In this document: in pieces, positions 1 through 64,000 of the stretch
Layout of the letters: each line of letters starts with the position of its first letter
Position numbering within the stretch: the first letter of the stretch is position 1
DNA from: the human T2T-CHM13v2.0 reference genome, Homo sapiens
Strand: one strand, 5' to 3'
DNA: 64,000 nucleotides
NCBI RefSeq assembly: GCF_009914755.1
Contig: NC_060947.1
Made by a program: the position numbers and the translations under genes
The notes under the pieces: model-generated
What the model was told of the DNA's origin: nothing
Databases searched by the model: none
What the model saw: only the letters and a program-made list of their open reading frames with translations

Positions 1-1904
1 GCTGGCTTGACTTTCCCTTCTTTCCACCCTTTGATGAGAACACGATCCCCAGGCTGATGCTGATGTACTGGAAACCCCAAAGGTGGTGCCTGTGCTAAAA
101 GATCTCTTGTTTTAAGGGAAGAGAAGGTGGAGGATAAACCAAGTATATAATTTCTAAGAAACTAATCTTTTGTTTTAAATGTGGGGACATCAACAGTGGA
201 CTTTATAGTCCTTGGTGCCTTCTTGTTGATAAATTTTGTTTAGCACCTATTTTTATTAGTTTTTAGACCAAAGAAAGCCAAACACCATTTTATATTTAAC
301 AATGCTTCCTGTATTATTTTTATACCAGATAAGCTAAATTTCACCTTCATATTAGTGTGTTATTAATGTTAAGCTTAATTTTAATAAAACCTTGTAGACA
401 TATTTATTCAATTTTTAATGTCTGACCATAAGGTAAGATTTTTATAGACTCTTTTTAGTCTTTTATAATTTTTGTTAAAGAGCAAGTTAGTGCTTTAAGA
501 AAAACCTGTTGTGCTTTTATTTTAATGTCCAGTTCACAGAGAAACCAGATGATACACCTTTAACTTTAGCCAATATGTTTACACACACAATTTCCTTTAC
601 AATTAACTTTTCAAAACTTGCTTAAACCTTTAAAACAAAATATTTTTTAACCTTTTAATGTAGGTAAAAATACACATTCTTATGCCTCCTTATAATCCTT
701 TTACCAAAAGTATATTTTACTTTCCTTACACACATTGCACACTCTTTCTTCAATAGTTTACATTCAGGAGGCCTAATTACTTTTAAATTATACAACATTT
801 CTTGCATAAATTCCCTTTTATAACTTTTTTTCACGACTTTCAAAGACAATTCTTTGACATGCCTCAACTTTCTGACTTGTTGCAAACATCCCTTTCTTTA
901 AACAACCATTTAATTTATTTTAGGACAAGAATTTACCATATAACATTCTTTTTTACATAAATTCTCCCCCCCGCCTTTTTTTCCTCAAGGATGATAGCCA
1001 TTCTTTTCCAAAGTGGACCTCCTTCATGTCTGTGGACTAGACTGTGCAAGGCCACAAGATTACAAGTTAGGATAATACATGTTACACTGTTAACTTCTAG
1101 CAAACTTTACTTTTGTTGAAAACCTTGTAAGTTTGGGATTTCAATTATTCTTTGCTATTAATAAGACCTTGTTCAGTTCAAATTAACTTAGAATTGGTAT
1201 AGATGGCTCCTTCCTGATTCTGTAAGTACGTTAAGGTTCAGCTTATTGCAAACAACTTGCAAGTTTGAGCAGACCAATTATTGGGCCGTTTTCCTAACTC
1301 TGCTTCTACAAGAGTTTCCTTATCACTTACTGAATACCCATTGTGTCTTTTTCCCTCAGTCACCCAGGAGGAACCATCTATCGCCTGTTCTGAAGGGAGT
1401 ACCTCCTAGGTCTGGTCGAACCTTTGGATGGTAATTAAGATTTAGATCCTCTGTTAGGAAACATGCTGGGTTAAGGGAATTTTCAGTGTTTAATGTTAAA
1501 TCATCTTTTTCTAACAGAGTAGCCTCATACTTTAAAATTATTGAGTCAGTAAGCTACCTTTTTATTTTTCCGACTTAGGATAGTTCTGACTTGATGAGGT
1601 GTGCTCACAATGAAGTTTCCTCTAAAAGTTATTTTTCTACTTTCTTCTGTTAGCAAAGCAGTTGCCACTACAGATTGAATGCATTTGGGCCATCCGCGGG
1701 TTACTGGGTTAAAGATTTTTTATTAGAAAGGCTACGGGTTGTCACTGGCCTCAGTGTTTTCAGGCTATGCCCTTGTTTACACTGATGACAAGATGGTATT
1801 GGAGTGTTATAGGATCACGGAGAAGACCTTCAATTATTAATTATAGGTTTTAAATTTACCCTGGCTTTTAAAGGAATAGGGTACACTGCTTCCTCTTTAC
1901 TACT

Positions 1905-2012
1905 TCTATCTCTCTTTCTCTCTCTCTCTTTCTCTCTGTTTCTCTCTCTCTCTCTTTCTCTGTCTCTCTTTGACTCCCTCTTTGTCTTTCTCTCTCTCTC
2001 TCTTTTTCTCTG
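1905..2012. repeat. (CT)n-rich low-complexity tract
   Basis: Directly visible; explains the ERERER ORF at 1830..2045. Confidence 0.9.
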
Positions 2013-2190
2013 CCTCTGCTGGCCACTTATGCTACTGTTCTCCACTCTCCTTCCCCTTCCCCTAGGGGAGGGATAGGCGGGAGTGGAGCTACTCTTTCTT
2101 CCCCTGAGAAGAAAGGAAAGGGGAGTTCTGAATATTTTTCTTACTACTGGAGTTTTGTGTGAGGTTCAGCCCCCTGAAATTTGCAGAAGT

Positions 2191-2378
2191 CTCAACCCCT
2201 CAATCCAGGGGTGTCTTGTCTTGCCTGTCCTGGAAGCCTCAATCCCTCAAACCAGGGATGTCTCACCTTGTCTGCCCTGAAAGCCTCAACCCCTCAAACC
2301 AGGGATGTCTTGCCTTGCCTGTTCCGGAAGGCCTAACCCCTCAAACCAGGAGGTATCTTGCCTTGCTGCTCTGGAAAG
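2191..2378. repeat. 4 x 47-bp tandem repeat in the ERV leader
   Basis: Units starting ctcaacccctcaa(t/a)ccagg or close variants at 2191, 2238, 2285 and 2332. Confidence 0.85.
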
Positions 2379-2908
2379 TTGACCTCTTTCCTCCTTTTCC
2401 CCCTCTGAATGTCCCTTGCCCACTTCCCACTCATGTTGTCCTCTCTGGCTGCTCCCTCGGGGCCCCTCTTAGTGTTGGCATGCTGGTATAAATCCCATGG
2501 CAGGATCCACCTTAAGCCATATGAGGTAGCTATAGAACTGTGGAGAGGACCCACTCATTCCATCCAGCAGTAGGACTTGTCACCATCTACATGAACAACA
2601 CCACAAGCAGGGTTGTTTGTGATCATTCATGTACACACACATTTAGCCCTCCAGAGTCTGACCACCAAGGAAGTACTTTACTGGCTCACATGGCTTCTCC
2701 TTCCTTGGTCTGTGCACAGAGTTGTTGCCACAGTAGGTGAGGACCCTTTAAGCTAGGTTGCTGGCCAGTTTCTTTCTGCGTTGCTGAGATCTCAGGTTAT
2801 TCCTCGCACTGAGTGGGTGCTGATTCCTAAGCCCTGAGGTCGCCACAAGGGGGCGGGGCACGCCTCCTCACGAGGGAGAACCAGAGACTGTCCCTGGAGG
2901 GGAATGTA

Positions 2909-2926
2909 ATCATGGGCGAGCCCCTA
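2909..2926 (-). promoter_or_regulatory. Retroviral primer binding site, tRNA-Pro-like (degenerate)
   Basis: Minus strand TAGGGGCTCGCCCATGAT vs Pro PBS TGGGGGCTCGTCCGGGAT (14/18), 3 nt from the LTR end. Confidence 0.75.
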
Positions 2927-2929
2927 AGT

Positions 2930-3532
2930 TGTTACAAATAAAATTTTGGTGCTGCAAAAGAAATAGCATTCAAATATAATTTTTTTTTTTTAATTCTCAG
3001 CAAGGCAATGTACTTCTATAAAAGGGCCCACCCTTACAGATGGAGCAATGGTGAGTGCACACCTGGACAAGGGAGGGGGAGGGGTTCTTATTCCTGACAC
3101 ATGTGGTCCCTGCTGCTGTTGTTCCCCTATTGGCTAGGGTTAGACTGAACAGGCTAAACTAATTCTGATTGGCTAATTTAAAGAGAGTGACAAGGTGAGT
3201 GGTTTGGCGGGAAAAAATGGTTATGGCAGATCAGGAAATCAGAATGAGTCAGGGTGGAGAATGAGTCAGGGCAGAGCAGGTAATTGGAATGAGTCCGGGT
3301 GGAGCAAACAATCAGAATGAGTCAGGGCAGAGCAGGTAATTGGAATGAGTCAGGGTGGAGCAGGTAATGAGTATGAGTCAGAGTGGAGAAGGTAATGGGA
3401 ATGAGTCAGGATGGAGCAGGTAATTGAAAAAGGTTGCTTTACGAGGAAGTTAAGTTTAAAAGTAGAAGGCAAAGAATTGAACATACTGACATATTGATCC
3501 TTTCAAGAGAAATTTAGAACTCACATCTAACA
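2930..3532 (-). mobile_element. LTR10 (LTR10A/F-like) 5' LTR
   Basis: Minus strand starts TGTTAGATGTGAGTTCTAAATTTCTC and ends ...TTTGTAACA (TG...CA termini); contains the TGACTCA tandem array typical of LTR10A/F. Confidence 0.8.
3245..3425. promoter_or_regulatory. 28-bp tandem repeat carrying AP-1 sites
   Basis: TGAGTCA at 3245, 3262, 3318, 3346, 3374 and 3402; variant TGAGTCC at 3290; exact 28-nt period from 3262. Confidence 0.85.
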
Positions 3533-3555
3533 TTACATTGATTAGTATTTTTATA

Positions 3556-4699
3556 CAGTCATGTATCACTTTATGATTGAGACATATTCTAAACAATGCA
3601 CTGTTAAGTGATTTTCTTTTTGTGAGAGCAATATAGAATGTATTTTCATGAACCTAGATGGCATAGCCTATTACATACCTAGTTTCTGTAGTGTAGCCTA
3701 TTGCTCCTAGGCTACAAACCTGTAAAGTATGTGACTGTACTGAATAATGTAGGCAATTGTAGGACAATAATATGTATTTGTGTATCTAAATATAGAAAAG
3801 GTACAGTAAAATTCAACATAAAAAATAAAAACAGTACACCTGTATATAATACTTGCCATGAATGAAGCTTGCGGAACCGGAAGTTGCTCTGGATGAGTCA
3901 GTGAGTGAATGGTTAGTAAATGTGAAGGCCTAGGACATTACTGAACCCTACTATAAATTTTATAAACACTGTACACTCAGGCTGCATGAAATTTACAAAA
4001 AAAGTTTTTTTCTTCATTAATAAATTAATCTCAGCTTATTGTAACTTTTTCACTTAAAAAGCTTTTTAATTTTTTAATATTTTTGATTCTTTTGTAATAA
4101 TACTTGCTTTAAAACACATACACATTGTACAGCTGTACAAAAATATTTTTTCTTCATATCCTTATTCTATAAGCTTTTTCTACTTTTAAATTTTTAATAT
4201 TTTAAATACTTTTAAAACTTTTTTTCTTAAAAACTAAGACATGAAAACACACATTAGCCTAGGCCTGTCCAGATTCAGGGTGATCAATATCACTGTCTTT
4301 CACCTCCATGTCTTCTTTTACTGGAAGATCCTTGGGAGCAGCAACACACAAAGCTTTAATCTTCTATGGAAATAATGCCTTCTTTTGGAATAGCTCCTGA
4401 AGAACCTGCTTAAGGTTGTTTTAGAGTGAACTTTTCATAAATAGAAGGAGTACATTCTAAAATAAAGATGAAAATATAGTATGATATCTACATAAGCCAG
4501 TAACAGAGTTGTTTATTATTAATACTAGGTTTGTATACACCATAATCACCACAAATATGTGAGTAGTGTATTGTGCTACAATGCTATGACAACTAAGTCA
4601 CTAGGCAATAAACATTTTTCAGCTTCATTATACTCTTATGAGACCACTGTCATTTATGTGGTCCATCATTGATAAAAAAATTTATGAGGCCCATTACTG
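3556..4699 (+). mobile_element. Tigger3b-like (Golem/MER7) DNA transposon, non-autonomous
   Basis: Termini cagtcatg...cattactg flanked by TA on both sides (3554-3555, 4700-4701); internal match to recalled Tigger3 sequence (aacctagatggcatagccta...ctcctaggctacaaacctgt). Confidence 0.8.
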
Positions 4700-4746
4700 T
4701 ATTGCATTTCTGGAATAAATCATTTAGTCAAGATATTTAATTCTTT

Positions 4747-10099
<5,353 letters not shown>

Positions 10100-10283
10100 T
10101 GATGCTGATGTATTCAGTTTGGTAGTAGTTTGTTAAAAATTTTTACATCAATATTCATAAAGAATATTGGTTTACAGTTTTTTGTAGGATCTTTATCTGT
10201 TTTTGGTATTAATGTAATGCTAACCTCAGAATAAATTATCAACTATTCCACTTTCTTTTGTTTGTTTGTTGTTTTTTAAATAG

Positions 10284-10607
10284 TTTTTTTTTTTTTTTTT
10301 TGAAATGAAGTCTCACTCTGTTGCCCAGGCTGGAGTGCAGTGACACAACCTCAGCTTACTGCAAACTTCCCCTCCTGGGTTCAAGTGATTTTCATGCCTC
10401 AGCCTCCTGAGTAGTGGGATTACAGGCACATGCGACCACTCGTGGCTAATTTTTGTTTTTTCAGTAGAGATAGGGTTTCACCATGTTAGTAGAGACAGGG
10501 TTTCACCATGTTGTCCAGGCTGGTCTCAAACTCCTGACTTCAGGTGATCCACCTGCCTCAGCCTCCCAAAGTGCTGGGATTACAGGCATGAGACCCCACA
10601 TCTAGCC
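10284..10607 (-). mobile_element. AluS with a 25-bp internal tandem duplication
   Basis: Poly-T followed by antisense Alu dimer; agtagaga(t/c)agggtttcaccatgtt at 10463 and 10488. Confidence 0.92.
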
Positions 10608-11169
10608 TGAAAGAGTTTGAGAAAGATTGCTACTAATTACTCTTTAAATATTTAATAAAATTTGCCAGACAAGCCATCTGGTCTTAGAATTCTCTTTTAT
10701 TGGAAGGTCTTTGACTACTGATTCAATTTCTTCACCTGTTTGTCTGTCCAAACGTGGGATTTCTCCTTAAGTCAATTTTGATTGCTTTAAAAATAGAAAT
10801 TTGGCTATTTCATATAATTTATGTAGTTTGTTGATGTATAATTATCCATAGTATCCTCATTTTATTTTAAACATTATGAATAATGTCTCAACTTTTATTT
10901 CTGATTTAAGTAATTTGCATTTTCTCTCTTTTTTTCTTGGTCAGGCTAAGTAAAGTTTTGCCAATTTTTTTTTCAAAGAACCAGTTTTTGATTTTATTGA
11001 TTTTCTCTATTACTTATTGATTCTATTCTATATTTCATCAATATTTTCTCTAATCTTTATTATTTCCTTCCTTCTACTTGCTTTAGGTGTAGTTCTATCT
11101 CTTGTTCCAGTTTCTTATAGAAGATGTTTGGGTTATTGATTTTAGATTTTCTTTCCTTATTAACATATG

Positions 11170-11386
11170 TGTATTAGTGTGCTAGGGCTGACATAACATC
11201 ATACCACAGACTTATATCTTAAACAACAGAAATTTATTTTCTCACAATTCTAGAGGTTGAAAATCCAAGATCAAAGTGCCATCAGGTTTGGTGTTGGTAA
11301 GGTCTGTCTTCCTGGCTAGCAGATTCTCACCATGTCCTCATTTGCCCTCTCTTCTGTGCATGTGGAGAAAGGGAGGGAGAGAGAGT
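11170..11386 (-). mobile_element. MaLR LTR fragment (MLT1A/B-like)
   Basis: tgtattagt...aaacaacagaaatttattttctcacaattctagagg...aaatccaagatcaaagtgcc MaLR motifs. Confidence 0.7.
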
Positions 11387-11790
11387 GCATCACATAAATT
11401 TTAGTATGTTCTTCCTTAATTTTCATTTGTCTCAAGATATTATCGGATTTTCTCTTTTTGATTTCTTTTTTCACTTATTTATTATGTTGTTTAATTTATG
11501 TGTTTCCCCAATTTTTTCCTGCTATTGATTTCTAATGTTATTCCAGTTTGTTCAGAGAAGATACTTTGTATTATGTCTATCCTTTTAAATTTATTGAGAT
11601 CTGCTTTATGGTCCAGCATATGATCTATCTTGTGGAATGTTCCATGAAAACTTGAAAATAATGTATATTCTTCATTTTGTGATATAGTGTTCTATAGACG
11701 TCTGTTAGGTCTAGTTGGTTCATAATGTTGTACAAGTTCTCTATTTCCTTATTTTTTTGACTAGATCTATGCATTATTGAAAGTGAGTTA

Positions 11791-12087
<297 letters not shown>

Positions 12088-12623
12088 GTGAGTTAATCTT
12101 TAACTATTACTGTATGGTTAAATTGTATCTTTCTCCCTTTATGTCTATCAATTTTTCCTTCAAGTGTTTTGGTGTTGTGTTACTAGGTGCATTGTTTTAT
12201 CTTCTTGATGTATTTTTTTTATCTTCCTGGTGGATTAACCCTTTTATCATTATAAAATGGTTCTGTTTGTCTTTAGTAACTTTTATTGTTTTAAAGTCTA
12301 TCTTGTCCAACATCATTATAGCCACTACAACTTTCTTGTGGTTGCTATTTTCATGATATATCTTTGTTTCCATTCTTTTGCTTTTAGTTTATTTGTATCT
12401 TTGAATCTAGAGTGTCTCCTATAGAAAGAATATAGTTGGATCTTGTTTTATATGCAGCATGTTAGTCTCTGCCTTTGATTGGATTATTTAATCCTCTCAC
12501 ATTTAGTGTTATTGATACAGTTGAATTTATGTCAGCTTTTTTACGTTTTGGTTTTTATATGTCTCATGTTTTTTTTTTCTCTATCATTCTGCTGCTTTCT
12601 TTCACATCAAATGAATATTTTCT

Positions 12624-15600
12624 TTTTTTTCTTAAAGTTTATTTTTATTTATATAGACTCAGGGGTACATGTTCAGGTTTATTACATGGATATATTGAAT
12701 AGTGGTGGGTTTGGTCTTCTAGTGTACCAAACACCCAAATAGTAAACACTGTACCCAATAGGTTATTTTTCCATCCTCACCCTCCTCCCACCATCCACCC
12801 TCAAGTAGGGTCCAGTGTCTGTTGTTTTCTTCTTTGTGTCCACATGTACTCAATGTTTAGCTTCCACTTATAAGTGAGAACAGGCAGTATTTACTTTTCT
12901 GCTCCTGTGTTATTTCATTTAAGATAATGGCCTCCTGCTCCACCCATGTTGCTGCAAAGGACATAATCTACTTCTTTTACATGGCTTTGTAGTATTCCAT
13001 GGAGTATATGTACCACATTTTCTTTATCCAGTCTACTGTTGATGTGACTTTAGGTTGACTCCATGTTTTTGCTATTGTGAATAATGCTGTGATGCACATA
13101 CACATTCATGTGTTTTTATGGTAGAACAATTCATGTTCCTTTGGGTGTATGCCCAATAATTGGATTGCTAAGTTAAATAGTACATCTATTTTAAGCCATT
13201 TGAAAAATCACCAAACTGCTTTCCACAATGGCAGAACTAATTTATATTCCCACCAGCAGTGTATAAGCAGTCCCTTTTCTCCAAAACCTTGCCAGCATAT
13301 GTTATATTTTGCCTTTTTACTAATAGCCATTCTGACTAATGTGAGATGATACCTCATTTTGGTTTTGATTTGCATTTCTCTAATGATTAGTGATGTTGAG
13401 CATTTTTTCCATATGCCTGTTAGCCGCACGTATGTCTTTTTTTTTGAAAACTCCCTGTTCAAGTCTTTTGCTTGCTTTTTAATGGAGTTGTTTGGTTTTT
13501 GCTTGTTAATTTGTTTAATTTCCTTATAGATTATGGATATTAGACCCTTTTTCAATTCATGGTTTGAAAATATTTTCTCCCATTCTGTAGGTTGTCTGTT
13601 TATTCTGTTGATAGGTTCTTTTGCTGTGCAGAAAAACTTTAGTTTAATTATGTCTCATTTATTTATTTTATTTTTATTTTTATTTTTTTGCAATTGCTTT
13701 TGGTGTCTTCATCACAAAATCGTTGCCAAGTCCTATGTCTGAAGTAGTATCTCCTAGGTTATCTTTCAGGGCATTTATACCTTTAGGTTTTATATTTAAG
13801 TCTTTAATCTATCTTGAGCTGATTTGTGTATATGATATAAGGAAGAGGTCCAGTTTTAATATTCTTCATATAGCTAGCCAGTTATCACTGCACCATTTAT
13901 TGAATAGGGAGTCCTTTCCCCATTGCTTCTTTTTGTCCACTTTGTCAAAGATCAGATGGTTAGAGAAGTGCAGCTTTATTTCTGGGCGCTCTATGCTGTT
14001 CCATTGGTCTATGTGTCTATTTTTGTACCAATACCATGCTGTTTTAACTACTGTAGTTTTGTAATATAGATTGAAGTCAGGTAATGTGGTGCCTCCAGCT
14101 TTGTTCTATTTTCTTAGGATTGTTTTGGCTATTCAGGCTCTTTTTTGGCTTTACATACATTTAAATTTTTTTTTCTAATTATGTGAAGAATGTAATTGGT
14201 AGTTTGATAGGAACAGCATTAAACATTTGAATTGCTTTGGGAAGTATGACCATTTTAACAATACTGATTTCTCTTATTTATGAACACAGAGTATTTTTCT
14301 ATTTGTTTTGGTCATCTCTGATTTCTTTGAACAGTGTTTCATCATTCTGGCTCTCGAGATCTTTCCCTTCCCTGGTGAGTTGTATACCTAGCTATTTCAT
14401 TCTTTTTGTGGCTGTTGTGAAAGAGACTTTTCTTAATTTGGCACTCAGCCTGGATGTTGTTGGTGTATAGAAATGCTACTGATTATTGTACATTGATTTT
14501 GTATTCTGAAACTTTACTAAAGTTGTTTATCAGATCTTGGAGCTTTTGGGCAAAGACTGTCAAGTTTTCTAGATACAGAATGACATCATCTGTGAAGAGA
14601 GATAGTTTGACTATTGTATTAGTCCATTATCATGCTGCTAATAAAGACTTACCTGAGACTGAGTAATTTACAAAGAAAAGAGGCTTAATTAACTCACAGT
14701 TCAGCATGGCTGGGGAGATCTCAGGAAACTTACAGTCATGGCGGAAGGGGAAGCAAACACATCCCTCTTCACAGGGCGGCAGGAAGAGGTATGAGAGCCA
14801 AGTGAAGGGGGAAGCCCCATTAAAACCATCAGACCTCAAGAGAAGTCACTCATTAGCACAAGAACAGCATGATCAGCATGGGAGTAACCGCCCCCATCAT
14901 TAAATTACCTCCCACCAGGTGCCTCCCACAACACATGGGGATTATGGGAACTACAATTCGAGATGAGATTTGGGTGAGGACACAGCCAAACAATATCGAT
15001 GATCTTTCTTCCTATTTTGATGCCTTTTATTTCTTTCTCTTGCCCAATTGCTCTGGCTAGAACTTCCAGTACTATGTTGAACAGGAGTTGTGACAGTAGG
15101 AATCCTTGTCTTGTTCTGGTTATCAAGGAGAATGCTTCCATTCAGTATGATGTTGGCTGTGGGTTTGTCATAGAAGGCTCTAATTTTTTCAAGGTATGTT
15201 TGTTCCTTCAATGTCTAGTTTGTTGAGGATTTTTAACATGAAGGGATGTTGAATTTTATCAAAACCCTTTTCTGCATCCATTGAGATGATTATGTAGACT
15301 TTGTTTTTAGTTCTCTTATGTAATGAATTACATTTATTGATTTGTGTATGTTGAACCATTCCAGGGATAAAGCCTGGTGTATTAACCATTTGATGTGATG
15401 CTGGATTTGGTTTGCCAGTATTTTGTTCAGGATTTTTGCATCTATGTTCATCAAGGGTACTGTCCTGAAGTTTTCCTTTTTGGTTGTGTCTCTGCCAGGT
15501 TTTGATGTCAGCATGATGCTGGACTCATAGAATGAGTTAGGGAGGAGTCCTTCTTCTTCAAGTTTTTGGAGCAGTTTGGAGTAGGAATGGTGCCAGGTCT

Positions 15601-17791
15601 TCTTTATACAGCTGGTGGTTTAATCTTGAAATGGTGAATGTTATCAGGAATTTATCAATTTCTTTTACGATGTCTAGTTTCTGTGCATAGAGGTGTTCAT
15701 ACTAGTCTCTGAGGTTTTTTTGTATTTCTGTGGGGTCAGTGGTAATACCCTCTTTGTCGTTTCTAATTGTGTTTATTCGGATCTTCTCCCTTTTCTTCTT
15801 TATTAGTCTAGCTAGCAGCATATCAATCCTATTTATTCCTTCCAAGAACCAACTTGTGGTTTGTCGAGCTTTTGTATGGTTTTTCACAATTCAATTTCAT
15901 TCAGTTGTGCTCTGATTTTGGTTACTTCTTGTCTTCTGCTAACTTTGGGGTTGGTTTGATCTTGTGTTTCTAGTTCTTGTAGGAGTGATGTTAAGTTGTT
16001 AATTTGAGATCTTTCCAACTTTTTGATGTGGGAGTTTCATGCCATACATTTTCCTCTTAACACTGCTTTATCTTTGTTTGAGAGATTCTGGTATGTTGCA
16101 TCTTTGTTCTCATTCAAAGAATTTGCCTCAATTAAAAGACACTACGTGGCAAGTTGGATCAAGGTGCAAAATCCAAATGTCAAAGAATTTCTTGATTTTC
16201 TAGTTAATTTCATTTTTTACTCAAAAGTCATTCAGAAGCAGATTGTTTAATTTTCATGTAATTGTATCATTTTGAGCAATCTTCTTAGTATTGATTTTAA
16301 TTTTTATTGCACTGTTGACTGAGAGTGTGGTTGGTATGATTTGAGTGTTTTTGATTTTGCTGAGAATTGTTTTATGGCTAATTGTATGGTTGATTTTAGA
16401 GTGTTTGTCATGTGCAGAGGAGAAGAATGTATATTCTATTCTTGTTGGGTGGAGTGTTCTGTCATATGTCTGTTAGGTCCAGTTAATCAAGTGTTGAGTG
16501 TAAGTTTAGAATATCTTTTTCAGTTTTCCATTTCAATGATAATCTAATAATGTCAGTGGAGTGTTGAAGTCTCCTATTATTATTGTGTGGTTATCTAAGT
16601 CTCTTTGCAGGCCTCTTAGAACTTGTTTTATGAACCTAGCTTCTTCTATGTTAGGTGCATACATATTTAAGATAGTTAGATCTTCTTGTTGAATTGAACC
16701 CTTTACCATTATGGAATGCCTGTCTTTGTCTTTTTGGATCATTGTTGGTTTCAACTCTATTTTGTCTGAAATTAGAATAGCAACCCCTGCTTTTTTCTGT
16801 TTTTCATTTGCTTGGTCAATTTTTCTCTATCCCTTTACTTTAAGATATGGATGTCATTACATGTGTGATGGATCTCTTAAAGACAGCATAGATTTGGGTT
16901 TTGCTTCTTGATCCAACTTGCTACTCAGTGTCTTTTAATTGAGGCATTTAGCTCATCTACATTCAAGGTTAATATTGATATTTGCAGATTTGATACTGTC
17001 ATGTTGTTAGCTGGTTATTATGCAGACTTGATTTTGTAGTTGTTTTGTAGTGTCAATGGTCTATGTACTGAAGTGTGTTTAACACTCCCTTAAGGGTCTC
17101 TTGTAAGGCAGGTCTGATAGTAATGAATTTCCTTAGCATTTGCTTGTATGGAAAGTATCTTATTTCTTTTTCACTTATGAAGCTTAATTTGGCTGGATAT
17201 AAAATTATTGGTTTGAATTAATTTTCTTTAGGAATGATAAATATGGGCCCCCAATCTTTTCCAGTTTCTAGAGTTTCTGTTGAAAGATCAGCTGTTAGCC
17301 TAATGGTATTGTTTTTGTAGGTGACCCGCCCCTTCTCTCTAGCTGCCTTTAACATTTTTTCTTCCATTTCAACCTTGGAGAATTTGATGACTATGTGTCT
17401 TCGGGATGATCATCATGTCATACAGTCTGGAGTCTTGCCCTGACACTCTCTAAAGCAGCTTTCTTTACCAGCTCAAGTGTCCACTGGGGTCATGAGGTCT
17501 CCTGCTGATAGGATTCCAGAGGTGTGTAGTGAGAGTGGGCCACTCCTTGCCTGTTCAACTCACCCCTTTCTTAGGAGTCTCTGGGAGCCAAGAATGAGTC
17601 CCAGTACTCCTCAGCCCCCTGCAGGGTTCCCAACTTCTTCTCCCATTGGCCCAGTGTCTATATCCTCCCCCGCATCCATTCTTAATGCCTTCCCTCCAAA
17701 GATCTGCTTGAAGTGTGCCAGTCTTTCTGATATCCCAGTCTCTCAGTGGGAGATGTTTCTCCTGGCTGTTTCTAGTTGACCATCTTGAATC
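12624..17791 (-). mobile_element. Old primate L1 (L1PA15/16-like): 3'UTR, ORF2, partial ORF1 and 5' end, with an internal deletion
   Basis: ORF2p-like ORFs (13208..13555, 15290..15514, 16533..16754); L1 5'-start motif GATTCAAGATGG on the minus strand from 17791; degenerate T-tail from 12624. Confidence 0.85.
14615..14998 (-). mobile_element. THE1 solo LTR nested in the L1
   Basis: tgtattagtcc...atgctgctaataaagac...cacagccaaacaatatc, matching THE1 termini. Confidence 0.88.
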
Positions 17792-18020
17792 CTGGATGTA
17801 CAGCTACTGTCTTCTCTATTGTTACATTCCAGGTCTCTTTACTTTGCTCCAGACAGGTGATTAGGTGTGGCTTAGAGACAGCGAAACCGTTTTCCAGCTT
17901 CTGAAGGGCCCCAGCATCCCCCTATGTGTCTCTGAGTACCTGCTGATCACAGAGCAATAGAACCTGTGACAGAATCACCTGGGCCTCCTTTAACAGAAGA
18001 CATGAAGCAGTGAAGACAAC
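17792..18020 (-). pseudogene. Processed fragment of a ZNF91-family-like KRAB-ZNF mRNA (exon 1 + 96-nt KRAB-B exon) fused to the L1 5' end
   Basis: Reading down from 17888 gives [32 protein letters not shown] (KRAB-B; compare GxAVSKPDLITCLEQxKEPWN). 17888-18020 resembles KZNF exon 1 and ends GGAAAACG (canonical ...GAAATG). Confidence 0.85.
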
Positions 18021-19261
18021 TCAACTAAATATTTTCTAATGTAGCATTTTAAATTAAATTTTTTTTTTTTGCTATATGTTTTTGAAGAATTTGTAAGTGT
18101 TGCTTTAGGGTATGCCATATAAATATTAACTTATAGAATCCACTTCAAACTTATACTAGCATAATTCAGAAATGCTACTTATAGATAGCTCTATTATCTT
18201 TTCCTCATTTTGTGGGATTATTGTTCTATGTATGACATTAATTAATGCTACAAACCCGGTAACATATTGTTATGATTATTATTTTATCATTGGTAATTAT
18301 TTCTTTAGCCCAGCACAGCTTTACTTTTGCCAACCTCCTTTGTGCTGTTAGTGACAAATATAATACATATATATTACATTTCTATAAGTTAAAGGCCCAA
18401 AAATACATTACATACATATTATCGTACACAATTGCTTTTTAAATCAAATGAAGAAAAAAATACAAAACCTATGCATTTACACTGTCTTTTGTAGTTACAA
18501 AATTTCCTTTACCAGTGCTCTTTCTTTTTTTGTGTGGATTTGAATTACCAAATGGGATTACTGGTGTTCATCCTGAAGATTTCCTTTACTATTTTCTATA
18601 AGGCAGATTTGCTAGCAACAAATTTTTCTAGTTTTTGCTTTTCTAGTTTCCATTTCTATTAATGTTTGAATGATAGTTTGGTTGGCTATAGAATGCCTGG
18701 TGGATAGAATTTTTTTCGGAATAATTTCAATGCTTTCCCACTGCCTTATTGATCTCCATAGTTTCTTCTGAGGAGTCAGCTGTTAATACTATTAGAGTTC
18801 CCTTCTAAATAATAAGCTGTTTTTCTCTTGTTGCTTTCAGAATTTTCTTCTTGAATTTGACTTTCAGAAGTTTTACTATGATGATGTATTTATTTGTAGA
18901 TCTCTTTGTGTTTATCCTATTTGAAGTTCATTAAACATCCTGAATGTGTATGCTGTTTTTTGATAACCTTGTGAGGTTTTAAGACATTATTTCTTCACAT
19001 ATGTTTTTCTGCTTCTTCCCCTTTTCTTCTTCTGATACTGACATTACACATATGTTGGTGCACTTAATGATGACCCACATTACTCTGACAGTGTTCATTT
19101 TTCTCTATTGTTTTTTCTCTCTGTTCTTTGGCTTGCATATCTATCACTCTATCTTCAAGTTCACTTATTCCTTCTTCTGGCAGTTCAATCAATGTCTCCT
19201 CCAGTGGATTTTAAATTTTAATTATTTTGCTTTTCAACTTCAGTGCTTTCATTAGGCTCTT

Positions 19262-19720
19262 CTTTTTTTTTGTATAAATTTACAGGATGCAAGTATAGTT
19301 TCATTACATGGAGGGATTACATAGTAGTGAAGTTAGGGCTTTTAGGGTATCCATCACCTGAATAATGTACATTGTAACATTAAGTAATTTCTTATCCACT
19401 CCAAGCCCCCCACTTCTATTTTTCCAAGTTTCCATTGTCTGTTATCCCACACTGTACATCCATGTGTACTCCTTATTTAGCTTTTACTTTCAAATGCGAA
19501 CATATTGTATTTGTCTTTCTGTATCTCAGTTATTTCACTCAGGAGAATGGCTTCCACTTCTATGCATGCTGCTGCAAAAGACATGAGTTCATTCTTCTTA
19601 TGGCTGAACAGTATTCGATTGTGCAGATATACCACATTTTTAATCCAAGCATTGACTGATGGACACAGAATGATATCATATCTTTGTTATTGCAAATAGT
19701 GCTATGATTAACATGCAAGT
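19262..19720 (-). mobile_element. L1MA/L1PB 3'-end fragment
   Basis: Poly-T then antisense 3'UTR (agggcttttagggtatccatcacc...atggctgaacagtattc). Confidence 0.7.
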
Positions 19721-19958
19721 TATCTTAAAATATTTCTGTCTTTCTGCTGATATTCTCAGTTTGATATGACATTATCATATCTTGTTTTACTTCTGTAATC
19801 ATGGTTTCTTCAGTTCTATGAGCATGTTTATAATTGCTACTTTAAAGTCATTCTGATAAATCCAACATCTGATTCTTCTCATTAGCAGTTGCTTTTTTAG
19901 TGTACAGATTATAATTTCTTCTTTGTATTCCTCATAATTTTATGTTAAAAACCAGAAT

Positions 19959-20038
19959 ATTTTTATTTTTATTTTTAGAGATAGAGATAGGGTCTCACTA
20001 TATGCTGGGATGACAGGTGTGAGCCACTGTGTTCAGCC
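19959..20038 (-). mobile_element. Internally deleted Alu monomer fragment
   Basis: agagatagggtctcactat joined to gctgggatgacaggtgtgagccactgtg. Confidence 0.65.
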
Positions 20039-20048
20039 AGATCATTTT

Positions 20049-20226
20049 CACGGGTGTCCAGCCCTTTGAATTCGGGGATTTTTTGCTTATCTATGGTGGT
20101 GTAGATCACACAAATTATGCACTGACTTTCCTTTTTCTCATGAGCAATCATTAGTGTTCATGTTAGCAAAGACAATTTTTCTTCTTCCAGTGTGGCCCAG
20201 GGAAGCCAAAAGGCTAGACACGTGGG
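20049..20226 (-). mobile_element. MER30-like hAT element
   Basis: cttcttccagtgtggcccagggaagccaaaaggctagacac matches the recalled MER30 terminus; inverted terminus gggtgtccagcccttt. Confidence 0.7.
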
Positions 20227-20631
20227 TTTTAAGTAATATTTTGTAGTAACTCTGAGTACTGGTGGTCCACCCTCTAGAGTTTGTTAATGCTTTTGGCTTG
20301 TTTAGTGACTTACTGGATTACTTTAGTGTTGTCTATCCCTCTCTTCCTCACGTAGTGTTAAGCATTTGATGTCGCTCCTCATAGAGGCACAGCTTTGGGC
20401 ACTTCCACAGTCATCCTAGAATAACAGTGGTTTTGGTAGGGCTCTCTTTCTCCCCCTGACCACACAGCTCCTAAATTCTATTAATTGCAGAAAGACTTCT
20501 CTATTGCTTTCAGTGGTGCTCTGGGACATATATTGCTCTACAAATTAGTTAAATTTTGGGTTGTTTTGAAAGAGAGATTTCTGAGGTTAGTGTTTGATAC
20601 TTGTTCTGACTCCAGAAGCATTCCTCCTAGA

Positions 20632-20906
20632 TTTTTTTTTTTTTATGAAGTCTCCCTCTGTCACCCAGGCTGGAGGGCAGTGGTGTGATCTCGGCTCACT
20701 GCAACCTCCACCTCCTGGGTTCAAGCAATTCTCTGCCTCAGCCTCCTGAGTAGCTGGAATTACAGGCACCCACCACCACGCCCCGCTAATTTTTGTATTA
20801 TTAGTAGAGACGGGATTTCACCATCTTGGCCAGGCTGGTCTTGAACTCCTGACCTCTTGACCCACCTGTCTTGGCCTCCCAGAGTGCTGGGATTACGCAC
20901 CTGGCC
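20632..20906 (-). mobile_element. AluS
   Basis: Poly-T plus antisense dimer. Confidence 0.92.
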
Positions 20907-23406
20907 TGCTCAGCAGTCTTATTAGCAGGTTCTCCTCTGCAAACTAAGTGGCCTAAAGTTTAGCCTGTGTCTTGATTCTCATCCTCATTCACTTTCCTGA
21001 TATCCTCCACTGTTCTTAAAAGTGATCAAAAGCTTGAATTTATTCACAACCTTTTGCAAATTATGTCAGTTCCTTTGAAAAGAGATTAAGAGCTATTTAT
21101 TTTACAGCTTAAATCTCTCCCCAGGAAAAACCTTTGATTTAGGGATCTGGAACTGGGCTTGGAGACAATGGAAAGCTATTCACTGATTTCTTCTTCAGTA
21201 GCTGAGCTCTTAATGGTGGTGGGTGGCAGCAGCCTAAGGTCTTCTCGGATTGTCTCTTGGGTATGAAAATCTCACTTCATGAGCTAGGACAAAGGCAATC
21301 AGGGCCCTAATATTATCAGAATGTTAACTGAAAGCTAGAGCCTCAATCCCATGAGAGGGAGCTGGGTGGAAGAAGGGAGCCCCTACTTCTTGACTGCACT
21401 CACTTGAGATTAAGGATGAGAAATGCTGACATCCTGCTTCTCCCAGAAAGAAAACCCTCTTATTAAGAGCTGTAAGAGAGAGTGTCCTGTGTTTTGGGGT
21501 GCCGTAGTTTTGAGTGGAGTCTTTACCTGGTTAAGCTCGGAGGAGGAAGGGAAGGAGTAGTCTTAGTTCAAGTATCACAAATTATTGCCTTTCTTACCAA
21601 ATAGTCATAGATTTTCTTGAACAGATGTTACTTCATTTTCAGAGGGTTTAAATGGTTGCTTTCTCATAATTTTCATCAGTTTTGTTTATTTCAAGTCAGT
21701 GGATCTCCTCATGCTGTCATGCTGGAAGTAAATCTCCTTAACCTGTTATATACAATTTTTAACTGAAAAATAAGTCTATCATCATTTTATGTCACTAAAT
21801 ATAGATTTATACCAACATTTGTAATGTCTGTCATATTTTTATTTCCATAGGTTATTGGGGAAAGGTGGTGTTTGGTTACATAAGTAAGTTCTTTAGTGGT
21901 GATTTGTGATATTTTGGTGCACCCATCACCCGAGCAGTACACACTGCATCATATTTGTAGTCTTTTATTCCTCATCTCCTTCCCACTCCCTCAGAGTCCC
22001 CAAAGTCCATTGTGTCATTCTTTTGTCTTTGCATCGTCGTAGCTTAGCTCTCACTTATAACTGAAAACATATAATGTTTGGTTTTCCGTTCTTGAGTTAC
22101 TTCACTTAGAATAATAGTCTCCAATCTCACCCAGGTCGCTGCAAATGCCATTGATTCTTTCCTTCCTATGGCTGAGAGTTATTCCATATATATCATATAT
22201 ATTACAGTTTCTTTATCCATTCATTGATTGATGGGCATTTGGGTTGATTCCACGTTTTTGCAATTGTGAATTGTGCTGCTATAAACATGTGTGTGCAAGT
22301 ATCTTTTTTGTATAATGACTTCTTTTCTCCTGGGTAGATACCGGTTGCTGGGATTGCTGAATCAAACAGTAGTTTTATTTTTAGTTAATTAAGGAAAACA
22401 CTGTTTTCCACAGTGGTTGTACTAGTTTACATTCCCACCAGCAGTGTAGAAGTGTTCCCTGTTCACCGCATCTATGCCAACATCTACAATTTTTTTTTCA
22501 TTTTTTGATTATGGCCATTCTTGTAGGAGTAAGGTGGTATTGCACTGTGGTTTTGATTTGCATTTCTCTGATCATAAGTGATGTTGAGCATTTTTTCATA
22601 TGTTTGTGTGTCATTTGTATATCTTCTTTTGAGAATTGTCTATTCATGTCCTTAGCCCACTTTTTGATGAGATTGTTTGTTTCTTCTTGCTGATTTGTTT
22701 GAGTTCATTGTAGATTCTGGGTATTAGTCCTTTGTCAGATGTATAGATTTTGAAGATTTTCTCCTATGCTGTGGTTTTTCTGTTTACTCTGCTGACTGTT
22801 CCTTTTGCTGTGCAAAAGTTCTTTGGTTTAATTAAGTCTCAGCTATTTATCTTTGTTTTCACTGCATTTGCTTTTGGGTTCTTGGTCATGAAATCTTTGC
22901 CTAAGCCAATGTCTAGAAGGGTTTTTCCAATGTTATCTTCTAGAATTTTTAGTTTCAGATCTTAGATTTTAAGACCTTTATCCATCTTGAGTTGATTTTT
23001 GTATAAGGTGAGAGATGGGGATCCAGTTTCATTCTCCTATATGTGGCTTGCCAATTAAACCAGCACAATTTGTTGAAAAGGGTGTCCTTTCTCCACTTTA
23101 TGTTTTTGTTTGCTTTGTCAAAGATCAGTTGGTTGTAAGTATTTGGGTTTATTTCTGGGTTCTCTATTCTGTTCCATTTGTCTATGTGCCTATTTTTATA
23201 CAAGTACCATGCTGCTTTGGTGACTATGGACTTATAGTATAGTTTGAAATCAGGTAATGTGATGCCTCCAGATTTGCTTTATTTGCTTAGTCTTGCTTTG
23301 GCTATGTGAGCTCTTTTTTTTGTTCTATATGAATTTTAGGAATTTTTTTTCTAATTCTGTGAAGAATGATGGTGGTATTTTGATGGGAATTGCGTTCAAT
23401 TTGTAG

Positions 23407-23754
<348 letters not shown>

Positions 23755-24784
23755 TAAGTATGGTCATTTGCACAACATTGATTTTACCCATTCATGAGCA
23801 AGCGATGTGTTTCAGTTCTTTGCGTCATCTATAATTTCTTTCAGCAGTGTTTTGTAGTTTTTCTTGTAGACGTCTTTCACCTCCTTGGTTAGGTATATTC
23901 CTAAGTATTTTATTTGTTTTGCAGCTATTGTAAAAGGGATTGAGTTCTTTATTTGATTCTCTGCTTGGTCACTGTTAGTGCATAAAAAAGCTACTGATTT
24001 GTGTACATTAATTTTGCATCCGGAAACTCTGCGGAATTCTTTTATCATTTCTAGGAGCTTTCTGGAAAAGTCTCTAGGGTTTTCTAGGTAAATAATCATA
24101 TCATCAGCAAACAGCAACAGTTTGACTTCCTCTTTACTGATTTGGATGCCCTTTATTTCTTTATCTTGTCTGATAGCTCTGGCTAGGACTTCCAGTACTA
24201 TGTAGAAGAGGGGTGGTGAGAGTGGGAATTCTTGTGTTGTTCCACTTCTCAGAGGGAATGCTTTCCACATTTTCCCATTCAGAATTATGTTGGCTTTGTG
24301 TTTGTCATTGATGACTTTTAGTGCATTGAGGTATGTTCCTTTTATACTAATTTTGTTGAGAGTTTTTAACCATAAAGCGATGCTGGATTTTGTTGAATGC
24401 TTTTTCTGCATATATTGAGATGATCTTGTGATTTTTGTTTTGGATTCTTCTTATGTGATGTATCACATTTATTGACTTGTGTATGTTAAACCATCCCTGA
24501 ATCCCTGGTATGAAACTCACTTAAACATGGTGGATTATCTTTTTGATATGTTGTTGCATTAAGTCAGCTAATATTTTGTTAAGGACTTTTTACATCTATG
24601 TTCATCAGGGATATTGGTCTGTAGTTTTCTTTTTTGATTATGTCCTTTCCTGGTTTGGGTATTAGGGTGGTAGTGGCTTCATAGAATGATTTACAGAGGG
24701 TTTCCTCTTTCTCTATATTGTGAAATGGTGTCAAAAGCATTGGTACCAATTCTTCTTTGAATGTCTGGTAGAATTCTGCTGTGA

Positions 24785-25140
<356 letters not shown>

Positions 25141-25270
25141 TGTAATTTTTTATTACCATTTCAATCTCACTGCTTGTTATTGGTCTACCCAGTGTATGTA
25201 ATTCTTCCTGATTTAAGCTAGGAAGGTTGTATCTTTCCAGGAATTTATTCATCTCCTCTAGGTTTTCTAG

Positions 25271-25723
<453 letters not shown>

Positions 25724-26076
25724 TAATAGTTTATCAGTTTTACTTATTTATTCAAAGAACCAGTTTTTTGTTTCCTTTATCTTTTTGTTTTGTTTTGTTT
25801 CAATCTTGTTTACTTACTTATGATTTGATCTTGCTTATTTCATTTCTTCTGCTGGGTTTGGGTATGGTTTGTTCTTGTTTCTCTAGTTCCTTGAGGTGCG
25901 AATGCCTCTTTGTGCTCTTTCAGATTTTTTGATGTAGGCATTTAGGGCTATGAACTTTCCTCTTAGTATTGCCTTTGCTGTATCCCAGAGGTAAAAATCT
26001 AATTTTAAATCAAATTCCTTACTGATGTGCATTTGAGTTTTCTTATCGCAACTTTTTGCTGTCACAATTCACATTT

Positions 26077-27822
<1,746 letters not shown>

Positions 27823-28204
27823 CAATTCACATTTCAATGGACATTCTGGTACGGACATATATACACCTTCACACATTTCTCACATTATTTCCTTAGGATA
27901 AATCCCTAGAAAAGAAATTGCTGGCTGTAAATTGCATTTTATTTTAACATTATGCCAATTCAGATTATTCACTAAGTTCCACTGACCTAGCTCTTTTTCT
28001 TCAGTCTAGAGCAGCTCAATTTCTCAGGTTGATCACAAGCAGCCTGTCACTGGTCTCCTCTTCTGCACACTGCTCTCTTTAAAACGCTCTCCTAGTTTCA
28101 CCTTCCAAAATTCCCCATCTTTCCTTCCAAATTCATAATGCCCATTCTACCCCCAGCTTGCCTGGAGGGAAGTTCAATTCATGTAAAAATTGATTTGAGT
28201 GTAT

Positions 28205-28390
28205 AATCTGGAGTTAGGTAGTGTGGGTTCATATTACACCTTGGATACTGATTAGCTGTGAGATGTGATCAAGATACTTAATATTTTGATGTTCCACTTT
28301 CTTTATCTCAAAAGTAAAGATGATACCTACATTATAAACAAATTGGGAAGATTATATCAGCCAATGAACATATGTAGAAGGAGCATTGAC
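28205..28390 (+). mobile_element. MIR
   Basis: tagctgtgagatgtgatcaagatacttaat...tttctttatctcaaaag core-like sequence. Confidence 0.55.
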
Positions 28391-28392
28391 TA

Positions 28393-28630
28393 CTAGCCTG
28401 GGCAACATAGTGAGACCTCCATCTCTACAAAAAAAAAAAAAAAATAGTTGGGTGTGGTGGTGTGCACCTGTAGTCCCAGATACTTGGGAGCCTGAAGTAG
28501 GAGAATCACTTGAGTTCAGGAGAGTGAGCCTACAATGAGCCATAATCATGCCACTGTACTCCAGCCTGGATGACAGAGCAAGACTCTGTCTCAAAAACAA
28601 ACAAACAAAGAAACAAATAAGAAAACAAGA
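28393..28630 (+). mobile_element. 5'-truncated AluJ
   Basis: agcctgggcaacatagtgagacc...A-rich tail. Confidence 0.88.
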
Positions 28631-29099
28631 AATATTGCCTAGTTCATAGTGAGTGTTTAATAATTGATATATTATTAGTTGTATTTCCTCTTAATGAATG
28701 ACTAGAATGAGTCATATTCCAGAACATATTTCTATGTTTTAGGGAGACTTATGTCCCAGTCTGAGGGAAGTTTAAGTCTCATTTCACCTGAATAGTAGCT
28801 AAAGTATTATCTGAATTGTGTTTTCCTTCTTGTTTTGGTCTTGCTCAGGTGTCAGAGAAATCTCTGAGTAAATTAAATTATGAAAACATTTGCTTTAGAA
28901 TTACTCTTGTTGGTTACTCATGGGCCATATCACATTGAACTTTCAACAAGTTTACATATAGCACTAGCAGTTTTCTGTGAGTTCTCTAACAAATGGATTT
29001 TCAATTAGCATTTCATTGTCAGTTTGAGCTCAGTCTTATGTAATACAATCCTTTTGACATTTTATCATCAGTAACAGGAGCATAATGTAAAATAAAAAA

Positions 29100-29480
29100 C
29101 ACTAGCTAAAAATTAAAACAATTGAACTCATGGAGATATCAAGTAGAATGATGGCTACCAGAAGCTGGGAAGGGTAGTGGGGAGGAAGGATTAGGGATAA
29201 TTAATGGATACAAAAATGTAGTTAGATAGAATAAATGATATCTAGTATTTGACAGCACAACAGGATGACTACAGTCAACAACAATTTATTGTACATTGAA
29301 AAATAACTAAAAACATACAATTGAAATGTTTGTAACACAAAAATTAATTATAAATGCTTGAGGTGATGGATACTTCATTTACCCTGATGTGATTATTACA
29401 CTTTGTATGCCTCTATAAAAATATTTCAGGTATTCCACATATATACTACGTACTCATAGGAAAAATCAAAAAACAAAACA
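29100..29480 (+). mobile_element. L1MA 3'-end fragment
   Basis: attgaactcatggagat...agtagaatgatggctaccagaagctgggaagggtag...aaatgcttgaggtgatggata. Confidence 0.75.
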
Positions 29481-29552
29481 AACCATGTTGGGGAATACAC
29501 TTTAATAGAAATTTATATGCAACTGTTTCCGTATACACATTGGGATCAAATT

Positions 29553-29726
29553 GTGTATATATAAATATATATATACACACACACATATATATGTGTATAT
29601 ATATATGTGTATGTGTATTTATGTATACACATATATATACCACATATATACACACATATATACACATATATATACATATATATACATATATATACACATA
29701 CACATATATATATATATACACATATA
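29553..29726. repeat. Compound (TA)/(CA)/(TG) microsatellite
   Basis: Directly visible. Confidence 0.95.
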
Positions 29727-30209
29727 GTTACCTACTTTTATTATTTAACAATTAAACATTTTTCAATGTCTGTAAAGGTTTTATGTGTGATTTTAATGGC
29801 CATATTTTAATCAAATTATTTACTTATTTTTATTGAACCAGTCCTCTTTTGTAGAGTATTAAGGTTGTTCCCAATTGTTCAATGATAAGAAATGCAGCAA
29901 TAAACATTTGTGTACATATATTTCTTGAATGATTCTGAATATTTCCTTAGGGTAAATTCTTAGAAGTAAAATTGTTGGGTAAGAAGGATGCACATTTAGA
30001 TTTTTTTTTGATGATATTGCCAAATTGCCATTCAGAAAGGTTACACTTAATTTTTACTCCCACTCAGTATCTGTTTTCCTATACTCACCCAAACACTGGG
30101 TATTAGCACTTACGAATTCTTTACTAATTTAATAATCTCTGTCTCCAGATGATATATCACTTTAATTTGTACTTTTTGGATTACTAACATATTTTAAATT
30201 GTTTAACAA

Positions 30210-30492
30210 CATGGCTCATACCTGCAATCCCAACATTTTGGGAGGCCTAGGAGGGAGGATTGCTTGAGGCCAGGAATTCAAGACCAGCCTGGGCAACATA
30301 CACAGACCCCATCTCGACAAAAAAATTAAAAAAATAGCTGGGCGTGGTGGCATGAACCTGTAGCTCTAGCAACTTGGGAGACTGGGGCAGGAGGATCATT
30401 TGAGCCCAGGAGTTCAAGGCTGTAGTGAGCTGTGACTGTGCACTGAACTCCAGCCTGGGCAACAGAGCAAGACCCTGTCTCTTAAAAAAAAA
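30210..30492 (+). mobile_element. AluJ
   Basis: ggaggattgcttgaggccaggaattc...tttgagcccaggagttcaaggctg. Confidence 0.9.
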
Positions 30493-30589
30493 GTGAAGCT
30501 CAGTGCAGAGGATGTCAAGATTTGCACTCAGGTACCAAAAACTGACTGAAGAACAGGCTGCTGTAGATGTGGCTGTAAAGCAGCTTATG

Positions 30590-31230
30590 TGGAAACTTTT
30601 CAGGGTTTTAGTTGACAGTCAATTCAGTATAAGCCAACAGTGTGATATGGTTGCCAATAAAGCTAATTTAAATTTAGGAGGGCATTAATAAAAGTTTAGC
30701 ATCTTGGACAAGAGAGGCGACAGTCTTACTTTATTTCTCTTAAATCAGTCTGCACCTGGGACACAGCCCACACAAGCTGTAGGTCCAGATGATTAACTGT
30801 GGCTCAAACAGTTCAAAGTATATCCAGAAGAGAATGAGCAGTCTGGAGAAAGAAGAGGAAATGTGACCTATGAAGAGTGGCTGAATTATCTTAGAAGAAA
30901 AGAAGACTGAGGGGACTGTGGCCTCTGTTTTCAGAGCTTGGAGCAATCATGGGGCAGAGTGAGTAGGTACATTTTGGGTGGTGACAGGGTGCAAAGCAGG
31001 ATACAAGGGTAAATATCATGGGAAGAATAATTTCAGCTCAACCCAAAGAATCCCATTCTAAAAGTGATCTTGGAAAGGTCAGCCTGGAGTGATCGATTCT
31101 CATTATCAGAGTTATCCCATCAGTGGCTGGATGACTACTTAGCAGGTAGTCATTTGAGAGGTTCAAACATGGGACAGAGGCTTGCACTAGATTCTTTTAA
31201 CCTCCATCTCAGTCCTGATGTTCTAGGTCT
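30590..31230 (+). mobile_element. L3/CR1 fragment
   Basis: ttttagttgacag...aagccaacagtgtgatatggttgcc...aaagctaat resembles the recalled L3 3' region. Confidence 0.55.
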
Positions 31231-31311
31231 CCATAAATGCTACTGCTCCTAATCACCTTACTCAGAGCCATAGGTCCAACAGCTTTGTTGGGGGAGAAGA
31301 AGACTTGTAAA

Positions 31312-31858
31312 GCAGTGTGTCTCAAATTTAAAATGCATGCTAAATACTTGTTAAAAAGTAGGTTCAGATTCAGTAGATCATGAATGGGGCCTGAGATTCT
31401 GCATTTCTATCAAATTCTAAGTGAAGGTAACAAGTCGTTAGCATGAATTTTAAATTGGGATGATATAGTCCCCCAAAGGGTACAAATTTACTCTTGGTGT
31501 GGGGATGGAGGAATCTTAGCTATTACCCTGGTTTGTGGACCTCCAAAGGGCCACAGTATATAAACAGTTATATATTAAATGCGTGATATTAACATTTTAT
31601 GGGTGAGATAATTTGGAAAAAAAATTTAGAAACAATAAAAAAGGCCAAGAAATACTATATTGGAGAGTCATCTAGAGCAATGGCTTTCAATCTTGACTCA
31701 ACGTTAGAATAATTTGGGGAGTTTTAATATTTTGGATTCCTGGACTACACCCTTCGAGAGTCCCTCCTTATTGGGCTGGCGTATGCCTTGGACATTGGTT
31801 TTTGTTAAAGCTCCCTAGATGATTCTAATGTGTGACCAAGCTCAAGAACCACTGGTCT
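31312..31858. mobile_element. Cluster of MER5/hAT-Charlie fragments
   Basis: cagattcagtagatc...ggggcctgagattctgcatttcta; aagctccctagatgattctaatg...agaaccactg. Confidence 0.65.
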
Positions 31859-32144
31859 AGAGAGAGGGTAAGAGGGTAAGATGCAGAGATGAGAGAAAAG
31901 GTGTGTGAGGCATGTGGGAGCTGAGGATGGGCATGGATTATTGAAAAAATGGAAGACCCCCTAGAATATTCAACAGGAACCATTTCATGTTAAGAGCCTT
32001 GGGAAAGTGTCAGAATGTCCCTTGTCCTGTTATTGGGTGGGAAAAAACAACATAAAAAACAAGGAACCAAGGCAGAAAGAGGAGAAGAACACCGCATGGA
32101 GTGGCAATTAAAAGGGTAGAGTCTGCAATAGAGTGATACAGAAG

Positions 32145-32630
32145 CTGGGTCAAATGGCAGTTTTGTTTTTAGGTCTTTGAGGAATCGTCACACTGTATTC
32201 CACAATGGTTGAACTAATTCACATTCCAACCAACAGAGTAAAAGTGTTCCTATCTCTCTGTAGCCTCACAAGCATCTGTTGTGTTTTTGTCTTTTTAACA
32301 ATTGCCATTCTGACTGGCATGAGATGGTATCTCATTGTGGTTTTGATTTGCATTTCTCTAATTATCAGTGATGTTGAGCTTCTTTCCGTATGTTTTTTGG
32401 TTGCATAAATGTCGTCTTTTGAGAAGTTCCTGTTCATGTCCTTTGCCCATTCTTAAATAGGGTTATTTTTTTCTTGTAAATTTATTTAAATTCCTCTTAG
32501 ACTCTGAATATTAGACCTTGTCAGCTGGACAGGCTGCAAACATTTTGGCTAGATCAGTTGACTGTATTTTTGTGGATTTATTGCTGGGCCCCCTATTCTG
32601 TTCCATTGGTCTACATGTCTACCTTTATGA
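32145..32630 (-). mobile_element. L1P ORF2 C-terminal fragment
   Basis: ORF 32219..32437 ([14 protein letters not shown]). Confidence 0.8.
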
Positions 32631-33317
32631 GGCTCTGTCTCAAAAAAAATTGTACTTTAATTATCTCTGTTTTTCCAAGGCATAGCATAATTTCTGCAAC
32701 AAAGTGGTTAGTCAACAAATGTTTATTCAAACTAAGCCAAAAGTTATGGAAATTTAACATCTTGGCAATTATGGGATGAATGGTTGCTAAATCTCTAGCT
32801 ATACCACAGGGCGGGCCTGGGCCCATGACTGGCACTTCCAAGTGCCAGGTAGAAGGCAGAATATGACTTCAACTTAAAAAAGAGGAGCCATGGGAGCCAA
32901 ATTACTGGGGTCTGTAGACAGGAAATAGTGAGAACCAGGTATTGTCAGTCTAGATTCCTTTTCAGCAGAAGGTTTCCTGGGTTGACCAACATGATAGAGA
33001 TGCTCCAAGCCATGACTGCTAAAATGTAGCAAGTAGAAAACACTTCAATTTACTCTAAAATCCCGTAACTTATCTTTCTCTCTCAAGTATCTCTCCTATT
33101 TAATCCATCTACACTGCCACCAGAATTGTCTTCCCCAATACCTCTTAACTTTCCCTCTTATCATAAACCTTCAGATGATCCCTATTATGTCATATTCATC
33201 CACCCTTCTCAGCCTGACCATATAAGCTCTTTTGTAACCTGACATCAACCTCTCTGAGCAAAGTAGACAGCCATTCTCATATAGCACCTACTTTCTTGTC
33301 CTTCACACACACTTCAG

Positions 33318-33507
33318 ACAAATGGGTCTTAAACTTGAGAACATATCAGAATCTCTTGGAATGCCTGTTACAAAATGCATATATACTTCTCCTCTAAATT
33401 CTGACTTAATAGGCCTGAAGTGAGGCCTTCAAATTACTTATTTTTAAACACTCATACCAGATGATTCTGAGACAAGTGGTCCAGAGACCACATCTGGAGA
33501 ACTACCA
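33318..33507. mobile_element. MER5-like
   Basis: aaattctgacttaataggcctgaagtgaggcc...cagatgattctga...gaccacatctggagaact. Confidence 0.6.
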
Positions 33508-34062
33508 AAGACAGTCAACCTCTATTATTTTGCCAAGAGGTGACATCTGCTTTAAGAGTTATCTGACTGGCTTATTACACCTTGATGTGGATGCATTTCA
33601 GCTTATCAGGTTCTGTCTGCCCAGACACCTACTAGCCAGATATTCCTAATGTCCTGCCTCAGACTGATGGGGTCTGCTGCCATAGATATCATTCACATGG
33701 CATTTATTATTTCTGAGTCTATAATCAGCTGCCAGTCCAACGTCTGGGGTTTGCTGCTGACCTTTATCTAGGACTTGGCTCCGAAGATTTTTTGACTTGC
33801 TTTAACCTGATGTTCAGGGCTAATATTCAGGCAGTTTACACCTGTATGGCAGTGCCAGTTCCTAAATACTGAAATACTTCCATACCAGTTGGTAAATAGT
33901 AACTACACTAAGCCCCTTGTGTGCCCCCCATTGTTCCAGTCCCTCACTTTCTACTCCCATACCTTCCTGGAATCCAGCAACTAAAGGGGTAATACCTCCA
34001 GAACTCTGCTCCAGTATTACAGGCCTATATCCCTTCAGATGGATTGCAGCAGTATTATACAG

Positions 34063-34426
34063 TGTACTAGCCTGTTCTCATGCTGCTAATAAAGACATAC
34101 CCAAGACTGGGTAATTTAAAAAGAAAAAGAAGTTTAATGGACTCACTGTTCAACATGGCTGGTAAGGCCTCACAATTATGGCAGAAGGTGAAGGTGGAGC
34201 AAAGTCACATCTTACATGGTGGCAGGCAAAAGAGAATATGCAGGGGAACTCCCCTTAATAAAATCATCAGATCTCATGAGACTTATTCACTATCAAGAGA
34301 ACAGCACAGGAAAGACCCACCACCATGATTCAATTACCTCCCACCACTTGCCTCCCACAACAGTGGGAATTATGGGAGCTACAATTCAAGATAACATTTG
34401 GGTGGGGAAACAGCCAAACTATATCA
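34063..34426 (-). mobile_element. THE1 solo LTR
   Basis: TG...CA termini with a 5-bp TSD tacag (34058-34062, 34427-34431). Confidence 0.92.
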
Positions 34427-34477
34427 TACAGGACAGTAAGTATTTTGAATATTACTTCTATGTGTGCCCAATCTTTT

Positions 34478-34768
34478 TATTTTTTCCAAGACAGAGTCTT
34501 GCTTTGTCGCCCAGGCTGGAGTTCAATGGCACAATCTCCACTCACTGCAACCTCCACTTCCTGGGTACAAGCAATTCCCCCACTTCAGCCTCCCTCATAA
34601 CTGGAATTACAGGCACCCGCCATTATGCCCGGCTAATTTTTGTATTTTTGTAGAGACAGAGTTTCACCATATTGGCCAGGCTGTTCTTGAATTCCTGACC
34701 TCAGGTGATCTGCCCACCTTGGCCTCCCAAAGTGCTGGGATTACAGGTGTGAACCACTGCATCTGGCC
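34478..34768 (-). mobile_element. AluS
   Basis: TSD tgcccaatctttt at 34465-34477 and 34771-34783. Confidence 0.92.
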
Positions 34769-34849
34769 TCTGCCCAATCTTTTAGATCTTTCCTGACTAC
34801 TCGGGATCCTGATTTGCTCCCAGGTGTTAGTTCCACTGTCTGATCTTAA

Positions 34850-38150
<3,301 letters not shown>

Positions 38151-38289
38151 AAGGTTTTGTAGCCTGTATAAGGAATTCCAGGCAGGTGGGAGGGGCTTAA
38201 GATGGTGAGTGTCTATTGCTGTCTTTGAAATCATACTACACCTATATATAAGGCCACCCAAGTGTTAAACCAAGCTGAGATTTTAGGGT

Positions 38290-40650
38290 ATAATAGGTTA
38301 GCTTTGTCATCAGATGGACTTAAGTTTGAGGGTAGACTCTGTTATATATCAATTATGTGACCTTAGGCAAGTCACTTAATTCTCTGAGTCTGTTTTCTTG
38401 TCTATAAAATTGAGATAATGCCACCATAACAAGGTTGTTATATGAAATAAATTTATTAGCCCAACAAATATTGAGTGTCTTCTCTGTGCCAGGCACTCTT
38501 CTAGATATTTGTTCCTCAAAGTGTGTTCTATGTACTAGCAACATTGGCATCACCTGGGAGCTTATGGGAAATGTGGAGTCTTAGTATACTTAGAATCTAC
38601 ATTTTAACAAGAAAATCAATTGACGTTAACATTTGAGAAGCACTCTTCTAGACAGGCCACATTTATTGAATATGAATGTGACCATTCCAAGAGAAAAAAT
38701 AAAAACCTGTTTGAGGGCATGGACATTTTGGGTTTTGTCTCCTGAATCTGTGAAGTGGTAAAAAAATGATAGAGAACTCTGAAGAGCAGGGGCCACTATT
38801 TGAATGCCTGCCCAGGAAAGGAAGGATACGTTAGGCAGGGGCTGTGCCTCTAATACCTGCACCCAGCTCCAGCTGATTGTTGCAGTATGTGAATGCCAGC
38901 CCAGGACTGCCAGACCTTCTGATTTTTTCAAGAGAAGCTGGAAATGCAGAAGATCATGGAGAAGGGGATGTGCTTCACTCAGACAGATACCAAATTCTTT
39001 CACTCCTATCTAGAGACCTCTACTGTTGTGCTATCAATTTGTGGTCTAGGCTAGCAGCATCTGCATCATCTAGGAGCTGTTTGAAATGCTGAATCTCAGG
39101 CTGCATTCCAGACCTTCTGAATTAGAATCTGTATTTAAACAAGAGCTTGAGGTTGTTTGTATGCACAATAAACTCTGAGAAGCACTGCTTAGGTGCGGGG
39201 GATACAGTAGTGAACAAGGCAGCCAAGGCCTCTCTTTCTCACAGAGCTTACATTGTAGTGGAAAGAGACAATACAATAGACCTGTAATCTGATAAACAAG
39301 ACAATTTTAGATGGTGATAAGTACTGTGAAGAAAATAAAATGCGCAGGATGGCTTCTTCACTCACATGGATGGTGCTTAAGCTGGGCCCACAGATGAACT
39401 AGGAGAACCTAAACTGGGATGGCTAGATACTCTGGAAACTCGCTGGACATCTCTCTCTTCATGTGACTTCTCTACATGGGTAGCATGGGCTTCTTCATAG
39501 CATGATGTTCTTAGGGTAGTCACACTTGTTACAAAGTGGTTGGCTTTCCTCAGGACAAGCATTTCAAGAGACCAATGAGGAAACTCATTAGTCCAACAGA
39601 AAATGAAGGCCTACTCTGTGCCAGGCACTGTTCCCAGGTTCTTGTTACAAGTGCTCTTCTGATTTAGCCTCTGAAGCTTTACAGCATTACTTCTGCCACT
39701 TTCTACTGGTTAAAAGGGAGTTAGAGGACCAGCTCAGATTCAAGAATATAAACTACATAAGGATGTGAATAATGGTGGTATGATTCCTTGGGGAGTCTCA
39801 CCTTTGAAGACTAGCTACCAGAGGAAGTAATATTTGAGCTGAGACCTGAATGGTGCAAAGGAGCCAACAATACCAGGTTCTGGGCAAAAAGCACTGCAGA
39901 TAGAAAAAGCAGGCTGCTAAGGCCCTGAGATAGGAGCAAGGTTGAAATATTCAAGAGACATAAGGAGGACAATGTTGTTAAAGCATAGCGTGTAAAGGGA
40001 AGAGTCATAGAACACGAAACTGGAGAGGTAAGCAGAAGCCACATTATAAGTGAGGAGTTTGGATTTTACTCTAATCACAATGGGAAAGAATTGGAACATT
40101 TAAAGCAGGGAAGCAATGTGGCCTATCTTCTACATTAAAAGAGACCTACAACATTCTGTAAGCCAGTTGTCCTGGAGTCTTCAAAAATATCAGTTGTGAA
40201 AAACAAAAAAGGGTGTGTGTGGGGACATTCTAGATTTAAAAGGACTGAAGAGACATGACACAAAATTTATAGACATCAATGGGTTTCCAGATAGAGAACA
40301 AAGAGTAAATCTAAAAAGCAAATTTTTTAAACAACTGAGGAAATTAGAAGGTAGAATGCATATTAGTTAACATTGAATCAACACTTACTTTTTAAAGTTT
40401 GATAATACCACTGTGATTATATAGGAGACTATTCATGTTTTGGAGATACAGGCTGAAGTGTCCGTGAGTGAAATTTTATGATGTCTGCAATTAACTCTTT
40501 AAATGGTTTAACAACAATCGTGTGTGTGTGTGTGTGTGTGTAGATAGATGGATGGAAAAGAAGTATTCATTGCACTTTCTTTTTAGAATGTGTGCTATTT
40601 TTTCAACTTATCTGTAAGCTTGAAGATTTCCAGAATTAAAATCTGGGAAG
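38290..40650. mobile_element. Mosaic of ancient MIR, L2, MER5, MLT1 and L1MC fragments
   Basis: MIR core (tgtgaccttaggcaagtcacttaa), L2 (tgtgccaggcact, ggagtttggattttactct), MER5 (cattggcatcacctgggagctt), MLT1 (tctctctcttcatgtgacttctc). Individual boundaries not resolved. Confidence 0.6.
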
Positions 40651-41659
40651 TGAAGGGGAAGGACCTGTAAATTGCATTCTACAGTGTTTGGTATATGATA
40701 GATGGTCAATAAATACTGTTGAGGAGGAAGTCTGCCAGGCAGATCTGGTTGTGGGTGACACTGTACTGCAGAAGAGCATAATCGGACATTTTATAAAGAA
40801 TAAATAGCTATATGCTTTATAGCTATTTTAGGAAAGTTAACAACTCTTAACATTATTTTCTTCATCTGTAGAGTGAGAGTGTTAACCCCCATATTTCCTT
40901 CAGGGTAGTTGAGAAGCTCAGTTTGAAAAGTAGTAAGTCCTTTCTAGGCATAAAGTATGGAAGTCTCACATGCTGAGCACACAAATATTATCATCTATTT
41001 AATGAGTGCTACTCTATGCCTGTGCATCAAAGTGAGGTAGCTTTGTCTCCTGGGTTAGCAGGAGAAATTAACAAAATGTAGGGAGCTTAAAATTCTAGAG
41101 GTTGATGCTAATACAGTAGAGGCGTCCACTACTCCCTCCTTCAACTACAAAAGGTGTTAAGAGTTTGAATTTTCCTTGATGGATGGTAGGAGCACCATAA
41201 GGCTGGGCTCCAAGGGCAACTAAGTTCAATTATTTTGAATCTTCACAAGTCAATCACTCTGCTCCTACTTGAACAACACCAGGTTTGGAGAATTCATTTT
41301 CTTTCAAGGCAGCCTGTTCTTCATTCAGGGGACTCCGATTTTAGAAAGTTCTACATTATACTGAACTGGAATTTGCTTTCAGGTCTGCTCCACCTGATCC
41401 CTTCATAACTCTGAAGACAGAAACCCATTCTCCTGTGGCTTCTTGGATTCAAGATAAATAGTCCCTCTCCTCAGACCCTTTTACCTGAGACCTGGATTCC
41501 AGCCTCCAGTTTAGATTCTAGGTATTTCTCAGAATTCAGATGCACAGAGCCAGACCCAATCCTCTGATGCTTCCAATACCCATGACTGAGGAAGTAGTAC
41601 ATCAACTGTTTTTCTTGTGGAGTCCAAGACCTAACTTGGGTAGAAAAAGTGACTCTGAA

Positions 41660-41958
41660 ACCAGAGAGCGGCATGCCTATATTATGTGCCTTTTGCCTGC
41701 CTCCTTCCCTCAGGACCAGCCTCTGGAAACAGAAAGTGGTGGCGGCATCGTGCATGCGTCTGTCGCAGAGCCCCGAATGTGCCACGGCATCACCCCCTCG
41801 CCCAGCAGCGCTTCCTGGTTAGGTCCTAGGGGCCCTGAGGCTTCTGCCGGGCTGCAGTCTCTTTCTTGTCTGCGGGGCGGACGGCAGGGGCTGTCCCTGA
41901 GCACCAGCGACCAGCCGCAGAGTGCTATGCCTCTAGGGTGGGCTCACCCATGGTAGGT
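41660..41958 (+). promoter_or_regulatory. Small CpG/GC-rich unique segment: candidate promoter and first exon ending at ATG|GTAGGT
   Basis: About 15 CpGs in ~270 bp within CpG-poor surroundings; GC box ggggcgga at 41874; strong 5' splice site at 41953. Confidence 0.5.
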
Positions 41959-44900
41959 GAATCCCCAACTCTTCCTCCCCACTGAGTCCTGTTAGCTTAG
42001 CGCCTCTCCTTCCTCTTGTATTGTTCTTGTTAAAAAGAGGAGGAGGAGAGATAGGGAAGCAACTCTGCTTTCTCACCCTGGCTCAGAATACCCTGGTTAA
42101 AATGGGAAGAGGGTACAGGAAGCAGCTCTAAGTTAGGGAGAAACAATTATACATTTGCTTCTGTACTTTCTCTGCTTGAGTTGTGCTACCAGTCACAAAC
42201 ATTTAGGGAGCACATAAAACAAGAGAGAGATAAGGAAGACTTCATTTATTTTTTCAAACATTTCACAGCAAAGGATAGCGGGACTGAGGGAATAACAGAT
42301 ATGCACACTAATCAATTAGAATACAGTATAATCAATCTTCTTAAAGATGGATGAACTGCCATTTAGGAGGAGGCAGCTAATTTACGCTGGGAAAGTTGGG
42401 GAAGATTTAACACTTAATATGATATTCGCAGTGGGTTTTTTAAATTGAGCTTGCTAAGCACAGAAGTAGGGATACAACATGCTGGTATACTGAGGGAACA
42501 AACATCATGTGCAAAGAGACAGGTGAATGAAAGGAGATAGCAAATTGATAGTAATTTGTAATTGCTTCAGGTTAGGGCATGTATCCAAGGGAAGAGGCAT
42601 CAGGATATAAAGAGTAAGAAGAGAAAGGAAGTTTGGGATCTAGTTTTGATGCTACACTGAGAAGTTGGTCTCACCCTGTTGATTGGGAATTGTTAAATTT
42701 TTATCAGAAAAGTGACATGAACAGAAATGTAGAGGATTAATAGGAAGTTGAAATTGTGAAAGGAAATTTTGTTAAAAATTAAAGAAAAAAAGAAATAAGT
42801 ACATAAATGATAAATACATGAAAACAGATAAATGAGAAGAGTAGAGACTGTCTGTCTAAAGAACTAAATTATAGTCCCAGATTGCTTTGGTTGCTCTAAT
42901 CCCTGGCTGTGTAGACCCTGAGCAGGTGGTAGAAGTGGGTTCTTTGATTCAGACAACCAAAACATATTGAGAAACTATTATATACCTGGGAACATGCTGT
43001 GCAATTTTACATACATTATATTTTTCCATTTGGTTTCTGAATATCAGATTTGATTGTTCCCCTATACCAGGTTACTAGTCATCTCTCTTCTGCGTCTCTT
43101 GCCCCAACCTGGATGTAGGAACAAAAGTACTAGACCAAGAATCAGAAGGCCAATGATCTAGTCCCAGTTATTAATCTAATCTGCTATGTGACCCTGGGCA
43201 ATCCCTTTTCCCCTCTTTTGGCTCCACTTTTCCTCATCAGTACAAAAAAGGGCTTGGATTAGTCTCCAAGGACACTTCCCACCCTGTTATACAATTTCCT
43301 GAAAAAGGGATACAGATGCAGTGAATGCTACATAGATTATAAGCAGGAGAATAACCCTATTGGCTGGGATGGTCAAGAAAGACATCTTGAAGGAGGTAAA
43401 ACATGAACAGGACCTGGTAGAAAGCTAGGTGTGTCTTTCATAGATTATTTTCCAATTCCTAGAGCTGAAGGGCAGGGACACTTATAATAACAGTATACTG
43501 TCATGGCAAAAACATAGATTTGGAGTTGGGCCTGGAGAGAAATACTGGCTCTGCCACTATTATGTGACTTTTCAGATTATTTTCTATAAAAGCAGTATAG
43601 TAATAATAACTCCTTGAGAGGGTTTCTGAGAGTAAATTTATAAATGGTGGTACTTAACCTATCACCTAGAGTAGATGCCCAAATGCGGTTTTTCTCTTCC
43701 TTGCTCCTTTCCTGAGCTTCTCTGCTCCATGGTTTATGCTGATACAGGGGGCACCTAGCAAGCTGTCTGTCAATGCTGGTTTGTTCGTAATTCAGTTTGA
43801 TTGCTGAGTCTGCAGTCAAGCCTCTGGAGGTACCTAAAATGTTTTTGAACTGGTAAGTGGTTGTGTGGTTCAGAGTGTAAATGTCCTCCCAGTACCATAA
43901 CATTAATTCATCAAATTAATCAATTCATCACATAAACAAATTCCCTGCTGTTGCTCATGGCTTAGCAGAGACTGGGAGTTCTTGCTAGCAGGAGAAAGAT
44001 GATCATAACAACTAATTGAAATTCATATAACCTGGAACCGAAAGTACGACCCTTTGTGATATTTTTTTAAATAATGGCAGCAATTTCATACAACTATAAC
44101 ATCCCATTGAGAAGGGGATATGACCCTGTGGCCATGTTTTGCTCCCCGAGCTACTGGATTCAAAAGGAGTTGTGCTGGAAAAAAACAAATAGCAACAGCA
44201 ATAATTACACAGGTAGGTTTTCTACTCTTTGAGTATAAATAGTTGTAGGGCTGAAGTCATGTTGCACTCTGGAGGACATGAGGGATTGTGGGAGAAATTC
44301 CGTGAAACATAGGTGTCCCCACCCAACCATATATGTACATAGTCCCCGTCTCCACCTCAACAGAGAGACATGTATGTATGCACATATGTACTGCCCTATT
44401 TCAAAGAAATAGATGTGCACATAGATGTAGATGACAGAAAGCAGGGACTTTGCCACTGCACAAGAGAGGGAAGCTGATTGGCCGAAACGTCCCGATCCTG
44501 GTGCCAATGTGCAACTGTCATCTGATTCTTTTCATTCCTATCTCTGATCCAGAACAGAAGATAAACCTGGAAGGGTCTCTAAGTGGTTGACTGCAAGCAT
44601 CTCATTGTACATATGGGGCAACTGGAGTCCAGAGAGGGAAAAGGATTTGCCTAAGGAAACAGAGAATCAGTGGCAGGGCCGAGACAGGAAGAATCCAAAC
44701 CCTGACTACAATATGTAGCCCAACAGTGTTTCCTAAATTGTTGTACCAGCACCACTGGTCTGTGATAAGCAAGACAATTTTAGGTGGTACATAGATGACT
44801 TTTTAATTTTGATAGTTATGTATATCTATTTGTAATGTATTTAGAAAAACTCACTAGCAGATCAGAGCAATGATTTCATGGATAGTATTGTTTAAGATAT

Positions 44901-45158
44901 GGTAGAAATCATGAAGGTAGTATACTAATAGTTGTGGTTGGTGAAACACTGTGGTGGTATAAAGGGTCTTGGGGCCAGCAAAGCCTGGGTTTGAACCTAA
45001 CTCAGATGCTTCCTACTATCATGGATTCTTGGTCAAGTTTTCTTCTCTCTCTAAGCTTCCGATTCCTCATCTATAAAATAGAGATACTCATAGCTACCTC
45101 TAAGGTAACTGTGAGGATTAAGAATAAGCATGTACAAATACCTACTAAAGTTAAATAT

Positions 45159-46592
45159 CTTTTTTTATTTTTTATTTTTATTTTTATTTTTTTTAGTATT
45201 TATTGATCATTCTTGGGTGTTCTCGGAGAGGGGGATTTGGCAGGGTCATAGGACAATAGTGGAGGGAAGGTCAGCAGATAAACATGTGAACAAGGGTCTC
45301 TGGTTTTCCTAGGCAGAGGACCCTGCGGCCTTCCCCAGTGTTTGTGTCCCTGGGTACTTGAGATTAGGGAGTTGTGATGACTCTTAACGAGCATGCTGCC
45401 TTCAAGCATCTGTTTAACAAAGCACATCTTGCACCGCCCTTAATCTATTTAACCCTGAGTGGACACAGCACATGTTTCAGAGAGCACGGGGTTGGGGGTA
45501 AGGTTATAGATTAACAGCATCCCAAGGCAGAAGAATTTTTCCCAGCACAGAACAAAATGGACTCTCCTATGTCTAGTTCTTTCTACACAGACACAGTAAC
45601 AATCTGATTTCTCTTTCTTTTCCCCACATTTCCCCCTTTTCTATTCGACAAAACCACCATCGTCATCATGGCCTGTTCTCAATGAGCTGTTGGGTACACC
45701 TCACCTCCCAGACGGGGTGGCGGCGGGGCAGAGGGGCTCCTCACTTCCCAGACGGGGTGGCTGGGCAGAGGTGCCCCCCACCTCCCGGACGGGGCAGCGG
45801 CCGGGCGGGGGCTGCCCCCCACCTCCCTCCCGGATGGGTTGGCTGGCCGGGCGGGGTCTGCCCCCCACCTCCCTGATGGGGCGGCTGCCGGGCGGAGGGG
45901 CTCCTCACTTCCCAGACGGGGCGGCTGCCGGGCGGAGGGACTCCTCACTTCTCAGATGGGGCGGCTGGGCAGAGACGCTCCTCACCTCCCAGATGGGGCG
46001 GCTGTCGGGCAGAGACACTCTTCAGTTCCCAGACAGGGTCGCCACCAGGCAGAGGCGCTCCTCACATCCCAGACGATGGGCGGCCGGGCTGAGACGCTCC
46101 TCACTTCCCAGACGGGGTGGCGGCCAGGCAGAGGCTGCAATCTCGGCACTTTGGGAGGCCAAGGCAGGCGGCTGGGAGGTGGAGGTTGTGGCGAGCCGAG
46201 ATCACGCCATTGCACTCCAGCCTGGGCAACATTGAGCACTGAGTGAGTGAGACTCCGTCTGCAATCCCAGCACCTCGGGAGGCCGAGGCGGGCAGATCAC
46301 TCGCGGTCAGGAGCTGGAGACCAGCCTGGCCAACACAGCAAAACCCCGTCTCCACCAAAAAATACAAAAAACAGTCAGGCGTGGTGGTATGCGCCTGCAA
46401 TCCCAGGCACTCGGCAGGCTGAGGCAGGAGAATCAGGCAGGGAGGTTGCAGTGAGCCGAGATGGCGGCAGTACAGTCCAGCCTCAGCTGGGCATCAGAGG
46501 GAGACCGTGGAGAGAGAGGGAGAGGGAGAGGGAGACCGTGGAGAGGGAGAGGGAGAGGGACAGGGAGAGGGAGAGGGAGAGGGAGAGGGAGA
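45159..46592 (-). mobile_element. Full-length SVA (older subfamily, SVA_A/B-like)
   Basis: Poly-T, SINE-R (~45195-45685), GC-rich VNTR (~45690-46125), Alu-like region and (AGAGGG)n hexamers; TSD taaag(t/c)taaatat at 45146-45158 and 46593-46605. Confidence 0.95.
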
Positions 46593-46689
46593 TAAAGCTA
46601 AATATACATGCTATCTATGACCCAGAGATCCCCAGGAGTAGTCCTGGGGATGCACTCAATTCAAGTGAGTGTTTATAGCTCCATTGATA

Positions 46690-46975
46690 ATACATTTTCA
46701 ATAGGCAGCAGGAAAGTGAGGTCCTCAGTCAGCAGCCTGCATGTAACTGAATGTTGCTATTAACTACATGAGTTTGGAAGTGGATATTTTCCTGTTCCCA
46801 GTTGAGACCACAGCCCTTGCCAATATCTTGATTTCAGCTTTATATCCTGAAGCAGAAGACCCAGCCAAGCCATGAACAGACTCCTGACCCACAGAAACTA
46901 TGAGATAATAGATGTCTGTTATTTTAATGTGCTAAGTTTCTGGTAATATTGTTACACAGAAATAGATGACTAATA
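46690..46975 (+). mobile_element. MLT1 LTR fragment
   Basis: gactcctgacccacagaaactatgagataat...ttgttacacagaaatagatgactaata. Confidence 0.7.
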
Positions 46976-47300
46976 AAATGGAACAATATAAATGGATTTC
47001 AAAAACATGCTTAGTGAAAGAGACCAGACCCAAAAGTACACATATTGTGTGATTACATTTATATGAAGTTCAGGCATTATATATTTATACATTATATGAA
47101 CAACAGGCAAAACTAATCCAAAGTGATAAAACTCAGAAAAAGGATTACCTCTAGGAAGTTATCAAATGGAAGGGGCATTAAGGGAGCATCTGGGAACGAT
47201 GGAAATATTCTATATCTTGACCTGGATGTTGACCCCCAGGTGTATATTTTAATCAAAACTCATCAAATGTACAGTTGAAATTAATGCAATTTACTTACCA
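46976..47300 (+). mobile_element. L1MC/ME 3' fragment
   Basis: agtgaaagagaccagac...acaggcaaaactaatc...ggaaatattctatatcttga. Confidence 0.65.
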
Positions 47301-47413
47301 TATAGGTATTTTAGAACTTCAGAAGAAAATAAACAAAATGCCCTTTTTAGGGGTTGGAATTCAAACAAAAATGCAAGCATAGTCTTTAAGTGGTAAGCAA
47401 AATATGGGCTTTT

Positions 47414-49312
47414 TTTTTAAATTAAAAACACGTTATTGCTAAAAATGCTAACAATCATCAGAGCCTTCAGCAAGTTATAATCTTTTTGCAGTGGAGGGCC
47501 TTGCCTCGATGTTTTTAGGTTCAGGAGTACATATACAGATGTGTTATATAGGTAAACTTGTGTCTTGGGGGTTTGTTGTACAGATTATTTTATCACCTAG
47601 GTATTAAGCCTAGTATCCATTAGTTATTTTTCCTGATACTCTCCCTCCTCCCACCCTCCAACCTCTAATAGGTCCCAGTGTGTGTTGTTTCCCTCTATGT
47701 GTCCATGTGTTCTCATCATTTATCTTCCACTTGTAAATGAGAATATGCAGTATTGAGTATTTGGTTTTCTGTTCCTGTATTAGTTTGCTAAGGATAATGA
47801 CCTCCAGCTCCATCCATGTCCCGGAAAAGGACACAATCTTGTTCTTTTTTAAGGCTGCATAGTATTCCATGGTGTATATGTACCACTTTTTTTTTTAATC
47901 CACTCTACCATTGATGGGCATTTAGGTTGATTCCATGTCTTTGCTACTGTGAATAGTGTGGCAACAAACATAAGCATGCATGAGTTTTTATAATAGAATG
48001 ATTTATATTTCTTTGGGTATATACCCAGTAATGAGATTGCTGGGTCGAGTGGTATGTCTGTCTTTAGGTCTTTAAGGAATTGCTACACTGTCTTCCACGA
48101 TGGCTGAACTAATTTACATTCCCACCAACAGTGTATAAGCCTTCCTTTTTCTCTGTAACCTCACCAGCATCTGTTATTTTTTGACTTTTTAGTAGCCATT
48201 CTGACGGGTGTAAGATGGTATCTCATTGTGATTTTGATTTGCATTTCTCTAACGGTCAGTGATGTTGAGCTGTTTTCATATGGTTGATGGCTGTATGTAT
48301 GTCTTCTGAGAAGTGTGTTCATGTACTTTGCCCATTTTTTAATGGGATTGTTTGCTTTTTTGCTTGTAAATCTGTTTAAGTTCCTTATAGATGCTGGATA
48401 TTAGAACTTTGTCAGATGAATATTTTGCAAAAATTTTCTTCCATGCTGTATGTTGTTTGTTTATTGATAGTTTTTTTTTCTGTGCAGAAGCTCTTTAGTT
48501 TAATTAGATTCCATTTGTCAATTTTTGCTTTTCTTACAATTGCTTTTGGCATCTTCATCATGAAATCTTTGCCTGTGTCTATGTCCTGAATGATATAGCC
48601 TAGGTTGTCTCCCAGGGTTTTCATAGTTTTTGGTTTTACATTTAAGTCTTTAATCCATTTCGAGTTAATTTTTATGTATGGTATAAGGAAGGGGTCCAGT
48701 TTCAATCTTCTGCATATGGCTAGCCAGTTATCAAAGCATCATTTATTGAATAGGGAATCCTTTCTCTATTGATTGTTTTTGTCAGGTTTGTCGAAGATCA
48801 GATGGCTGTAGGTGTGTGATTTTATTTCTGGTTTCTCTATTCTGCTCCATTGGTCTATGTGTCTATTTTTGTGCCAGTATGCTGTTTTGGTTATTGTAGC
48901 CCTGTAGTATACTTTGAAGTCGGGTAGAGCGATGCCTCCAGTTTTGTTCTTTTTGCTTAGGATTGTCTCAGCTATTTGGTTTCTTTTTTTGTTCCATAAG
49001 AATTTTAAAATAGTTTTTTCTAGTTCTGTGAAGAATCTCAATGGTAGTTTAATAGGAATAGCATTGGGTGTATAAATGTGTTTGGGCAGTATGGCCATTT
49101 TAATGATATTGGTTCTGTCTACCCATGCGCAAGGAATGTTTTTCCATTTGTTTGTGTCATCTCTGATTTCTTTGAGCAGTGATTTGTAGCTCTCCTTGTA
49201 GAGATCTTTCACCTCCATTGTAAGCTGTATTTCTAGATATTTTATTCTTTTTGTGGCAATTGTGAATGGGAGATCATTCCTGATTTGGCTCTCAGCTTGA
49301 CTGTTGTTGGTG
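47414..49312 (-). mobile_element. 5'-truncated L1PA (PA8-13 age) carrying a ~95-bp Tigger1-derived 3' extension
   Basis: ORF2p pieces 48766..49218, 48412..48705 and 47610..47870; 15-bp TSD aaaatatgggctttt at 47399-47413 and 49313-49327. Confidence 0.9.
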
Positions 49313-49709
49313 AAAATATGGGCTTTTGATATGTGCCCTGGTCTCTCCTTGCCCAGGGCTCATTCTACCACTTCGAGCTGTTTTCTATCTCTTCCTGAAA
49401 TGTCTAAGGGGTAGTGGGATAGATGGGGTAATCTATGGAGAATTAATCTGGAGAGGCCTTATTATTTTTGGTTGGAGTTTCAGGCCACTCACGGGTGTTT
49501 CATCCATCCTGCCCTTTTGTTTACAGCTCTGAAAACCACCTGTACTCTCACTCTGGGTAATGAGTGGCTGAAAGATGTGCTAAACACAGCAAGGTGAAAT
49601 ATCTAAAGTTGAAAAATCTCAGACCACTGGAGCCAAGTATATCAACCTTCCACACCATTCACCCTGGCTGGCCTCACACTCAGCCACATATGGAAGCAGA
49701 CGCCTGACA

Positions 49710-49710
<1 letters not shown>

Positions 49711-49740
<30 letters not shown>
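49711..49740. repeat. (CA)n microsatellite
   Basis: Directly visible. Confidence 0.95.
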
Positions 49741-49743
<3 letters not shown>

Positions 49744-50149
49744 GCCCAGCCAAATTCCTTTGGATTTTGATATAAATCAACAGGATAAATATTTCCTTTT
49801 GGACTTGCTTGATGCTCAACTCTGTATAAGGATCAGTGGGGGACTTCAAACCTCACTTTTGTCACACTGACCTTTAAGCATGGTTGGTAAAATCTTTTGA
49901 GATAATAGTTGGGGAAACACCTGAAAAACTGGGATATGAGATAGAAAGACATGTGAGCAGCAAATCCTTGTGCATATTAAGTGCTTGAGTAAGGTTTTTA
50001 CAAACCAAAAGAATTGAGAACTGGTGTCCCTGCCAGTTTTTTTGTGAAGTACCTGGTAATGATGCCTCCCTGTTTCTGTTCTGCCAGCTTCTGAGTATAA
50101 ATCCAGCTGAGGTTCAAGCCAACATTTAAGTTAATTCCTCCACAGTGAT

Positions 50150-50340
50150 ATCGTCCAGCTGTTAAATTACCTCCAGTCTTAGAGTCCTTCAAATTCTCAA
50201 GACACTGTGAAACAGAGACAAGCCATCTCCACTGTACCCTATTCCAATTCTTTGCCCACAGAAACCATGAGCATGATAAAATGGTTGCTTTATATCTCTC
50301 TAGTTTTGAGGTGGTTTGTTAAGCGGCAATAGATAAATAC
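50150..50340 (+). mobile_element. MLT1 LTR 3' fragment
   Basis: cccacagaaaccatgagcatgataaaatggttgcttt...tagttttgaggtggtttgttaagcggcaatagataa. Confidence 0.65.
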
Positions 50341-52224
50341 CTTCTCCACTAACCTGAGGGATCCTTGTATTCAGTGACTGTCATCTCTGTAACTTTGATG
50401 CCTAGTGAAAGGCCTGGCATGCATTCATAGTCGGTAATGTTTGATGAACTAATTTGGATTGAAATGGTTTTTGGATGGATAAATGAATGGAAGAGATAAT
50501 GAATGAAGAAAACCATGCCAAGGGAGTGGTGAGCAGCAAAGCATAAGTGAAGCTGGTGATAGGAAGAGGCAGGACATAAGAGAGGTAATTGGAAGTGTCC
50601 AGTCTCCCAGGGAAAGACACACTTGAGAAATAGAGGAAGGGTCAGATTGCCACAATAATTAAATGGTGCTGGATTAGGTTTTGGGCAAGCACTTATGATA
50701 GGTTAGAGTAATAAGGATGCATCGCGCATCCTACTAGAACCAGCAAACTTCAAGCCAAAAAATTCTGAAAGGGCTTAGATGTCTCTGTGTAGTGTTGGGG
50801 CAAGAGGCTGGTCCTTATTTACTGAGACCTACACGGAGACTCAGATGGAAGCTCATCTGGGTACCAGACAGGGCTCAGGCAACAAAGCAGATTCAAAGAG
50901 AGGCTCATATTATCTCAGTGAGATGCTAATAGAAATTGTGTGCTGCCTCTCACACAACTCTGCTCTTCTTGCTATACAAAGATGATGTTATATATGATTT
51001 TACCTCTGTGTGTCTCATCATGATCCCCCCAATCCAACTCCACCACCACTGTTGTAGTTCAGATTTTTATCTTCTCTCACCTAGCCTATTGTTATAGGAA
51101 CTGCATTTTCCTAATTGAAAATCTACCTAGCCACAGAATCTGACATGGAGACTAACACTTGAACTGAAATAAAAACAAACAGAACATATAAAATTAGGAT
51201 TGCTTTGGAAAATTCAGACTAAACGAGGACCTTCATTGTTTATATAAATCCTTAGCCAACACAGTATCCACCTTTCATTTATTTATTTGAACACTCATTT
51301 ATTCATTTCTTCAACATAGACTTATTGATCATCTATTAACTTTCATGAACTGTGGTAGGAACTGGATGGAGAAAGAATGAAGAAATAAAAAAGAAAAAAG
51401 TTATAGGATCTAAGGAACTGATAATTTCTCAGTGAGCATACACATTTAAACAAATTGTCTTTATTGACTTTTTAGTCTTTGGTGAGTTATCTAAATGCAG
51501 TTAACCAATAGATATTTGGAAATAGAGAAGAGACTCTGGAGTGATACAAAGCTAAAGGAAGAGACATGGGACTCCTTTGAAAATAAGTAAAAACTAATAC
51601 AATAGGAATAATGGGAGGGCCAGGAAATAGGTTTAGAGAAAAGATGGGGGCCAAGGAGAGAACTTTGAGATGTGCCTACGTTTTCAAAAAGGGAATGCAC
51701 CAGTAAAAGATAAAAGGTGCAGTCAGAAAAATTGGTGAATGACAGGGAAATGAACATTTATTGAGAGTCTATCACTTACTTGGGATTTTGTCCTTTTTTT
51801 TTTTAACTAACCCTATGCAACAGGGCTTTATCTGCCCCATTTTATACATGAGGAAACTGAAGTTCAGAGAGCCTAAATGACTTGCCTGACATCACAGGAT
51901 AAACAGTAGGGATTTCATACCCCTACGTCCATTCTTAGAACTTATCTAATTTTTAGCCTGCTGTTAGAAGGAAGCTCACCTGTCTGGGTTCAAGACCTTG
52001 ATAAGATATCCCAAAAACTCCATTAATTTGCTATCATACTCATTTCATTCTCTCTGACTTCCTTGGCCCAAGCACTAAGAGGTGTATGATTCAGGCATAC
52101 TTATCCATGGTGCTAGTGAAATAACAGATTTAGGACGTGAATTTTATCCGGGGACCATAAGATCTTATTTTGTTTTTGAAAATGACCCTAGAAACTGTCT
52201 TTCAGATCACCACACATATAATTA

Positions 52225-52226
52225 TG

Positions 52227-52261
<35 letters not shown>
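52225..52261. repeat. (TG)n microsatellite
   Basis: Directly visible. Confidence 0.95.
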
Positions 52262-53621
52262 CTACATTTGTTTATTGTGGGAGAAGTCAAGGAAGTCACC
52301 AAGATGGTCACCTGCACCAGATAAACATGGAATTCTGGAAGAAGAAAGAGAGAAACAGGAGAAATGTGCTAGAATAAGGGATCTTCAGATTCACAAGTGT
52401 TTCCTTTCCCAGAAGGCTTGGGGAATAAGCAAGAATGTTGAACAGCATTTGGTGTCATGGAAGGAGCAATCAATTTGGAATCAGAACTCAAATGTTCCTA
52501 TCTTCTCTGTAACAAACGAGTGAACTGGGGTACATCTTGTCACTACTCTGAACTTCAATTTTCTCCCTATAAAATGGGGAAGAACAACTGATTTCCAAAG
52601 TTCCATATGAGGAAGAACCTGTTTAAAAATTTTGCTCACAATTGTATGGGATCCAGGTTCAGGGAACGTAGGGAATTTTTATCTTGGCTAGAATAACTCA
52701 GTCTCTGGTGCTCTTGTTAAACTGTGATGAGAATTTGGCTTAGATTTGCTTAAAAAACAAAAACATATCTGTCAGTTCAAGCCCTTGTATAGTATTTCAC
52801 AGCCCCAATCGTCTCTATCCCTGCTCTTCCAAACAGCTCCATTTCTACTCCAAACCAATGTCTTAACATCGAGGCCTGGTAGTTTCTGGTACCCAGCTGC
52901 TTTTCCTCTGCCCAGCTCAGCCTCAATGCCCTCTGATCTCAGAGCTTCTGAAAGATGGCCTTTCAACTTCCACAAAGAAAACCACTGTCTGGAAATTATT
53001 ATATATGTTTTATTTTCTTCTTTCTTTTACCCTTTGACAGCAGTAGGGAAGAAGGGGAAGAGACAAATGGAGGGAGTGGAGAAACTTTTCTCTGGGTAGT
53101 TACAAATTGCTTAGAGGTTTCAGAGAAGCTCATTGGTTATTATTCTTGTTGCTAAGACAAACGTTCCAGGCTATGAAAAGACTTATGCAAAAGCATACAT
53201 GTTGGAGATGAAGATTAAACAACAAATGATGTCAGATGGAGGCCTGTTTATTCTCTAAAGTGAAGAATAATCACTTGTTAGCTAATGCAAGGCATGATGT
53301 CTTGATTACAGAGAATGTATTCAATTCTCACCAAATATCTTATGAGTTTAGGCCCAGGTCTGGCTCCAGATCTATGATCATGGACCAGTCACTTTTCCTC
53401 TTTGAGTCTCAGTCTCCTCAGGTATACAGTGAGATCTGGATCTTCCTTAGTGTTCCTTTTCAAACCAACATGCCAGAGACATATGTCAGATCTCTACTGT
53501 TAGAAGTCTCAGCCACAATGAAGACTGTTGACAGTTTTGAGATATGAGATGTAGAGGAGTTAAAAGAACATGGAACTTTAAGTACCTGGTCTTAGTTCTT
53601 ACAATAGAAACTGGGTGACTG

Positions 53622-55416
53622 CAATTGCTACAAGAAGAATACAATACCAGCGAAGACAGCTAACAAGAGATGTGAAGGACCTCCTAATGAAATACAAACC
53701 ACTGCTCAAGGAAATAAGAGAGGACACAAACAAATGGAAAAACATTCCACCCTCGTGGATAGGAAAAATCAATATTGTGAAAGTGGCCATACTGCCCAAA
53801 GTAATTTATAGATTCAATGCTATTCCCATGAAACTCCCATTGGCATTCTTCACAGAATTAGAAAAATCTACTTTAAAATTCATATGGAACCAAAAAAGTG
53901 CCCTTATAGCCAAGACGATCCTAAACAAAAAGAACAAAGCTGGAGGCATCACACTACCTGACTTCACACTATACGACAAGGCTACAGTAACCAAAACATC
54001 ATGGTGCTGGTACCAAAAGAGACACATAGACCAATGGAACAGAATAGAGATCTCAGAAATAAGACCACACATGTACAACCATCTGATCTTCAATGAACCT
54101 GACAAAAACAAGCAATCAGGAAAGGATTCCGTATTTAATAAATGGTGCTGGGAAAACTGACTAGCCATATGCGGAAAACTGAAACTGGACCCCTTTCTTA
54201 TACCTTACACAAAAATTAACTCAAGATGGATCAAAGACTTAAATGTAAAACCCAAAACCATAGAAAAAAATGTAAGCAATACCATTCAGGACATAGGCAT
54301 GGGCAAAGACATCATGACGAAAACTCCAAAAGCAATTTCAACAAAAGCCAAAATTGACAAATGGGATCTAATTAAACTAAAGAGCTTCTGCACATCAAAA
54401 TAAACTATCATCACAGTGAGAAGGCAACCTACAGAATGGGAGAAAATTTTTGCAATCTGCCCATCTGACAAAGGTCTAATATCCAGAATTTACAAGGAAC
54501 TTAAATAAATTTAGAAGAAAATAAACAACCCCATTAAAAGTGGGCAAAGGACATGAACAGACACTTCTCAAAAGAAGACATTTATGCGGCCAAAAAACAT
54601 ATGAAAAAAATCTCAACATCATTGATCATTAGAGAATTGCAAATCGAAACCACAATGAGATACCATCTCACACCAGTCAGAATCACGATTATTAAAAAGT
54701 CAAGAAACAACATATGCTGGCAAGGCTGTGGAGAAATAGGAATGTTTTTACACCATTGGTGGGAATGTAAATTAGTTAAACCATTGTGGAAGACAGTGTG
54801 GTGATTCCTCAAGGATCTGAAACCAGAAATACCATTTGGCCCAACAATCCCATTACTGGGTATATACCCAAAGGAACAGAAATCATTCTGTTTTAATGAT
54901 ACATGCTCACATATGTTTATTGCAGCACTATTCACAATAGCAAATACATGAAATCAACCCAAATGCCCATCAATGGTAGCCTGGATAAAGAAAATGAGGT
55001 ACATATATACCATGGAATACTATGCAGCCCAAACAAAACAAAACAAAACAAAACAAAACAAAACATGAGATAATGTCCTTTGCAGTAACATGGATCAACC
55101 TGGAAGCCATCATCCTCAGCAAACTAACACAGGAACAGAAAACCAAACACAGAATGTTCTCACTCATATGTGGGAGCTGAACAGTGAAAACACATGGACA
55201 CAGGGAGGGAAACAACACACACGGGGTCCTGTCAGGAGGGTGGGGAGAGACGGCATCAGGATAAATAGCTAATGCATGCTGAGCTTAATACTTAGGTGAT
55301 GAGTTGATAGGTACAGCAAACCACCATGGCACACGTTTACCTATGTAACAAACCTGCACGTTCTGCACATGTTTCCTGAAATTTAAAATATAATAATTTT
55401 TTTAAAAAGAAGAAAA
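53622..55416 (+). mobile_element. 5'-truncated L1PA7/8-like
   Basis: ORF2p piece 53615..54160; TSD agaaactgg(g/t)tgactg at 53606-53621 and 55417-55432; internal (AAAAC)n at ~55030-55064. Confidence 0.92.
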
Positions 55417-56909
55417 AGAAACTGGTTGACTGAAAAAAACCCACTTCATTTCTCATAGTTTCCCTTTCTCATTTGTAGAACAAAGACTAGATAATCCTTA
55501 AAGTCTCTTCCAATCTGGAAACTCCGCAAATGCATAAACTTTCAATAACAAAGGCCCTGTTCCAGATGACATGGGGGCATAATTTGGTAAGACAAAATTC
55601 TTGCTCCCAAGCAACTTCACATTTAGTAGGGAAAATAGACATGTATTGTAATTGCCCCTCTTATCTCCTCTGGAATCCTTGGCCCAATTCACAAATCCTT
55701 GGCCCACTCTCCAATTCAAAACTCCCTTATAATGCCGCATTTTCTACTGGATAGAGTCAATACTTATTGACATGCTAAGTATTTGATAGAGCAGTTATCT
55801 GAAGATACACTCTCTGTCTTCTTATCTATCTCTTTTTTTTTTGGCATTCCAGTATGGCTCCAATCTAGCTTCCTCAATCCTTTGATGTGCCTTTGTTATC
55901 ACGTAACATGCGCAAAACTAATGTGGTGTTATATATCTGTCATTCTCTAGTTTGACACTTAGATCCTGGAGAGCCAGAATTAAGCCTTAATCTTTTATGA
56001 GTCCTTCACATGGGAACTGATATAAAATATACAACCAATATATGTTAAGCAAAAGAATAAATAAGTAAATAAATTAAACAAATCTAACATAAGGTAGAAT
56101 GTGATCAATGCCATAAGTGAAAGGCATAGATAAAGCACAGACGAGTCTCAAGCATCTGATAATTTGTGACTAGTAGAATTAGGAAAGCTTCTATGGGAAT
56201 AATGTTGTGTGACAATGTCATTAAAGATAATTAAGGTTTCATCTCATGGAAGATTCCAATGGACGGAGCCAAGTCAAGTCAATAGAACTATGCAGAGGAT
56301 ATGTTCAGAGACTAGGGAACAGTCCAGCCTGGCTGCTCCACGGAGGTTGATGAAAGGGCAAAGAGGGACACTGGTAAAGTTTGTTGGTACCAGATTATAA
56401 TAAACCTTTAGAACCAGGCTGAAAGTTTTGAATTTTCTTTAGGAGGCAATGAAGAGCACCAGGTGGCTTCTGAGCAGGTAAACACTGTAATCCAATGTGT
56501 GCTTGATGGAAAGGAGTAAAAACATGGTGCCCGGGAGGGTCTTAGAGTTTGTGTAGTGATGCAAGACAGCCTGACAGGCAAGAAGACAGACTCTAGACCC
56601 TGCTGTGAGGAGGAAGAAGTGTGGCATTCCAGCATGTTTATGAGAACTCAAACACATTGTAACTTAGTGATAGACGCTAACAATCTCAAGCAGCCTTATT
56701 CTAACAAATAATGACTCACTCTTACCATTTGTGAATACTAGGCAGCTGTGGCTCTTATATATGTCAGTCATCTGGGGTGCGACATACCAAACCTAACAGG
56801 GGATTCACAGTTCTGACTGAGCTCCATCAGGACTGGCTCCTGTGTGACCTGGCCCATCCAGTTGTGGGTTGTTCCCTTTGTTACTAGGGAAAATTTCCCT
56901 GCGTTAACA

Positions 56910-56924
56910 TTGCCCTCTAGTGGT
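56910..56924 (-). promoter_or_regulatory. CTCF-like core motif
   Basis: Minus strand ACCACTAGAGGGCAA matches CCACYAGRGGGC; lies in non-repetitive DNA. Motif only, no binding evidence. Confidence 0.5.
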
Positions 56925-58683
56925 TTTTGTTTCCTACAACCGGAGGTACACTTACCCCAACCTTAAACTTTTCCCTTTCTCAGAGATTGCAGTTTTCTTT
57001 TCTGTCTCTTTGTTTTCTCTTTCATCTCTACCTTCTCTTATTTCTCCCTCCCTTATTCCATGCAGTGGAGTGAGTGAAGCAGACAGGCCTAGAGAGAATT
57101 AGCCCAGTGTTACAGATAAGGAAACTGAGGCTTAGAAATGTGAAGTTAATTTGCTCTACACATTCAGCTACAAAGCATCTTAACTACAAAGTGACTGGAT
57201 TAGAATTCAAACCATATATCTGAACTTGGAATTCTGGTTTTTATCCAATTCACTTTCCTCCCTTCTTCCTTTCTGTTCTCCCTCATTCCATCTCTCCCTT
57301 TTCATTCACCCTCCCTTCCATAAATGCCAGTTGACAATTCTGTGGTAGGAATAGTGTTAAGACATAGAAATAAATAGATACTGTCTTTGAGGGAACTCCC
57401 AGTCTCTTATGACAGAGAGACAAAAATAATTATAACCCAATGTGATTATATTGTTGATAGAGTCATGTTGGATGTGCTGGATCATCAAGGATATAGGGTA
57501 ATTTACCTGTTATAGAAGAGGGAGAAGGGAAGATTATTTCAGGACAAGGAACCAGTCAGCACTAAGGTATAGGTATGGGGAAATAATAAGACATTTTCAG
57601 ATAAAGAGTAAGGGGATGAAGGAGTTGGGGGAGTGGGGCCTGGAGCCAGATTGTGGCAGCCTTTGTGTGCCAGGCAGAGTATTCTGGACTTTAGCCTCAT
57701 TCTCTCTTTTTACACAATTTCTGAAGCTTATAAGTAAATACATTTTCTAGGCTATTACCATACCCCCACATACTAAGTTGTTTAGTTTATTTGTCAAGCA
57801 GGCCAAAAAATAACAAAATAAACTATTTTTAAGCCTGTCCAGGGGTATAATATGAGTCCAAGACCAAATGGGAATGAAACCCTGGTCTCCTGCCTTCTAG
57901 GCCTTCGGATGATAAAAATGAGGAGGGGGAGAAAGGTGGAGAAATTAACTGAAAAATAATGGGATAGATTCCAGACATCTGGACCAGCCTCAAACAAATC
58001 AACATGCAGACTATGTCCTGTTTGCTCTGCCTTCCTCTTTACTTACAGGCCTAGAGATTGGGTAGGAAGCAAATGTTTGTTTATCAAAGTATATTTATCC
58101 ACTGACCTCCAGAATATTTTCAGGGATGGTTGCTGTTCCATGAAAAACATGCAGGTCACAATACATTGGCCTCAAATCACACAGGTATTCTCATAATACT
58201 TCCAAATAGTGCTCCTTCTTTCCCCACATCTTATTTGGGTGCATGTATTAATAATTATCAGCCTCCTAACTTTACTTCCTCACATGTATAAGGCTTCCCT
58301 TGAACAAAGACTTCTCACGAGCGTTGGGTTCTTCGGCAACCCTAGGAGAGAAGTAAGGAGGTGAAATCAGGTCCTCATTTTTCAGAAGAAGAAACAAAGG
58401 TTCAGAGATGAACTTGCCCCCAACTAGGGGAAGGAGGCAGAGTAGGATTCCAAGTTCAGTGCTTTTGCTACCAGTTCCTGTTAGGAAGTGTACTTAAAGA
58501 AGCACTAAAGCCACAAGCTTAGTGAAGGCTCATTAACAACACTTTCATTAGCATACTTCATGGTTAATTTCCATTTCCTGCACAATTTCTCCAGACTCAG
58601 GGTCCTGAGAGCTAGAGGAGTCACACTGAGCCATTGTTCTGGTCAGTGTGACATGTTTCCATTCTGAGCCAAATTTTCAATAA

Positions 58684-59043
<360 letters not shown>

Positions 59044-59235
59044 TAAAGAGAACCCTCGGAAATGCATGGCAAGTTGAACAACATTTATGCTTATGGATTC
59101 AGGAACTGGAAATATACCAAATAATTAATGTAGTTTTTCTTACCAGATAAAACAGTCCTTGCAGCTTCTTCTGCCATTAGCTGCTTTTCTTTGATAACTG
59201 ACTTTCTCTTTGTCTGATGACAGGGGATGAACCTC

Positions 59236-59239
<4 letters not shown>

Positions 59240-59288
<49 letters not shown>

Positions 59289-59305
59289 TATTTATTTATA
59301 TATAT
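59240..59305. repeat. (TA)n/(CA)n microsatellite
   Basis: Directly visible. Confidence 0.95.
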
Positions 59306-59309
59306 AATT

Positions 59310-59480
59310 TTCCTTTAAATCTTCACAAAACACTATGAGTTAGGTGTGTAGCATTATTATCCTTTTTAACAGATGAGGAAACTGAGGCCCAAAAAGGTTA
59401 AATTGCTTGCACAGCATCATATGGTTTGTAAGTGGCAGATCTGAACCCAGACAGTCTGATTTTAGAGCCAGTATACTAAG
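59310..59480 (-). mobile_element. MIR
   Basis: acagatgaggaaactgaggccc...ggttaaattgcttgc core. Confidence 0.75.
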
Positions 59481-60589
59481 GTGCCATTCATTTTGTCTTG
59501 CTTTTAATTTCAGCATTCAGGGCCTTTCACTCCTTACATCTTGCCCCAGTCAGTTACCCTAGGGAACTAGGTTTATTCCATTCCTTATATCTTTGCTTAA
59601 GCCGCAACCCCCACCCCACCCTCACCTGTGCAGCGATTTGGAGGTTTAATTCAAAGTTCTCCACAAAGCCTTTTCTTAATACTCCAAAACACCTACATTT
59701 TTATCATGGTTAGCACGGAATACTCGAATGCCTTTTCATTGTCTCTTTTTATTCAGGGATAAATATCTTTTCAATTCTATTTTCACTGTTTCAAGAGCAG
59801 AGACACTTCTTTGGTGACACTCACATACCTTTAGTGCAATATCTAGGCACATATTTCAAATGAATCTATTTTCCAAATGTAAATAAATACGGGTTTGACA
59901 ATAGGTCACATTATCTGAATCTGGAATAAATGGTCCCAGTCCACAGGGTAGACTTTGGCTTGTGTAACAAACACTGGCTCAATTAAATAATTATTTGCCT
60001 TATCAGTTAATCATCTCAAGCTTACCAGAATGTTATCAGCAGATTGAACTACAATATTAAGTGTTTACTACATGCCAAGCACTGCACTGGGCAATATTAA
60101 AAATCCTTTTTATAAAAAACCCTCACACCATCCCTGAGAATGAATTCCCACTTACAGAATTAGATAATTTTTATGACTTGCATGCAAAAGCACTGTTACA
60201 TGTCAGGACACTTTCCATGGCAACAGGTCTCACCAGGGTCAATCTTTAATGGGAGTTCTCCAAAGCAGAAGAGTTGAATTCTCTTAGTATGGAAGGGTAA
60301 GAATTCTAAGCTCATCTCCTTCTAAACAGTTGCAGACTAAGCTGGTGCCTTATTATAAATTAGAACTAAGGTTGGAAGAGGACTTTTAGTGGAATCATTA
60401 AACTAGCAAAAGGGCCTGAGGGGTTTTTTGTTTGTTTGTTTGTTTGTTTTTTATTAAGTGCTTTAGAGAAGGAGAGATAAAGAGAAGGATAGATAGGAAG
60501 GTGTAATTTAACTTATTTAAAGACTCTTTATAAAGGAAATTATTTAAGAATTATCTAGACAGATAAATGATAGATAGATGATAGATATT

Positions 60590-60990
60590 TTAATGGATCA
60601 CATTAAAATGTTCTGATGAGTGGCTAAATAAGTGTGGTATAACTAAATAAGTGTGGTAAGAGATATTATGCAGCCATTAAAAGCCATGGCTTCAAAGAAT
60701 ATTTAGCAACATGGGGAAACGTCAATTTTATGGTGTTAAGTGAATAAAGGAGAACACAAAATAGTATGAAAAGTAAGATCTCAATTAGGATGAAACAAAA
60801 TACACACGCACACTCAAAAAAAGGTCTAGAAAGAAAAGCATCAAAAATATTAACTGTGATTGCCTCTGGGTTATAGGATTATGATGGATTGTTTTTCTTT
60901 ACATATATTTTGCTCCCTATCCTTTCAAAGTTTTCTGCTCCCAGCAAGTTTTAATTCTGTAATAGCAAGGGAAAATATAAGTATTTTTTA
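60590..60990 (+). mobile_element. L1MC/ME 3' fragment
   Basis: atattatgcagccattaaaa...gttaagtgaataaagg...aactgtgattgcctctggg. Confidence 0.6.
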
Positions 60991-61599
60991 AAAAAGAAAG
61001 GTTTGTGTGTGTACGTTTGCCTGGGAGTAAGGGTAGAAAAATACCAAGAGTGGATAAAGAAAATAGGATTATTCCTGGGGCTAGGAAACAGGGAGCTGAA
61101 AGAGAAGGAATAGGTTAGAGTAGCTCACTGAAAGTTAGAAGTAGCTATTTAGAAGACTCAGAGCTTCTTTGTTGCTTTTCAGAAGGAATTTAGAACCTGT
61201 AATGGATGTGTTGGAAATTATTTTTCTGTATTTGTATGTTCTGTTAACAGTGGGGGCTGAGGAGAGAGGGAATGGGTGTCTGGGTAAGGTGATTGCAGTG
61301 GGAAGTACACTGAAGGAGCCTCAAGCACAAGTTCAACTTTAGGGCAGGGATTTGGATGTAGTTCTGCCACTCCCACTCCAGTCCCCATGCTCTGTACAGG
61401 ACCTGACAGAATAAGCTGTTCAGTGTTTGCTGACCAGAACTTTGAGTAGCACAGAGACAAAGGCCCTTCTACCCAGAGCAGAGATTTCCATCTAGCCATC
61501 TAGGATTTTCCTCTGCTTCACTTTGTGTGTGTGTGTTAAGGGAGGGTAGGGGTGGGGAGTGCTATTTCCTTATTTAGGCAAACTCAGTGACTATCATAC

Positions 61600-63140
61600 T
61601 GTTTAAACTTATTATTTTTATTATAAAGACATTACATATTTATTATAGAAAAATGCAAAAATGCAGGTAAGTAAATTTTAAAAATAAAATTATCTACAAT
61701 TCTACCACCATCACGACCCAAAGATAAACCTGCAAACATTTTGGTGTACATTCCTTCAGACATTTTTCTGTGTGTATATTTATTCTTTTTTAGAAAATTT
61801 TTCTACCAAGTTTTTTACTCTTGAAATGTGTATATTTATTCTTATAATATGATCATGCTGTTTTGTAAGCTATTTCTTTTCACTTAGCAATTTAATATAA
61901 ACATCTTTCCAGGTTATTTAATATTTTTATTTTTGGATATTTTAAAAGTCACTTTTAGGTACTCAAATAATACATTATCCTTGTAAAATTTGAAATATAC
62001 AAAACTTACAGATAAGATTAATGTCACTTTTGATCACCTGTCATACCCCTACCTCAATCCTGGTCCCCTCCCCACTTATGAGAAATAACCACTATTATTA
62101 TCTGTCATGTATTCTTATATGTGGTTCTCTAAAGATTTCCATACACATACATGTATTCATAGGAGATGTATGACATTATTTTGGGTGGTAGGTATGGTGT
62201 TTATCTTCTGTATAAATGGTATCATACTGTACATATTAATCTGAAACTTGCTTTTTTATTCAATAACATGAATATCTAGATATATCTCATTCTATTTAAC
62301 CAATGCATAGTATTGTGTAGTATAGATACATCATTGTTTATTCAATCATGTCACTATTGATGTAGATTTAAGTCATATCCAATTTTTCACTATTACAAAT
62401 AGCATTGGAGTAAATATTTTTGTCATGACTCCTTGTGCATATGTGTGAGAATGTTCCTTTAGTATAGACAGCAAGGAGAAAAATTAGTAGGTCATAGGAT
62501 GTATATTTTTTATTATATTGCTTTAAAAAATCTTTAAAGATGTATTTGATTTAGACCAACATATTCAGAATACTGTTTCAACTGATAATATAAAAATGAA
62601 ATACATTTTTTGTAATAAATGTGGAAATTTTCAAATACATGTTTTAAAAGTACAAAATTTTATAATGAACCCACATACATACTAAAAATTAGATTCAACA
62701 ATTATCAATACACGGCCAATCTTGTTTCATTTATACTCTATTTACACTCCCCCTGGAATACATTGGATTACCCTGAAGCAAGTCATATCATTTGGATGCA
62801 CATTTTAAAATTTAGTATATCTTGAAAAAGTGTCTCCAGAATGATTGTTCCAATTTATACTTTCATCAGCAGTGTTTCAGATTACCTATTTTCCATGCCT
62901 TTGCCAAACTTAAAACTATTTAAATTTTTTGCTAATCAGAAAGAGCATTTTATTTTTTCAATTTGCATTTCTCTGACTATTAGCAAAATTGGGCATCTTT
63001 TCAGATCCTTAACAAATATTTGTATTTCTCCTTCTGCAAACTGCCTGTTCAAATCCTTTGCCCATTTTTCCACTTTGGTTATCCTTTTCGCCCACTTTTC
63101 TACCTTGTTGTTTTTTAATCACATTAGATGTTTATAAATG
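61600..63140 (-). mobile_element. L1ME-type 3' fragments
   Basis: AT-rich antisense L1 3' motifs (tttgcatttctctgactattag, tcctttgcccattttt). Confidence 0.6.
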
Positions 63141-64000
63141 AAATGCCACTAAGTAAATATGCACAGTGTTAGCTTGTGTTAACATTCTGAATGTTATTAG
63201 GAAAGTGGGCTTTACTTGGCATCCATTTTATTCATATATTTGTTGAATGCCTGGTACCTGCCAAACTCCTGAGGATACAATGTTGAGCAAAAGAGAGATA
63301 GTTCCTTTCCCGTTGAAACTGATAATCAGCCAAGTCGGCAAGATGAACATTGATTAAACAATCACACATATAAATACACTATTACAAATAGTTATAAGTG
63401 TTGTGAAAGAAAAGTACCTTGAACAAAAAGCTTGAGGTAGCCGGGCCGCTGGATCGTTGGGTATACTGGACTAGAGAAAGGGTGAGTAGCAGATGCTCTT
63501 ATTCAAAGGGCCATAGCCAATAAGAAAGGGTCTCATCTCTGATACTCCTTCCCTAAGGAATATTAGCTTTGGGATCACAATCTGCTTGAAAGATAATCTT
63601 TTATGAAATGGAGTAAGCTATAAAAACACTGGCCAAACACTTCAATATTAATCTCTGGCCAAAAATGCAGAGGTAGAGACTATCCTCTGTATCCCCAATG
63701 GCTTGTAATCCCAGTGCCACAATTGCTCTAGGAAAACCACAAGAAACGTGATGGATAGGCCAAGTGTCTTCTAAAGAAACATGGAAAGCTATGACTTGGG
63801 GAAATCTAGTGGGACTGTGCACTCCATTAGAGCACTATCAACCCCGGCAAGAGCAGCAAAAGAAACATTAGCAACATCAAAACCAGAGCAATGGAAAGAA
63901 TATCAAGGTCCAGAAGAACAAAAGCAACAACATAAACAAGAGTGAAAATAACATGAACCACATCAACAGGCCGTATCAGAAGAGAGGATGATACAGACAG

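What the first reader, a model, noticed from the sequence alone, without database searches (positions are those of the whole stretch)
12607..18037. Retrotransposed KRAB-ZNF/L1 chimera: spliced KZNF exon 1 + KRAB-B exon fused to an L1 5' end, inside one TSD
Seen: a 17-bp near-duplication (tcaaatgaatattttct 12607-12623; tcaactaaatattttct 18021-18037; 15/17) at an endonuclease-like TT/AGAAAA site. It encloses the L1 plus 229 extra bases upstream of the L1 5' start. On the minus strand, 17887-17792 is exactly 96 nt, runs GTTTCGCTGTCTCTAAGCC...CATCCAG, and encodes (G)[31 protein letters not shown]. Established: ZNF91-family KRAB-B exons are 96 nt with this peptide pattern, and their first exons end in ...GAAATG; here 18020-17888 ends GCTGGAAAACG and resembles such an exon 1 (recalled similarity). 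Inference: a KZNF promoter drove a transcript that skipped the KRAB-A exon and spliced into an intronic sense L1, which was then reverse-transcribed (spliced 5' transduction). An L1 would thus have borrowed the promoter of a gene family that represses retroelements. Without KRAB-A the B box is out of frame with the start codon, so no KRAB protein is expected. The nested THE1 shows the event predates that LTR insertion. I cannot tell whether this copy is already annotated.
Basis: partly seen in the sequence, partly recalled or inferred. Interest (0 to 1): 0.85.

Follow-up and report, generated by a model that had tools for sequence, protein, structure and literature searches.

The report
KZNF exons fused to old L1
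An ancient LINE-1 copy on the human X chromosome was inserted together with two spliced exons of a KRAB zinc-finger gene stuck to its front end; this kind of gene/LINE-1 hybrid is already described, but this copy is not in the published list and this gene type turns out to have fused with LINE-1 repeatedly.

Summary
On the minus strand, 12624-18020 is one LINE-1-mediated insertion. It is bounded by a 17-bp target-site duplication (15/17; reached in 1 of 2000 shuffles) at a TT/AGAAAA site. In 13 of 14 informative paralogous copies of the older host repeat, the two flanks abut with exactly a 17-nt overlap.

- **The 5' 229 nt.** KZNF exon 1 (133 nt, ATG now ACG) is joined directly to a 96-nt KRAB-B exon, skipping KRAB-A. 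The KRAB-B segment is 76-81% identical to 8 full-length KRAB-B exons elsewhere; the 6 genomic ones are bounded by AG/GT.
- **The L1 junction.** The KRAB-B donor abuts nt 1 of an old primate L1, the same start as in 29 related full-length copies.
- **Later changes.** The L1 lost roughly 0.65-1 kb (5'UTR/ORF1) and received a solo LTR.
- **Novelty.** The class is in print: Law & Burns 2026 list 17 mRNA/L1 5' chimeras, one with ZNF681 exon 1. This locus is not among them.
- **Family and source.** No other copy shares the KRAB-B/L1 junction, so it is not a mobilised family. Cis-splicing from an intronic L1 is unproven, and the search for a source was cut short.
- **Unexpected.** 7 (perhaps 8) of 12 other dispersed copies of this exon-1 type are also fused to L1, each with a different architecture.

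The parts
18021..18037 (-). 5' copy of the 17-bp target-site duplication (agaaaatatttagttga), preceded by ..catt (TT/AGAAAA endonuclease-like site)
   Evidence: The 17-nt overlap of the flanks was seen in 13 of 14 informative host-repeat paralogs.
17888..18020 (-). 133 nt derived from the first exon of a ZNF91-like KRAB zinc-finger gene. It ends ..GCTGGAAAACG, where relatives end ..GCTGGGAAATG, so the start codon ATG is mutated to ACG. It begins about 30 nt inside the 5' ends seen in other retrocopies.
   Evidence: 76% over query 33-131 to two chr10 copies; 70.5% over 129 nt to those copies under different scoring; 63-79% partial alignments to 4 exon 1 sequences on chr19/chr7 that are followed by gtgag and to 1 in a chr9 processed pseudogene; shared GTACTGGGAG / GCTGGGAAATG type
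17792..17887 (-). 96 nt derived from the KRAB-B exon. It is joined directly to exon 1 (KRAB-A exon absent) and ends at the position of the exon's splice donor (..CATCCAG|).
   Evidence: 76-81% over the full 96 nt to 8 KRAB-B exons; the 6 genomic ones read ..aaa[at]ag|GT..CCAG|gta(g/a)gt. Peptide.
17420..17791 (-). The first ~370 nt of an old primate L1 5'UTR, starting at the family's nt 1 (GATTCAAGATGG..)
   Evidence: 72-79% identity to 29 L1 5' ends. 28 of the 29 alignments start within L1 nt 1-16 and one at nt 25.
17413..17419 (-). Junction of an internal deletion that joins L1 5'UTR position ~370 to the middle of ORF1. About 0.65-1 kb is missing. There is no GT..AG at the deleted ends in relatives, so it is not a splice.
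17053..17412 (-). L1 ORF1 C-terminal half (RBD-like and dsRBD-like domains), broken by stops
   Evidence: PF02994 E 3.3e-15; PF17490 E 3.7e-18
14999..17052 (-). L1 ORF2 N-terminal part (endonuclease, start of the reverse transcriptase), degenerate
   Evidence: PF03372 E 3e-5 (16533-16826); PF00078 E 5.8e-6 (15189-15524). ORFs.
14615..14998 (-). Nested 384-nt solo LTR (MaLR, THE1/MST-like by recalled motifs; not tested against a library), same orientation, interrupting ORF2
   Evidence: sequence read; L1 ORF2 resumes on both sides
12634..14614 (-). Rest of L1 ORF2 and the 3'UTR, with AATAAA-type signals at 12637-12650
12624..12633 (-). Short A-rich tail (aagaaaaaaa)
12607..12623 (-). 3' copy of the target-site duplication (agaaaatattcatttga)

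Best explanation
12624-18020 (minus strand) is the fossil of one LINE-1 target-primed reverse-transcription event, and its template was a hybrid.

- Structure of the hybrid: the capped 5' end of a KRAB zinc-finger mRNA (exon 1, spliced to the KRAB-B exon with KRAB-A skipped) is joined at the KRAB-B splice donor to nucleotide 1 of a 5'-complete L1.
- Integration: it entered an older L1 at a TT/AGAAAA site, made a 17-bp duplication, and has since decayed. The start codon was lost, about 0.65-1 kb of 5'UTR/ORF1 was deleted, a solo LTR was inserted, and many stops accumulated.
- Function: it has none today.
- Shown: the single-event boundaries, both exon identities, both exon-boundary junctions, and the L1 start.
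- Inferred: the KZNF and L1 parts were already one RNA before reverse transcription, made by splicing of a KZNF pre-mRNA to an L1-containing transcript. This could have happened in cis from an L1 inside or behind the gene, or in trans. I put about 0.6 on the splicing step and 0.9 on the single-event chimera.
- Promoter: the copy carries no KZNF upstream promoter. Any promoter borrowing happened only at the unknown source.
For: 1. One insertion. TSD 15/17 (1 of 2000 shuffles). The flanks are contiguous, with a 17-nt overlap, in 13 of 14 informative paralogs of the host repeat. The tail is A-rich and the site is endonuclease-like.
2. KRAB-B. It is exactly 96 nt and 76-81% identical over its full length to 8 KRAB-B exons. 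The 6 genomic ones are bounded by AG and GT at exactly these ends. 38 of the 39 non-self hits are KRAB-B exons.
3. Exon 1. Homology ends at the donor (..GAAATG|gtgag in the genes).
4. The exon 1 -> KRAB-B isoform exists independently in retrocopies: L043 on chr11, L008 on chrX, and chr3:143.35 Mb.
5. The L1 start at 17791 equals the start of 29 related copies with unrelated flanks.
6. The L1 domains are colinear on the same strand.
7. The same architecture is published: exons ending at a splice donor, L1 beginning within its first 10 nt, TSD around both, and near-full-length L1. PMC13174262 reports 17 cases; I read section 13 and the whole of Table S5.
Against: - No extant gene matches both exons closely. 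The best KRAB-B match is 81-82% (chr16:32.11 Mb) and the best exon 1 matches are themselves retrocopies (76%, chr10). The parent is therefore inferred from a paralogous family.
- Exon 1 alignments to the 4 genomic first exons on chr19/chr7 are weak (63-79%, partial).
- Pfam KRAB does not detect the B-box peptide. This is expected if the model is mostly the A box, which is my recollection.
- No source L1 in a KZNF intron was found.
- A splice acceptor exactly at L1 nt 1 is an unexplained coincidence under cis-splicing.
- No cross-species empty site could be examined.
Confidence: 0.85

Rival explanations
1. The fusion happened during reverse transcription. ORF2p copied a normal, self-promoted L1 RNA to its capped 5' end and then jumped end-to-end onto a KZNF RNA whose 3' end lay at the KRAB-B donor. 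Such an RNA could be the free 5'-exon intermediate of splicing of the next intron. On this reading no promoter was borrowed.
For: - The junction is at L1 nt 1, which a run-off at the end of the template explains without needing an acceptor site.
- In the other KZNF/L1 fusions the L1 side starts at slightly different nucleotides around ..CAAGATGG, and some have 4-5 extra bases (L103, L101). This looks like the start-site heterogeneity of independent L1 RNAs rather than one fixed acceptor.
- The KZNF sides end at three different donors: exon 1, KRAB-A and KRAB-B.
- Law & Burns found no L1 splice site when the L1 began within its first 10 nt.
Against: - It needs an RNA that ends exactly at a splice donor, a rare spliceosome-bound species.
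- Law & Burns argue that a splice junction disfavours template switching.
- The known template-switch chimeras (U6/L1) usually carry 5'-truncated L1 (same section).
Confidence: 0.22
2. Two separate events: an L1 happened to insert into an older processed pseudogene of a KZNF mRNA at the exon 3/4 boundary.
For: Ordinary processed pseudogenes of this gene type exist (L097, L102, L049, L043).
Against: - The TSD and the 17-nt overlap of the host-repeat flanks enclose the 229 nt and the L1 together (13 of 14).
- No KZNF exon 4 or zinc-finger sequence follows the L1. The host repeat resumes at 12606.
- It would need an insertion exactly at an exon boundary.
Confidence: 0.02
3. It is a member of a mobilised L1 sub-lineage that carried KZNF exons as a new 5' leader, analogous to the SVA family that carries MAST2 exon 1.
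For: - Many dispersed fusions of this exon-1 type to L1 exist.
- L093 and chr1:157.43 Mb align through exon 1, linker and L1 (68% over 313 nt).
Against: - No second copy of the KRAB-B/L1 junction: 0 of 39 and 0 of 39.
- No second copy of the L103, L101 or L092 architectures: 0 of 39 each.
- The L1 parts of the fusions are no closer to one another (67-83%) than to non-chimeric copies (65-82%).
- None of 29 related full-length L1s has KZNF sequence upstream.
Confidence: 0.04

Closest known systems
[quoted passage not shown] I read the abstract, sections 13, 22, 23 and 40, passages of sections 14, 17, 20 and 21, and the whole of Table S5.
   Same: - First exons of a gene lie in sense orientation upstream of a 5'-complete L1.
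- The last exon ends at its splice donor and the L1 begins within its first nucleotides.
- One TSD (17 bp here; 12-17 bp in 16 of their 17 rows and 9 bp in one), an endonuclease motif and an A tail surround both parts.
- Their row 1 is a ZNF681-assigned exon 1 plus L1 (hg38 chr3:94.44 Mb, which is L092 here).
   Different: - This locus is not among their 17 rows. Their only chrX L1 has another TSD.
- This is the only case I saw with a KRAB-B exon as the last exon.
- The L1 here is older and internally deleted.
- Their text does not mention recurrence for KZNF genes: 'ZNF' occurs 0 times in the main text and once in the supplements.
RAP1GDS1/L1PA2 chimeras (same paper): an intronic L1 driven by a host promoter, spliced through a cryptic acceptor 15 bp upstream of the L1
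   Same: Host 5' exons were spliced to an L1 and retrotransposed.
   Different: In that case the source L1 is identified and two progeny share the junction. Here no source and no sibling were found, and no flank bases lie between the exon and the L1.
SVA_F1 (MAST2 exon 1 spliced onto SVA). This is from my recall of Damert, Hancks and Bantysh 2009; only the search listing was seen.
   Same: A host first exon was acquired by splicing and carried at the 5' end of a non-LTR retrotransposon.
   Different: SVA_F1 became a family of many copies. This junction is a single copy.
U6/L1 and other template-switch chimeric retrogenes (the Buzdin type; recalled, and summarised in PMC13174262 section 13)
   Same: Two RNAs end up in one TPRT product inside one TSD.
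   Different: Those usually have 5'-truncated L1 and junctions unrelated to exon boundaries. L008 (chrX:91.94 Mb) looks more like that type.
SpIRE (spliced integrated retrotransposed elements), PMC5860796 (search listing and abstract only)
   Same: L1 copies that lack an internal part of the 5'UTR.
   Different: The deletion here (L1 ~370 to mid-ORF1) has no GT..AG at its ends in relatives, so it is an ordinary deletion.

Membership tests
mRNA/LINE-1 5' chimeric insertion (Law & Burns 2026 class) | One TSD flanks the non-L1 part and the L1 together | tested here: met
   15/17 TSD. The 17-nt overlap of the flanks was seen in 13 of 14 informative host-repeat paralogs.
mRNA/LINE-1 5' chimeric insertion (Law & Burns 2026 class) | ORF2p endonuclease-type site and a poly(A) tail | tested here: met
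   TT/AGAAAA site and a 10-nt A-rich tail after AATAAA-type signals. The tail is short.
mRNA/LINE-1 5' chimeric insertion (Law & Burns 2026 class) | The non-L1 part maps to the first exons of a gene, spliced, in sense with the L1 | tested here: met
   Exon 1 and the KRAB-B exon were identified by homology to paralogs. The exact parent gene was not identified.
mRNA/LINE-1 5' chimeric insertion (Law & Burns 2026 class) | The last exon ends at its splice donor | tested here: met
   ..CCAG| in the window against ..CCAG|gta(g/a)gt in 6 genomic exons.
mRNA/LINE-1 5' chimeric insertion (Law & Burns 2026 class) | Both parts arrive together in a species alignment | not testable with these tools
   No other primate genome or multiple alignment was on hand.
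KRAB-B exon of a ZNF91-like KZNF gene | A 96-nt exon with the B-box reading frame, homologous to annotated family exons | tested here: met
   96 nt; open frame; 76-81% identity over the full length. Gene names are recalled; the tool gives only coordinates.
KRAB-B exon of a ZNF91-like KZNF gene | Recognised by the Pfam KRAB model | tested here: not met
   0 families for the 31-aa and 49-aa peptides. By my recall the model is centred on the A box, so this is weak evidence.
Mobilised 5'-transduction family (SVA_F1-like) | Several copies with different TSDs share the same junction | tested here: not met
   0 of 39 and 0 of 39. Only 40 of 84 and 40 of 385 candidates were scored.
SpIRE | The internal deletion is bounded by L1 splice donor and acceptor | tested here: not met
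   Relatives read ..CTGCATG|GAGCC.. and ..CCAAA|ATGATC.. at the two ends.
   No Dfam or Repbase was on hand. Pairwise identity of 79-82% to related 5' ends fits an old primate L1.

The most novel reading that the evidence does not exclude
Transcripts of one KZNF paralog group (exon 1 ending ..GCTGGGAAATG) were a recurrent 5' partner of LINE-1 in early primates.

Besides the window (exon 1 - KRAB-B | L1), at least seven other dispersed loci carry this exon 1 fused to L1, in different architectures:
- exon 1 | L1;
- exon 1 - KRAB-A | L1;
- exon 1 - short linker | L1;
- exon 1 - linker | internal L1.

Each is essentially single-copy. This would make the gene family that evolved to silence retroelements the commonest host partner of L1 chimeras.

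The KZNF sides end at three different splice donors, and the L1 sides start at heterogeneous nucleotides around nt 1. That pattern would point to recombination at the capped L1 5' end (an ORF2p jump onto free 5'-exon splicing intermediates, or trans-splicing) rather than to one intronic source.
Probability: 0.45. Interest if true: 0.65.

Novelty: new member of a known kind. Interest (0 to 1): 0.45.

Why it matters
- **As a single locus.** It is a decayed, non-functional fossil, and another example of a class catalogued in 2026. It adds an old case to that list and the only one I saw with a KRAB-B exon.
- **The wider pattern.** If it holds, it bears on two open questions raised in that paper. 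The first is how host exons get joined to nucleotide 1 of L1: cis-splicing, trans-splicing or template jumping. The second is whether such fusions are the route by which L1 lineages replace their 5'UTRs.
- **Why the KZNF fusions help.** A set of independent fusions from one gene type, ending at different donors, is a natural experiment for telling these mechanisms apart.
A repressor family feeding sequence to its target is real only at the level of transcripts. The inserted copy carries no KZNF upstream promoter.

Tried and rejected
- **Source locus.** No L1 5' start lies within 1.5 kb of 7 KRAB-B loci (L002-L008).
- **Siblings.** Genome searches across the junction found none.
- **SpIRE reading of the internal deletion.** Rejected; there is no GT..AG.
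- **L1 inserted into a pseudogene.** Rejected by flank continuity.
- **Common origin with the published ZNF681/L1 chimera (L092).** Rejected:
  - blastn aligns the L1 5' parts at only 68% over 342 nt;
  - exon 1 is of the other (..GCCTAGAAAT) type;
  - L092's L1 belongs to a family with 79-85% relatives that did not appear among the window's hits.
- **Pfam KRAB on the peptide.** Nothing found.
- **Literature.**
  - Search, all on the held library, found no paper on KZNF exon/L1 fusions other than PMC13174262.
  - One search returned 0 papers, probably because the prime in "5' transduction" cannot be searched.
  - The unreadable supplementary PDFs of that paper (mmc1, mmc6, mmc7) may hold Figures S7-S8 that bear on the junctions.


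Full report
**What is in the sequence.** The window is human T2T chrX:64,356,001-64,420,000, and the element lies on the minus strand. Reading 18200 down to 17500 and 12800 down to 12500 gives, in order:
- host DNA ending ..gctacatt;
- the 17-mer agaaaatatttagttga (18037..18021);
- 133 nt ending ..GCTGGAAAACG (18020..17888);
- 96 nt GTTTCGCTGTCTCTAAGCC..CATCCAG (17887..17792);
- GATTCAAGATGGTCAACTAGAAACAGCC.. (from 17791);
- about 5.2 kb further on, AATAAA-type signals and a 10-nt A-rich tail;
- the 17-mer agaaaatattcatttga (12623..12607), then host DNA.

The two 17-mers agree at 15 of 17 positions. A match that good anywhere in 17792-18400 arose in 1 of 2000 shuffles.

**One insertion, not two.**
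- The DNA on both sides belongs to one older dispersed repeat, an old L1 near its ORF1/ORF2 boundary by my reading of the sequence (40 scored of 227 candidates, 71-77% identity).
- I aligned both flanks to the 29 paralogous copies fetched.
- 14 copies had matches from both flanks that reach the junction. In 13 of those 14 the flanks meet with exactly a 17-nt overlap, which is the duplicated 17-mer.
- One copy was inconsistent, 12 matched one flank only, and 3 had matches that stop short of the junction.
- This stands in for an empty site. It shows that 12624-18020, including the 229 non-L1 bases, entered in one event.
- It rules out an L1 landing in an older KZNF pseudogene. No zinc-finger exon follows the L1 either.

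**The 229 bases.**
- A genome search with 18037-17770 (40 scored of 84 candidates) returned the locus itself and 39 others.
- 38 of these cover only the 96-nt segment, starting at query 144-160. They lie mainly on chr19 at 21.9-24.3 Mb and chr7 at 56.9-57.7 and 64.5-66.6 Mb, with single hits at chr16:32.1, chr1:246.6 and chr4:0.34 Mb and a few elsewhere.
- In 6 genomic exons the homologous 96 nt are bounded by ..aaa[at]ag| and |gta(g/a)gt. Two processed pseudogenes carry the same 96 nt. Identity to the window over all 96 nt is 76-81% for these 8.
- The reading frame gives [33 protein letters not shown].
- The 133-nt segment matched two chr10 copies at 76%.
- In local alignment it matched 4 first exons on chr19 and chr7 that end ..GAAATG|gtgag, and one in a chr9 processed pseudogene (63-79%, partial).
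- The window's copy ends at that very point, with ATG changed to ACG. The 96-nt exon follows directly, so the KRAB-A exon is missing.
- The exon 1 -> KRAB-B isoform is not peculiar to this locus. L043 (chr11) carries exon 1 + KRAB-B + the next exon. chr3:143.35 Mb and L008 (chrX:91.94 Mb) also join exon 1 to KRAB-B. L049 and L047 keep KRAB-A.
- Pfam's KRAB model did not detect the short peptide.

**The L1.**
- A search with 49 nt of KRAB-B plus 232 nt of L1 (40 scored of 385) gave 39 other L1 5' ends at 74-80% identity.
- All of them start at query 46-74, where L1 nt 1 is query 50. None extends into the KRAB-B part.
- In the 29 fetched, the sequence upstream of ..(G)AGCCAAGATGG is unrelated from copy to copy. 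So 17791 is this family's true 5' end; L013 even shares the GATTCAAGATGG variant.
- The first ~370 nt match relatives. The copy then jumps to mid-ORF1.
- Relatives show no GT..AG at the two ends, so this is a plain deletion of roughly 0.65-1 kb and not a spliced L1.
- ORF1 RBD-like and dsRBD-like domains, the endonuclease and the reverse transcriptase follow in order on the minus strand.
- A 384-nt solo LTR (14998..14615) interrupts ORF2.
- Identity of 79-82% to non-chimeric relatives over the first 240 nt fits an L1 several tens of millions of years old. That age is an inference.

**Mechanism.**
- Shown: a single TPRT product whose 5' part consists of two KZNF exons joined at exon boundaries and whose L1 part starts at nt 1.
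- Inferred: how the two were joined.
It needs an acceptor exactly at L1 nt 1.
  - I could not test it.
  - The rival is an ORF2p end-to-end jump from the L1 cap onto a KZNF RNA that ends at the donor. It explains nt 1 but needs an unusual RNA.
- I give splicing (cis or trans) about 0.6 and template jumping about 0.2.
- Whichever holds, the inserted copy contains only transcribed exon 1, not the KZNF upstream promoter.

**What is known.** Law & Burns (Cell Genomics 2026, PMC13174262) describe exactly this class. I read the abstract, sections 13, 22, 23 and 40, passages of sections 14, 17, 20 and 21, and the whole of Table S5.
- They report 17 insertions in hg38 with RNA sequences of protein-coding genes or lncRNAs fused to the L1 5' end. 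15 map to the start of the transcript and 15 are in sense orientation.
- Most carry near-full-length L1, and six end exactly at splice donors.
- Several have the L1 starting within its first 10 nt, with no L1 splice site found.
- They discuss cis- and trans-splicing and disfavour template switching.
- Row 1 of Table S5 is an exon 1 assigned to ZNF681 plus about 70 nt plus an L1, at hg38 chr3:94.44 Mb.
- The window's locus is not among the 17 rows. Their single chrX L1 has a different TSD.
- I located their chr3 case in this assembly (L092). blastn aligns its L1 5' part to the window's at 68% over 342 nt, and its exon 1 is of another type. The two are therefore independent events.
- Three further literature searches found nothing specific to KZNF/L1 fusions. 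One search is the search that surfaced PMC13174262.

**A wider pattern, seen in passing.**
- I searched the genome with the chr10 copy of this exon-1 type (40 scored of 85).
- By my sorting on recalled cluster positions, 15 hits lie in KZNF clusters, 3 are chr10 copies, and 22 are dispersed loci, five of them on chrX.
- I could fetch 12 of the 22 (L093-L104) and compared them with exon and L1 references.
- Five have the L1 5' start (reference nt 1-4) shortly after a KZNF exon end:

| Locus | Position | Architecture |
|---|---|---|
| L103 | chrX:78.79 Mb | exon 1 + about 5-7 nt + L1 |
| L101 | chrX:86.15 Mb | exon 1 + KRAB-A + L1 |
| L093 | chrX:143.30 Mb | exon 1 + 56 nt + L1 |
| L095 | chr3:7.25 Mb | exon 1 + 21 nt + L1 |
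| L099 | chr14:39.72 Mb | exon 1 + ~85 nt (including a partial repeat of exon 1) + L1 |

- Two have exon 1 followed by internal L1 sequence (L098, L104).
- One has only a 24-nt L1-start-like motif (L100).
- Two are plain processed pseudogenes (L097, L102).
- Two are unidentified downstream (L094, L096).
- chr1:157.43 Mb is a further fusion by coordinates, and it aligns to L093 through the linker.
- Searches with the L103, L101 and L092 architectures found no second copy (0 of 39 each).
- The L1 parts are no closer to each other (67-83%) than to ordinary copies (65-82%).
- These therefore look like separate events, not one amplifying lineage.
- TSDs of these other loci were not examined, because their 3' ends were not fetched. 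Nine dispersed hits were not fetched at all; one more (chr7:130.41 Mb) carries exon 1 + KRAB-A.

**Verdict.** The cis-splicing and promoter-borrowing story is unproven, and the copy is not part of a mobilised family. The class is already published, so the locus is a new member of a known kind. The recurrent use of one KZNF exon-1 type as the 5' partner of L1 is the part that may be new and deserves a proper census.

Noticed in passing
L093 (chrX:143300022-143300626), L095 (chr3:7251649-7252254), L099 (chr14:39718284-39718891), L101 (chrX:86150019-86150330), L103 (chrX:78788359-78788670); also chr1:157432092-157432414 (not fetched): In each of these, KZNF exon 1 of the same ..GCTGGGAAATG type is fused to the 5' start of an old L1. 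The middle piece differs: nothing but ~5-7 nt, the KRAB-A exon, or linkers of 21-85 nt. Each architecture is single-copy in the searches, except that L093 and chr1:157.43 Mb align through the linker.
   Followed up: partly
L098 (chr11:96621439-96622032) and L104 (chr1:176886790-176887099): Exon 1 of the same type is followed, after a short unmatched stretch, by internal L1 sequence. In L098 this is 5'UTR of another L1 family. In L104 it lies ~1.1-1.3 kb inside the window's L1 family.
   Followed up: partly
L008 / L042 (chrX:91942429-91945759), junction near chrX:91944124: KZNF exon 1 + the first 60 nt of KRAB-B (KRAB-A skipped) runs straight into at least 1.5 kb of L1 sequence of a different, younger-looking L1 family, beginning inside its 5'UTR (81-84% to L044-L055). 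The junction is mid-exon, so it is either a template-switch chimera or an L1 inserted into a retrocopy. TSDs were not examined.
   Followed up: partly
L010 / L011 (chr10:81096468-81096600 and chr10:80401934-80402066); third copy chr10:81166743: The closest relatives of the window's exon 1 are copies inside a chr10 duplication. There exon 1 ends at ..GGGAAATG and is followed by ~530 nt that matched nothing I held, and then an Alu. What they are is unexplained.
   Followed up: partly
L094 (chrX:84232145-84232755), L096 (chr17:49817945-49818552), L100 (chr6:66075956-66076579): These are dispersed exon-1 copies whose downstream sequence matched none of the loci held. L100 has a 24-nt L1-start-like motif 30 nt after exon 1.
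   Followed up: no
window 12400-12606 and 18038-18320: The host of the insertion is an older L1-like repeat in the same orientation. The downstream flank reads like the start of an L1 ORF2. Much of 4732-12097, masked in NCBI's file in several blocks, is probably the rest of it.
   Followed up: partly
window 14615-14998: A solo LTR is nested in the L1's ORF2 in the same orientation. Its first dinucleotide TG is changed to CG, and no clean short duplication is seen at its ends.
   Followed up: partly
chr7:65253423-65277514 and chr7:65521911-65544834 (not fetched): Two duplicated KZNF genes have a first exon of the chimera type (82% to the chr10 copy) lying 23-24 kb upstream of their KRAB-B exon. 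These long introns fit the long-intron tendency that Law & Burns report. They are the first place to look for a source L1.
   Followed up: no
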